Source: Candidatus Woesearchaeota archaeon
Lineage (GTDB): Archaea; Nanobdellota; Nanobdellia; Pacearchaeales; GW2011-AR1
Assembly: GCA_964494915.1 (NCBI GenBank)
Contig: CAZBTP010000005.1
Location: 1-45,734 of the forward strand
Direction of reading: 5' to 3'
Length of the DNA stretch: 45,734 bases
Shown: piece after piece, positions 1 to 45,734 of the stretch
Position numbering within the stretch: position 1 is the first letter of the stretch
Layout of the letters: every line of letters starts with the position of its first letter
Position numbers and translations under genes: made by a program
The notes under the pieces: model-generated
The model's input: only the letters and a program-made list of their open reading frames with translations
What the model was told of the DNA's origin: nothing
Databases searched by the model: none

Positions 1-17
1 AGTTAATTGAGACTAAC

Positions 18-42
18 AATAGAGCAGTCAGACTGCTCTATT
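18..42. repeat. Perfect 12-bp inverted repeat with 1-nt spacer
   Basis: AATAGAGCAGTC-A-GACTGCTCTATT, downstream of the PIN gene. Confidence 0.8.
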
Positions 43-97
43 CGGAGATACTGGCTAGCTATGTGTGTGCTATCCTCCCTAAATTTCTCAAGAATAA

Positions 98-733
98 CTA
101 TCCTGTAAAGCATAAATTATGCAGTTCTGGAAATTTATATTCTTTTAGTATTCCATAATCTTGAACATATTCATAATTATTGGGATTTAAGTCTTTTTTA
201 TCGGCAGTAACAAATAAAAATAAGTCTTTATCTTTTTGATGTTGTAAGGCACTTGCCAATATTTGACAATCGGCATAATTTTCTATAATATCCCCTAGTA
301 AACTAACCAATTCAAATTTTATCTCATCAAGCGGAATAACCTTAATATCGACTTTATTTTTTAGAAATTTTTCTATTTCTATCTCGAAAATATCTCTTTC
401 TGAAGAAAAAATCTCTTTTAGTTTTTTCTCGTTTATTTCTTTATGCGCTAAATAAAGCTTTTCTGCAATGGGTAAATCTCTCTTTGACAAATATTTACTT
501 TTATCCAAGGGGTACTCGTGATTTTCAATTTTTTTTAAAACTTCTCTATGGATAATTGTAAGTTTTGTAATAATATTATATAGTTCTCTAATAACCGCAT
601 GGCAAATGATAAATTTGCTCTGCTTATGAGCAAGGTATAGGTAACATTTTGTTACAATTTCCTTGCTTTTATCCTTCTGATAATTCGCATAATTAATTAT
701 GACATTAGAATCAAGAAAACTATCTTTCTCCAT
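98..733 (-). CDS. PIN-domain (VapC-like) protein
   Basis: N-terminal FLDSNVII, VIRE, later YADCQILASA and FVTADKKD match the acidic PIN active-site pattern. Confidence 0.7.
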   Translation of the reverse strand: MEKDSFLDSNVIINYANYQKDKSKEIVTKCYLYLAHKQSKFIICHAVIRELYNIITKLTIIHREVLKKIENHEYPLDKSKYLSKRDLPIAEKLYLAHKEINEKKLKEIFSSERDIFEIEIEKFLKNKVDIKVIPLDEIKFELVSLLGDIIENYADCQILASALQHQKDKDLFLFVTADKKDLNPNNYEYVQDYGILKEYKFPELHNLCFTG

Positions 734-1771
734 TTAATCTTCTCCAGTCCAGTCTTGCATTATTTCTCTTATTTTTTGGACTTCGGGAGAGATATTTATC
801 TCTCTATTATCTAGTTTACTTAAATAAATAGAATATAAATCTGAAAGAGCTTCTTCTGCACAAGCTTTTCTAACCGCAAGAGGGTTTCCAAGATAGAGAT
901 TTAACAAATTTTTATCAGAAAATCTTTTTTTTACTGAAATTGTTTGATAAAATTTATAGGTTGCTATGAATTTCCATATAGAATCAAAAGTTAAAAGAAT
1001 CTTTGTTCTGTTGTTCTCCAAATTATCAAAATATGAAAGTTTTCTTACTGTTGACACAAACCTCTCAGTAAGCCAAAAAACCTCTTTAAATTCTTCATCT
1101 ATTGGGCAGACGATACAGAATTCATTGAGTATCTCAAATATCTTTTCCTTATTCCAAGAATGTTCTTCAGTAAGTTCTAAGAAATCGTCTGATAATTTGT
1201 AAAGTCTATCATTATACTCTATGTGTTGTTCTTTTTGAATTTGTTTTGTTTTCTTATTATGATTTTCTTTCATAAATATATCGATAATATTGTTTATTTT
1301 CTGCTTATGCTCAAATATCCATTCTTCTTGATAGTCCTGTGAAGGATCCGCAATCATTAAAGGAATTGCACCGTATAGATACCAAACTGTTGGAAGTTTA
1401 GATAAACCGCTCTCTGGAGAGTTAATTACCCTTACTGCAGTTTTTGCCAATTGAGTTTTATTTGGAGTTCTATTAATTTCCTTATATTTTTTCATAATCA
1501 AACTGAATAAAGTTCTAAACATTTTTCTTTCATCATCAGTTATTGGAAGATCGAAATATGTGTCTCCAAAAATTCTTTGATATATTTTTGCTTTATCTGC
1601 CGAAATTATCTCCTTAACTTTTCCTTCCTTGTTTAACTCTTCAAGATAATTACTTGTTGTTGACCAGTTAGACTCTATCTTTATTCTTAGCTGTTCAATC
1701 GAGAGTGGACCTTCTTTAAGATGAGAGAGTATTTCTTCTTTAATCTGTTCTGCTGTTTTTCTAATTGTCAT
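734..1771 (-). CDS. wHTH protein with putative Panacea/SocA (DUF4065)-like antitoxin domain
   Basis: N-terminal wHTH (GPLSIEQLRIKIESNWSTTSNYLEELNKEGKV); central NKTQLAK...TVWYLYG resembles Panacea motifs; abuts the PIN gene with 0-bp gap. Confidence 0.5.
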   Translation of the reverse strand: MTIRKTAEQIKEEILSHLKEGPLSIEQLRIKIESNWSTTSNYLEELNKEGKVKEIISADKAKIYQRIFGDTYFDLPITDDERKMFRTLFSLIMKKYKEINRTPNKTQLAKTAVRVINSPESGLSKLPTVWYLYGAIPLMIADPSQDYQEEWIFEHKQKINNIIDIFMKENHNKKTKQIQKEQHIEYNDRLYKLSDDFLELTEEHSWNKEKIFEILNEFCIVCPIDEEFKEVFWLTERFVSTVRKLSYFDNLENNRTKILLTFDSIWKFIATYKFYQTISVKKRFSDKNLLNLYLGNPLAVRKACAEEALSDLYSIYLSKLDNREINISPEVQKIREIMQDWTGED

Positions 1772-1976
1772 CGGAAATCACCTCTTCTTTTTTCATAATG
1801 AATAGACAAAAGAGAGATTTATAAATGTTTCTATAGAGTCTAGATATTTTTAATATAGAGTAAAGATTTAAATAGTATATAGCTAATTGAAATCTATAAA
1901 ATGTGTGTGAACAAAATAAGATGAAAACAAATTGGCAAATCAAAATAAATTTAGGTAATGGAGGATATAGTTTAAA

Positions 1977-2207
1977 ATGAAATTCGCAGATTTTTATAAG
2001 AAATTCAAAATTGAAGTGTATGAACCTTCTTTGGAAAAACAGAAGAATGAGGTAATAGAAGAAAGAATTGTTGCTTTATGGATGATACATCAAACCATAG
2101 AAACTAATAAAAAACTTGTTAGGGCGACATGGAGTCTGGCTATTGTTAGTATATTATTATCTGCTTTAACTTTATATCTTCAATACTATGGAAAACGACT
2201 TTTTTAA
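1977..2207 (+). CDS. Small membrane protein, hypothetical
   Basis: 76 aa, C-terminal hydrophobic helix, GGAGG upstream. Confidence 0.6.
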   Translation: MKFADFYKKFKIEVYEPSLEKQKNEVIEERIVALWMIHQTIETNKKLVRATWSLAIVSILLSALTLYLQYYGKRLF

Positions 2208-2317
2208 CAGGAGCTACTTATTCAACAAAGCCCGTTGGGGAGAAAGGTATATAAACATTCAAGGATATAGGAATGTAATTGGATTAGAGTTATAAATAAA
2301 GGAAAGGAGGTGGAAGC

Positions 2318-2524
2318 ATGAAAAATAAACCTATGGGCATGAAAGCAGGATGTTTAGGGGGTGTGTGTGCGAAGTGTCGTGGCTCAATGGTGCTTGTTTT
2401 TGGTATTGTCCTCTTAATTAACCAACTCTGGAAATTTGCAGATTGGGTGACATTGGTTGCAATCCTTCTTATCCTTGCAGGTATTCTAAAACTAATTAAG
2501 CCAGGCTGTGGTCACTGCAACTAA
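2318..2524 (+). CDS. Small two-TM protein with N- and C-terminal CxxC motifs
   Basis: CAKC...two hydrophobic helices...CGHC; strong SD GGAGGTG; T-rich tract after stop. Confidence 0.8.
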   Translation: MKNKPMGMKAGCLGGVCAKCRGSMVLVFGIVLLINQLWKFADWVTLVAILLILAGILKLIKPGCGHCN

Positions 2525-2597
2525 AAAGAATTTTTATTTTATTTTCTTCTGTTAACTAAAGGAGTAAGAAATATAAAAAAAGAAATAAAAAATTAAT

Positions 2598-3359
2598 CTA
2601 GGCGGCAAGTTCAGCATCAATTGCCTGTTTAAAGTTCGGGAAGGGCTGTGCCCCGCTAATCAATCTTCCATTCACGAAGAATGCCGGAGTTCCCTGAACA
2701 CCTGCGGCGCTACCCTCTTGCATGTCTTTCTGAACCTCGCCTCTAAACTTTCCTGAATCGAGGCAGCTTCCAATGTCATGCCCTAGTTCTTTTGCCCATT
2801 TCTTGAGGCTATCAACACTCAACGCCTGCTGATTCTCGAATATCTTATCGTGCATCTTCCAATACGCGTCATCGCCGCCTTTCTCACGTACACACTCAGC
2901 TGCCTCAGCAGCAGGCTGTGCCACTGGATGGATGCTTGTCAACGGAAAGTCTCTAAAAACGAGTTTAACTTTTCCTGTATCAATATATTCTCTCTTTATT
3001 TCTGGTAGTGTCTGTTGCCAGAATCGCTCACAAAATGGACACTGGTAATCAGAGAATTCAATCAGCGTAACGGGGGCGTTTTTATCTCCGAGGAGCGCAT
3101 CGTCATCGATGCTTACGTCGACTTTCCCACCAGAAGGCTGAGGACTCGGGGTCGGGGACGGGCCGGTTGGATTGTTAACTACCTGTCCTGTTAGTGAACC
3201 AGAAGGGCTGTCGCGCGTAAAGAAAACAACGACGAAAACAACTAATAAGGCTGCTAAAACGAACGTAGAATACTTCCAGAGCGCAACTTTAGAGATAGTT
3301 ATCGTCCCATCATGAGGGGCAGGTTTAACACTTTGTTTAACACTCGGTTCATCACTCAT
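2598..3359 (-). CDS. dsbA: Membrane-anchored DsbA-family thiol:disulfide oxidoreductase
   Basis: N-terminal TM, Pro linker, IEFSDYQCPFC, FRDFPL, GVQGTPAFFVNG (cis-Pro loop). Confidence 0.92.
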   Translation of the reverse strand: MSDEPSVKQSVKPAPHDGTITISKVALWKYSTFVLAALLVVFVVVFFTRDSPSGSLTGQVVNNPTGPSPTPSPQPSGGKVDVSIDDDALLGDKNAPVTLIEFSDYQCPFCERFWQQTLPEIKREYIDTGKVKLVFRDFPLTSIHPVAQPAAEAAECVREKGGDDAYWKMHDKIFENQQALSVDSLKKWAKELGHDIGSCLDSGKFRGEVQKDMQEGSAAGVQGTPAFFVNGRLISGAQPFPNFKQAIDAELAA

Positions 3360-3919
3360 TATTTCTTAATCCTCCTTTCAACTTTTAGTGAGCAGAGTGG
3401 TTTATATAATCTTGCAGAGAGCGTAAAAATAGAAATCACAAGTAATACCATCGCAATAACAATGATCTCGTTTCCTCGAAAAGGCAACGCGACGAGTATC
3501 GAAGAAAAACCAAGAAAACCAAGAATACCGAGTCCGCATGCTGCACAACCGGGGGCAACCACGCCCAAAAACATACCAGCTCCGCCGAGTAAGCCGAGCT
3601 GTTTTACTTGTGGGTACTTCACAATAGAATATCGGTATGTCAATAAGCTTACAAACGTGCCTACGAGGATGCTGAGAACAATAATGCTCCAGAGAGAAAA
3701 GGGCGTTATCTGTCGTACAAATCCAAACGACAAAACAAAAAGAATACGCAATGCTTCACCCAACCCAAATAGATGATAGAACGATGCGATGTTAGAGATG
3801 TTATATAGTAACCCATTAAAAAAGTAAAAAATAAGTGCGACAACGATCGATAAAAATCCATACTTCCAGGTGCCAAAAACGCGCTTCCAAACCGTAAAGA
3901 TCTCACTAATTTTTCTCAT
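3359..3919 (-). CDS. Multi-TM membrane protein with GCAACG motif, coupled to dsbA
   Basis: About 5 hydrophobic segments, APGCAACG; stop overlaps dsbA start; start ATG 3919 chosen over 3967 (uncertain). Confidence 0.75.
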   Translation of the reverse strand: MRKISEIFTVWKRVFGTWKYGFLSIVVALIFYFFNGLLYNISNIASFYHLFGLGEALRILFVLSFGFVRQITPFSLWSIIVLSILVGTFVSLLTYRYSIVKYPQVKQLGLLGGAGMFLGVVAPGCAACGLGILGFLGFSSILVALPFRGNEIIVIAMVLLVISIFTLSARLYKPLCSLKVERRIKK

Positions 3920-4035
3920 ATAATAATATTTAAGAGAGCATAATGCTTTTAATCTTTGCGGTAACATCTTCTAAAATCGCAAGAGAATTTAAATACCTAT
4001 ACTGCGTCTCGTCAAGAGAATAAAGGAATAAAGAG

Positions 4036-4236
4036 ATGCAAAAACACTGTATGTACTGTAAAAATCAAATTGATGAAAAATCAGTTATCGATGTCTGTCA
4101 GCGCTGTGGTATCAAAGTCTGGGGCGAGCGTATGTTTAACGCAATAGTTCAAAACATGGAAAACGCACGCAACGATGGAAACCTCTTTCAGGGTTCAGTT
4201 ACAGATTCTCTATCCAAAAACACACAAAATCGTTAG
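4036..4236 (+). CDS. Small Zn-ribbon-like protein
   Basis: CMYC...CQRC. Confidence 0.7.
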   Translation: MQKHCMYCKNQIDEKSVIDVCQRCGIKVWGERMFNAIVQNMENARNDGNLFQGSVTDSLSKNTQNR

Positions 4237-4402
4237 TGTTGTACCCTGTTAATATTTCCCGCCTGGAATAAAATTTTACTTGATGATTCAGATAGGCTTT
4301 GCGTGGTAATTTAGTTATTTCCTAATAAGATTAGGCGGTTTGTGAATAATTAAAACTCACGAAAGTTTTATAAAATTCTACCCTTTCATAATTTTGATAT
4401 GC

Positions 4403-4432
4403 GCTCTGTATGGTCTTCGGGCAATATAGAGC
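4403..4432 (+). other. cUUCGg-capped hairpin, copy 1 (candidate small RNA element)
   Basis: GCTCTGTAT-G-GTC-TTCG-GGC-A-ATATAGAGC; TATA-like TTTATAAA about 30 nt upstream. Confidence 0.5.
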
Positions 4433-4556
4433 CACTGATATTTCTCTCGACAAAGTATTTTTAACATCCGATCCCTTATTTAGTCTATTGCACAAAAGAA
4501 CGAGAAAATGAAAATACGAAAAGCTTATAAATTAGTGGTAGTTATTAATAGTATTC

Positions 4557-4594
4557 AAGTCCCCGGTATGGCTCTTCGGAGTAATGCCGGGCTT
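4557..4594 (+). other. cUUCGg-capped hairpin, copy 2 (candidate small RNA element)
   Basis: CCCGGTAT-G-GCTC-TTCG-GAGT-A-ATGCCGGG; TATA-like CTTATAAA upstream. Confidence 0.5.
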
Positions 4595-4617
4595 CCTATT
4601 CATTCTTTGAGGTTTCA

Positions 4618-4716
4618 ATGGTAAAGAAAGCAATAGTTTTTGTTGATGCAAATAACTGGTACCATAATGTAAAAAAGTTCTTTAGATGTTACAGAAATAG
4701 CCCCACAGTATACTGA
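4618..4716 (+). pseudogene. N-terminal fragment of NYN-domain ribonuclease
   Basis: MVKKAIVFVDANNWYHNVKK matches the NYN first motif (FxDxxN-x-Y); stops after 32 aa. Confidence 0.6.
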
Positions 4717-4922
4717 TAAAAGTTCTGTTACTCCATGGTATCAAGCTGAAGACAATTAATCTGGTGCTGAATCTGTGTAGGACACAGACATTTGATACCT
4801 GTAATATTTAAGCTCTTACATAAGAAACATTATACTTTGTGATTGGTATCATAAGTCACTAGCCTGCACACCACATTTCTGCTAACAGTAACTTTTTTAA
4901 ACCATCCTTCCGCCTATACGCT

Positions 4923-5183
4923 ATGTTAACACACAAAAGACTTAGAGAGAAAGGAAAGATATCACTGACGCGATATTTCCAGGAATTTAAATCAGGAGAT
5001 AGCGTCGCAGTCGCTCGCGAGCTCAGTATTCCCCTTGGCTACTCAAAGCGTATTCAGGGGAGAACAGGGAAGGTTATAGAAAAGCGTGGTGCAGCGTACC
5101 ATATTGAACTAAAAGATCTCAACAAATTAAAGCGCTATTTTATCAAACCAATTCACCTCAAAAGAATACAAACCATACAATGA
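4923..5183 (+). CDS. rpl21e: 50S ribosomal protein L21e
   Basis: FQEFKSGDSV, QGRTGKV, IKPIHLK; canonical position before rpoF. Confidence 0.95.
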   Translation: MLTHKRLREKGKISLTRYFQEFKSGDSVAVARELSIPLGYSKRIQGRTGKVIEKRGAAYHIELKDLNKLKRYFIKPIHLKRIQTIQ

Positions 5184-5485
5184 TCTTAGAAAAGAAACCA
5201 CTCGCCATCACGGAAGTTAACGACCTTGTGAAAAATCTTGATGAACGGCAACAACTTAAAGAGTACCTTAAAACATTTATGAAGCTCTCCAAGCAAAAAG
5301 CAGAGGAGCTAAGAAAAAAACTAGAGGATCTCAATAACCATAAAATCAATGGAGAGCATATCGTCAAGATTATTGATACGCTTCCTGCAGAGCCAGAAGA
5401 CCTTAATATGATTATAGCTGATGTAACATTATCCCTCGAAGAAACAACCCAGATTCTCGAAATAGTAAAAGAATACGAAAAATAA
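5180..5485 (+). CDS. rpoF: RNA polymerase subunit F (Rpo4)
   Basis: MILEKKPLAITEV...VKIIDTLP...QILEIVKEY; rpl21e-rpoF-DUF655 synteny. Confidence 0.9.
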   Translation: MILEKKPLAITEVNDLVKNLDERQQLKEYLKTFMKLSKQKAEELRKKLEDLNNHKINGEHIVKIIDTLPAEPEDLNMIIADVTLSLEETTQILEIVKEYEK

Positions 5486-5555
5486 AACGGTAAAAGGAAG
5501 GTTTTTATACTGATTCCTGCTCGTAGTTTGTGTCCTTTTAAAAGGCACAGAGAAT

Positions 5556-6095
5556 ATGACGGAGAAGGAAGAATTCGTGATAATCCTAGACTATCTGCCC
5601 TATGGTTACCCGATGGAGCGGAAAGGGCTTCCTCTAGCGCAAGCTATCGGTATTAAAACCTTTGCTCTCCTTGAACTCGTTCCTCGTAAAGGAATTATCC
5701 TTGCACCAAAGGAAAAGGTGTATATAGGGGCGGAGAAGAGAGATAAGATATACTATATCGCAGGCCGTCTTCCTCGAGAAAAACTGACTGAGACCTCAAA
5801 GCTTCAATTGCAAGAATTTATCGAAGCTGTTGTTGTAGAACGCGAAGAGGAGTTCATTGGATTCTTCAACAACGCACAAGCGATTAACACACGCCTCCAT
5901 CAAATAGAGCTCCTTCCGGGCTTCGGTAAAAAACATACACATGAACTCCTTGAAGCGAGAAAGGAACATATCTTCGAATCATTTGGAGATATACGAGAAA
6001 GAGTAAAGAATATTGCTGATCCACGGAAGGCAATTGAAAAGCGCCTCATGGAAGAACTCCTTGAGAGGCAGCGATTTAATCTCTTCGTAAAATAA
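5556..6095 (+). CDS. DUF655 family putative RNA-binding protein
   Basis: ILDYLPYG, AQAIG..FALLEL, FFNNAQAINTRLHQIELLPGFGKK. Confidence 0.92.
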   Translation: MTEKEEFVIILDYLPYGYPMERKGLPLAQAIGIKTFALLELVPRKGIILAPKEKVYIGAEKRDKIYYIAGRLPREKLTETSKLQLQEFIEAVVVEREEEFIGFFNNAQAINTRLHQIELLPGFGKKHTHELLEARKEHIFESFGDIRERVKNIADPRKAIEKRLMEELLERQRFNLFVK

Positions 6096-6625
6096 TGGAA
6101 ACCGAAAAAAAACAAAAATCACAAGAGAAAGATAAGAAACTCTCGCTGAAAGAAAAAACGCAGAAGGAGCAGAAACGCCACGAACAAGATAGTATAGGGG
6201 AATTACTCGTACGAATCGCTGGATATGACATCCCAGGTTCAAAAACTGTATATGCAGGTATTACACGCGTCAAAGGAGTTTCGTGGAGTATTGCAAACAT
6301 ACTCTGCATAAAATTAAACCTTCCGCACAATAAAAGAATCTCTGCGCTCACAAAAGAAGAAATCAAGCTTATCGAGGAATTCCTTAAAAAAGCAACTCTC
6401 CCTCCTTACCTGACCAACCGTCGCATAGATCCCGAGAGTGGGGAGACAAAGCATGTTATTGGTACGGACCTTGATATGAAGAGAGACTTTGATATTCGTC
6501 GTATGAAAAAAATGCGGAGTTATCGTGGTCTTCGTCATAGTATTAACCAACCGGTACGTGGACAACGGACGAGATCTCATTTTAGGAAGCGAGGCAAAGC
6601 GGTCGGCATACGGAGGAGAGTATGA
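6095..6625 (+). CDS. rps13: 30S ribosomal protein S13
   Basis: LVRIAGYDIPG, SYRGLRH...PVRGQRTRSHFR. Confidence 0.97.
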   Translation: METEKKQKSQEKDKKLSLKEKTQKEQKRHEQDSIGELLVRIAGYDIPGSKTVYAGITRVKGVSWSIANILCIKLNLPHNKRISALTKEEIKLIEEFLKKATLPPYLTNRRIDPESGETKHVIGTDLDMKRDFDIRRMKKMRSYRGLRHSINQPVRGQRTRSHFRKRGKAVGIRRRV

Positions 6626-7116
6626 TACGGAAAAAGAAAAAGTATGAGCGACCGAAGAAACCATTCGAGAAAACACGAATCGAAGAAGAAAACAAACTGA
6701 GACAACAATATGCGCTCAAAAATAAACAAGAGATATGGAAGACACTCGCACGGGTGAATTACATGAGGGATAGAGCAAAGGCTCTTGCGAAAGCACCACT
6801 TGAGGAGCAAGAGGTCTTCTTTAACAAACTAAGAGCATGCGGACTTAAAATAAACTCCACCGCGGATGTACTTGGACTTAGGATCGAAGATCTCCTTAAT
6901 CGCAGACTTCAGACAATCGTCTACAAGAAAGGAATCGCGAATACCATCAAACACGCACGTCAACTTGTTGTTCACAAAAAGATCATTATCGATAATCGCA
7001 TCGTTAATGCGCCTAGTTATCTTGTCCCTCTTGCAGAGGAAGATGTGATTGCTGTTAAACTAAAAAAAGGTAGACAGAAAGACCAGATAACACAAGAGGC
7101 GGAGAAGGTCTTATAA
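6622..7116 (+). CDS. rps4: 30S ribosomal protein S4
   Basis: YERPKKPF, YALKNKQEIW, RRLQTIV, ARQLVVH, PSYLV. Confidence 0.97.
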   Translation: MIRKKKKYERPKKPFEKTRIEEENKLRQQYALKNKQEIWKTLARVNYMRDRAKALAKAPLEEQEVFFNKLRACGLKINSTADVLGLRIEDLLNRRLQTIVYKKGIANTIKHARQLVVHKKIIIDNRIVNAPSYLVPLAEEDVIAVKLKKGRQKDQITQEAEKVL

Positions 7117-7583
7117 TGGAAACACCGCAGGAAGAGCCTCAAGCGCAGGAAATAGAAACAATATCCGAAGAAGAACTGAGAGGAGAGTCAGAAAAAAAAC
7201 TAAAGAAAAAAGAGGGAAAAACAGGGATTGCCTACATCAAGAGTTCTTCGAACAACACGATAGTTCATATTACTGATCTTGCGGGTAATACAATCTCACG
7301 CATTTCTGGTGGGATGATAACAAAGCACTCGCGACTCAAGGCAAGTCCAACGATTGCAATGTTCACTGCCAAGCGCGCCGCTGAACGCGCTATCGATCTC
7401 GGCTTTACAAAACTTTACATACGAATGCGTGGTCCTACTAATATAGGCCATGGTCCTGGGGCGCACGCAGTAGTAAAAAGCCTTGGCAAATCTGGTTTTG
7501 AGATTGTGAGCATTCTTGATACAACACGGATGCCTCGCGGCGGTCCAAAGAAGAAGGGAGGAAAACGCGGCAGAAGAGTTTAA
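7116..7583 (+). CDS. rps11: 30S ribosomal protein S11
   Basis: NNTIVHITD, GPGA, C-terminal KGGKRGRRV. Confidence 0.97.
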   Translation: METPQEEPQAQEIETISEEELRGESEKKLKKKEGKTGIAYIKSSSNNTIVHITDLAGNTISRISGGMITKHSRLKASPTIAMFTAKRAAERAIDLGFTKLYIRMRGPTNIGHGPGAHAVVKSLGKSGFEIVSILDTTRMPRGGPKKKGGKRGRRV

Positions 7584-7607
7584 AAACCGCTTTTTCATCA
7601 CTACTCA

Positions 7608-8303
7608 ATGGAAGTCGTGGCAAATACTCCGGAGAAGATAATCCTTAGAATACCTGCGAATGAACCACTTACAAATGCACTCCGAAGAACAATCTCGGAA
7701 ATCCCAACACTCGCAATCGATGAAGTAGAAATCTTCAAAAATGACTCGGCACTTTTCGATGAGGTCCTTGCTCACCGGCTTGGTCTTATACCACTTAAAT
7801 TTGAAAAAGGTATGACATCAAAGACAAAGATAGAATTTAAACTCTTCAAGAAAGGACCCTGCACAGTCTACGCAGGTGATCTTCAAGGCCCTGGCAAGGT
7901 TATCTACGAAAAAATACCTCTTACAATACTCGGAGAGAACCACAAATTAGAGCTTTTAGCAACAGCAAAACTTGGCACTGGCAGAGAACATGCAAAGTAC
8001 ATACCAGGAATTTGCTTTTATCGTCATCTCCATGAAGTAAAGAGCACTCCTGAAATAGACAAGATAATCTCTCAATCAAAAGGGCTTATCAAACCAGAAA
8101 AAAAAGGCAACAAATGGATCTGTGACATCAACGACGCAGAAATCGATGAGGTAATTGCAAAGGATAAAGACGCACTATCCGAAATACAAGAACTTCTCTT
8201 TATCATAGAGTCTTTTGGTAACATGCCTGCAAAAGACATCCTTACAAAAACAATTGCAGTTCTTGAAGATAATCTCGACGAATTTGAAGAAGCGATCAAA
8301 TAA
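7608..8303 (+). CDS. rpoD: RNA polymerase subunit D (Rpo3)
   Basis: NALRR...[10 protein letters not shown]...[27 protein letters not shown]. Confidence 0.97.
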
Positions 8304-8316
8304 TTTTCTTGATGTA

Positions 8317-8400
8317 TGCGGAGAGCAGGGATCGAACCTGCGCAGGCACTACGCCACTGCCACCTCAAGGCAGCCCGTTTGACCACTCCGGCATCCCCGC
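8317..8400 (-). tRNA. tRNA-Leu(GAG)
   Basis: GCGGGGA/TCTCCGC acceptor stem, CTGCC-TTGAGGT-GGCAG anticodon arm, long variable arm, GTTCGAT T-loop, discriminator A; no encoded CCA; TATA at about 8425-8433. Confidence 0.96.
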
Positions 8401-8452
8401 ATATCTTTCCATACTTATAGCGGATTATAAAACTTCCGTTCGTACTCGGAGA

Positions 8453-8497
8453 TCAACCGATATAGATCGCGGGCTTTCCTGGGCTCGCCTTCCCTGC
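8453..8497 (-). pseudogene. Displaced second copy of the leuS 3' end
   Basis: Translates AGKASPGKPAIYIG* versus LeuRS SRKARPGKPAIYIE*; most differences are at third codon positions. Confidence 0.8.
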
Positions 8498-8670
8498 TTC
8501 CCGCATTATGATTATACATATCATGAAGAATTTCATCACGAAAATAATAAACCTGTGGATCTAAAACAACTTAGATCAAGAAAGATGCCTCTTGAGTGTT
8601 ATAAATAGCTAATAACTTATGATTGTTCCAAGATAGAAATTTATATAAATAAGGCCTCTTATTTTTTTAT

Positions 8671-9318
8671 ATGGCGCGGCCGAGACTGTCGGAAGAGAAA
8701 ATTGCACTGATTAGAGATCTTGCAGCTGAAGACTTGTCGAATAGTAAAATTGCAAAAAGGGCGAATGTTTCTTGGCATGCTGCTAGGAAATACGCTGAAG
8801 CAATTAGGAGGGCTGGGCAAGAACAAAAACAGGGAGAGACAATCCAGGTTATGTATACGTTGTGTGAGAGGCATCTCAAGGATTTTCTAACCACAACAGA
8901 TAGATTATATAGAACTGGAGATGCCGCTCTTATGACTAGATATATTGATGATATAATATCTATCATTCGTCGTAGAACTAATGATTTGATTACCGAAGGT
9001 AAGACTATCTATGGGCTTGATAATAAGGCTATCTATGTCTTTCTTGACGATTTAAATACTGTTATAAGATACTTTAATCTAAGAGCTATCGACCCAAAGA
9101 GGGAAGAGGAGCATATATCAGTGAGGGAAGCGGTGGAACCGTAGAGGAACTCTGACTTAGCAAACCGCGAGAAAACACTAACAGATAGCGCATATCGAGC
9201 AAGGCTGTATGATTTAATGGGCAGAGGAGATCTGCCGTCAAAAAAAGATGGAAAAAGAAGATATGTTGATAAGGTTAGATTAGATAGGATAATTAGCGAT
9301 CCTACTCGATATAGATAG
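8671..9318 (+). pseudogene. Double-HTH (N-terminal HTH plus C-terminal excisionase/HTH_17-like) gene interrupted by in-frame TAG at 9142-9144
   Basis: Frame stays open 57 codons past the TAG: ISVREAVEP*RNSD...RLYDLMGRGDLPSKKDGKRRYVDKVRLDRII. Confidence 0.65.
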
Positions 9319-11788
9319 CTGGTTTTCCCGGGCGTGCTTTCCTGGACTTGCCTGTTGGGTCGTGTTTATTTTTGTTATTAGCACTAAAAACTTCAACCTT
9401 CTTACCAACTCTGCCACAAATTTTTTTAGGATCATACATCTCTAATTCTGTAGGAAGGGTATAGACGTAGATCTTCTCTCCCTCTCTGCCTTGTTTTTCT
9501 TTTAAGAGCGTTAATATATTTAATATATCGCGAACTACGCTTTCTATTGCCTCTTCTGCTTTATCAAATCTATCGTTGATTTTTTTCTCATCAACAGAAG
9601 GCCATTCTGCTATGCTTACAAATCCTTTGTTTCCGAGGCGCTCCCACAATTCCTCGGCGAGATGCGGACAAAATGGTGTGAGCACTCTCACGATTCTTCC
9701 CAAATCTTCTTTGTGTATGTTATCTTCCAAACGTTCAAACAAGGCCCGTATTTTTATAACCGCAAAATTATAATCCATATGTTCTAAATCAGCACTCACT
9801 CCTCGTATTGTTTTGTGAATATAGTGTTCTGTCTTCGCGCTACTCTTTTCTAGTTTCACACGACTACAATAACCAATAATCTTCTTCAAAAACTTCCAGC
9901 TTCCTTCTATTCCGGCAGAACTCCACACAAAGTCTTTATCGGGGGAAGCAACAGATACCAGAAACAACCGTAAGGCATCACTTCCGTATCGTGTAATCAT
10001 CTGGAGCGGATCAATGATATTTCCTCGTGATTTCGACATCACAAAACCATCTTCTCCATGCAACATTCCTTGATTAAACAATCGCGGAAACGGCTCATCA
10101 ATCTTTAAAAAACCACAATCACGCAACACCTTCGTAAAAAATCTGGCATAAATTAGATGCATGCACGCATGTTCAGCCCCACCGATATACATATCAACAG
10201 GCATCCAATAATCGACATGCTTCGCTTCAAACGGGTTTTTCTTATTCTTGCTATCGCAATATCTTAGGAAATACCAACTACTATCGAAAAACGTATCCAT
10301 TGTATCTGTCTCTCTTCGCGCAGTTTTTCCGCACTGATGGCATCTTACATTGACAAACGCTTTATTTGTCTCTAGCGGATTTCCCTTCCCAAAAATAACT
10401 TTCTCTGGCAGTAAAACTGGAAGATCCTTTTCAGGTACTGGGACGATACCACAATCATCGCAATAGATTATTGGTATCGGTGTTCCCCAATAACGCTGTC
10501 TTGAGATTAGCCAATCTCTCAATTTGTACTGCACGCTCTTTTTCCCCAGCTTTTTCATCTCTAAGGCAATGGTAATATGTTCCTTCGCTTCCTTACTAAA
10601 CAAGCCATCAAACCCCTCGGAATTAATCAGCATTCCTGCCCCCTCATATGCTTCTTTCATTGTTCTGCTATCGATTTTTTTCCCTTCTGGTTGAATCACC
10701 GCCTTTATCGGGAGCTTGTATCTCTTTGCAAACTCGAAATCTCGTTGATCATGTGCAGGCACAGCCATTACCATACCCGAACCATACTCAGCCAACACAA
10801 AATTCCCCACATATACTGGAAGCTTCTCTCCTGTCAAGGGATGCTCTGCATACGCTCCTGTAAAAATCCCCTCTTTTTCAAGCGCTTCAATATCCTTCTC
10901 TTTCGTTGATTTTATCTTCTTCGTTAAGGCCTTTACTTTCTCGGCCTGTTCTTTCGTTACAATCCTCATTAAATCTGGATGATTCAATGCAAGAACTAAG
11001 AATGTAACCCCGAACAACGTATCCGATCGTGTTGTAAATATAGGCCATGCCTCTTTATTAATCTTAAAAACAATCTCACTTCCCTCGCTTCTCCCAATCC
11101 AATTGCGCTGCATAATCTTTATTCGTTCAGGCCAATCTAGTTTTTCAATATCTCGCAATAATTCTTCAGCATAATCAGTTGTTTTGATAAACCATTGTTC
11201 ACGCTGTTGTATCTCAACCTCTCTTTCAGGATGCCGCCAACATCTTCCATTATGCACTTGTTCATTCGCAAGCACTGTGCTACACGCCCCACACCAGTTT
11301 ACATTCGCCCGCTTCTTATACGCAAGCTCCTTTTTATAAAGTTGTAAGAAGAAATACTGATTCCATCGGTAGTATTCTGGATCAGAAGTGATTAGCATCC
11401 TACTCCAATCGTAGCTTAATCCTAACATATGCTGTTGTCGAATAAAATTCTTTATCGCATTCTCTGTAAATTTCTTCGGATGCTTTCCTTCTTTAATTGC
11501 AGCATTCTCGGCAGGCAATCCAAAAGAATCATATCCCATGGGATACAAAACCGTGAAGCCCTGCATTCGTTTATGCCGAGCGTAGATATCACCAAGCGTA
11601 TAATTAAACGCATGCCCTAGATGCAAACCAGAAGCAGAGGGATATGGAAACATTTCTAATACGTACATCTTCTTTTTTACCTGTTTTCTATCTTCGTGAA
11701 CCTCAAAAACTCTTTCTTTCTCCCATCTCTCTTGCCATTTTTTTTCAATTGATTGAAAATCAATCTCTTCTTTTACTTTCATCATCAC
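9302..11788 (-). CDS. leuS: Leucyl-tRNA synthetase (bacterial-type core, archaeal-type C-terminus)
   Basis: YVLEMFPYPS, HLGH (HIGH), VMSKS, CP1 FTTR...GMVMAVPAHDQRD, DWLISRQRYWGTPIP, C-terminal PGKPAIYIE. Confidence 0.97.
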   Translation of the reverse strand: MMMKVKEEIDFQSIEKKWQERWEKERVFEVHEDRKQVKKKMYVLEMFPYPSASGLHLGHAFNYTLGDIYARHKRMQGFTVLYPMGYDSFGLPAENAAIKEGKHPKKFTENAIKNFIRQQHMLGLSYDWSRMLITSDPEYYRWNQYFFLQLYKKELAYKKRANVNWCGACSTVLANEQVHNGRCWRHPEREVEIQQREQWFIKTTDYAEELLRDIEKLDWPERIKIMQRNWIGRSEGSEIVFKINKEAWPIFTTRSDTLFGVTFLVLALNHPDLMRIVTKEQAEKVKALTKKIKSTKEKDIEALEKEGIFTGAYAEHPLTGEKLPVYVGNFVLAEYGSGMVMAVPAHDQRDFEFAKRYKLPIKAVIQPEGKKIDSRTMKEAYEGAGMLINSEGFDGLFSKEAKEHITIALEMKKLGKKSVQYKLRDWLISRQRYWGTPIPIIYCDDCGIVPVPEKDLPVLLPEKVIFGKGNPLETNKAFVNVRCHQCGKTARRETDTMDTFFDSSWYFLRYCDSKNKKNPFEAKHVDYWMPVDMYIGGAEHACMHLIYARFFTKVLRDCGFLKIDEPFPRLFNQGMLHGEDGFVMSKSRGNIIDPLQMITRYGSDALRLFLVSVASPDKDFVWSSAGIEGSWKFLKKIIGYCSRVKLEKSSAKTEHYIHKTIRGVSADLEHMDYNFAVIKIRALFERLEDNIHKEDLGRIVRVLTPFCPHLAEELWERLGNKGFVSIAEWPSVDEKKINDRFDKAEEAIESVVRDILNILTLLKEKQGREGEKIYVYTLPTELEMYDPKKICGRVGKKVEVFSANNKNKHDPTGKSRKARPGKPAIYIE

Positions 11789-11806
11789 ACAGGGAAAGAG
11801 GATAAT

Positions 11807-12214
11807 TTAAATCTTTTCAATCGCGCTGAGTAAAATCCCGCGTCTCCCATCCTGTGTCTCGCCAGGAAAAATTTCTAATCCTAGAACGCTGTCGCCCCCC
11901 AAATAGAGGGCTCCCTCGGGGACACTCTTCACTCTTTCAGAGGCGATAATCACACACGGTTTGGAGGGATGATCCTTTCGAACCCAGGCGTGTCGAGGTG
12001 TATCGTACTTTCTCAACTGTTTAAAATGATCCTTTCGGACCCAGGCGTGTCTAGGTATGTTATATTTTCTCAACTGTTCAAAATCAATAAGGCACCCAAG
12101 CGAAGAAACAACATTGCCTACATATCGAAAGTCAATGCGTGCGATCCCATGGATCTTATATCGCTTACGTTCTGATTCAGGTAGCGCATAGGCGGGTAAA
12201 CTCATACTATTCAA
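11807..12214 (-). CDS. Hypothetical protein with internal 19-aa duplication
   Basis: FEQLRKYNIPRHAWVRKDH / FKQLRKYDTPRHAWVRKDH. Confidence 0.6.
   Translation of the reverse strand: MNSMSLPAYALPESERKRYKIHGIARIDFRYVGNVVSSLGCLIDFEQLRKYNIPRHAWVRKDHFKQLRKYDTPRHAWVRKDHPSKPCVIIASERVKSVPEGALYLGGDSVLGLEIFPGETQDGRRGILLSAIEKI
11969..12082. repeat. 2 x 57-bp imperfect tandem repeat
   Basis: ATGATCCTTTCG(A/G)ACCCAGGCGTGTC... starts at 11969 and 12026. Confidence 0.9.
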
Positions 12215-12289
12215 TTTTAACGACCGTATTTAAAACTTGCTTGCATCAACCGCCACATTTATATAACAATCTCTCTTCTAAAGGAACAA

Positions 12290-13255
12290 ATGGAAATTGC
12301 GTTCTTTGAAATTCAGGGCTGGGAAAAACCACTCATAGAAAAGACGCTTAAAGGACATACCATTTCATTCTTCAAGGAACCACTCTCAGAAAGAAACATA
12401 AAGGCAGCACGCAACACAGAGATTATTTCGGTGTTCATTTACTCAGAGTTAACAAAAGAACTTATCGCCCAGCTGCCAAATCTGAGACTAATCGTAACAC
12501 GATCAACAGGGTTCGATCACGTTGATATTGAGGAGTGCAAGAAACGGGACATCATCGTTGCAAATGTTCCTCATTACGGTGAGAACACGGTTGCAGAATA
12601 TACCTTCGCCCTTATCTTATCACTTTCGCGAAAAGTCCACCGTGCCTACTTCCATTCACAACGCAACGATTTTTCTGTCCATAATCTAAAAGGTTTTGAT
12701 CTCAAAGGAAAAACCCTTGGTGTTATCGGCACTGGCAGAATCGGAAAACACGTTGTAAAGATAGCAAGAGGTTTCGACATGAATGTCCTCGCTTATGATA
12801 TCTACCCAAACGAAGCAGCAGAGCGCGAACTTGGTTTTACGTACGTTTCGCTCGTAGAGCTTGTCAAAAAATCAGATATAATAACGCTCCATACATTCTA
12901 CACAAAAGAAAACCATCATTTCATCGACAAAAAAGCCTTTTCGTTAATGAAGAAAGGGGCAATTCTCATAAACACTGCCCGCGGACCTCTCGTTGATACA
13001 AAGGCGCTTGTTGATGCGCTCAATAAAAAAATACTCGCAGCAGCTGCGCTCGACGTTCTCGAAGATGAAACCCTCCTTAAAACAGGAAAGCTTACAAAAC
13101 AAGACAAGCAGCTCCTCAAAAACGAAAACGTTATCATCACTCCCCATGTAGCATTCAACACCCAAGAGGCATTAGAACGTATCATGGCGACAACCGTCTC
13201 AATCATAACAGACTTTACTCATAACACGTTAAAAAGAGAGTGCATTGTTACCTAG
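12290..13255 (+). CDS. D-2-hydroxyacid (D-lactate-type) dehydrogenase
   Basis: RSTGFDHVD, GVIGTGRIG, INTARG, LDVLEDE, TPHVAFNT. Confidence 0.93.
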   Translation: MEIAFFEIQGWEKPLIEKTLKGHTISFFKEPLSERNIKAARNTEIISVFIYSELTKELIAQLPNLRLIVTRSTGFDHVDIEECKKRDIIVANVPHYGENTVAEYTFALILSLSRKVHRAYFHSQRNDFSVHNLKGFDLKGKTLGVIGTGRIGKHVVKIARGFDMNVLAYDIYPNEAAERELGFTYVSLVELVKKSDIITLHTFYTKENHHFIDKKAFSLMKKGAILINTARGPLVDTKALVDALNKKILAAAALDVLEDETLLKTGKLTKQDKQLLKNENVIITPHVAFNTQEALERIMATTVSIITDFTHNTLKRECIVT

Positions 13256-13297
13256 TGTGTTATCTGATTACTTTTATGCACTTGTTTGATCTTTTTT

Positions 13298-13393
13298 ATG
13301 TCAAGGAACTTGACGAAAACCGCACCTTTCAGGGTGCGGTAGGTTCCTTGAGCATCCAAAAAACTAACAAACCACACCTTTTAAGGTGTGGTA
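13298..13393. mobile_element. Paired IS200/IS605-end-like hairpins (putative non-autonomous element)
   Basis: ACCGCACC-TTTCAG-GGTGCGGT inside TCAAGGAAC...GTTCCTTGA; second hairpin ACCACACCTT-TT-AAGGTGTGGT. Confidence 0.5.
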
Positions 13394-13413
13394 AAACTCA
13401 AAGTTTTTTTGAT

Positions 13414-13587
13414 ATAGTTCATTTTAATAATGAAAAGATGAAATCGGGAGGATATAGAATGAAAGCAGCGAGTGGTTTAATTGTATTACTTGCGGGTTGT
13501 CCTATTATAGAACCCCCGACTGGTTCAGAATATGATCCTCCTCCGCGTCCTACCATGCCAACAGTGTATAATCCTCCTCCGCCTCCT
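13414..13587 (+). repeat. About 175-bp dispersed repeat, copy 1 (5' flank, signal peptide, Pro-rich linker)
   Basis: Near-identical to 39140-39313. Confidence 0.9.
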
Positions 13588-14163
13588 ATCACCCCAACAC
13601 AACCCCCACGACAGCCCCCAAATATAGAGATCTCTTTCCATAGCACCACAGGCGTGCCAGGATTAAATACAGTTGATCAAATAGAAAACAATCCTCGCGT
13701 TGCAGGAGTCATAAGTGACCTTGAAAGATTGGGATATAACTTCGCGCTCTATAGCGAACCAGCAATCCATCCGCCAAATATAGAAGGGACGTATACACTT
13801 ACTGGCGAGCAAGAAACTCCTTTCCGAGGCGATATTATCCCAGGAACATTTCACTGGAGTAATCAAACACGAGATAACCATATTACAACAAATTATTCAC
13901 AATTCTTCTCCGGGCTTGAACAGAGAGGGGTAAGCACAGCTGGAGAGATAATCCGTGGCACTGGAAATGGCTTTACAGTTTACTCGATAGTTGATGTTTC
14001 ACAAAATAACGGTTGCGATTTCAGAGGAGTTATTATAATGACTGGAGAAATAACAAACGCAAGAAACATAGCTACAGGACTCTATTGCAGTGCGATACTT
14101 GAGCAGGATGCTCAATGCGGGGCAGTTAGTGCAGCAGGAAGCTTTGTATTAGAGCGGGAGTAA
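13438..14163 (+). CDS. Putative lipoprotein with Pro-rich linker
   Basis: LIVLLAGC lipobox; start set at 13438 by alignment with the paralog starting at 39164. Confidence 0.75.
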   Translation: MKSGGYRMKAASGLIVLLAGCPIIEPPTGSEYDPPPRPTMPTVYNPPPPPITPTQPPRQPPNIEISFHSTTGVPGLNTVDQIENNPRVAGVISDLERLGYNFALYSEPAIHPPNIEGTYTLTGEQETPFRGDIIPGTFHWSNQTRDNHITTNYSQFFSGLEQRGVSTAGEIIRGTGNGFTVYSIVDVSQNNGCDFRGVIIMTGEITNARNIATGLYCSAILEQDAQCGAVSAAGSFVLERE

Positions 14164-14266
14164 AAGGCTCTTCGATATATACTATTAGACTTTTACTTTA
14201 AGTGATACATTAACATATATTATAGAACGACATAATGTTTTTTAATGTGTTTATTTATATTGTTTT

Positions 14267-14611
14267 ATGCAAATTGTGGATGTAGCTAAAGAGAGGGCTG
14301 AAAAGGAAGAGATAAGTAAAGGTCTCTATACTAAAGCAATTTCTTTGGCTGATGAAGTATTTGGAAGCGGGCGTATTTCAGGTGGGGGAAGAGGCATACT
14401 CAGCAGTAGAATGTATGATTCAATTTATGTTGATTTTGATAAGGAGAGTTTACCTCTTAGATGCTGTGTTGAAATCAACCTATTAGGAAGACCAGAGATC
14501 AGAGTGCATAATGAAAGCGATTATTCCAACGCTATAAAATTTGGTGAAGAATTTGAAAGAAGATTTGGCGGGGAAGTTACTTTAAAACATAACTATTCTA
14601 ATCGGTCTTGA
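14267..14611 (+). CDS. Hypothetical protein
   Basis: 114-aa ORF with AT-rich promoter-like upstream region. Confidence 0.6.
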   Translation: MQIVDVAKERAEKEEISKGLYTKAISLADEVFGSGRISGGGRGILSSRMYDSIYVDFDKESLPLRCCVEINLLGRPEIRVHNESDYSNAIKFGEEFERRFGGEVTLKHNYSNRS

Positions 14612-14730
14612 TTAGTCTTGAGAAGATCATCTATAAAATCTTGTCTTTTCCTAGATTTCAGAATTCCTATGCGGAGATACTCACCACCAGCGCTAGCTTT
14701 AAATACCTCTCCGACAATCTCCTCTCAACC

Positions 14731-15114
14731 ATGAGATACAAAAAGCAATTAAGCAAAACCAAAATAAAACTAAGAATAAAAAGAAAAACAAACCCTCGCG
14801 TAAGAGAGACACTCGTACTAGCTCTCAAGCATCCTTCGTGGCACAAACTCTCTCAGATTCTCTCGTCATCAACACGAGCCTACGCTGCAAAAAACCTTTT
14901 TGAACTGGACAAACACACAACCGAAGGAGATACGGTAATCGTTCCGGGGAAAGTCCTTAGCCAAGGAGATCTCACAAAAAAGATAAGAATCGCCGCGCTC
15001 TCAATTTCGATAACCGCGAAAGAAAAACTTAAAAAAACAAAATCAGAATTCATTCCTCTCGATGAGGAGATAAAGAAGAACCCAAAAGCAGAGGCAGTAA
15101 AACTCTTACCATGA
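14731..15114 (+). CDS. rpl18e: 50S ribosomal protein L18e
   Basis: RKTNP, VIVPGKVLSQG, AALSIS; true start ATG 14731, TATA TTTAAATA about 30 nt upstream. Confidence 0.93.
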   Translation: MRYKKQLSKTKIKLRIKRKTNPRVRETLVLALKHPSWHKLSQILSSSTRAYAAKNLFELDKHTTEGDTVIVPGKVLSQGDLTKKIRIAALSISITAKEKLKKTKSEFIPLDEEIKKNPKAEAVKLLP

Positions 15115-15524
15115 AACAAGAACAACAGACTATTGTGATAGATGCAACTGATACGGTCCTTGGCAGACTCGCAAGTTATGCAGCAAAACAATCACTGCTC
15201 GGGAAAAAAATCATAATCGTAAATTGTATCAATGCCATTGTAACAGGGAAGCGAGCATCTATCCTAAGAAACTACAAACAGCTCAGACAACGCGGCGGTT
15301 CAAGTCTGAAAGGACCTCATTTTCCAAAGTCTCCTGAGCGAATTATGAAGAGAACAATCAGAGGTATGCTTTCGTACAAACAAGGTCGTGGTCAGAGTGC
15401 ATTTAAACATATTCGGTGTTATAATAATATCCCGCCCGAATATCAATCGTCAGAAAAAATATTACTCAGAGAAGAAAAAAACACACCAACGCTCACTCTC
15501 AATGAAATAAGCACAGAACTTTAA
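15111..15524 (+). CDS. rpl13: 50S ribosomal protein L13
   Basis: VIDATDTVLGRLASYAAK, PERIMKRTIRGML. Confidence 0.97.
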   Translation: MKQEQQTIVIDATDTVLGRLASYAAKQSLLGKKIIIVNCINAIVTGKRASILRNYKQLRQRGGSSLKGPHFPKSPERIMKRTIRGMLSYKQGRGQSAFKHIRCYNNIPPEYQSSEKILLREEKNTPTLTLNEISTEL

Positions 15525-15525
15525 C

Positions 15526-15951
15526 ATGGCAACAAAACAAACACCGAATGAGAAGATAATATTTTCAGGAAAGCGAAAAACAGCAATAGCAAGACTAAGG
15601 CTCAAGCCAGGGACAGGAAAGGTCTTTTACAATTTTCTTCCCGCAACAGAACTCTCGCTCTTCCATAGACTCGCACTCGCGGAACCAATTCGTATTTATG
15701 TTAATGAACTCGGACAACAGCTTACCTGCGATTTTTACATCACCACAACGAGCGGCGGTAAAGAAGCTCAAATCCAAGCAGCCCGTCTTGCACTCGCCCG
15801 CGCCCTCCTTGAGATTACTGGATCAGATGTTCTCAAAAAAGCCTTTATTAAATACGACAGAAACATGATTGTCCCAGACTCGCGGAGAAAAGAGACCAGA
15901 AAACCAGGAGACTCGAAGGCACGAGCAAAGAGACAAAAGTCCTTCCGTTAG
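15526..15951 (+). CDS. rps9: 30S ribosomal protein S9
   Basis: SGKRKTAIAR, D.RRKE, ARAKRQKSFR. Confidence 0.97.
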   Translation: MATKQTPNEKIIFSGKRKTAIARLRLKPGTGKVFYNFLPATELSLFHRLALAEPIRIYVNELGQQLTCDFYITTTSGGKEAQIQAARLALARALLEITGSDVLKKAFIKYDRNMIVPDSRRKETRKPGDSKARAKRQKSFR

Positions 15952-16038
15952 TTCTTGAAAGGAGACTATTATATTACCTGTTATCTTTACAGAAGCAGAT
16001 GTCAGAATATTTAAAAAGAAAAGTCTCTTCTATGAATA

Positions 16039-17733
16039 ATGAAAAGAGGTATAGGAATTCTCGTTCTCGCAATTATATCACTCGCGCTTCTCTATGCTCC
16101 TCAATCAGAAACCACCACGCCCCTCGGACTTTCGTGCGCTAAAAAACCTATTCCTCAACAGCCAACAACTCAACTAACATCTGGTCAACCAGTGTCTGGT
16201 TTCTGTTTCTCGTTGGAAACACAGGAGATCATACCCGCAACAACACCAACACAAGAGGTTCCAGTAGATTATTACTATGAAAATATACGCACGCTCGGCT
16301 GGCGATTTAACGTTGACAGCGAAGGAGCACGAGTTAAAGGGCCAGAACTAAAAATTCTCTCTAAAACAATCACACTTCCACTCTGGGCAGTAGAAGCAAG
16401 TGGTTCAGACCAAAACTGTAGGTATTACTCCTTCCTCTACCAACGCCAAGCACAAGGCTTCAACTTTGATCTGCCATTTGCAAAAACTGAATTTTCCGAT
16501 TATGATGGAGACGGAAAAGACGAAAGAATCTGCTACTACTCCACAGAACCAATAGCAAGAGATCTATTAGAAATAGCTGCACTTAGCGGTCAACTTGATA
16601 TAGATCTTAACAATCCCTGTCCTGAGATCAGAGGCAAACCTATTGAAAGTGATCAACCGTGTTCTCAAGCAGAACAATGTAGCATTCATGTGCCTCGCGG
16701 TGAGATCCAATACTTTGGCTTTACATTCGAAAAAGACGCTTGTGGTAACCGCCTCGTGAAAGTAGATAATAATGGACAGGCTATTCGTAACAATGATTTA
16801 AAGCGACAGGCGAATACCTTCTTAGTACAATGTAAACAAAAATATACTGCGACACAGCCCCGACAGCCAGAACCAGAGTGTCCAACAGATGAGATCGACC
16901 TGGGAAGAATATATGTTGAGGCTCATGTTGATGTTGTTGAAGCAGACGTAGATCCTGCAACAAAGACATTATTGTGGGAGAAGAAGGTTGATGATAACAA
17001 GCGAGATATTGCGATAACAAAGGTAACGACAAATGCAAAATTTGTACCAACTGTTGATACAAATGGGAAGAAACTTATGGCCCCGCAATTCGAGACGATA
17101 GTAGACTATCAAAAGAAAGAGTTTGAAGGAGGAACTAGATTTTTGGGTGCTATTTTCGGATTTCCGCTTGATGACTTATATCTCGCAAATTTCAAGGTAG
17201 TGAAGGGTATTCAGAGGAAGTTAAGTGAATCTGGGCTTAATATTAATCTTATCCCATTCGCATGTGAAAGAGAGGGTGTGGGTTGTAAAAGTGTTGCAGT
17301 TACTCTGAGTAATGATCCTCAAGAGATTGATAATGAAGCAAGATTAGGTTCTGTATCAAAGATAGAAAATCAAAAGACTGTAATAAAACTATGGCGATTA
17401 GATGGAAAGAACTACCTAGAGATCCAGCCAAAAAATGGAAATTTCCCAACACAAGAAATCTCTGATCAGAGTGCAATTGAGATCTTCAGGCGTTTTGTGA
17501 CAGAACGTGATGCTAGTATTGACAAAAGTTGGGAAACTATTGGTAGGCTTGGTGTAATCACATCAGAAAACAAGAATATAATAACAATCTTTAGTCCGAC
17601 TTTTGCAGGGGATGGAAAAACTATACTAAAAGACAAATGGAAAAGAATAACAATAACAAAAAATATAGAAGGAAGATTTAACGAAGAACGTAAACAAGAG
17701 ATTCTAAACTCAGCGTGTATAATAGGAAAATAA
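16039..17733 (+). CDS. Secreted Cys-containing hypothetical protein
   Basis: Signal peptide MKRGIGILVLAIISLALL; DYDGDGKDE Ca-loop-like motif. Confidence 0.8.
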   Translation: MKRGIGILVLAIISLALLYAPQSETTTPLGLSCAKKPIPQQPTTQLTSGQPVSGFCFSLETQEIIPATTPTQEVPVDYYYENIRTLGWRFNVDSEGARVKGPELKILSKTITLPLWAVEASGSDQNCRYYSFLYQRQAQGFNFDLPFAKTEFSDYDGDGKDERICYYSTEPIARDLLEIAALSGQLDIDLNNPCPEIRGKPIESDQPCSQAEQCSIHVPRGEIQYFGFTFEKDACGNRLVKVDNNGQAIRNNDLKRQANTFLVQCKQKYTATQPRQPEPECPTDEIDLGRIYVEAHVDVVEADVDPATKTLLWEKKVDDNKRDIAITKVTTNAKFVPTVDTNGKKLMAPQFETIVDYQKKEFEGGTRFLGAIFGFPLDDLYLANFKVVKGIQRKLSESGLNINLIPFACEREGVGCKSVAVTLSNDPQEIDNEARLGSVSKIENQKTVIKLWRLDGKNYLEIQPKNGNFPTQEISDQSAIEIFRRFVTERDASIDKSWETIGRLGVITSENKNIITIFSPTFAGDGKTILKDKWKRITITKNIEGRFNEERKQEILNSACIIGK

Positions 17734-18195
17734 CTACTCTTTGTAAGGTTCGCGACAGAATCTTTCGCTCTTTTTTATAATCCTTTTCTTTTCCGTGTCA
17801 TTGATGTAAACTCCTTCATAGAGTTTTTTCCCGGAGACAATAAGATATAGTTCAAACATGCCCTCTAATGGAACATATCTCCATGGTTCTGTCTTAATTG
17901 TTCTCCCTTTATTCGTAATATAGATTGTTATCTCTTCATCCCGAGCATTTTTTACATGTGGAACAACTATAATATCGCCATTAAGGCTTCTACGAACGTC
18001 AGCATCTTTCACTCTCTGCCCGGCTATTCTTATCCTATTCTGTAGCCACGATAAGCCGCTTTCCCTTTCAATACGATCAACTACCCACATCGCCTTGTAA
18101 GGATCTTCTTTGGCGAGTCTATAGGTAGAATAAAGACTAGATAAAAGTAATCCTAAACCTCCACACAGCATACTCCTTCTCGTGTTCTTCTCCAT
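17734..18195 (-). CDS. Hypothetical protein with N-terminal anchor
   Basis: 153 aa, TRR followed by a hydrophobic stretch. Confidence 0.6.
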   Translation of the reverse strand: MEKNTRRSMLCGGLGLLLSSLYSTYRLAKEDPYKAMWVVDRIERESGLSWLQNRIRIAGQRVKDADVRRSLNGDIIVVPHVKNARDEEITIYITNKGRTIKTEPWRYVPLEGMFELYLIVSGKKLYEGVYINDTEKKRIIKKSERFCREPYKE

Positions 18196-18280
18196 GTATA
18201 TTTGATGTAGCGATGATATTTAAATCTTTCTGATGTAACTACTAATCAGTAGCATGTGGAAAAGGATAAAAATGAATCCT

Positions 18281-19126
18281 CTAGATTTCTTTCTGGTCTG
18301 TATTCTCTGAAAACAACTCCTCAAGAGGATTCTTCACCTTCTTTAACTGTTCATGTGAAACATGCGTATACACTTGCGTTGTACTCAACGAAGAATGCCC
18401 TAGCAAGGTTTGTATTATCCGTATATCGGTTCCCTGTTCAAGGAGGTGCGTCGCAAACGAGTGTCGGAGCGTATGGGGTGTAACCTTCTTTCCGATACTT
18501 GCCCTTTTTCTTGCTCCAGCGATAATCTTTTGAATATTCCTCGTTGTTAAAGGTTTCTCTTTTGAAAACAAATAGGTATTTTCCTTCCCACGACCATTCA
18601 AATAGTGCTGCAACTCCAGCGCAAGATCCTTAGACATCATAAACACTCGATCCTTTGCACCTTTTCCATGTCTCACCCATCCGCTTCTCTCGCTCGAGTT
18701 CAGATCACTCACTTTTAAGTTCACCAATTCAGAGACCCTCAATCCAGAAGAATACAACAGGGACATGATCAACCTAGACTTGTGAGTGTCTGCACTGTCA
18801 ATCAAGTGCTTTATCTCTTCCTTCGCTAGCACACTCGGTAGCGTCTTGTCCTTCTTTGGTATTTTAATATTTCCAAATTCTTTTTTCAAAACTTCGACAA
18901 AGAAAAACTTTAACGCAGCAGCGGCGAGCATGATTGTGTTCCGAGATTTAGAATCAAATAATTCAGATAAATATAACTTTACATCACTCTCATTCAACTG
19001 CTCAACTGGTTTATTCACTCGCCCAAGAAACTTCTGAACAAAAAACACATAGTTTCGGACAGTCAAGGGGGAAAATCCTCGCAATCTTAACTCACTCTTC
19101 AGTTGATCAAGAATTTCCATAAACAT
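18281..19126 (-). CDS. xerA: XerA/XerD-like tyrosine recombinase with N-terminal SAM-like domain
   Basis: GLRVSEL, GKGAKDR, HTLRHSFATHLL, LLGH, TTQVYTHV; no IntI-specific insertion visible. Confidence 0.88.
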   Translation of the reverse strand: MFMEILDQLKSELRLRGFSPLTVRNYVFFVQKFLGRVNKPVEQLNESDVKLYLSELFDSKSRNTIMLAAAALKFFFVEVLKKEFGNIKIPKKDKTLPSVLAKEEIKHLIDSADTHKSRLIMSLLYSSGLRVSELVNLKVSDLNSSERSGWVRHGKGAKDRVFMMSKDLALELQHYLNGRGKENTYLFSKEKPLTTRNIQKIIAGARKRASIGKKVTPHTLRHSFATHLLEQGTDIRIIQTLLGHSSLSTTQVYTHVSHEQLKKVKNPLEELFSENTDQKEI

Positions 19127-19321
19127 TCTTCCTCTTTTCCAGACGCATGATTAAATCTAAAACGAACTAGTATATAAACGATTCCACGCGCTTCCCCTGC
19201 TCCTCAGCAGCGTTTATCTTTTTTTTCGAATGAACCTTATTTCGGGATACGACACAAATTAGAAAAACAAAAAGAATATAAAGCAATAAATCCTCAAGAA
19301 GATTATAAAAAAGAGGGTGAA

Positions 19322-19501
19322 ATGGCTAAAAAGAAAAAAGATAGTTTTAAACTATTAAAAGTTGCTGGAGGCATACTTTTAATTATTGGTGGCATTTCAG
19401 GATTTTCTGCTAACATAATAAAATCAAATTTTATAGGTGTTTTAATTTCCGCAATTGCTTTCTTTGTGGGATTATGGTTAATTGGTCAGATAATAGAATA
19501 A
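19322..19501 (+). CDS. Small two-TM protein (59 aa, below ORF-track cutoff)
   Basis: MAKKKKDSFKLLKVAGGILLIIGG...LWLIGQIIE; SD GAGGGTGA upstream. Confidence 0.7.
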   Translation: MAKKKKDSFKLLKVAGGILLIIGGISGFSANIIKSNFIGVLISAIAFFVGLWLIGQIIE

Positions 19502-19502
19502 G

Positions 19503-19772
19503 ATGACAGACTTAAAGAAAAAGAATAAACTTGATTTATCATATAATAAATACTCTCAATCTTTTAACACAACTATTATTATTTTATTTACAGTCTTTAT
19601 AGCAGTTTTATTACCAGTTTTAACTAAACAAATAATAATTGGCAAGAATATTCCTTTTGTCTTTATTATTTCAACTTTTGTAATAGTCTTAATCTTTTCA
19701 ATATATTATTTGATAAAGTTTCATAATGAAATGGAAGCAATAATGAGAAAGATAGATAAATTAAAAATTTAA
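19503..19772 (+). CDS. Small two-TM protein
   Basis: 89 aa, very AT-rich, 1 bp after the previous stop. Confidence 0.65.
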   Translation: MTDLKKKNKLDLSYNKYSQSFNTTIIILFTVFIAVLLPVLTKQIIIGKNIPFVFIISTFVIVLIFSIYYLIKFHNEMEAIMRKIDKLKI

Positions 19773-19853
19773 CGCTTGCTCATGTAAATCAATCCCAACC
19801 ACTTATTCTTAACATCCTTTAAACTCTCTGCCAATTCAGGAAAAGAAAAAATC

Positions 19854-20327
19854 TTAATGTGTTTTGCAAAATTTTTCATATCCCCATGAATACTTGCATA
19901 GAATACTAAATGGGTAATTATACTGGCTAATTAAATCCGAGATTGATTCTGCTTTTTTGTCTGAAGAATATCTAACTTGCCATATCCAATTTGAGCCTTC
20001 TCCTTCAGGAGTATGCCAGTTTGAATTTTCGTGGAAAATTATCTTTAGAAAAGAATCTCTCTAATAGTAGAAATTATCTTCTATCAAAAACTTTTGATTA
20101 TACTGCTCTATTCCCCCGTTTGTTAAAAAGTTTTGATATACTACCTTACAATCTCTACAAACCATATATCCATTACCCAAATCTAAACAAAGTGGCTCTT
20201 CATAGAAGCATTGCGATTTAACTATTGCAGAATTATCGCTTTTTGCATTAACTAAAGTAGTTATAGAAAAAATCATAGCCATTAATATAACAATGCTAAA
20301 TATCTTTGCCATAGTGTTTAGGGTCAA
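19854..20327 (-). pseudogene. Secreted Cys-containing protein interrupted by in-frame TAG at 20061-20063
   Basis: Signal peptide; frame stays open 68 codons beyond the TAG (RDSFLKIIFHENSNW...CKYSWGYEKFCKTH*). Confidence 0.55.
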
Positions 20328-20449
20328 AACGACTATATAAACATTATCGCAATAAAAATATGCTTTATTTTTTGGGGTGAAAACACCCGTAATTCGGGGA
20401 AAGATTTATATATTCGAAAGTTTATTATATAGCACGAAGAGGAGATGAG

Positions 20450-23400
20450 GTGATAAAACTGGATACAACCTTTACAAGGTTAATCTACGTTGGTGTTGGT
20501 ATTTTCTTAGCGATTGTTTTTATAGAACTTGGTCTCAGTGCCACGTGTTGGCAATATACAAGTTCGAATAATGCAAGTTGTACTGCAGCGAACGGTTGCA
20601 TCTGGCGGGCTGATGCTTGGGGTGGATGGTGTTCTGAGTTGAATTGCTGGAGCCTCAACACGCAAAATGCATGTGCAACAACAAGCGTCCCGGGAAAAAA
20701 TTGTACTTGGCAACCAGGTACAACAAATTATTTCTGTGAAGATATAAACTGTTGGAGTTTTTCTGGAACAAATCAGAATGCATGTGAGAGTAATATTGCA
20801 AACAAGTCATGTACATGGGCAAATAATTGTTATAGTACTGGAACAATGGCTGGCTGCAGCGCGTACACAACACAGGCAACATGCACAAATGCGACGGGGT
20901 GTGCATGGGGATTATGTCAAGAGAAGGGCTGCTATGATTATACAACCTCTGCAACCTGTGGCGCGGCGAGAGACTGGAATGGAAGAAATTGTACTTGGAG
21001 TAGTAGTGATAGTAAGTGTAATTATAACAGCTGCTGGAGCACAAAACTCTATCCGAATGAAACTGCGTGTAATGCAGCACAGGGCGTAAAGTGTCAATGG
21101 AAGTGGAATGCCTGCCAAGATGTAGGATGCTGGACTTACGATTTTACGAATGAGACCGCTTGTGTAAATAATACCGCAGGACTTGGGTGTACCTGGACAT
21201 CAGGAAGTTATTGTAGCACAGCCGGTTGTTGGGCCGAAAATACGAATGCGACATGTTCTGCAAAGCCAGGATGTCAATGGAAAGGCTGGACAAGTTCAGG
21301 TTGGTGTAATGAAGTTCAGTGTAGCAATTTCGGATCAATTGGGGGAAGTAATGTATCATTAAATACCACAGGGAATCGGAGTTTGTGTGAATCTAATACC
21401 TATGGTCTAGGTTGTAAGTGGAATGGGGATCCGCCAGGCAATTTAACGAGCGGTTGGTGTTATCAAGAGGTAAGTTCAAAGGCATGCGCGAACTTTACTA
21501 CTGAGCGTAATTGCGTTGATACGCACTATTGTTGGTGGACATTTACAAATACGGCAGATCAAGCAGCCGGAGGAACCTGTAGCGAACCAAGTTGGGGAAC
21601 AGGAGCCTACCAAAACATTTCCTCTATTTCAAATGATTGGAACCCGGGATGCTATCTTTTTGACCTCAATTCAACAAAATGTAATAATGTGCTTGGTTGT
21701 AATTACACAGGCGGAATCTGCAATAAAGTAAGCGCGGGAACCTTTTCTGAATATGGAACAAACATAACTAAGGATGGCATCAAATGTTCCTACATTAACG
21801 ATTCTGCGCTCTGTAACAATATAGCCGCCTTATCAAACTGTTGTGCCTGGCAGAATAGTAGTTGTGTCAACAATCGCTATACGACATCGTGTTTTGATCA
21901 ACTTAAACAGACACCAAACGGAGAAGAAGCATGTGAAGATGCAGAGACAAAAGGAGACTGTGACACGATTGCAGCAGATCCGTGGTATATGCCATGTACG
22001 TGGAATAATGTTAGTGATCGATGTTCATTTAAGGCTACGTCGGTATTTGGCAATACAACCCAAAGTTTGATTAAATTAGAGAACGAGCGTAATTGTGAAG
22101 CGGCTGGCGGCAAATGGATTACTGAGAATTATTGTGTAGGAAATATCTCAGTGCCGACAGGACGATGCGAGTACAAGTTTAATGACGAAGATGATTGTGA
22201 CAAAGCCTGTTTCGCATGTGAGTTAAAAGACGGTAATGGCAACAAGGTGAATGCAACAAATGCGCGAAGCGCTTGTGTTGACTCTTTGTTAGGATTCTGT
22301 GAGTTTACTGTTAATACGCGCGCGCCCAATGGAATAGGATATTGTAAGGCAAAGGAGACATGGAGAACAGGAACAGCAGGCGATTGTAATACGAATTGTG
22401 GTGATTGTACATACAAAGGAGATCCATCGAATAATGATACAACAAGACGACCAAGTTACTATTGTACACAGAGTGACGCAAACAAAGATGGAGGGGGATG
22501 TAAATGGATTAGTGATAATAGTACAACACAAGGAGGATATTGTGCCAAGAAAGGTGAGAAGACGTGCGAGGATGCATGCGATCGATGTAAGGCACAGAGC
22601 GAATGTGCAAGCCTCGGACGAAAGGCTATTGCAAATCAAACAGGAAGTTGTAAGTGGCAGGGAACAACGAACGATGGCAGCTGTGTTGCAAATACGGGAG
22701 AAGAAGTAGAGATCTGTTGGAATGGGGGGGATGATGATGACGATGGATTAATTGATTGTAGCGATCCTGGATGTTATGTAGATTCGTACTGCGGACTCGT
22801 CTCAGGAGATTGTTTTGGATGGAAGAATAATAATACCTGCCTCTCAAATAGTTGCGAGTGGGTTGTCGATAAGTGGGGAAGCTGGTGTGATTTTAAGGGA
22901 GGGCAGTGCTGGAAGTACGACCGAAATGAGAGTGAGTGTGCTGGACAAACAAATTGTGTTTGGAACAATGGAACAGGAAGTGGATGGTGTGAGCGAGACT
23001 GGGATATTGCTGAAACATGCATGGGAAACAACAGAACACTATGTAATGCCGACACAAATTGTGTCTTTACTAATGATACTTGGTGCGATGGGTTTGGAAA
23101 GGGTGGTGATTGGTGTAATACAATGGGCGGATGGTGCGATCATAAAGACTTTGCTCCAAAGAATTGCTGGCAGAAATCCAATAATGCAACCTGTAGCACG
23201 ACCACAGGATGCAACTGGAAAGTTGATCAGTGGAGTAAGCAACATTGTGAAGTAAACTGGAGCGCGAATTGCTGGCAGTACGTAAATTCGACAAACTGTG
23301 CTACCTCGTCATTGTGTATGTGGAGAAATGAGACTTATGGGGCTTATAACTCTGCATGGTGCGATAGCATTATGGGCGAGTGTTGGAGTGTATCAACCCA

Positions 23401-26179
23401 GAGTGCATGTAGTGCAAAAGGAACGAAATGCTCATGGAGAAATGAATCTTGGGGGGGTTACTGTCAGCCTGCCTGCTTCAATACAACACTTGATTCCTCA
23501 GCGAGCGAGTGTGGCGCTGTTTCGAGTTGTGTCTGGAAAGCTGAGAATGGATGGTGCGAAGAGTCTGCAATGACCGCATGTGCAAACTCAACGAGTACAA
23601 ATAATCAAACATTGTGTGACGCAACAAGCGGCTGTCAATGGAATAATCCTGGATGGTGTAATCCAAAGGGAGGATTTACCTGTGGATCAACCTCTGGTGG
23701 AGGGGGAGTTAGCGCCTCTGCAGGGGGTGATTGTTACAAGTACGATGGCAATGAAACATTATGTACAAACAAAACAATCATTAATACGAGCTGTGGTTGG
23801 ATTGTGAATTCTCAGCCTACATGTCAAATTGACTGGAGTAAGGATTGTTGGAAGTATACAAGTGTCGTAGGAGGATGCAACTCAACAAATGGATGTTGGT
23901 TTAAGAATGATTCAATCGGTTCATACTGCACAAATGTCATGGATCAGTGCTGGTTAAATACGACCCTTATTGCTAATGCGACAGCGTGCAACCAAAACGC
24001 CTACTGTAATTCAACACTTTACGGATGTGAATCGACCTGTTATTCAGCACCATCACAGACACAAAGTGCATGTGTTGGAGTAGCTGGTTGTCGGTGGAAT
24101 AGTGGATGGTGTAATCCATCTTCGGTAAGTCAACTTTTTGATACAATGGAGGCAGGAGCGCCAGTACCTTTGGGAGGTGATCCGTGTGGGCCTCTTGGCG
24201 GAGTAAACGAGCCAGCGCAACAATCTGTCGATATTTGCGGATTCGGTATGAAAGACATGGGCGATGCATACGGCTTCGGTGCGAATATGTATGACTTTGG
24301 TAATGCGTCGGTGTGCAATAAAGAAAAGATCTCTTCCTTTGTAGTTGGTCTTGTAGGAGGGGCGTTTAACACTTCTGCTGCAACTGAGAAAGTAGGAGCA
24401 GGCAATGATACAGTAATATTGTTGGTCTATCTTGACACTGATGGAAAATCAACAGGCGGATGTGAACTCAGTCATAATAGTTCTGCTGAAGGTTACGAAT
24501 TTAGGTTTAAGTATGCATCAATTTGGAATGTAAGCACCAACAAACCCCTAGAAACATTTAACGCATACAAGTGCGACAATTCGAAATGGACTGCAACAGA
24601 TGTAAAGTTAAGTACATGGAAGAAATCAATGTGCTCTGAGATTGGTGGTCCGCTTATTGCAGTTGAGAAAGCAGATCTTGCACGATTCCCAACGCTCTAC
24701 GATGCAACAAAAGACATGAGGGTCTCTATAGCAACAATAGGACATATATCAGGAAATGTAACCGACCCATCAGACAGGGCTGGACCGAGTTGGGTAACAC
24801 CGGGGTCTGTTGATTTTGAGATTACTGATGTGTTCTCCTATAATGCTGATGCCGCAAAGTTCGAAGATATCCTTAGACAAGGATTTGTGAAGTACGAAGA
24901 TTGTTTCAATAGTTTAGATGATGATAGTGATGAAAGTATTGACTGTAACGATTGGGACTGTCAGTATGCTTCAGTATGTAGCGGGAAGGGTGTTAATTCA
25001 ACTGGCTTTAATGACACGACCACGGCCCGCGTAGTAGGGGTAAAGATCGAGGAGTATCCAGATGCTGCGTTACTCATGTATGACACGGACAAACCAACAA
25101 ACGGCACACTTGAATTTTACAAGAATGACTCCCGTTGTCTAAAATTGAATGACACGATACATGATATGGGTATAACAAGTGCAAATGTACGCGACTATAA
25201 ACTCTGGCACATCGCGGAGATCTATAATGGGAGTGTAACTAATAATCTTGAGTATCCATTGATTAACGATACTACCTACTACTATAAGCTCCGTGTATGT
25301 GATGCTAGCAACAAATGCGCACTGAGTAAGTGTAGCTCATTTACCACATCCTCGACAGCGAAGTGTGGCTATTGTAATTTCGTTGCGCGATTAAAGGTCT
25401 CAACTGGATGGAACGTTTCATATGACTTTGAAAGAGACGGAACATACGAAACTGCTCAAGGAGAGCAGTGTGGCGTGACAGCGGGTGTAAAGGGCAATTA
25501 CACGACAGGGAGAAGGGTAAATATCAAGATGGAAAAAACAGATAAAACGATTTACTTTGAATTCCTTAATGCAAGCCTCACAAAGACAGGATTGAATGAT
25601 AAAGTACGTTCAATTAGTGATAGTGGTGCTGTTATCGGAACCTCGACACTTGTTGGACTTTCATCAGAAACGCGGGATAAGATTATTAATAGTTTACACC
25701 CTGAGGCATGTAGAATTAAAATTCCATTCAGTGAGACGTGTAACGCACTCTTCCATTGCGATGATAGTGGCGCAAACTGTGTTGATAGAACCTCCTCTGC
25801 AACACTGATTGATGCAGTAAACTGTGTCTGGCAGATTCCAGACTGTGAGTTCTCAACCTATCGAGAATCAACCTCAAGTGGAAGCAGTGGAGGATCAAGT
25901 AGTTCAGGCGGTGGTGGAGGATCTGGCGGAGTGTCAAAGAAGAAGACAGCTAACGCCACTCAAACTGGGGAGGGCTACACAGCCCCAGGAGAAACTCAAC
26001 AACAAGAAACGAGTGGAGGTACAGCAGAAGGAGATCGAGGAGTTCCCCAATTCTTGCCAGAAGAAAGAGAGGGAAAATCCAGTGTATTCTTCTGGGCAGT
26101 TATAACGCTCATACTCGTCGCTGTTGGCGTTGCTATCGTATACATCAAGAGGTCTTCTAGAGTACGAAAATTTAGGTAA
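20450..26179 (+). CDS. Giant Cys/Trp-repeat membrane-anchored surface glycoprotein (1,909 aa)
   Basis: Signal peptide, many C-W..C..CxW..C repeats, two D-rich DCxD loops, Ser/Gly linker, C-terminal TM plus basic tail, many NxS/T sequons; SD GAGGTG at start. Confidence 0.9.
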   Translation: MIKLDTTFTRLIYVGVGIFLAIVFIELGLSATCWQYTSSNNASCTAANGCIWRADAWGGWCSELNCWSLNTQNACATTSVPGKNCTWQPGTTNYFCEDINCWSFSGTNQNACESNIANKSCTWANNCYSTGTMAGCSAYTTQATCTNATGCAWGLCQEKGCYDYTTSATCGAARDWNGRNCTWSSSDSKCNYNSCWSTKLYPNETACNAAQGVKCQWKWNACQDVGCWTYDFTNETACVNNTAGLGCTWTSGSYCSTAGCWAENTNATCSAKPGCQWKGWTSSGWCNEVQCSNFGSIGGSNVSLNTTGNRSLCESNTYGLGCKWNGDPPGNLTSGWCYQEVSSKACANFTTERNCVDTHYCWWTFTNTADQAAGGTCSEPSWGTGAYQNISSISNDWNPGCYLFDLNSTKCNNVLGCNYTGGICNKVSAGTFSEYGTNITKDGIKCSYINDSALCNNIAALSNCCAWQNSSCVNNRYTTSCFDQLKQTPNGEEACEDAETKGDCDTIAADPWYMPCTWNNVSDRCSFKATSVFGNTTQSLIKLENERNCEAAGGKWITENYCVGNISVPTGRCEYKFNDEDDCDKACFACELKDGNGNKVNATNARSACVDSLLGFCEFTVNTRAPNGIGYCKAKETWRTGTAGDCNTNCGDCTYKGDPSNNDTTRRPSYYCTQSDANKDGGGCKWISDNSTTQGGYCAKKGEKTCEDACDRCKAQSECASLGRKAIANQTGSCKWQGTTNDGSCVANTGEEVEICWNGGDDDDDGLIDCSDPGCYVDSYCGLVSGDCFGWKNNNTCLSNSCEWVVDKWGSWCDFKGGQCWKYDRNESECAGQTNCVWNNGTGSGWCERDWDIAETCMGNNRTLCNADTNCVFTNDTWCDGFGKGGDWCNTMGGWCDHKDFAPKNCWQKSNNATCSTTTGCNWKVDQWSKQHCEVNWSANCWQYVNSTNCATSSLCMWRNETYGAYNSAWCDSIMGECWSVSTQSACSAKGTKCSWRNESWGGYCQPACFNTTLDSSASECGAVSSCVWKAENGWCEESAMTACANSTSTNNQTLCDATSGCQWNNPGWCNPKGGFTCGSTSGGGGVSASAGGDCYKYDGNETLCTNKTIINTSCGWIVNSQPTCQIDWSKDCWKYTSVVGGCNSTNGCWFKNDSIGSYCTNVMDQCWLNTTLIANATACNQNAYCNSTLYGCESTCYSAPSQTQSACVGVAGCRWNSGWCNPSSVSQLFDTMEAGAPVPLGGDPCGPLGGVNEPAQQSVDICGFGMKDMGDAYGFGANMYDFGNASVCNKEKISSFVVGLVGGAFNTSAATEKVGAGNDTVILLVYLDTDGKSTGGCELSHNSSAEGYEFRFKYASIWNVSTNKPLETFNAYKCDNSKWTATDVKLSTWKKSMCSEIGGPLIAVEKADLARFPTLYDATKDMRVSIATIGHISGNVTDPSDRAGPSWVTPGSVDFEITDVFSYNADAAKFEDILRQGFVKYEDCFNSLDDDSDESIDCNDWDCQYASVCSGKGVNSTGFNDTTTARVVGVKIEEYPDAALLMYDTDKPTNGTLEFYKNDSRCLKLNDTIHDMGITSANVRDYKLWHIAEIYNGSVTNNLEYPLINDTTYYYKLRVCDASNKCALSKCSSFTTSSTAKCGYCNFVARLKVSTGWNVSYDFERDGTYETAQGEQCGVTAGVKGNYTTGRRVNIKMEKTDKTIYFEFLNASLTKTGLNDKVRSISDSGAVIGTSTLVGLSSETRDKIINSLHPEACRIKIPFSETCNALFHCDDSGANCVDRTSSATLIDAVNCVWQIPDCEFSTYRESTSSGSSGGSSSSGGGGGSGGVSKKKTANATQTGEGYTAPGETQQQETSGGTAEGDRGVPQFLPEEREGKSSVFFWAVITLILVAVGVAIVYIKRSSRVRKFR

Positions 26180-26183
26180 AGAA

Positions 26184-26402
26184 ATGGAAAGGGGGAGATT
26201 ACTCAAGTGGGTTATCATTATAATCCTTGTAATAATTCTTGTTATTGGTCTTATACTTGGTGGTAAAACAATCAAAGAAAAACGCGAACAGAAAAAGGCA
26301 GCTCTACGTGTTACCATTGTGAATAAATCAACGCAGCTCCCTCCCGAGAGCCAAAATTCCATTCTTAGCGCTATCCAAGAAGGCTATGCTCTATCTCGAT
26401 AA
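26184..26402 (+). CDS. Small single-TM protein
   Basis: MERGRLLKWVIIIILVIILVIGLILGG; start at 26184. Confidence 0.6.
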   Translation: MERGRLLKWVIIIILVIILVIGLILGGKTIKEKREQKKAALRVTIVNKSTQLPPESQNSILSAIQEGYALSR

Positions 26403-26433
26403 ATTTTATAAACACCCCTTCCATTGAAATATC

Positions 26434-26592
26434 ATGGTAAATCAGAAACTAAAAATGGCAGTAATCTCTGGTGCTTCTCATGCTCTCAAGTACAAGGAGA
26501 AAAATCCACGTGCAGGAGACAGTGAGATAATACAACATATCACGCGCGAGGTAGATTCTATTCTCCAAAATTTCGAAGAGGAAAACGAATAG
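26434..26592 (+). CDS. Small hypothetical protein (52 aa, below ORF-track cutoff)
   Basis: MVNQKLKMAVISGASHALKYKEKNPRAGDSEIIQHITREVDSILQNFEEENE; TATA TTTATAAA about 25 nt upstream. Confidence 0.65.
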   Translation: MVNQKLKMAVISGASHALKYKEKNPRAGDSEIIQHITREVDSILQNFEEENE

Positions 26593-26640
26593 GTTGGCCA
26601 AACAAAAATATTTATAACCTCTCGTTCTTCCTTTCTTAGA

Positions 26641-26803
26641 GCGGGGATTCCGGAGTGGTCAAACGGGCAGGACTTAAGATGTCAATCGTTCCAACAAGAA
26701 TGATCAAAGCTCAGGATCCATTGAACTTAGAACCTTACTGCAAGGTTGTAGAAGAAATCCTGTGTGCTTAGTGCCTTCGGAGGTTCGAATCCTCCTCCCC
26801 GCA
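26641..26803 (+). tRNA. tRNA-Leu(UAA) with 78-nt intron at 37/38 (intron 26679-26756)
   Basis: GCGGGGA/TCCCCGC acceptor stem; CAGGA-CTTAAG | A-TCCTG anticodon arm split by the insert; GGTTCGAATCC T-arm; relaxed BHB; TATA upstream. Confidence 0.93.
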
Positions 26804-27088
26804 TCAATCTATTATCCCATCGTAGGTTATTCTATTTCTAAAATATCTTAATTTATTAGCAAACTGTACTTCGCTATCTGAGAAGTTCAATTTTCTAAGA
26901 TAGGAAACTTCTCCCTCATGTGCTCCATGACCCGAAGTCTAGTATTAGGTCATAGGAATTTTTTATAAGGTGATTAGCATTTGTTTCGATTATCCCAATT
27001 TTATCAACTGCTTCAATTAAAGAGGCATAAGATTTTTCTGTCTCTTTTATCAAAGAGTCTGTTCTTAACTTATATTATTTCTGTTGAA
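26804..27088 (-). pseudogene. HEPN-like gene remnant
   Basis: Frameshifted pieces ...NANHLIK/NSYDLIL/SGHGAHEGEVSYLRK...LRYFRNRITYDG. Confidence 0.55.
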
Positions 27089-27121
27089 AGAAGTCCTGGA
27101 GAGTCGTTATAGAATGCCGAA

Positions 27122-27619
27122 TCAAACTTCCCGAATTCCAAGCACAGAGGTAAAATTGTCTCTTTGTAATGGAGGATCAAAACAATAATAGTCAAAATGT
27201 TCTCGAGTAACTCGAAATCGAGAAAGAACTAACTCTTTCGCGTTAGAAAGAAAAATAAAATCGTCCGCATCTCTAACCCTATCTCGCTTATACTCTTCAT
27301 ACTCAACAACTAGTTTACCATGAAGCAGAGCATCCTCAAATAATTTTATATAATAGGAACGATTTTTTCTACCACTCTGAAATAATCTCTTCGCCTCTTT
27401 TATACTCGCTCTCGAAGGAACCCAAAACAGATTTACATTAGGAAGACTGCCGCGAAATAAATCATAAAGTTCCCTTCCAGAATCTACTCGTGTTGGATTC
27501 ACGATTCGTACATACTGTCGAGGATATTCTGTTTCACAAACACGAGACCCAACATGGGACGCAATTCTATTATACTCTGCTCTGTCTATATACTCAACCT
27601 CGATTGAGATATTACGCAT
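27122..27619 (-). CDS. Hypothetical protein
   Basis: 165-aa ORF, TATA-like upstream. Confidence 0.6.
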   Translation of the reverse strand: MRNISIEVEYIDRAEYNRIASHVGSRVCETEYPRQYVRIVNPTRVDSGRELYDLFRGSLPNVNLFWVPSRASIKEAKRLFQSGRKNRSYYIKLFEDALLHGKLVVEYEEYKRDRVRDADDFIFLSNAKELVLSRFRVTREHFDYYCFDPPLQRDNFTSVLGIREV

Positions 27620-27692
27620 ATCATAGATAATACGAATAGATATTTAAGAATTGTCATGTCTAGCAAACTAAATTTTCTTATATAAAGTATAA

Positions 27693-27968
27693 TCATTCTC
27701 CTTTTTTATGATTATTAGACATTTCATTCATTAACTTAATGTATCCATAGAGCATGTTTGATGCTCCTGCATGAAACATTTCCTCTGCCAGCTCTTTTTT
27801 ACTCAAGTCTCTAAGTTGATTTTTAAAATCATTCCAGAGCTTTGGGAATACTTCTTTGGCTAATGAATCTGCTGTCCTCATTGAGAGAGCATAAAGGTGT
27901 TCTTCATCTCTATCATCGTGCTTAATACCACAATCAGAACAAATATCTTTATCATTCTCTTCCATCAA
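27693..27968 (-). CDS. Hypothetical protein with one CxxC
   Basis: 91 aa, CSDC. Confidence 0.6.
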   Translation of the reverse strand: MMEENDKDICSDCGIKHDDRDEEHLYALSMRTADSLAKEVFPKLWNDFKNQLRDLSKKELAEEMFHAGASNMLYGYIKLMNEMSNNHKKGE

Positions 27969-28053
27969 GTATTATGCAAGAGGGGGATAAAAAACCTTTC
28001 TATTCAATCAAACAGATCTTCCAGGAGCATTGGAATGATTATCTAAAGCCTAA

Positions 28054-28431
28054 TTAAACAGCAACTACCATTTCTGATTCTGGCAGTTTCTCATCATTTC
28101 TTTGAATAATTATTGGGTTTTTCTCAATTAATTGGTTTCTTACAGAGACTTGGAAGTTTAATCTAATTTCTATTGACTCTTCATCTATATATGCTTGAAA
28201 TGTCCATTTGGGCACAGCACTCAAAGCAGATTTATCCATTCTTAAGAATTTTGAGGCATCAAATATTTGAATTCCCGTTATAAAGTTTTCAGAGTCTATA
28301 TCAATAACCATATTTTCGAATTCTAATGATCTATCATATTCTCTCTCTTTTACCTTGAAGAAGAGAATATCATTTAGATAATCGTAATCCATTTCTCCTT
28401 CTCCTGTTAAATGTCTGTTTGCTTGTTTCAT
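28054..28431 (-). CDS. DUF2283-family protein (putative antitoxin)
   Basis: DYDYLNDILFF...VIDID....TGIQIFDASK. Confidence 0.8.
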   Translation of the reverse strand: MKQANRHLTGEGEMDYDYLNDILFFKVKEREYDRSLEFENMVIDIDSENFITGIQIFDASKFLRMDKSALSAVPKWTFQAYIDEESIEIRLNFQVSVRNQLIEKNPIIIQRNDEKLPESEMVVAV

Positions 28432-28682
28432 ATTCTAGGTATTTGTTTCTGTTCTATAAAGTAGAAAGTAACTATATTAACCTTTCGGATGTTCATGTCT
28501 ATTATTATTCTCATGAATTTATTCTTCTCGTGTTTGTAAAATACGGCATAATTACCATTGTTTTGTAAACCAACTAAAAACGGCTCTTCATAAGATAAAT
28601 ATTCTTTCAGTTTTTTACACGTATATATTTCTCTCTGTTTCTCACTTAATCTGAAGAATGTGTGGTTTGTGCATTCAAAAGC
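28428..28682 (-). pseudogene. 5'-truncated DUF4258/RelE-fold-like toxin partner of DUF2283
   Basis: Open 84 codons with no N-terminal start (ECTNHTFFRLSEKQR...NIVTFYFIEQKQIPRI*); ATGA overlap with the DUF2283 start. Confidence 0.55.
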
Positions 28683-28776
28683 TTATAATTAATAAAACTA
28701 TGACGATAGTGATGATTAGAGGTGTTGCACGCAAGTATTTTGAGGGTATAATATCCTGTACTAGTGTTGCCTCGTT

Positions 28777-29124
28777 TTATGATTCACTCTTTAAAACAGC
28801 ACACCGGCTATTCTCGCATGTACATGTTCCCTGTCCGCAATCCAATGTGCCCGGAGCACATTCCAGCGTGCAAAGCATTCCAGAACAATCAGGCGCTTTC
28901 TCACGAGGAACACATCCAGGTGCATGACAGCACTCTTGTGGTACACAATCAGTATCAACACGACACTCGCTATCTCCGGTGTTTCCTCGAGAAGGCTGCG
29001 GAACAATATCTGAGTCTTTTACTTGTTTATTTTTCAAAACACCAATAATAACAAACATAGCAACAAGTATAATACCTACGATGATAAAGAGAGTTACTTG
29101 TCCTTGTCTCCTCTTTTCCATCAT
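28777..29124 (-). CDS. Class III (archaeal pilin-type) signal peptide protein with Cys-cluster domain
   Basis: KRRQG/QVTLFIIVGIIL; C-terminal domain CRVDTDC...CC...C...CTCENSRC. Confidence 0.8.
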   Translation of the reverse strand: MMEKRRQGQVTLFIIVGIILVAMFVIIGVLKNKQVKDSDIVPQPSRGNTGDSECRVDTDCVPQECCHAPGCVPREKAPDCSGMLCTLECAPGTLDCGQGTCTCENSRCAVLKSES

Positions 29125-29365
29125 GCATATAAGAAACATGCCTATATAAATATTTAAGATACTTTCAAGATAGTAGACTAAGAAGCTCTCACTTTAATCA
29201 AAGAGAAGTAATGACAAAATTTATACATTAAAGTATAATAGTCTTTATAAACAACATCCCTATAAAACTCTCGATGGCAACACGAAAAGAGCAGGGAATA
29301 AAAAATTATACTGCAAGTGTTTTCTCATACCCCGATATATTAACAAATGAAAGGAGGTTTTCAAA

Positions 29366-30442
29366 ATGAAAACCACACTAGCACTTATGGTAGTGGGGCT
29401 CTTATTGCTTTCTCTACCTGCTGTTTTCGCAGTACGAACGCCGGGTGTACCAATCACGCCGGACATTACAACTGAAGATTTTGAACCAAGAGTTTGGATG
29501 TGCGATAGCCGCCTTGTTCTTGATGACGCAGTTGAACCGGGAAGAATCTCCGAAGACGGTCAGTTCCTCAAGGAAAGAATTAATAATTATGCCTTCGAAG
29601 GAGAGCAAATCCAATGGGAAGTACTTGTTTTCGATAAGAACGGCATTGAAAAAGTCAAAGACGTGTTTGGAACCATAGGAAACTCCCAAGGGGCAGGCAA
29701 CGAGATTGAGGTTAATTGTAAGTTGAGCGGGATTGTTCATCCTAGAGATGAACTAGATCCAACGTGTAATGCACGAATCCTTGAAGAGGAGCTCAGATAC
29801 GCACCTGAGAACACCGCAGCATACTACACATGTACACTCACTGTTGAAACCGCGGAAAGCATGTATGGGGAATTCTGGGTGACTGTAGAAGCAGAAGATG
29901 TTGATGGCCTCTCTGGGACAATGGACGAGAACGAATTCTGGTTCTTTAATCCGGTGATCGCTCTCAGTGTTGATGGACTTGTCGAATTCAGTGATGTGAG
30001 ACCAGGAGCACAGTCCTACTCAAGCACACTGACTGTCGGTAACGACGCAGATGATGGATCAGGAGTATTACTTGACATGTTTATAGGAGGTACAGACTTC
30101 TATGATTCTACATCAAGTGGAGCGAAGTGTCCAACAACGAACCAACTTGAATTAGAGAACTTTAGATACTTTGCCACCAATGGTGCCTATTCGTCATTAC
30201 TTGATTCGCGAAAGGACGTCGAGGGATATCTCCCAATAGAGTATGGTAATGAGTTTAATAGCCCAGAGCCATTCTATAACAGAAACGAGATCCTTCAAGT
30301 CGCGCCAAATGGCCCGTACTACTCAGCGAACATCCTCGCGCCGGGAGCTGAAATGGCACTTACATTCAGATTAAGCCTTCCAGTACCATGCAATGGTGAT
30401 TTCGATACAGGAAGCATCTTATTCTGGGGTGAAGCAATCTAA
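29366..30442 (+). CDS. Secreted acidic beta-rich protein (cell-surface candidate)
   Basis: Signal peptide, strong SD AAGGAGG, T-tract after stop. Confidence 0.85.
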   Translation: MKTTLALMVVGLLLLSLPAVFAVRTPGVPITPDITTEDFEPRVWMCDSRLVLDDAVEPGRISEDGQFLKERINNYAFEGEQIQWEVLVFDKNGIEKVKDVFGTIGNSQGAGNEIEVNCKLSGIVHPRDELDPTCNARILEEELRYAPENTAAYYTCTLTVETAESMYGEFWVTVEAEDVDGLSGTMDENEFWFFNPVIALSVDGLVEFSDVRPGAQSYSSTLTVGNDADDGSGVLLDMFIGGTDFYDSTSSGAKCPTTNQLELENFRYFATNGAYSSLLDSRKDVEGYLPIEYGNEFNSPEPFYNRNEILQVAPNGPYYSANILAPGAEMALTFRLSLPVPCNGDFDTGSILFWGEAI

Positions 30443-30448
30443 GACCTC

Positions 30449-30477
30449 TTTTATTTATTTTTACTTTTTTTCTTTTT
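30449..30477 (+). terminator. Oligo(T) archaeal terminator-like tract
   Basis: Several consecutive T-runs just after the stop at 30442. Confidence 0.5.
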
Positions 30478-30516
30478 ATACATAACAACGCGAGAAAGAA
30501 TAGCAACCGTAGAAAC

Positions 30517-31653
30517 ATGAAGAAAACAAGAAGAAACATCTGCATTGGGACAATAGCGCTACTTGTTGTTATACTCTCGTTGACAGTTGCCAGCGCGGGT
30601 CCTGTCCAATTGCTCTGTCTCGAGCGAGGCGAACAAGTCAGATTTTCTGAGTGTAATCCACTCATAAGAGACAAAACCTGTACGAGCAGCTACGGCTGCC
30701 AATTCTGTGTTACTGTTGCAACGAGTGGCGCCTACTGTCCTGCAAACATCAATGCCTGCAACTCAAACCAACTTACCTGTATAACTGCTATTGATCAAAG
30801 CCCTGATGTTACTCCTCCTACAATAGCACTCTATACTCCGCTCAACGACGAAGTCTACAGTGCAAAATCAATCCTCCTTAATCTCGAAACAAATGAGAAC
30901 GTTGATCTTTACCTTCGAGATAATACTGCTCCAGAAGAGAAATGGAAATCACTCTGTGGACTCTGTACAAGCTATACAAAGAAGCAAACCTTTAGAGAGG
31001 GCCGTAATGATATCACGCTCAGAGCAATTGACCTTGTAGATCACATCACTGAAACAACGGTTGTCTTCTACATCGATAGTAAAAAACCAAAGATCTCAAA
31101 AACAGGACCGAAAAAAGGATTTGCATCAGGCACCTTTAGTGCAATTTTCACTGAAGAAAATCCAACGCAACTTACCCTTACCTATGGTAATTTCCTTCAA
31201 GGAATACAATCCTACACACTGGATCTGATAAATGATTGTACCCTCACAAAAAACAAATACCAATGTGAAACAACAGTCGATCTTTCAGCATATAACGAAC
31301 AAACGATCGAATACTCCTTTACTATTGAAGACATTGCTGGTTCTACTCATAATAGTAAATTAACGCAACTTAGAGTAGATTCGACACCGCCTATCGTTCA
31401 TTCTGTAGAATATATACCAACCAACAATATAAAAGGAGATCTTACCGTGACAATTACTGAAACAAACCTCGATGATGTATCGTACCGTGACAATGGACAA
31501 AATAACCCTGTTTGGAAAAGACTCTGTACAAAACTTGATACAAACAACCAATGTGTAAAAAAAATAACAATTTCGCGAGATACAATCGACATCGATATCC
31601 AGGTGACCGATGAAGCAGGCAATGCAGTTGCACAAAACTTCCTCATTCCATAA
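30517..31653 (+). CDS. Secreted protein, Cys-rich N-domain plus Ig-like repeats
   Basis: Signal peptide; DxTPP-linked beta domains; D.AGN motifs. Confidence 0.8.
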   Translation: MKKTRRNICIGTIALLVVILSLTVASAGPVQLLCLERGEQVRFSECNPLIRDKTCTSSYGCQFCVTVATSGAYCPANINACNSNQLTCITAIDQSPDVTPPTIALYTPLNDEVYSAKSILLNLETNENVDLYLRDNTAPEEKWKSLCGLCTSYTKKQTFREGRNDITLRAIDLVDHITETTVVFYIDSKKPKISKTGPKKGFASGTFSAIFTEENPTQLTLTYGNFLQGIQSYTLDLINDCTLTKNKYQCETTVDLSAYNEQTIEYSFTIEDIAGSTHNSKLTQLRVDSTPPIVHSVEYIPTNNIKGDLTVTITETNLDDVSYRDNGQNNPVWKRLCTKLDTNNQCVKKITISRDTIDIDIQVTDEAGNAVAQNFLIP

Positions 31654-31681
31654 GAAGCATGCTCACTCAAGAAGTGTCGTC

Positions 31682-33829
31682 ATGCTCTTTAAGGTCCTTG
31701 TTCTATTAGGACTCATTTTCGTAATAACAATCAGCTTCCTTCACCAGGTAACGGCGAGAATTATTATTAACGAAATAGAACTTAATCCAGCAGGCATAGA
31801 TACAAACAACGAATGGATCGAGCTCTATAATGACGGCTCTCCCATGAATCTCGAAGGATGGTACATTCAAGACAAAAACGATAATATCCACACACTTCCC
31901 TCACAAACGATCATCACCTTTCTCGTTATAGAAAATCTTGGAGGGCTCACCAATGAAGACCAAGAACTAAAGCTCTTCAACAAGGATGACTTCCTCGAAG
32001 ACACAACAGCGCCTTTCTTGTTGACAGACAGAGACAACGACGACCGTACTTGGAGTAGACTTCCTGATGGTGCATCAACCTTTTTATTTCAGCAACAAAC
32101 AAAATCACTCCCGAATGAACCAACACGTATCGAGAATCTCTCGCTCGATAAATCCTGTGTCCTCGAAACAGACAGTATAAAACTCAACGCCCAGATCACT
32201 GGCTTCTGCATAACTTCGGTGAAATTCAATGTCCTTGTTGATAATGAGCTCCGTGCATTTCCTGCGACACGAACAGAAACAAACAACTATTCTGCAATAC
32301 TCCCTCCATCACTCCTTGCCCCCTCACAGACAATCTTCTGGGATGTAGCAAGTGAAGACTGTTTCGCACGAGAGGAAATCTCGAGCCAACAAAGTTTTTA
32401 TGTTAATCACCGCACATCCATCATTGTAACACCTCTAATACCGGATGGACTTAACAACTGGTATATTACTGAACCGAAATTCCAACTTATTAATCCAGAC
32501 GCAACACAACTCTTCTATCAGTGGGAAGCCTCTATTATTTTCCCTTATCTAGAACAATTCGGACTTGAAAATACACCGAACAACAATTCTATCATTGGAG
32601 GATTAGCTACTCTCAAATTCTGGTCAAATATATGTGACGAACCAATACAACAACGTACACTGAAGACGGACTTTACAGACCCAAGGATAACAGATCTTCG
32701 GCCATTGGAGAACGCACTCATTCATGACCCTAAACCGAAAATCAGCGCGCGACTTGATGAACGCTTCCGATCAAACGCAGGTTTTCATCGGGAAACGATC
32801 GCCCTGCTCCTAGACGATCAGCCTCTCACGCCAACAATCGAAACACACAGCAATGGAGACATTGTCTTAAGCTTCACACCAGAAACAAACCTTGCAGAAG
32901 GGACTCATACTCTTTTCCTCAATGTCAGCGACAATGCAGGTAGGTACTCAGAAAAAACATGGACATTTACCCTTGACATTCCCGATATACTTGATCTCAT
33001 CGTACACACACCTGAAGAAAAAGACTATCACATGAATAAAATACCTATCGCGCTTAGGACAACACAAACAGCATCTTCAATCGAATGGTATAATGCAAAC
33101 GACAAAAATCCAAGATTCCTCACACTCTGCAGAGATTGTAACGAGTATGGAATCTCAAAAGAAAAATTTCGCAGCTTTAAGGAAGGCGAAAACAATATCA
33201 TCGTTAGAGCAACTGATCTCTTTGGTATGATCATCGAAAAAGATCTTCGTTTTACCGTCGAATCAAAGCCGCCAATCATTTTTACAACAACCCCACATAC
33301 TGGTTTTGCATTAAACCCCTTCTCCATTGAATTCAGAGAAGAAAATCCTACCTTACTTTCAATTACCTACACTACAGATAGAGAAACAAATACACAAGAA
33401 CTCGATCTCTTAGCCTGTGAGAAAAGGAAGAAACGTACACAGTGTACTCATACACTTGATCTCACTCCCTTTGACGGACAAACAATTAGCTATTACTTTA
33501 CGCTTACTGACAGCGCAGATAATCAAGCAACCTCTCGAGAACGCACACTCATGGTAGACCTCACACCACCGGTTATCAATGGAGTCGAAGCAATCCCGAA
33601 CAGAAACGGTGTTGAACTCGTCCTTGATGTTCGTGAAGACAATCTTGCTGAAATAACCTATCGAAACCAAAACGAAAGGAATCCAGAAGAAAGATCATTT
33701 TGTACAAGACTAAAGAATAATCGTTGCAAGAAAAAATTCTCCCTTACCTCAGGTCGTTATGTCTTCGATATCATCGTGTCTGACAAGGCGGGCAATGCTA
33801 TTGCACAAAACATTGAAATAACTGTCTAA
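31682..33829 (+). CDS. Secreted lamin-tail-domain plus Ig-like repeat protein
   Basis: IIINEIELNPAGID..EWIELYN....NLEGWYIQD (LTD); C-terminal part paralogous to the preceding gene; start uncertain. Confidence 0.85.
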   Translation: MLFKVLVLLGLIFVITISFLHQVTARIIINEIELNPAGIDTNNEWIELYNDGSPMNLEGWYIQDKNDNIHTLPSQTIITFLVIENLGGLTNEDQELKLFNKDDFLEDTTAPFLLTDRDNDDRTWSRLPDGASTFLFQQQTKSLPNEPTRIENLSLDKSCVLETDSIKLNAQITGFCITSVKFNVLVDNELRAFPATRTETNNYSAILPPSLLAPSQTIFWDVASEDCFAREEISSQQSFYVNHRTSIIVTPLIPDGLNNWYITEPKFQLINPDATQLFYQWEASIIFPYLEQFGLENTPNNNSIIGGLATLKFWSNICDEPIQQRTLKTDFTDPRITDLRPLENALIHDPKPKISARLDERFRSNAGFHRETIALLLDDQPLTPTIETHSNGDIVLSFTPETNLAEGTHTLFLNVSDNAGRYSEKTWTFTLDIPDILDLIVHTPEEKDYHMNKIPIALRTTQTASSIEWYNANDKNPRFLTLCRDCNEYGISKEKFRSFKEGENNIIVRATDLFGMIIEKDLRFTVESKPPIIFTTTPHTGFALNPFSIEFREENPTLLSITYTTDRETNTQELDLLACEKRKKRTQCTHTLDLTPFDGQTISYYFTLTDSADNQATSRERTLMVDLTPPVINGVEAIPNRNGVELVLDVREDNLAEITYRNQNERNPEERSFCTRLKNNRCKKKFSLTSGRYVFDIIVSDKAGNAIAQNIEITV

Positions 33830-33837
33830 CTAAAAAC

Positions 33838-34188
33838 CTAGCGTCTCTTCCGTGAGAAAAATCTAATAAACGCGTCCTCTAGTTTCTCCCTCCCAAAACC
33901 TCGCCGCAAATTTAATGCACTTCTCCGCAATATGTCTTCGATCTGCTCAGATAAGGTAAACATATTTCTCTTTGCTCTTAACTCAAGTTTCCTCAACAAC
34001 CTCGAATCTAGATACAGCACTACTCGATTCTTATGTTTATATTTCGGCTGCAATGTAGCAAACGCCTTCTCAATATCATCACTCGTCCATCCTTTCTTTA
34101 TCAATGGCTCTCGAATCTGATAATCATCATATCCGCGTCTCCTCGCCTCTCGAATAAACTGAATAAGCTCTTTATTCATCATCTTCAA
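33838..34188 (-). CDS. Hypothetical protein with RHH-like C-terminal domain
   Basis: RVVLYLD...KLELRAKRNMFTLSEQIEDILRR. Confidence 0.7.
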   Translation of the reverse strand: MKMMNKELIQFIREARRRGYDDYQIREPLIKKGWTSDDIEKAFATLQPKYKHKNRVVLYLDSRLLRKLELRAKRNMFTLSEQIEDILRRSALNLRRGFGREKLEDAFIRFFSRKRR

Positions 34189-34473
34189 TTACTTCCTCTT
34201 CGGCTGCACATACACCTTCTGTACTGCAAAGGACTTATAAATCCCCTCAAGAATATCGGTTCCTGCATAGCCTGCAAGTAAACTTAACCGTGGATCAAAA
34301 TCAAACACAATTCCGACAAACACACCGATAATAATCGCAATCACGACTGTAATCGCATAGTATCCCCACAAAATCCTCCTCCGCAAAGCCAACGCCTTTA
34401 ATAATCCAACAACACCGCGGGTGAGACCTCCGACACCTCCTAATAATGCAGCCACAACGATATCGTTTGCCAT
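34189..34473 (-). CDS. Small three-TM membrane protein
   Basis: LLGGVGGLTRG...LAGYAGTDILE; SD GAGGTG. Confidence 0.8.
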   Translation of the reverse strand: MANDIVVAALLGGVGGLTRGVVGLLKALALRRRILWGYYAITVVIAIIIGVFVGIVFDFDPRLSLLAGYAGTDILEGIYKSFAVQKVYVQPKRK

Positions 34474-34881
34474 CTCACCTCTCGTTCTTTTATTATTACA
34501 ATTACAATATCTGTATTTATATATCCTTCTAGGCTAATTTCATCCACCTAATTGCGATTCGGGATACGGATTTCTTGGAGAAGAGGTTAAAGCTTACTGT
34601 CATCCGGGCTTTGTGTCTTATTCGGAAGAGAGCCTCTTTTGGAAAGCATGAATTTGATAAGAAAAGCAAGAAGGATTTATAGGTAGCCTGTAAACAGATT
34701 AGGGTATCGACAAAGAGGAAGAGGGGAGGGTGTATTTGGAAGTTTAACAAACCTTTATGAAGATAGATTTGATGCTATCAATAGTAATTATTAGACATGC
34801 CCCTATCAAAGGTTCTGTTTGTCTTATCCAGAAATAAGGTTGCCTCGACAAATAAGATAAGCTATGCTGAAGAGCAGAGCC

Positions 34882-35940
34882 TTAAGGAGCAATAGTATAT
34901 GTGGTTGTTCCTAATAACTCGTCATCAACATAATAGTTCAAAGTATACAATCCAGGAGACATTCTTTCCGTATTCTTCTCCTTTACAACATGAAGAGCAA
35001 GATAGTCCCTTATAGGAACGGTATTATCTTCTTTTATAAGTCTCTCGTCATGAAAAGTTTTTATTTTAAACATCCTACCTTTCATACCTATAATTCTGGC
35101 CACATGAGTAATCCTCTCTCCTCTCAAAAAATTTTTCTTTATACCGACAAACTCTCTACAAGAGGGATCAACTTTTCCATCCCCATTAAGATCCTGCCAG
35201 TGATTACATGTGAAAAACGTATTTTGAAGTACATACCGAGGAATATCTTCTTGATTTCTCTCTAAATTTTTTTGTTCTTCTGGTTCATAAACATTAAAGT
35301 TTGTAATGCCGACATCTTGTCCATCGACAGACCATGTAGCAGCATATGATCCGGGAGGAAGCGTCATTGGACTAAAGGAATGGTGCTGGAAGTAATCGTT
35401 AAAACTTATTCTACTATCTAACCCATATATTTCTCTTTGAGCACTATCTAATAGCTTATAGGTTATAATCTTTCCTTTCCTATTTACGGTTCTAACTACA
35501 TTACTTATCTTCTCACTTGCAGAAAATCTATCTTTTATACCTACAAATTCGTTGTAGTTAGCTTGCAGGGAAAGTTTACCATCCCCATTAAGATCCTGCC
35601 AGTGATTACATGTGAAAAACGCTTCATCTGGTTGTTTTGGAGGGGCTTGCTGTACAGCTTGATCAAGCTGTCTCTGTACTTTCGTTCTATATTCATCTTC
35701 TATTTGTCGCTTCCCTTCTTCTGATATTTTATTTCCTACACCTTGCATAAACAGCCCAAGTAAACCGCCGTTAATTGCGCCAAAAGCAGACAGCGTCCTT
35801 CCATCATCAACTTTTTGCGTATATCCGACATATCTTCCTTGAGCATCATAGACAGGTTGAGGAGTTGTACAACTAGGCGCACATGCGCAAAGCGCGACTA
35901 ATCCCAATGATAAACTTCTTCTATTTTTATTTATTCTCAT
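34882..35940 (-). CDS. Putative lipoprotein with two Ig-like domains each bearing a DxNxDG loop
   Basis: Signal with Cys; FFTCNHWQDLNGDGK twice. Confidence 0.75.
   Translation of the reverse strand: MRINKNRRSLSLGLVALCACAPSCTTPQPVYDAQGRYVGYTQKVDDGRTLSAFGAINGGLLGLFMQGVGNKISEEGKRQIEDEYRTKVQRQLDQAVQQAPPKQPDEAFFTCNHWQDLNGDGKLSLQANYNEFVGIKDRFSASEKISNVVRTVNRKGKIITYKLLDSAQREIYGLDSRISFNDYFQHHSFSPMTLPPGSYAATWSVDGQDVGITNFNVYEPEEQKNLERNQEDIPRYVLQNTFFTCNHWQDLNGDGKVDPSCREFVGIKKNFLRGERITHVARIIGMKGRMFKIKTFHDERLIKEDNTVPIRDYLALHVVKEKNTERMSPGLYTLNYYVDDELLGTTTYTIAP
35177..35621. repeat. Perfect 43-bp direct repeat (35177-35219 and 35579-35621)
   Basis: CCATCCCCATTAAGATCCTGCCAGTGATTACATGTGAAAAACG twice. Confidence 0.95.
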
Positions 35941-35964
35941 AAAAATAATACGAACATAGGGTTT

Positions 35965-36228
35965 TTAATCCTTTTGAAACCCTTCTCCATCCTTCTTAGG
36001 AAACTCAATCTTAATTTCCTCGAGTTCAGCATCCTTCAGTTTCGCCTTCCCGCTCCTTCGCTCTCGCCAGGCTCGAAACTCTCGCTCCCAGTCATCATCT
36101 TCGTTACGCCACTCTCGAATAACGCCAGTCAGCTTTCTTACGTTGTCCTTTCTCTCATGCTCGTCTTTTCCCTCAAACTTCCATGACAGACTATCAATCT
36201 TCCGTCCTTGTGTGTCCACTATAGCCAT
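35965..36228 (-). CDS. Highly charged hypothetical protein
   Basis: 87 aa, TATA-like upstream. Confidence 0.6.
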   Translation of the reverse strand: MAIVDTQGRKIDSLSWKFEGKDEHERKDNVRKLTGVIREWRNEDDDWEREFRAWRERRSGKAKLKDAELEEIKIEFPKKDGEGFQKD

Positions 36229-36440
36229 ATAATCAAGGAGATTTAATTCTATTTAAAAATTTGGATACTCTTATAAGCGAAGCATTTGATAAAGAAGTAA
36301 CAGTTTAACAAATTTTTTCTTATCTTTAACGAAGGGTTGCCGTCTTAGTACCTTCGGGACAGATTGCCTCTGTGAGAAACAAATGATTTAAAAAGAAGTT
36401 TAATAGTATTATGACATAAGTAGTAGGGAGTGAACAAACC

Positions 36441-37322
36441 ATGCAAAATCAGGAAATAAGTAAATTACTAAATATCCCATTTAATAGAACCTGTAAATGT
36501 GTAGGTAATCGTATAAACTGTCTAACGGCAAAAGAATGGTTAAAAAGTCAAATTGGTGTTTGGCAATTTTTCTATGAAAAAAGAGATATTAGAGACAAAG
36601 AGGTTCATCCTGCTACATTTCCAATTTCATTATCTACTAAAGTCATTGAATTATTTACTCATAAAGGAGAATTAGTTTTAGACCCTTTTGTAGGGAGTGG
36701 TACAACGCTGATTGCCGCACAAGATATTGATAGGTCTGCTGTCGGTTTTGATTTGCATAAAAAGTATATTGATTTATGTAAAAAAAGATTGTCAACAACA
36801 CGTCTTATGGGCACATCAAAACAAGTTGCTTTGATGGATGATGCACGAAACATCAATTCCTATTTAGAGAACGAATCAGTTGGTTTAATCTGGACATCTC
36901 CGCCTTATGCAAATCTATTAAACCGGCCAAGAAAGAATAAATCACGTAGAGACAGAGATAATAGACAACTTGGCAAAGTAGAACAATATTCACAAGACCC
37001 AAATGACCTTGGTACATTAGAGCTGGAAGAATATACTCAAGCTATGGGTGATATTTTTGAGAAATTACTACCTCTTCTCAAACCAAAGGGGCATTGTGTA
37101 ATAAACGTTCCAGATATGTGGTGGGAGAATAAAAGAATAACAATACACATTGCGTTGGTTGAAGAATTAAGAAAACGAGGTTATGAACTGCGAAACATAA
37201 TAATTTGGGACAGAACCAATGTTGTAAATGGAATAGGTATTTTTGGTTGGCCAAGTAATTACATCACCATGGGAGTTACATTTGAATATTTACTTGACTT
37301 CTGGAAACCTCCAAAAAATTAG
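36441..37322 (+). CDS. DNA amino-methyltransferase (N4-C-type SPPY)
   Basis: HPATFP, VLDPFVGSGTT (motif I) preceding TSPPY (motif IV). Confidence 0.92.
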   Translation: MQNQEISKLLNIPFNRTCKCVGNRINCLTAKEWLKSQIGVWQFFYEKRDIRDKEVHPATFPISLSTKVIELFTHKGELVLDPFVGSGTTLIAAQDIDRSAVGFDLHKKYIDLCKKRLSTTRLMGTSKQVALMDDARNINSYLENESVGLIWTSPPYANLLNRPRKNKSRRDRDNRQLGKVEQYSQDPNDLGTLELEEYTQAMGDIFEKLLPLLKPKGHCVINVPDMWWENKRITIHIALVEELRKRGYELRNIIIWDRTNVVNGIGIFGWPSNYITMGVTFEYLLDFWKPPKN

Positions 37323-37330
37323 GCGAAAAT

Positions 37331-38116
37331 ATGACTCAAACATATACGAAAGAAAAACTTATCGAAAAATTGAAAGAGATTCGTGCTAAAGGATGGATTG
37401 AAAACGCACGTCCCGGAAATGTTGGTGGAATAGGAAATACAGTTGAGGATATTCTCGGAATAAAGGAAAATAACCTTCCAATTCCCAATGCGGCTGAGTG
37501 GGAGTTGAAATGTCAGAGAATTGGAAGTTCTTCATTAACCACTTTATTCCATATGGAACCTTCACCACGAGCCTTGAATATTGTTCCTAATATTTTGTTA
37601 TTGAAGTATGGTTGGAAACATGAAGAAGCAGGTAAAAAATATCCCACAAACGAAATGAGTTTCAGGCAGACTATACATTGCTTATCAAGAAGCGACAGAG
37701 GATTCAAAGTAGTCGTTGATAAGAATTTAAAGAAGGTATTGGTCTCCTTTGATTCAAGTTCGGTTGAGGAAAGACATAAAAAGTGGCTGAAAACAGTAAG
37801 TAAAAGAATCGGTTTGAAAGAGTTGGAACCGCAACCATATTGGGGTTTTGACGACTTATTTCATAAAGCTGGAACAAAGTTGCTTAACTGTTTCTTTCTT
37901 CAAGCAAAAGTAAAGAAGGAAGGAGAAAAAGAACATTTTCTCTATGAAAAAATCTTAATGTTGAAAAAATTCAGTCTGGATAAATTCATTAAAGCTATTG
38001 AAGAAGGCGTCATTCTAGTGGATTTTGATGCCAGAACATGTCATAATCATGGAACAAAGTTTAGAATGAGGCAAGATAAATTACCTGTACTTTATGATCT
38101 TGTCGAAACAATATAG
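37331..38116 (+). CDS. MvaI/BcnI-family type II restriction endonuclease
   Basis: GGIGNTVEDILGIKENN, WELK, TTLF, HNHGTKFR; directly follows the MTase. Confidence 0.85.
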   Translation: MTQTYTKEKLIEKLKEIRAKGWIENARPGNVGGIGNTVEDILGIKENNLPIPNAAEWELKCQRIGSSSLTTLFHMEPSPRALNIVPNILLLKYGWKHEEAGKKYPTNEMSFRQTIHCLSRSDRGFKVVVDKNLKKVLVSFDSSSVEERHKKWLKTVSKRIGLKELEPQPYWGFDDLFHKAGTKLLNCFFLQAKVKKEGEKEHFLYEKILMLKKFSLDKFIKAIEEGVILVDFDARTCHNHGTKFRMRQDKLPVLYDLVETI

Positions 38117-38154
38117 ATTTTACCATAACGGCTGCGACAACCGCTAAAGAAAAA

Positions 38155-38220
38155 AAGACGGCAACAGCGAATTTTCGGCGAGCCCCGAACTCGAGATTCT
38201 TCCCTTCGGGAACGTTGCAT
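38155..38220 (+). other. attC-like structured site
   Basis: AAGACGGCAAC...GTTGCAT with internal hairpins; AAGACGGCAAC is the reverse complement of 36336-36346. Confidence 0.4.
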
Positions 38221-38230
38221 TAAAACTCAA

Positions 38231-38803
38231 TCACTCCGAGAGTTCAAGTCTTCTTGATTCAACATTGTCAAATCCCATCGAGATTAATAATCTCTTAGTT
38301 TGTTGATTTCTAACCCAAATTATTTCAGCGTTAGGTAAATACAATTCTGGCGTTACTAATTGTGCTGAATGTTGATCCTTCCCTGCTCTTCCCAACCATT
38401 TTGATTTTGACCAAGATGGTTTGAAAATTAGTCTTTTTTCATAATCTGTCATTTGATAATTCTTATGACCTGCATTCAATGCGATATGCCAATAATCATA
38501 ATCCATAAAAACCCCCTCAATATCTTCGAATGAAAAAAGAACATCGTTTGGAAAATCACCTTTTTTTCTATATTCTTTTCCGTTAGGTCCCTCTGACAAG
38601 ATTCTTCTCCACTGATTCTGATAACCTGTTATTCGGATATCTTCATCAGTTGTACCAACGGACAAAAATATTGGATAAAAACCAACTTCTTTTTTTAACC
38701 ATAAATATGCCTCTTTTAAGTCCTCGTCAGCGTGTTCAGGACTGGCTTTTACTCTTCCATAAACTACACTATCCAAAGATCTGCAATGATGGTATTGTAA
38801 CAT
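38231..38803 (-). CDS. Hypothetical protein, DUF3841-like
   Basis: AYLWL...YPIF...FMDYDYWHIALN; start re-placed at ATG 38803 because the upstream extension runs through a structured repeat. Confidence 0.55.
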   Translation of the reverse strand: MLQYHHCRSLDSVVYGRVKASPEHADEDLKEAYLWLKKEVGFYPIFLSVGTTDEDIRITGYQNQWRRILSEGPNGKEYRKKGDFPNDVLFSFEDIEGVFMDYDYWHIALNAGHKNYQMTDYEKRLIFKPSWSKSKWLGRAGKDQHSAQLVTPELYLPNAEIIWVRNQQTKRLLISMGFDNVESRRLELSE

Positions 38804-38982
38804 AAAAATTAGAGATCGACAAGTATTATTAAATTTATCGAGCCCGAACGCGACTTCTTCGTCGCTTCGCTTCTTGACCACGTTGCGCTCTTCTCCCTTC
38901 GGTCGTTGGGGTATTTAACAGCGATTAAGAGGAAAGCTCGTTGCACCTCGCTCCACCAAAATCCTCGCCATCTTGACTAATA

Positions 38983-39081
38983 TCATTTCAAACCTAATTC
39001 TTTAGCTATGGAAGTCTTTATCTTCCTAGCGATCTCATCTGCATCTTTTGGCAGTTTAAGATTTATTTGTTTCGTTTCCAT
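38983..39081 (-). pseudogene. Short RHH/CopG-like remnant (32 aa)
   Basis: METKQINLKLPKDADEIARKIKTSIAKELGLK. Confidence 0.35.
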
Positions 39082-39139
39082 GGTATTAATAGATATTTCT
39101 GGATATTTGAATATTTCTATGCGTAACCACAATTATTAA

Positions 39140-39313
39140 ATAGTTCATTTTAATAATGAAAGGATGAAATCGAGAGGATATAGAAATATAAAAGCAGCGG
39201 GTGGTTTAATTGTATTACTTGCGGGTTGTCCGTTTGCAGAAGACCCGACTGGTTCAGAATATGATCCTCCTCCGCGTCCTACTACGCCAACAGTGTATAA
39301 TCCTCCGCCTCCT
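39140..39313 (+). repeat. About 175-bp dispersed repeat, copy 2
   Basis: Near-identical to 13414-13587. Confidence 0.9.
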
Positions 39314-39823
39314 GTAGTCATACGTCCTACTACGCCTCCTACCACGCCAACACAGACCCCCCCGACCCAAATCACGCCAACACAATTCTTAGCAATCCCG
39401 GGAGGACACTACTACGGGGAAAATCTTAGAGTCGACGGTTACTCAAGGTTAGGTGATCAAGTACTGTTCGAAAACCATACGAATGACGGACTTAAGAGTA
39501 TATCTTTTGATAGTGACGGATTTCCACTGAACTATGATGACAAACTCCAACGCGAGGTACGCATCTATCCAGGCTATTTCGAAGAGTCAGAAGATGATCT
39601 ATTGACTGTAAAAACTATCAAAACAGGAGTAAACACTCATATAGACTACGATATAAAATTCTTCCTCGGGGATGGCAAAGTCTTCGGAGAAGGGACAGTC
39701 ACAGAAGACTTTATTCTCCAAAGTAATAAGACACTCTACTACGTCGGAAAGAGCAGAATAGTGACAGAGATAGAGGGAGAAATCATAAGCGAAGTCGAGG
39801 GAGTATTATACAAGGGGAACTAA
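39164..39823 (+). CDS. Putative lipoprotein with Pro/Thr-rich linker
   Basis: LIVLLAGC lipobox; PTGSEYDPPPRPT shared with the gene at 13438. Confidence 0.75.
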   Translation: MKSRGYRNIKAAGGLIVLLAGCPFAEDPTGSEYDPPPRPTTPTVYNPPPPVVIRPTTPPTTPTQTPPTQITPTQFLAIPGGHYYGENLRVDGYSRLGDQVLFENHTNDGLKSISFDSDGFPLNYDDKLQREVRIYPGYFEESEDDLLTVKTIKTGVNTHIDYDIKFFLGDGKVFGEGTVTEDFILQSNKTLYYVGKSRIVTEIEGEIISEVEGVLYKGN

Positions 39824-40059
39824 CACCATCCCGCTAAAAATGGAAATGGGCCCCCTTATACTTTTCTGTTCATCCCTGGACTGTGCTATCAAACTTCCCT
39901 TTAAAAAGTCCGTAATTGCTTAGCTTTCTAAAGCTCCGATGATAAAAAACTACTGATTTTTTGCTAAATTTCATCCTTATAGACGATAGTTACTTTACAA
40001 AGCTCCTATGAGAATTCTATAATCGAAAAGCTTAAATTGTTTTTAAGCTTTATTGTGAT

Positions 40060-40196
40060 ATAAAACATACGACATACTCCTATTCGTGGTCTAAGCCACA
40101 CTATGATAAGTCGTTGTAATGTTTTATTTTTGAGAGGAGGCTCTAATCTAAGTAACGATTTCGAAGAGTCATAGCTTTGTCCAGAGTCCTCCTTTC
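40060..40196 (-). ncRNA. Predicted IS110 bridge RNA (target- and donor-binding loops)
   Basis: Two stem/internal-loop/stem hairpins downstream of the recombinase; loop strands match the flanks and the end junction; RNA ends not determinable. Confidence 0.8.
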
Positions 40197-40212
40197 ATCC
40201 ATCATAGGACCA

Positions 40213-41205
40213 TTAATATCTGAATTCTTCTTGATTCTTGAGCATAGCATAGATAACACAACACAATTTTCTTGCGGTTGCACAAATTGCTTTTTGCTTT
40301 CCTTTTTTCTTTGCAAGTTTTTTATAAAATTCCTGCAAAGGGTTGCTTTCTTTTGTCCTCACAATATTCCAGCAAGTTTCTATAAAAGTTGTTTTCAAAA
40401 CTTTGTTTGCTTGTCTGATCAGTTTCCCAAATCGCAAGGTGTTCCCAGATTGGTGGATACTTGGCACCAATCCTGCATAACTACAAAGTTTATCTGCCTT
40501 CGGAAATCTCTCAATTTCTCCGATTTCTGCAATAATATCCAATGATCTTGTTGTACCAATTCCAGGAATTGTCATGAGTAATTTTGCATTTTTGTCAGTA
40601 CAAGATTTTTCTGCAATTGATTTGTCTATTTCTTCTAACTTGTTTTTATGATACTCTAACAAGTCAAGATAGTGCAAGATTATTTTATCATCTGGAAATT
40701 TTTCTCTTATCCACAATATTGCGCTCTCGCATAAAGTTGCATAACCAAGTTCAACTCCTCTTTTTATCAGAATTGCGTGAATTTTATTTTTGATCTGTGT
40801 AGTCTGTTTTACAAATGTTCTCCTTTCCCTTGTTATTTCACGCAATCTCCTAACATCTTTTGGAGGAATGTAACTCTCTGCAATTAGATTTGCTCTTAGC
40901 AAATCTGCCAAAGTTGATGCATCAACCGAATCCGTCTTTATCCTTGCTTCTGCAATTGCTCTTGTTCTTGACGGATTTGCAAGTTTAACTTCATACTTCT
41001 TAGCTTCAAGAATTTCATAGATATATTCCCAAACACACGTGCTTTCAATAACAACTTTAGTTTCTTCTGGTTTGAATCGCTGCATAAAACTTCCAAAGTT
41101 GTTTTCACTATTTGTGAATTTATCCTCGGCTAACTTGTTTCCTTGCTCATCTTTTACAACTGCAACAGTAAACTGTTTGTGTATATCCATTCCGATATAG
41201 TTCAT
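40213..41205 (-). CDS. IS110 family recombinase/transposase
   Basis: DEDD: IGMDIHK, VVIES, KTDSVDA; IPGIG; SYAGLVPSIHQSG; SD AGGAGG. Confidence 0.96.
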   Translation of the reverse strand: MNYIGMDIHKQFTVAVVKDEQGNKLAEDKFTNSENNFGSFMQRFKPEETKVVIESTCVWEYIYEILEAKKYEVKLANPSRTRAIAEARIKTDSVDASTLADLLRANLIAESYIPPKDVRRLREITRERRTFVKQTTQIKNKIHAILIKRGVELGYATLCESAILWIREKFPDDKIILHYLDLLEYHKNKLEEIDKSIAEKSCTDKNAKLLMTIPGIGTTRSLDIIAEIGEIERFPKADKLCSYAGLVPSIHQSGNTLRFGKLIRQANKVLKTTFIETCWNIVRTKESNPLQEFYKKLAKKKGKQKAICATARKLCCVIYAMLKNQEEFRY

Positions 41206-41391
41206 TTTCTTTTGCCTCCTTTCAGCTAATAACTGCTGATTAAAGCTTTCAGCTTTAATCTAATTTTCTAGAATTCTCATATCATCTAAGTAGACACCCT
41301 TTATAGCTACTATAATACAAGAATGACTCCCCGAATTTTCTGTAAAAAAAGTAACCTAAATTAAGGACTTATTTTAAAAAGCCGCCAGAAC

Positions 41392-41407
41392 AATAAATTA
41401 TATAAAG
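41392..41407 (+). promoter_or_regulatory. BRE/TATA promoter for the precursor-peptide operon
   Basis: AATAAA-TTATATAAAG about 25-30 nt upstream of ATG 41429. Confidence 0.55.
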
Positions 41408-41428
41408 GAGGATATTTATTCTACGGTT

Positions 41429-41578
41429 ATGGAAAACCTTGAAAGAACTTTGGAAAAAGTTGAACTAAAGACAGAGGAAGCAAAGCCTTTGACTATGGAG
41501 AAACCACTTTATAAAGGACTCCGAAAGGTGGAAGACAAGCCTTACCTTGGCGGTACGGGCGTTAGGTATTGGATGTAA
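41429..41578 (+). CDS. Putative RiPP precursor peptide (49 aa, below ORF-track cutoff)
   Basis: MENLERTLEKVELKTEEAKPLTMEKPLYKGLRKVEDKPYLGGTGVRYWM; first ORF after the TATA box, 19 bp before the prenyltransferase-like gene. Confidence 0.75.
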   Translation: MENLERTLEKVELKTEEAKPLTMEKPLYKGLRKVEDKPYLGGTGVRYWM

Positions 41579-41597
41579 ATGTGTTCTTAGAGCAAAA

Positions 41598-42482
41598 ATG
41601 AATAATTCTGTTAGCTGGGCTAGTAAGGAGACTGAAGATTTAGTAGATGGAGAATCCTTTAAATTAAAGAGAACGAGAGAATTTGTTTCTAGAAGATTGG
41701 GTGTAAGCGATAATGAGATTATAAAAGAAGATTTAGGTTTTGTTGCAATGCCTGAAATTCTATCCGCTCAGTATTGTGCTCTCTCCGGAAATATGCATTT
41801 ACTTGAAATTTCTCCCCCTTTACAGGCTTTTTTATCCTATGCTATTTCTATTTATGATATTCTTTCGGATAACCATTTGTATAAAAATGGAAAACCAACT
41901 TTTCTAAAGGCTTACGGAAGAGATGCTGTTTTGATTGCGGAAGGAATGTATAAAAAAGTTATACGGGAACTCTCTATGGAATTAGGAAAAGAAGTGTTTA
42001 GGGCTGCTAAAATTGTAGATGAAATGTATTATGGTACAATAAAATTGGACAAAGTAAGGAATAGCAGAATAGTTAGTCCTTCTGAGGCTTTTTTATTACA
42101 AGATAAATTAGCTGGTGAACATGCTTACAACATTGCTGTTTTATCAAAAGCTGAAGAATTGGGCAGGTTTTCTTCTCACCTTGTTAATGCAATGACTACT
42201 CTAGAAGATTTGATAGATCTATTCGGTGGAGAAGATTTTACTGGGAGTAAAACGACCGTACCTATTGCATTTCTAGCTGAAGAGTTTGGTTATGTTCCTG
42301 AAGAAATTCCGACCATCAAGAAGTCCTTAGCAATTAAAAGAACAAAAGAGTATATAAATAGACAAATAGCAAATTGCAGAAGAGCATTGCCTTCCGGTGA
42401 AACATCAAGTAGAGGCCTATTACTAAAAATAGTTGAAGATATGGATAATTTTAATAGGAGATTTCCGGAGGGGTATTTATGA
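41598..42482 (+). CDS. Class I isoprenoid-synthase-fold protein, ComQ-like putative peptide prenyltransferase
   Basis: Degenerate FARM SIYDILSD...KNGKPT..KAYG..AVLI; SARM-like LEDLIDLFG..D....KTTVPI; start re-placed at ATG 41598. Confidence 0.7.
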   Translation: MNNSVSWASKETEDLVDGESFKLKRTREFVSRRLGVSDNEIIKEDLGFVAMPEILSAQYCALSGNMHLLEISPPLQAFLSYAISIYDILSDNHLYKNGKPTFLKAYGRDAVLIAEGMYKKVIRELSMELGKEVFRAAKIVDEMYYGTIKLDKVRNSRIVSPSEAFLLQDKLAGEHAYNIAVLSKAEELGRFSSHLVNAMTTLEDLIDLFGGEDFTGSKTTVPIAFLAEEFGYVPEEIPTIKKSLAIKRTKEYINRQIANCRRALPSGETSSRGLLLKIVEDMDNFNRRFPEGYL

Positions 42483-43138
42483 TTTATAAAATAGATGTAA
42501 AGATTAAGGGATGTAAATCGTTAGAAGACGTAGAAAAATTCATGGAATTAAATAAAGTCAAAATTATCTTTTTTGCCGAGACACATGGTATTCTAGATGA
42601 ATTAATAGTTCAAGATAAGATAATCTCGCAGCTAAAACCAACATGTTATCTTTATGAACTTCTTGAAGAAGAAAAGCTAATTTCCAAAATAGATTTTATT
42701 AGGTTTCTAGAAAAGAAAGATTCAGAGAGATTCTCCATAATTTCTTCTTTTGGAGAATTAAAACCAACCGTTCACATAGCTAAAAAATATAATCTGCCTT
42801 TGATCGGATGCGATGTAAAAGATATGTACAGAAAAATCAAAGACTTTTCAAAAGAGATTGACAAAACTGAAGAAGAAAAAATTATGTTGAAAAGAGAGAA
42901 AAAGCAAATTGAGGTAATTAAAAACTCTTTGATTCAATATGGTATTCCAATTTTTGTTTCAGTAGGGGCTTTTCATTTAAGAAAAGATTCGCCGCTATTT
43001 AAGGAAATTGAATTAAACCATATTATTGTCTATCCTTTAATTGATGATATGAAATTGGAAGATTTAGAAGAGAATTTTAATATAAAAGATTTTAAAAAAG
43101 TTACTTATATAATAGAGTCGGATAAAAATGGCAATTAA
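42479..43138 (+). CDS. TraB/Tiki/ChaN/EreA-superfamily putative metallohydrolase
   Basis: IFFAETHG, YLYEL, LPLIGCD, RE, VSVGAFHL. Confidence 0.6.
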   Translation: MIYKIDVKIKGCKSLEDVEKFMELNKVKIIFFAETHGILDELIVQDKIISQLKPTCYLYELLEEEKLISKIDFIRFLEKKDSERFSIISSFGELKPTVHIAKKYNLPLIGCDVKDMYRKIKDFSKEIDKTEEEKIMLKREKKQIEVIKNSLIQYGIPIFVSVGAFHLRKDSPLFKEIELNHIIVYPLIDDMKLEDLEENFNIKDFKKVTYIIESDKNGN

Positions 43139-44138
43139 ATTGAAAATTAAAGATTCTTTGTATATTTTGAGAGACTCCGAAGATAACTATATCTTTATTT
43201 CAACTGCAACACGAAGGGTAACGAAATTCCAAGTAGACCCACTAGTGAAGGATGTGATTAGTTCTCTTGAATCAGAATCTTTAGAACAGGATTTAGTTGG
43301 GAAACTATCCGGCAAGCATAATGTTCGAGATATAAATTTATGTTTGCAGGCATTAGAAAAAGAAGGAATAATAAGAAAATATGATAAAGATTTAAAAGAA
43401 GGCAGACATCATAGACAATTATTATTCTTAGACGAACTAACTGATTCAAGGGAAGATACCTTGGAATTACAAAACAGAATAGAAAATTCTAGAGTTGCAG
43501 TTTTTGGCGTTGGCGGAATTGGAACGTGGATTGTAAATGGTTTATATCAAATTGGTGTGGGGGAAATAAGAATTACTGATCCTGATTTTGTAGATGAGGG
43601 CAATTTAAATAGACAACTATTTTTTGATTCTGGTGATGTTGGTAAGTATAAAGTTGATGTTGTAAAAGAAAAATTAAAAGATGCAAATATTGTACCTTTC
43701 AAGAAAAGAGTAGAATCAAACCAAAACCTTGAAGATATGATTTCTGGTTGTAATTTCTTGGTAAATTGTGCTGATTCTCCTTCTGTTACTGAAACAACAA
43801 AAATAATTGATAGATATGCCTCTCAAAAAGGGGTTGCATATTGTGTTGCTGGAGGATATAACTTACATTTAGGAATGGTTGGTCCAATTATCATTCCGGG
43901 AGTTACTAAAACCTTTGAGGATTTCATAGAATATCAGAAAGGGATGGACCCATTAAAGGATTTAGAAAAAATAAGAGATATTAGACAAACTGGAAATCTT
44001 GGACCAATTGCTGGAGCAGTAGCAAACATTCAAGTAATGGAAATTTTCAAATATCTTACAGGCAAGGGAAGAATAAACTTGAATAGATTTGCAGAAATAG
44101 ACTTTATGGATTTAGGAATTGAATGGAGAGAATTTTAA
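43128..44138 (+). CDS. ThiF/E1-like adenylyltransferase with N-terminal RRE-like wHTH (MccB/PaaA architecture)
   Basis: VFGVGGIG, DPDFVDEGNLNRQ, DVGKYKV, NCADSP; about 85-aa N-terminal three-strand/three-helix domain ending LEKEGII. Confidence 0.88.
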   Translation: MAIKLKIKDSLYILRDSEDNYIFISTATRRVTKFQVDPLVKDVISSLESESLEQDLVGKLSGKHNVRDINLCLQALEKEGIIRKYDKDLKEGRHHRQLLFLDELTDSREDTLELQNRIENSRVAVFGVGGIGTWIVNGLYQIGVGEIRITDPDFVDEGNLNRQLFFDSGDVGKYKVDVVKEKLKDANIVPFKKRVESNQNLEDMISGCNFLVNCADSPSVTETTKIIDRYASQKGVAYCVAGGYNLHLGMVGPIIIPGVTKTFEDFIEYQKGMDPLKDLEKIRDIRQTGNLGPIAGAVANIQVMEIFKYLTGKGRINLNRFAEIDFMDLGIEWREF

Positions 44139-44223
44139 AAACAAAATAACTAAACAGTGCTCATCTCTGATAGTAGCACTTCACAACAACAAAATATAAA
44201 TACTATTCTCAAGATATTGTCAT

Positions 44224-44850
44224 GTGAAAATTAAAAAGTCAAGAAAGCGCGCACTATATTTTAGCAGTTTATTCACAGTTGCTTCACTGAATCTTGGGTG
44301 TGCGTTTGGTACTAGAAGCGTTAATGTCGCTTATGAAGATTGTGTTTCTTCTCCTTCTGCAACAACAATTGAAAGGGCCGTTTCTGTTGGCGAGTTTAAT
44401 CACACTCTCGAACTAGACAAAAAAGAACGCCCAATAATTGGTTGTGTTAGGAATGGCTACGGAATGCGTACTGCAAAGGTTGTAGCTAGCAATAATCCCA
44501 GTGAATGGGTAAAAGAGGCCTTTGCCAAAGAATTAAGGACAATGGGATATCAAGTTTCAAATGAGTCGGATATACGGCTTAATGGAACAGTTGTAAATCT
44601 TTATACAGATATGTACCTAAATTATGATTCAAAACTTTCTTTAAGAGTAAGGGTAAATCAAGGTGAGAGAGTCCATTATGATAAGATCTATGAAGGTAAC
44701 GCTAAAAAAATAGCTTGGTTTGTGACGCCAAAAGAATATGGTGACGTATCAAATAAAGCACTGCAAGACGTAATGAAAAAGGCTCTTCCTGAGATTGCTA
44801 GAACATTAGATAAACTAATACAAACAAGTAATGATAAACCTAAGATTTAA
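44224..44850 (+). CDS. Lipoprotein, YajG-like
   Basis: LNLGC lipobox; IGCVRNGYG; WVKEAFAKELRTMGY. Confidence 0.65.
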   Translation: MKIKKSRKRALYFSSLFTVASLNLGCAFGTRSVNVAYEDCVSSPSATTIERAVSVGEFNHTLELDKKERPIIGCVRNGYGMRTAKVVASNNPSEWVKEAFAKELRTMGYQVSNESDIRLNGTVVNLYTDMYLNYDSKLSLRVRVNQGERVHYDKIYEGNAKKIAWFVTPKEYGDVSNKALQDVMKKALPEIARTLDKLIQTSNDKPKI

Positions 44851-45517
44851 ATTCCGAAGAACTGCTCTATCTTTTTCTACACTGATAGCGCTGGCATCGG
44901 GTTGTGGCTATTCGCAAAGAGAAATGCCACAAATAGAAACAAATAAGTATGTCTACAAAGTAGAAGAAGGAGTAAGAATCTATGCCGAGCCATTTGATAC
45001 TGAAAAAGAATGTCGAAAAGTTTTCCAACACGACCTAAACAAAAAAGCATATCTCCCTATATTTTTAAGAATAGAAAATACAACAACCCAAGATATTAAA
45101 CTTGACCGAGATAATGTAGAATTTTTCTCAAGCAATAATACGCCTTGGATGCAGGTTCATGGCTCGAGAGTGGCGCGTAGTTATGAATCCGCAGGGAGTG
45201 CTAAATCAACACTTCTGGGATTTCTTTTCGGTGCGCTTTCTGGAATGTTATCCGCGCTTCAAGAACAACAAAACAATTACGAGCGTATCGCAGATTTCGA
45301 AACTAAAGGCTTGAATTCACTAGAATTAATTATCACAGAAGGTAGAGAAGAAGGCTTTGTATACTTCAAAGATAAAAAAGAACGTTCAATGAGTAAGGAT
45401 GAATTTGCAAGCGAGATTGTTAATGGTAAACTATTACTAAAGATATTAATTGAACAAAACAAAACCCGTGCTTATACATTTGATTTTAAAGCCCCTTCCA
45501 ATTGGGAGGAACGTTAG
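44831..45517 (+). CDS. Putative lipoprotein
   Basis: LASGC lipobox; overlaps the previous stop. Confidence 0.7.
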   Translation: MINLRFKFRRTALSFSTLIALASGCGYSQREMPQIETNKYVYKVEEGVRIYAEPFDTEKECRKVFQHDLNKKAYLPIFLRIENTTTQDIKLDRDNVEFFSSNNTPWMQVHGSRVARSYESAGSAKSTLLGFLFGALSGMLSALQEQQNNYERIADFETKGLNSLELIITEGREEGFVYFKDKKERSMSKDEFASEIVNGKLLLKILIEQNKTRAYTFDFKAPSNWEER

Positions 45518-45519
45518 AA

Positions 45520-45612
45520 ATGAAGATTGAAATTGTTAAACATAGTCATAACACTGGCGAAAGTAATATTCACTACCAATTGACGCCGGCATTAGTCCAT
45601 CTTCCATATTAA
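45520..45612 (+). pseudogene. Possible N-terminal fragment of IS200/IS605 TnpA
   Basis: MKIEIVKHSHNTGESNIHYQLTPA resembles the TnpA start that normally continues into K/A-Y-R; diverges immediately afterwards. Confidence 0.4.
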
Positions 45613-45734
45613 TCACTTAGGGCTTTGGCTACTAAGACTATTCCGCCAATAATCATTGCTAAGAATATTAAAAAGGGCAATAAGGGCTTAACCCAGAATA
45701 AGATGCCATAATTTATAAACCATAGATTCTATAT

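Follow-up and report, generated by a model that had tools for sequence, protein, structure and literature searches.

The locus raises the question of whether an archaeal insertion sequence finds its target by means of an RNA that it encodes itself, and whether the guides of this RNA can be read against the site that the element occupies. The element lies in a 45,734-nt stretch of DNA, the whole of which is called the window below. We conclude, with a probability of roughly 0.88, that the archaeal genome carries at positions 40,005–41,285 an intact and probably active IS110-family element of the IS1111 type, which would be RNA-guided as proposed by the first-pass annotation. The features of the locus are compiled in Table 1.

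Table 1. Features of the element and of its insertion site (positions in the window)
Feature	Position	Strand	Remarks
Host intergenic unit holding the target	39913–40004	.	Inverted copies of one short dyad motif at its bounds
Whole insertion sequence (IS110 family, IS1111 type)	40005–41285	−	1281 bp
Right end (element orientation)	40005–40019	−	2-nt extension and 13-bp subterminal inverted repeat (40007–40019)
Terminator-like hairpin and T run	40026–40050	−	3′ of both loops
Donor-binding stem-loop (predicted)	40062–40125	−	5′ guide TATCAT (40108–40103), then AG; 3′ guide including core ATAGGAG (40083–40077), then 2 variable nt
Target-binding stem-loop (predicted)	40132–40196	−	5′ guide ACAAAGCT (40180–40173); 3′ guide including core TACTTAG (40154–40148), then AUU
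Small 5′ hairpin (tentative)	40197–40210	−	Directly 3′ of the stop codon
Recombinase/transposase gene	40213–41205	−	330 aa, open reading frame
Left end (element orientation)	41206–41285	−	80 nt, upstream of the gene; 4-nt terminal extension, subterminal inverted repeat (41269–41281), conserved hairpin (41240–41258)
Ribosome-binding site GGAGG, in the left end	41215–41219	−	Read from the sequence

The element and its recombinase

The recombinase matched two Pfam domains above their curated cutoffs, DEDD_Tnp_IS110 (PF01548, E = 1.8e-26) and Transposase_20 (PF02371, E = 9.3e-22), and scored 249.9 bits against the NCBIfam model NF033542, “IS110 family RNA-guided transposase”, the cutoff of which is 140. 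A phmmer alignment with the IS621 chain 8wt6_A (E = 1.4e-17) placed the predicted catalytic residues D7, E54, D92, D95 and S253-G254 opposite D11, E60, D102, D105 and S241-G242, the roles of which are described in passages of Hiraizumi et al. (2024; PMC11208158). The protein could be aligned over its full length with both IS621 and ISCro4 and, judged from these alignments, all five catalytic residues appear to be kept. Plasmid records of cultured organisms gave a best match of only 38% identity, in haloarchaea. The motif GL-P----S(t)G is present as GLVPSIHQSG (residues 245–254), and IS1111 transposases are described in passages of Siddiquee et al. (2024; PMC11187229) as proteins of 330–350 aa with this motif. 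The element had been called intact and compact in the first-pass annotation: the intact frame and the residues stood up to this comparison, whereas the compactness was overrated, because 330 aa is the usual size of an IS1111 transposase.

The layout of the element also corresponds to the IS1111 type. The non-coding DNA measures 208 nt on the 3′ side of the gene versus 80 nt on its 5′ side, and a longer non-coding region downstream of the transposase gene is part of the group description in the passages of PMC11187229. The 13-bp subterminal inverted repeats, of which the right one is the reverse complement of the left one, are inset by 2 and 4 nt from the ends, and their length falls within the 7–17 bp reported for the IS1111 group in passages of Durrant et al. 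(2024; PMC11208160). The right-end inverted-repeat motif was almost invariant among 57 relatives, and the arms of the left-end hairpin covaried among relatives (by eye only). On the + strand, the left flank ACAAAGCT (39,997–40,004) is followed by the element end CCTATGAG, and on the other side TATCAT (41,280–41,285) is followed by the flank CTAAGTA (41,286–41,292). One copy of the core dinucleotide, CT on the + and AG on the − strand, stands beside each end (40,003–40,004 and 41,286–41,287). The same boundaries were indicated at three contig ends in this genome by end pieces of 100% identity, all of which stopped precisely there. Thus, the previous assignment to the IS1111 type agrees with the domains, the catalytic residues, the subterminal repeats and the position of the guide RNA region 3′ of the gene, and the coordinates and sequence words given earlier were all correct to the base.

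The predicted guide RNA and its match to the insertion site

The 211-nt minus-strand sequence folded with −57 kcal/mol compared with −37.1 ± 4.0 kcal/mol for shuffled sequences (z = −5.0), and none of the 200 shuffles was as good. Over 57 distinct relatives, 97.1% of the cells were paired, as opposed to 87.2% in shuffled controls (0 of 500 reached the observed value) and 31–47% with slid partners, and both sides had changed in 16 of the 30 stem pairs. Both the fold and the covarying pairs agree with the earlier proposal of two guide-bearing hairpins downstream of the recombinase gene. The RNAalifold consensus of the 57 relatives consisted of 23 pairs, 13 of them with compensatory changes, and all four guide words fell into its unpaired internal-loop columns, that is, the internal-loop structure typical of a bridge RNA is kept across relatives. 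The target stem-loop consists of a 9-bp outer and a 4-bp inner stem; nine of these 13 pairs show compensatory changes, and the loop columns were hypervariable (identity of 0.41–0.54 versus 0.84 in the stems). The helix of the terminator-like hairpin was paired in 90% of the cells, and three of its seven pairs showed double changes.

At the position of the small 5′ hairpin, relatives keep a hairpin with other arm sequences (by eye), which is absent from the RNAalifold consensus. A long-range pairing between the start of the non-coding region and the right end appeared in the single-sequence fold only and was lost in the 57-relative consensus; the local hairpin suits the relatives better (by eye only). 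Rfam models applied to the whole window at gathering thresholds detected two tRNAs only and no family for the guide RNA.

The two target guides match the flanks of this copy at 8 of 8 and 7 of 7 positions, and the donor guides match its own ends, with 6 of 6 positions for the outermost 6 nt at the left and 7 of 7 for the outermost 5 nt at the right together with the core. In the orientation of the element, the 5′ guide can pair with the top strand and the 3′ guide with the bottom strand, which is the order known from IS1111 elements. As in a bridge RNA, segments of the target loop are complementary to both strands, overlap at the core and covary with the target, and segments of the donor loop match both element ends. 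Among 200,000 shuffles of the 208-nt region 3′ of the gene, 18 contained both target words; ACAAAGCT is present three times in the 45.7-kb window as a whole, and TACTTAG twice, solely as flank and loop. The sequence therefore bears out what the first-pass annotation had read here, namely both flank words in the target hairpin, both element-end words in the donor loop, and a left donor guide that continues with AG instead of CT at the core; the same lack was found in every relative parsed.

Covariation of guides and targets among relatives

For the comparison of relatives, 108 sources were used (the window and L006–L112), 68 of which had the right-end motif; 65 were parsed, and L060, L097 and L105 were unparsable. 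The relatives of about 38% identity (L015, L016 and L019) have other end motifs and were read by eye only. L051 was kept in the counts with a left-target score of 0, because the script took an upstream motif with two mismatches as its left end. Own guides fitted own flanks at 9.61 of 11 non-core positions in 51 loci, versus 4.42 ± 0.22 after permutation, and none of 10,000 permutations reached the observed value. For the left-target guide the non-core score was 4.38 of 5 with own and 1.43 with cross pairs (35 of 52 loci perfect), and for the right-target guide it was 5.25 of 6 and 2.90, respectively (33 of 59 perfect). Two of the 51 relatives (L006 and L007) match their own guides on neither side, and eight more are weak on one side. 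Since guides and flanks covary family-wide, the RNA-guidance reading of the first-pass annotation is supported, and the relatives, the compensatory stem changes and the other sites all point in the direction it had proposed.

The core dinucleotide follows the same pattern. The target and donor loops had identical cores in 58 of 59 loci (AG in 44, TG in 14), and the core agreed at all four places, i.e. in both loops and both flanks, in 44 of 60 loci. Wherever position 5 of the left end is C (six cases), the donor guide carries G. In contrast, what follows the 5′ donor guide is AG or AA irrespective of the core (64 of 64 loci parsed); three of the four guides thus read the core, whereas in a bridge RNA all four would be expected to do so. 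The nucleotide 3′ of the core in the donor 3′ guide tracks the target, resembling a “handshake” position of IS621. The variable nucleotides flanking the donor guides were also considered as an extension of the outer stem or as a pairing with the left end; by eye, these fitted inconsistently, and the 3′ pair fits the target.

Copies of the element and alternative explanations

Only one full copy was assembled in the genome, and others were deduced from 36–50-nt end pieces at contig ends. Further junctions of the same genome, two right and one left, start with the same 4–12 target letters, and the junction on contig C16 fits the right-side guide at only five of seven letters. The homologous site of a same-genus genome is uninterrupted, but it is longer by one G, and the likeness of its right flank extends over about 12 nt only. 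Comparison of other copies and of the empty site with the boundaries and with the targets predicted from the loops had been named in the first-pass annotation as the test that could overturn it, and the outcome was agreement.

The single full copy, the 110-nt remnant of a 90%-identical element on contig C39 and the presence of the recombinase protein in 1 of 18 other same-genus genomes searched would also suit a structurally intact but immobile relic, whose match of guides and flanks records a past insertion only. The assembled contigs of four DNA runs from one study (X1–X4), in which rare forms drop out, are in line with this, as they contained no element-bridging contig, no joint skipping 40,005–41,285 (empty site) and no back-joint (circle). 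These runs hold 0.70–0.77 of the sampled words and may include the source sample, therefore they give no independent support; no RNA run was among those listed, which bears on transcription in neither direction; the summed depth inside the element was several-fold the flank depth, which is not a copy number. On the other hand, the reading frame is open with all catalytic residues kept, the stems and guides are wholly intact, at least two more junction sets in the same genome are 100% identical over 36–50 nt, and community contigs show at least four different right flanks. An immobile relic thus appears improbable.

Loop–flank covariation and compensatory stem changes alone cannot separate RNA from single-stranded DNA, hence the guides might act as DNA, with a folded single-stranded element end pairing with the target like the guide sequences of IS200/IS605 elements. 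However, two invariant G-U pairs (GU in 55 of 57 and UG in 57 of 57 rows) hold only on the gene-sense strand, and a terminator-like hairpin with a T run follows both loops. In addition, the protein shows full-length homology with IS621 and ISCro4, both solved with bridge RNA, and IS1111 transposases co-purify with RNA from the non-coding region according to passages of PMC11187229. We consider guidance by DNA very unlikely. Recognition of target and ends by protein–DNA contacts, with the loop matches as by-products of end–target similarity, could draw on the near-invariant subterminal inverted repeats as protein-binding sites and on the dyad symmetry of the target, but it is hardly credible given that recombinases 57–89% identical to each other sit in unrelated targets, as their own variable loops predict, that the loop words are dissimilar to the element's own ends, and that both target words co-occur so rarely by chance.

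Proposed mechanism and comparison with known systems

Guidance by an RNA of the element is the reading followed here; its steps are drawn from homology, and the locus itself contributes sequence signatures. Excision would yield a circular form, with the 2-nt core linking the two ends of the element. The non-coding region 3′ of the recombinase gene would give a guide RNA of about 150–190 nt with two stem-loops. In the first internal loop, the two sides would pair with different strands of the target, the 5′ side on one flank of the core and the 3′ side on the opposite flank, and the internal loop of the second stem-loop would pair likewise with the joined element ends. The DEDD/Ser recombinase with the bound RNA would then exchange strands at the core, resulting in insertion.

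Among the closest known systems, judged from their described features, are the IS1111 seekRNA elements ISEc11, ISKpn4, ISPa11 and ISPst6. In passages of PMC11187229 these likewise have a DEDD transposase of the size and motif mentioned above, subterminal inverted repeats, a long non-coding region 3′ of the gene, the same guide order (top-strand match 5′ of the bottom-strand match) and matches overlapping at the insertion point, and their specific targets differ among relatives. Unlike these, the host here is an archaeon with a 1-Mb genome, and, beyond the target matches described in those passages, a clear second loop reads the donor.

IS621 and ISCro4 of the IS110 group share target and donor internal loops, each reading both strands around a 2-nt core (passages of PMC11208160 and PMC11208158). 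Viewed on the + strand, with CT as the core, the left halves are read by the 5′ sides of the loops and the right halves by the 3′ sides, as in IS621, and the nucleotides that directly succeed the core-reading 3′ guides track the other DNA partner, in the manner of the handshake guides of IS621. The differences from the same descriptions are that the RNA is located downstream instead of upstream of the gene, that the subterminal repeats are long, and that gene and RNA are oriented the other way relative to the recombination site. Furthermore, all four guides of IS621 pair with the core in the account of PMC11208160, whereas one donor guide lacks core pairing here.

That the host is an archaeon was correct in the first-pass annotation, but an archaeal member is no surprise, since 662 archaeal IS110 recombinases have already been counted in the archaeal survey available in passages (bioRxiv 10.1101/2024.06.21.599552); the phylogeny is reported there as mixed with bacterial homologues. 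ISHvo9 and ISHvo10 are archaeal IS110-family elements named in passages of PMC11187229. The passages of the survey contained no text on DPANN hosts, and the four papers found on IS110 and DPANN named no guide RNAs in titles or opening lines of abstracts, the portion of PMC13343696 at hand being without the term “bridge RNA”. The class has been known since 2024 and NCBI already names the protein an RNA-guided transposase, consequently the element is a good new example and no new mechanism.

The clade and the target repeat

The clade comprises at least 120 protein clusters at 61% identity or more, mostly from DPANN-type metagenome genomes. We tentatively suggest, as a possibility less likely than not, that it is a natural scaffold library in which the target loop is rewritten and the rest stays fixed, with RNAs acting in trans and with the geometry of IS621 shared. 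The recombinase, the donor loop and the element ends may be the fixed parts, and any copy may be served in trans by the RNAs of co-resident variants; the sites of two relatives correspond to the guides of another variant instead of to their own guides, and the same samples also contain a second target-loop variant. IS1111 types, with only three core-reading guides, may share the handshake positions and the strand-exchange geometry with IS621.

A well-documented archaeal clade is hereby added to the RNA-guided IS110/IS1111 recombinases, and knowledge of the mechanism is unchanged. Its approximately 60 natural guide–target pairs could serve as a training or test set for the guide rules of IS1111 elements, i.e. 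the choice of core (AG or TG), the guide lengths and the handshake positions. The clade is also a source of compact orthologues from cold, low-nutrient habitats, untried as genome-editing tools.

On the host side, the element points to a family of repeats in this 1-Mb genome into which insertions occur. The preferred target is a short dyad-symmetric intergenic repeat with many genomic copies, ACAAAG-CT-AAGTA on the + strand as read in the first-pass annotation. Within the IS110 family, insertion into repeats or into the ends of mobile elements is also reported for IS621 and ISPpu9 (REP sequences) and for IS4321/IS5075 (terminal repeats of the Tn21 family). Inverted copies of the repeat bound the unit of about 100 nt in the window, and one of them (39,917–39,929) is an unoccupied site with two mismatches. 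Conservation of the unit in a same-genus genome amounts to 81% over 101 nt; one full-length occurrence was found in this genome and one in a same-genus genome. The repeat may be REP-like, MITE-like or regulatory. The motif may also be an archaeal promoter, as a TATA-like word precedes a start codon by 27 nt in two of the copies, but others sit between convergent gene ends.

The element, its ends and its recombinase

The boundaries, flanks and four guide words proposed by the first-pass annotation were all found at their positions in the sequence (see table). The dinucleotide CT is present on either side of the element; one copy is the target's own, and the other travels with the element. When the element is read in its own orientation, the 5′ target guide complements the top strand and the 3′ target guide the bottom strand. 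The two target words occurred together in just 18 of 200,000 shuffles of the element's noncoding region, and in the whole window one of them is found three times and the other twice.

Features of the element and of related sites (positions in the window unless a contig or locus is named)
Feature	Position	Strand	Observation
Left flank	39997–40004	+	ends ...ACAAAGCT
Element start	40005	+	CCTATGAG
Element end	41285	+	...TATCAT
Right flank	from 41286	+	CTAAGTA
Inverted repeat	40007–40019, 41269–41281		13 bp, set 2 and 4 nt in from the ends
Sole long ORF	40213–41205	minus	330 aa
Guide word	40180–40173	minus, after ORF	identical to left flank
Guide word	40154–40148	minus, after ORF	reverse complement of right flank
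Guide word	40108–40103	minus, after ORF	identical to final 6 bases of + strand right end; then AG, not CT
Guide word	40083–40077	minus, after ORF	reverse complement of CT + first 5 bases of + strand left end
Intergenic unit	39913–40004		~100 nt, bounded by inverted copies of the dyad motif; IS target at one end
Unoccupied target-like site	39917–39929		inverted, 80 nt from insertion
Remnant in own genome	C39:2197–2306 (L002:1501–1610)		110 nt, 90% identical; left end + first codons of related element
Same-genus genome G015	L114:1501–1601		81% identical to window 39904–40004, beside different genes

The claim of an intact IS110-type recombinase was borne out by several lines of evidence. Both IS110 Pfam domains were found in the protein, it scored 249.9 bits against NCBIfam NF033542, "IS110 family RNA-guided transposase" (cutoff 140), and it aligned over its full length to the solved structures of IS621 (E 1.4e-17) and ISCro4 (E 3.3e-14). 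The predicted catalytic residues D7, E54, D92, D95 and S253-G254 fall on IS621 D11, E60, D102, D105, S241 and G242, which are named catalytic in passages of Hiraizumi et al. (PMC11208158). Furthermore, its GLVPSIHQSG matches the motif GL-P----S(t)G, which, together with a length of 330–350 aa, is attributed to IS1111-family transposases in the text of Siddiquee et al. (PMC11187229).

The noncoding parts are 80 nt long 5′ of the gene and 208 nt 3′ of it. Passages of PMC11208160 and PMC11187229 list subterminal inverted repeats and a longer noncoding part after the gene, respectively, as IS1111-type traits. The guide order, with the top-strand match 5′ of the bottom-strand match, is that of the IS1111 seekRNAs described there (PMC11187229), and the reverse of that reported in the same two sources for IS110-type RNAs. 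Like the window element, IS621 has a CT core and reads the left halves with the 5′ loop sides and the right halves with the 3′ sides (on the window's + strand), but the gene and RNA of the window element point the opposite way. Inverted repeats, 3′ region, protein motif and guide order thus concur with the earlier assignment to the IS1111 type with a guide RNA 3′ of the ORF. We conclude that the window harbours an intact element of the IS1111 type that carries a bridge (seek) RNA. Its insertion into a repeated intergenic motif is very probably RNA-guided; expression, RNA–protein binding, the circle and activity are inferred.

Predicted structure of the guide RNA

The 211-nt minus strand folds at −57 kcal/mol compared with −37.1 ± 4.0 for shuffled sequences (z −5.0; 0/200 shuffles as good). 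RNAalifold, applied to 57 distinct sequences, gave four helices, two stems (outer and inner) per loop, with compensatory changes in 13 of 23 pairs and with all four guide words in unpaired columns. When pairing statistics were computed with a terminator-like hairpin added to these helices, 97.1% of 1700 cells were paired versus 87.2% after shuffling (0/500 reach) and 31–47% with partners slid; both sides had changed in 16 of 30 pairs, and the covariation score was 0.350 versus 0.154. Two of the pairs are invariant G-U and can form only on the gene-sense strand, which favours an RNA over a DNA structure. The two-hairpin fold with guides in its loops, suggested previously, is backed by both the fold z-score and the covariation among relatives.

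Guides and flanks covary among relatives

The protein search returned 1667 homologues; the best 120 clusters were all at least 61% identical, many of them on 1.2–1.4-kb contigs. DNA around relatives came from 27 loci on genome contigs and from metagenome contigs, of which 80 of 202 were kept. The closer genome-contig loci are labelled Woesearchaeota, Pacearchaeota and Nanoarchaeota, the more distant ones bacterial. The right-end motif was found in 68 of 108 sources, 65 were parsed and 60 were distinct. Across them the scaffold is conserved and the target loop hypervariable (column identity: target guides 0.41–0.54, stems 0.84, donor loops 0.83–0.88).

With core positions excluded, the 3′ target guide matched its own left-target flank at 4.38 of 5 positions (35/52 perfect) and those of other loci at 1.43, and the 5′ target guide matched its own right-target flank at 5.25 of 6 (33/59 perfect) and others at 2.90. 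Summed over the 51 loci with both flanks, the own match was 9.61 of 11 against 4.42 ± 0.22 after permutation (0/10,000 reach). These counts retain the zero of L051, which is a parsing artefact. Two loci, L006 and L007, match their own guides on neither side, and eight further loci are weak on one side. The flanks of L006 fit the guides of L007 and L050, and its own guides resemble those of L036. The mismatch in L006 and L007 possibly reflects trans-acting guide RNAs between co-resident variants, or loop exchange between copies. At the right junctions of L006 and L050 the second core copy is absent and the guide-predicted target directly follows the element end, as if 2 nt had been lost or not duplicated; L052, with AA after the element end, has an altered right end and a shifted register instead.

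The core varies too (AG in 44 loci, TG in 14): the target-loop core equals the donor-loop core in 58/59 loci, and both flanks concur as well in 44/60. Left-end position 5 is C in six elements, and the donor guide has G in all six; overall, 51 of 53 combinations are pairable. The first-pass annotation had remarked that the 5′ donor guide continues with AG instead of CT, which is seen here and across the parsed relatives: AG or AA follows this guide in 64/64 parsed loci regardless of the core, thus the absent core pairing characterizes the family and does not mark the window copy as defective.

In the donor loop, the nucleotide that follows the core on the 3′ side equals the first target nucleotide past the core at the right-end junction in 35/57 loci (permuted 16.4 ± 3.1; 0/20,000 reach). 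The second one agrees in 25/57 (permuted 17.8; 419/20,000 reach), and none of the remaining flank positions stands out. In the target loop, the 3′ side has AUU after the core, matching the two letters with which the left end begins; in the two loci with ACU there, the left end starts with AC, which may represent a single evolutionary event. In this respect the nucleotides resemble the handshake guides of IS621 (PMC11208158). Wherever main-text passages of PMC11208158, PMC13626964 and PMC13604230 describe handshake guides, these are guides of IS621 and IS110 orthologues rather than of IS1111-type elements.

Other copies, the target repeat and empty sites

The assembly to which the window belongs as contig C5 spans 1.01 Mb (49 contigs, 91.8% complete) and includes only one full gene copy. 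Element-end pieces, 100% identical, lie at three other contig ends. The left junction in C22 shares the last 12 letters of its flank with the window's left flank, and the right junctions in C48 and C16 share CTAAG and CTAA, respectively, with the window's right flank (C16: 5/7 versus guide). The C39 remnant lacks the remainder of the element, and its core is followed by a different flank.

The target is part of a short dyad-symmetric repeat. The own genome contains 27 sites with at most two mismatches from the 13-letter target; 8 show wider flank similarity, all outside ORFs of at least 80 aa, and one of them is the unoccupied site beside the insertion. Shorter relatives of the dyad motif lie at 8 or more intergenic places, and MITE-like, REP-like or regulatory sites are candidate readings of the ~100-nt unit. 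The G015 stretch continues across the core without interruption and into sequence resembling the window's right flank; it has one additional G, and the resemblance stops after ~12 nt. The junctions in C22, C48 and C16 and this empty site agree with the boundaries first proposed. When 30 related genomes were searched with the protein, one of the 18 from the same genus gave a match, which was partial and lay at a contig end, and the 12 from other genera gave none; in genomes of this kind repeats often stay unassembled.

Four DNA runs of one study contain most of the window; only their assembled contigs were compared. The C22 and C16 junctions recur there, along with at least two further right flanks diverging right after CTAA(G). 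Contigs of three runs carry a second element variant with 9 substitutions and 3 indels, all in 40153–40180, that is, in the target loop; its record is otherwise without differences in 40123–40210 and has more from 40211 on. Its summed depth in these runs exceeds that of the window's variant. Neither empty site nor circle junction was seen in the assembled contigs of the four runs, where absence means little.

Relation to known elements, host and neighbouring genes

According to passages of the cited sources, the bridge-RNA IS1111 class was described in 2024 (PMC11187229, PMC11208160), bridge RNAs are predicted for 93% of ISfinder IS1111 elements (PMC11208160) and 662 archaeal IS110 recombinases have already been counted (bioRxiv 10.1101/2024.06.21.599552); the NCBI family name of the protein's match already contains "RNA-guided". 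Among proteins encoded on plasmids from cultured organisms, the nearest ones, in haloarchaea, are only 38% identical, which places the clade far from studied members.

The host is archaeal, as previously assigned: for six ribosomal and RNA-polymerase proteins encoded in the window, archaeal NCBIfam models give far higher scores than bacterial ones, and the gene order is S13-S4-S11-RpoD ... L13-S9. At 36441–38116, 2 kb from the element, a DNA methylase gene (N6_N4_Mtase) adjoins one for an MvaI/BcnI-family restriction endonuclease; this is a type II restriction–modification pair. ORF 39164–39823, left of the element, lacks a Pfam match and includes a Pro/Thr-rich region, and its first 150 nt (39164–39313) are 89% identical to 13438–13584 inside ORF 13240–14163. 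An Rfam tRNA call spanning 163 nt (26641–26803), without ARAGORN counterpart, would be consistent with a tRNA gene interrupted by a long intron. No Pfam match at E 1e-5 was obtained for the ORF at 20450–26179 (1909 aa), and 18281–19126 encodes a 281-aa tyrosine recombinase with Phage_integrase and SAM-like N-terminal domains.

Follow-up and report, generated by a model that had tools for sequence, protein, structure and literature searches.

A candidate ThiF-type RiPP precursor with a conserved Tyr-Trp-Met end in DPANN archaea

The question raised by this locus is what a small open reading frame of 49 aa plus stop (41429..41578) contributes to the enzyme operon that it precedes, and which of its residues matter for this. 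The window, i.e., the whole analysed stretch of 45,734 nucleotides, is numbered from its first letter, and all features discussed below lie on the plus strand. The translated peptide contains K19-P20-L21, K25-P26-L27 and K37-P38-Y39, the pair G41-G42 and the C-terminal sequence T-G-V-R-Y-W-M. The first-pass annotation had taken it for a precursor peptide with KP repeats as recognition element, Gly-Gly as leader cleavage site and a core of 7 aa, and had offered two models, namely (a) a tail that is prenylated and modified by the downstream ThiF enzyme and (b) a ubiquitin-like activation of the leader at its Gly-Gly end. Model (a) is the best reading of the data presented here.

Homologs of the peptide are present in every readable related locus, including small homologous ORFs at the equivalent position in 6/6 related metagenome loci. 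Comparison of the six distinct peptide-gene sequences by the Nei-Gojobori method gave pN/pS values of 0.22-0.53 in all 15 pairs, and in the last 8 codons pS was 0.66 as opposed to a pN of 0.12. The 49-aa ORF is a real coding gene under purifying selection, and the earlier proposal of a precursor peptide is supported in outline. The conserved A/T-rich upstream element, ACAATAAA-n-TATA-like (41390..41407), is a candidate archaeal BRE/TATA promoter. Its TATA-like octamer starts 30 nt before the peptide ATG in the window and is found at -30/-29 in 5 of the 9 compared loci; L002 and L015 have near-variants of it at the same place, and it is absent from L016 and L018. We presume a promoter role from the usual archaeal TATA-to-start distance, and the position 30 nt before the ATG would imply a leaderless or nearly leaderless peptide transcript. 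A GGAGG before the window ATG was dropped as an argument for ribosome binding because it is not conserved in other loci. Four DNA sequencing runs from one groundwater study contain the stretch, and there is no RNA run among the sequencing runs listed as matching it.

In the window, the peptide gene is followed by the genes of a prenyl-diphosphate-synthase-fold protein, a putative Tiki-family hydrolase and a ThiF enzyme with an N-terminal peptide-binding domain. The gap between the peptide gene and the prenyl-synthase-like gene is 19 nt, and the stop of the latter overlaps the start of the Tiki-like gene. In 6/6 metagenome loci the enzyme genes directly follow the peptide gene, and the same layout was found in 3/3 distant genome loci with readable upstream DNA and in 23/25 further loci, while the Tiki-like gene adjoins the ThiF gene in every locus read. 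The conserved unit, consisting of peptide, Tiki-like protein and ThiF enzyme, occurs in 27/401 genomes of the order (about 7% of those sampled); within the DPANN archaea (Nanobdellota/Nanoarchaeota, Pacearchaeota/Woesearchaeota-type) the system has a wide but patchy distribution. The flanks differ between the loci read, and neither a transporter nor an immunity gene is conserved beside the trio in them; this includes an exporter of the kind that is common, not universal, in the clusters of ThiF-like adenylyltransferase (TLAT) RiPPs.

A profile search returned 242 homologous peptides at E<=0.01, and the following counts refer to the 119 full-length sequences among the 120 that were listed. Among these listed matches, M49, W48, T43 and Y28 are each found in 119/119 peptides, G30 and Y47 in 118/119 each, and the ending WM in 119 of the 120 homologs. 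Position 31 is Leu in 108/119 and Phe in 11 of the listed peptides, E35 is present in 106/119, D/E36 in 115/119 and Y39 in 114/119. The commonest tail in the list is T-S-I-K-Y-W-M with 95/119, and the tail of the window peptide occurs in 3/119. A single Trp is present in 114/115 peptides, and the length ranges from 43-57 aa, with a middle part of the leader that is variable in sequence and length. Three blocks can be distinguished in the peptide. The N-terminal leader block of residues 1-12 (M-E-x-L-E-x-T-L-E-K-V; 41429..41464) is recognisable by its conservation (L4 105/115, E5 107/115, T7 88/115, L8 102/115). The second segment comprises residues 26-39 (41504..41545), the predicted docking site for the RRE-like domain of ThiF, and has Y28-x-G30-L31-x-x-V34-E35-D36 at its conserved centre. 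The tail T43-M49 (41555..41575) is, judged by the conservation of T43, W48, M49 and Y47, the likely modified core. As acidic side chains are missing from the conserved C-terminal block, the alpha-carboxylate is the sole carboxylate and the only candidate for activation there. A larger pool of 137 peptides combines the 119 with 18 that were picked by a pattern requiring T...(Y/F)WM, and is no independent evidence for those positions.

The landmarks named in the first-pass annotation fared differently in this alignment. All of them are present in the window, where Lys precedes each of the three Pro, and since three KP were reached in only 198 of 100,000 shuffles of the window peptide, the pattern is unlikely to be chance within this one sequence. 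However, among the matches listed, three KP[LYIF] motifs occur in 1/119 peptides, which is the window peptide itself, P26 is kept in 79/119 and the third Pro in 9/119. The dipeptide preceding Thr43 is GP in 51, GG in 42, SG in 11 and another pair in 15 of the 119 listed peptides. With three KP in one listed peptide and Gly-Gly in 42, both appear to be lineage-specific; as far as the alignment tells, the KP repeats and the Gly-Gly are features of the window copy and its near kin and not landmarks of the family. The conservation that had been expected of Trp was found, that of the repeats and of Gly-Gly was not. Likewise, the tail is indeed the conserved part, but the N-terminal boundary of the core is not fixed at 7 residues, as the aligned block may begin at Y39 or G41. 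For mining the family, the signature Y-x-G-(L/F)-x-x-x-(E)-(D/E)...T-x-x-x-Y-W-M at the C-terminus is to be preferred, the KP repeats and Gly-Gly being unsuitable.

The ThiF/E1-like adenylyltransferase has 336 aa (43128..44138; PF00899, E 8.3e-39) and was modelled by AF2 with a pLDDT of 90.2. According to this model and its structural matches, residues ~1-90 (43128-43397) form an RRE-like domain built of strands (4-35) and three helices (38-78), followed by the adenylation domain at residues 113-330 (43464-44117). The best structural matches are MccB (3h5n, E 4.6e-20, TMq 0.75) and PaaA (5ff5, E 1.4e-19) over ~345 columns, whereas the ThiF and MoeB structures align over only ~250 columns; the RRE-like N-terminal domain proposed earlier is in agreement with this whole-length match. 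In 31 ThiF sequences, G127, G129, G130, G132, D151, D153, N159, N161, R162, Q163, K175 and D216 are invariant, of which GxGGxG, D151, R162-Q163, K175 and D216 are, as we assume, equivalent to the nucleotide- and Mg-binding residues of MoeB. The same 31 sequences contain no invariant Cys outside NC(A/T)D and no fused rhodanese or E2 domain. The Zn-binding CxxC pairs are missing in the clade of the window and are kept only by the distant L016 and L017. As in TLAT RiPPs, there is an E1/ThiF domain with intact residues, a fused N-terminal RRE-like domain and an adjacent short precursor with a predicted leader contact. A scan of viral contigs with the ThiF profile found no relative.

The complex was modelled with one enzyme chain and the peptide, with ATP included, from our own alignments and with three controls. 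The peptide-ThiF ipSAE values were 0.62/0.66/0.66 as opposed to 0.00 for the best control, and the mark is one reached by 116/157 solved complexes and by 2/215 mismatched pairs, counts that are rough for a model with its own alignments and ATP. The pLDDT of the partner was at least 62 and the contact agreement between runs at least 70%. The modelled interface comprises peptide residues 26-39 and 47-48 and enzyme residues 12-40 and 68-79, with the leader sequence Y-x-G-L-x-x-(V/I)-E-(D/E) placed as a strand on the RRE-like strand 31-37 and the third helix 66-79; the N-terminal block of the peptide lies outside the confident interface. Y47 and W48 touch the RRE-like domain and not the active site in this model of a single enzyme chain. 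Binding of the leader to the RRE-like domain is supported by the model, which predicts docking rather than demonstrating it, and the pass may reflect likeness to solved complexes, since RRE-leader and MccB-MccA structures have already been solved. The contact is predicted through residues 26-39, with the invariant Y28 and the near-invariant G30, and not through the prolines, which speaks against the KP repeats as recognition element.

Taken together, the 49-aa ORF is probably the precursor of a ThiF-type RiPP: its leader would bind to the RRE-like domain, and ThiF would activate the carboxylate at the C-terminus of the peptide. What we infer on the modification, on where it is placed and on the product is as follows. 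The invariant Tyr-Trp-Met-COOH end would reach the adenylation site, probably the one in the other subunit of a dimer, in line with the IndF model, where the alpha-carboxylate of Met49 would be adenylated with ATP/Mg. A nucleophile of the peptide itself would then attack the acyl-adenylate, so that a small ring forms at the C-terminus and water is lost. Capture by the hydroxyl of Thr43, for which we hold a tentative preference at well under an even chance, would yield a 7-residue macrolactone; an IndF-like capture by N1 of the Trp48 indole appears unlikely, and an amide or another capture may be considered besides. The invariance of Thr43 could reflect protease specificity instead of a role as nucleophile.

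Several characterised enzymes provide a precedent for such a route. IndF, GrcB, EnfB, MccB and PaaA adenylate a carboxylate that is then attacked by an internal nucleophile (PMC12150305; PMC12596934; PMC12250964), and IndA and EnfA have a conserved Trp near a hydrophobic C-terminus (PMC12150305; PMC12250964). The productive model of IndF required a dimer (PMC12150305). The system IndA/IndF/IndP of Streptococcus pneumoniae, which forms an indolylamide macrocycle (PMC12150305), resembles the one described here in several respects: its precursor is short and has a conserved Trp close to a C-terminal residue that is hydrophobic, its enzyme is an RRE-ThiF fusion of MccB/PaaA-like fold, the leader is predicted on the RRE and the minimal cluster includes a hydrolase. 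IndF was compared with the window enzyme by description and fold likeness. By analogy, the C-terminal carboxylate would be expected to be adenylated and then captured internally. The differences are an archaeal DPANN host as opposed to Lactobacillales, a C-terminal Met, Trp at -2 as opposed to -4, a putative Tiki-family hydrolase in place of M16, the lack of a transporter and, in the window, an added prenyl-synthase-fold enzyme. Since Trp is at -2 and not at -4, a ring of the IndF type is unlikely here; Trp48 is followed by a single residue, and by our own count an N-acylindole there would close a 9-membered ring under strain.

MccB/MccA (microcin C) and PaaA/PaaP (pantocin A) are the best whole-length matches including the N-terminal peptide-binding domain, and the adenylation residues are conserved. 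However, the Asn with which MccA ends is found in 0/119 of the listed peptides, which all end in Met, so that neither a succinimide nor a phosphoramidate route is expected; a peptidyl-nucleotide of the microcin C type was rejected on these counts, and the first-pass annotation was right that MccB chemistry cannot apply unchanged. Unlike PaaP, the window peptide has no Glu-Glu core, and unlike the ind, mcc and paa clusters, no conserved transporter or immunity gene stands beside the trio.

The putative Tiki/TraB/ChaN-superfamily hydrolase (219 aa; 42479..43138) is a candidate leader peptidase or esterase. It was assigned on residues and on weak Pfam matches to two families, all below the cut-off, of which Cofac_haem_bdg was found in 7/10 members (best E 0.00088) and TraB_PrgY_gumN in 5/10. 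H36, E60 and H166 are invariant in the 10 members and position 34 is E, D or H. The TIKI superfamily (Tiki, TraB/PrgY, ChaN, erythromycin esterases, RRSP) has a 2His/2Glu set and cleaves peptide and ester bonds (PMC6254334). The three invariant residues and position 34 fit this set, a predicted assignment on sub-threshold matches, and (E/D)-x-H, an invariant Glu ~24 residues on and G-A-x-H-L ~106 further would match the spacing of RRSP (PMC6254334). A profile search of the PDB with the Tiki-like alignment gave no match, and the leads in the protein atlas were its own archaeal cluster (0.93), a viral cluster (0.90) and, under 0.9, ChaN and HopBA1. The hydrolase would remove the leader between Y39 and T43, or alternatively would reopen an ester; cleavage exactly before Thr43 would be unusual for a protease with Pro preceding it in 52/119 of the listed peptides.

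The prenyl-diphosphate-synthase-fold protein (294 aa; 41598..42482) is a candidate peptide prenyltransferase of the ComQ/PalQ type. It has no match in Pfam or NCBIfam, PF00348 included, but its AF2 model (pLDDT 86.6) retrieved with Foldseek, among the matches listed, only trans-isoprenyl diphosphate synthases with E down to 7.7e-6 and TMq 0.69-0.73, which bears out the fold that had been proposed for the neighbour of the peptide. With the PDB, a single-sequence search gave only weak polyprenyl synthase matches (E 0.09-1.5) and a profile search with the family alignment none. In 21 members, D87, D91, H93, T101, D151, R154, D213, K218 and T220 are invariant and D204 is present in at least 90%; the first acidic motif, canonically DDxxD, reads Y/F/N/H-D-x-x-x-D here, with another residue in place of its leading Asp. 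The isoprene-synthase fold is shared by ComQ and PalQ, which are specific for Trp and prenylate it at C3 (PMC10853753). Like ComX/ComQ of Bacillus and PalX/PalQ of Paenibacillus, the window combines an isoprenoid-synthase-fold gene with a neighbouring peptide of ~50 aa that has Trp 1-3 residues from the C-terminus, and the PalQ motifs D89/D93 and D200/D204 compare with D87/D91 and D204/D213 of the window (PMC10853753). The likeness is one of fold and description; the window protein has no PF00348 match, no histidine-kinase partner gene was seen, the host is archaeal, and the combination with a ThiF enzyme is not reported for ComX or PalX. In the subclade of the window, such an enzyme would add an isoprenyl group, most likely to Trp48, as this is the sole Trp of the peptide.

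The prenyl-synthase-like protein could instead be a small-molecule enzyme, i.e., a divergent chain-elongating or terpene-type enzyme that was inserted in the operon by chance. This we regard as unlikely. It would suit such an enzyme that the IPPS residues of the diphosphate-binding type are kept and that the gene is missing from 23/31 distinct loci with readable peptide-ThiF neighbourhood. However, in 8/8 distinct loci that have the gene it lies between the peptide and Tiki genes with minimal spacing, with 32 representatives at E<=1e-3 among 1.84 billion its family is very rare and was met only in this operon context, PF00348 fails to recognise it, the first Asp of DDxxD is replaced, and, as in ComX and PalX, an invariant Trp stands close to the end of the peptide. 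One canonical polyprenyl synthase is encoded elsewhere in the same genome. The gene occurs in 3/27 genomes with the three-gene unit and was not found in 60 relatives; in terms of gene content, it is an accessory of the window's subclade and not part of the core system. Gly at -6 (T-G- as opposed to T-S-) is found in 5/8 distinct loci with the gene and in 0/23 without it, which was not counted as co-evolution because the five are close kin and the more distant L006, L046 and L047 have Ser.

A second alternative accepts activation of the C-terminal carboxylate by ThiF without ring formation, the adenylate being passed to an outside nucleophile. The outcome would be C-terminal amidation, a thiocarboxylate, a nucleotide adduct or a Cap2-/E1-like conjugation to the amine of a molecule or protein, with the Tiki-like protein as transferase, hydrolase or reversal enzyme. 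E1-like enzymes carry out all such reactions (PMC12596934), EnfB is reported to cyclise or to amidate (PMC12250964), TIKI enzymes cut both peptide and ester bonds as mentioned above, and the lack of a conserved transporter in the loci read would suit an intracellular role. On the other hand, the enzyme lacks an invariant Cys beyond NC(A/T)D, neither a rhodanese nor an E2 domain is fused to it, its neighbourhood in the loci read has no conserved gene for sulfur transfer or of the E2-like kind, and the characterised RRE-bearing RiPP relatives all use an internal nucleophile (PMC12150305; PMC12596934). We consider this alternative rather improbable.

It is very improbable that the small ORF encodes an unmodified protein, such as a regulator, an antitoxin-like partner or a ThiF/Tiki adaptor, and not a substrate; the lack of a conserved transporter in the loci read and a conservation that is unusually strong for a RiPP core would agree with this, but docking of the leader/RRE type is predicted by the model, the invariance of the C-terminus matches the substrate logic of IndA, EnfA and MccA, and the enzyme keeps its adenylation residues.

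Pro-forms that are trimmed to -GG exist, e.g., QbsE/QbsD, and E1-type enzymes adenylate -GG ends, but model (b), in which the 42-residue leader-GG present in the window and in 42 of the 119 listed homologs is cut and adenylated like ubiquitin, ThiS or SAMP with the (prenylated) heptapeptide as by-product, is hardly credible and was rejected, because Gly-Gly is not conserved, the residue preceding Thr43 is Gly in only 62/119 and Pro in 52/119 of the listed peptides, the tail is the most conserved part and the mid-leader variable, a leader of ~36-50 residues (42 here) is in our judgement too short for a beta-grasp fold, the enzyme matches MccB/PaaA over the peptide-binding domain and not ThiF/MoeB, and docking is predicted via leader residues 26-39 on the RRE-like domain. 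With GG in 42 as opposed to GP in 51 of the 119 listed peptides, double-glycine cleavage is undercut as well as leader-GG activation; a leader of the C39 type was rejected on the Pro at -1 to Thr43, and a sulfur carrier such as ThiS, MoaD or SAMP on these counts together with SG in 11.

To return to the ThiF-modified precursor as the preferred reading, ThiF-like RiPP enzymes were recognised as a group only recently, and the five chemistries characterised for them so far all come from bacteria. Published global mining of ThiF-like RiPPs was restricted to bacterial RefSeq (PMC12150305), the word "archaea" is absent from the searched text of two reviews of 2025 (PMC12596934; PMC12250964), and a literature search with ThiF and DPANN lineage names gave no ThiF-bearing publication among the matches listed. 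The 7-mer of the tail was found in none of the papers searched, and shorter tail strings matched unrelated work among the matches listed. With three or four small genes and one 49-residue peptide, the system is readily and cheaply accessible to experiment, and it might bring to light a ThiF ring chemistry and a peptide prenyltransferase family that are both new. The tail is identical in 95/119 of the matches listed, a conservation that suits an antibiotic less well than a cofactor or signal, and its nearly frozen sequence suggests a signal, cofactor or host-interaction molecule for archaea with genomes of ~1 Mb that are attached to other archaea. It is conceivable, though doubtful, that some DPANN archaea make a small lipopeptide of heptapeptide size, macrocyclised by ThiF and prenylated at Trp, as a ComX-like signal or host-interaction factor. 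If true, this would be the first prenylated RiPP of archaea and the first pathway to join carboxylate activation by ThiF, a peptide prenyltransferase of the isoprenoid-synthase fold and a Tiki-family maturation enzyme. Among the genome contigs searched with the profile of the prenyl-synthase-like family, one weak match was obtained in L008, a Nocardioidaceae MAG, with 29% identity over residues 147-253.

The peptide gene (41429-41578, forward strand) heads an operon on that strand, in which the gene of the prenyl-synthase-like protein (294 aa, 41598-42482) starts 19 nt past the peptide stop codon, the gene of the Tiki-like protein (219 aa, 42479-43138) overlaps the stop of the prenyl-like gene with its start, and the gene of the ThiF protein (336 aa, 43128-44138) overlaps the Tiki-like gene by 11 nt. 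For the prenyl-like gene, the alignment favours the ATG at 41598; the long ORF call begins at a TTG at 41547 and overlaps the peptide tail in another frame (41547-41597), and the public gene calls in distant loci gain spurious N-terminal extensions from this peptide-tail overlap. The Tiki-like gene adjoins the ThiF gene in every locus read. A peptide of the family lies directly 5' of this pair in all three distant loci with readable upstream DNA and in 23 of 25 further loci, the exceptions being a locus with a split Tiki-like gene and one with a ThiF pseudogene. The prenyl-synthase-like gene, where present, is always located between the peptide gene and the Tiki-like gene; no more than 8 distinct loci have it, namely the window itself, two genomes and five metagenome loci (two near-identical contigs counted once), and it occurs in 3 of the 27 ThiF-positive genomes of the order sample. 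Since this gene occurs in few loci and the other three recur, the conserved system consists of the peptide, the Tiki-like protein and the ThiF protein, to which the window's subclade has added the prenyl enzyme. No conserved transporter or other gene was found in the flanks across the loci read.

The distribution of the ThiF protein is patchy: it was detected in one of 60 relatives and, in a phylum-wide sample of 400 other genomes, in 4. A sample of 401 genomes from the order had it in 27, with the window's family contributing 26 of 355. Two copies are decayed. At L048 (G610:C9, 3151-3728, reverse strand) the Tiki-like gene is broken into two ORFs, T-P-G stands in place of the T-H-G motif, and the approximately 670 nt remaining before the contig end yielded no peptide gene; at L045 (G586:C18) the ThiF match contains three stop codons. 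Locus L015/L028 (G091:C3) has the order peptide, ThiF, Tiki-like, as opposed to peptide, (prenyl-like), Tiki-like, ThiF in all other loci, and in the L044 gene calls ThiF and peptide share one strand and the Tiki-like ORF is on the other.

The peptide ORF reads exactly as claimed in the first-pass annotation, with 49 codons. A small homologous ORF is located directly 5' of the homolog of the 294-aa protein in 6/6 related metagenome loci, pN/pS lies between 0.22 and 0.53 in all 15 pairs of the six distinct peptide-gene sequences, and over the final eight codons pS reaches 0.66 as opposed to a pN of 0.12. An upstream A/T-rich element is conserved, and of nine loci compared, five have a TATA-like octamer that begins 30 or 29 nt ahead of the ATG, two have near-variants at the same place and two have none. 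In archaeal promoters that give leaderless transcripts a TATA-like element is expected about 30 nt before the ATG, and the octamer is at the distance expected of such a candidate promoter.

A profile of nine peptides retrieved 242 homologs at E<=0.01 from a collection of 5.8 billion proteins, and the family statistics refer to the matches listed, which comprise 120 of the 242 homologs, 119 of them full length. Among these 119 peptides, Y28, T43, W48 and M49 (numbered as in the window's peptide) are invariant, followed by Y47 (118, one F), G30 (118), D/E at position 36 (115), Y39 (114), L31 (L 108, F 11) and E35 (106), and tail positions 46 (K 106, R 9, V 2, M 2) and 44 (S 105, G 13, N 1) vary more. 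The commonest tail is T-S-I-K-Y-W-M (95/119), and the window's own, T-G-V-R-Y-W-M, occurs in 3/119. A further conserved leader block, absent from the first-pass annotation, is the N-terminal M-E-x-L-E-x-T-L-E-K-V (L4 105/115, E5 107/115, L8 102/115 among the matches listed), and 114 of 115 listed peptides contain a single Trp. Of the landmarks originally named, the alignment of homologous precursors confirms the Trp; the KP repeats and the Gly-Gly are not conserved. The dipeptide before T43 is GP in 51, GG in 42, SG in 11 and another in 15 of the 119 listed peptides. Three KP-(L/Y/I/F) units are found in the window's peptide only (1/119), the third Pro in 9/119 and P26 in 79/119. Three KP units were reached in 198 of 100,000 shuffles of the window's peptide, so they are improbable by chance within it, yet are no conserved family feature.

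The ThiF domain (PF00899, E 8.3e-39) covers residues 113-330 of the 336-aa protein, and 31 ThiF-protein sequences of 44-100% identity show no variation in the Gly-rich loop or at the Asp, Arg-Gln, Lys and Asp positions. In the AF2 model (pLDDT 90.2), the N-terminal domain is composed of four strands and three helices. The best PDB matches extend over about 345 columns, namely MccB (3h5n, E 4.6e-20, TMq 0.75) and PaaA (5ff5, E 1.4e-19), whereas ThiF and MoeB structures align over only about 250, so its build is like that of the RiPP-modifying E1-like enzymes that carry a peptide-recognition domain as a fusion. Among the ThiF members, the most distant (L016, 2440-3483, reverse strand; L017, 652-1704, forward strand) have two CxxC pairs, one internal and one in a C-terminal extension, which resemble the Zn site of MoeB, ThiF and MccB; both pairs are lost in the window's clade.

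The complex of ThiF protein, ATP and peptide, modelled with a 31-row alignment for the enzyme and a 9-row alignment for the peptide, gave ipSAE values of 0.62, 0.66 and 0.66, while the best of three controls scored 0.00, with a partner pLDDT for the complex of at least 62 and at least 70% of contacts shared between runs. Among 157 solved complexes 116 reach this ipSAE mark, as do 2 among 215 mismatched pairs; both counts are rough here owing to the custom alignments and the ligand. The model supports peptide binding to the ThiF protein; as RRE-leader and MccB-MccA complexes are already solved, the result may partly reflect likeness to them. The predicted confident interface comprises peptide residues 26-39 and 47-48, with the Y28-x-G30-L31...E35-D36 block at its centre, and enzyme residues 12, 20, 24, 26, 29-37, 39-40, 68, 71-72, 74-76 and 78-79. 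In the model, these enzyme residues belong to the N-terminal domain, to its last strand and its third helix, which make up what is classically the RRE groove. The suggested docking to the RRE is supported as a prediction. With one enzyme chain the model left the peptide C-terminus outside the active site; for IndF, the authors report that only a dimer model brought it there (PMC12150305).

No Pfam or NCBIfam model matched the 294-aa protein. The Foldseek matches listed for its predicted structure (pLDDT 86.6) are all trans-isoprenyl diphosphate synthases (E to 7.7e-6, TMq to 0.73). Its relatives are very scarce, with 32 representatives in 1.84 billion at E<=1e-3. In 21 family members (25-70% identity), D87, D91, H93, T101, D151, R154, D213, K218 and T220 are all retained. 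The same fold is found in ComQ and PalQ, which prenylate peptides specifically at Trp, and the metal motifs of PalQ are reported at D89/D93 and D200/D204 (PMC10853753). Elsewhere the window's genome, which is 92% complete, encodes one canonical polyprenyl synthase; a search of it for GGGP synthase found none, and a prenyl donor would plausibly be available. The 219-aa protein matches two TIKI-superfamily Pfam families only below threshold, Cofac_haem_bdg in 7 of 10 family members (best E 0.00088) and TraB_PrgY_gumN in 5 of 10. H36, E60 and H166 are invariant in the family and position 34 is E, D or H, which corresponds in order and spacing to the 2His/2Glu set of active TIKI enzymes; these are described as hydrolysing peptide or ester bonds (PMC6254334). 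In a protein atlas, the cluster ranking second in nearness to the Tiki-like protein (score 0.90) bears a viral label (Uroviricota); the ThiF profile, run against viral contigs, gave no match.

According to three sources (PMC12150305, PMC12596934, PMC12250964), the characterised ThiF-like RiPP enzymes all adenylate a carboxylate, which a nucleophile then attacks: the Asn amide in MccB, a backbone or side-chain amide in PaaA, a Cys thiol in GrcB and the Trp indole N1 in IndF, that of EnfB being unresolved. The view that MccB chemistry cannot apply here unchanged was correct. Among the matches listed, the conserved C-terminal block of the family has no acidic side chain, so the Met49 alpha-carboxylate would be the only candidate there. 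Thr43 and Trp48 are both invariant; Lys46 and Ser44 are not, and are unlikely nucleophiles. A lactone from Thr43 to the C-terminus would be a 7-residue ring, a kind of ring common in depsipeptides. On these arguments of carboxylate, invariance and ring type, we chose a route in which the ThiF enzyme would adenylate the Met49 carboxylate, followed by lactonisation with Thr43; this proposal is tentative, possible rather than probable. An indolylamide, with Trp48 as nucleophile, would give an N-acylindole ring with Met49 of 9 members (own count), and in the prenyl-enzyme subclade an acylated indole would clash with prenylation at its own C3; this product appears unlikely. Other internal or external captures share the odds that the lactone and the indolylamide leave. 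Activation of the leader Gly-Gly as a ubiquitin-like end was rejected because of the Gly-Gly counts, the peak of peptide conservation in the tail, and the MccB/PaaA-type architecture of the enzyme. The other initial model, a prenylated and ThiF-modified core, survives in outline. The leader would most simply be removed by the Tiki-like enzyme as a putative leader peptidase. Where exactly it would cut is uncertain, as Pro precedes Thr43 in 52 of 119 listed peptides; an Ere-like esterase is a live alternative for this enzyme.

The published global mining of ThiF-like RiPPs covered bacterial RefSeq only (PMC12150305). In the main text of two 2025 reviews of these enzymes (PMC12596934, PMC12250964), the word "archaea" is absent, and "prenyl" occurs once in one and not in the other. 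The main text of an archaeal RiPP survey mentions neither ThiF nor prenyl, and literature matches listed for the tail motif, or for ThiF with DPANN lineage names, contained nothing relevant.

Directly upstream of the operon is an IS110-family transposase (40213-41205, reverse strand; NF033542, E 3.8e-74). The closest relative, locus L007 (enzymes about 85% identical), has a different 146-aa ORF at this position, so the insertion is specific to the window's genome. A type II restriction-modification pair precedes it (36441-38116, forward strand), an N6/N4 DNA methylase (PF01555, E 2.7e-29) followed by a MvaI/BcnI-family endonuclease (PF15515, E 1.9e-65). With the IS110 element and the patchy peptide operon, this 36-44 kb region looks like an accessory island. 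The two overlapping lipoprotein-like genes 3' of the operon (44224-45517, forward strand; the first PF03923 Lipoprotein_16, E 1.9e-8) show no conserved adjacency to the system in other loci. The genome comprises about 1.01 Mb in 49 contigs, close homologs of the ThiF protein are labelled Pacearchaeota, Woesearchaeota, Nanoarchaeota and archaeon GW2011_AR19, which makes the organism a DPANN archaeon, and the sequencing runs containing the window's DNA are groundwater metagenomes from a single study.
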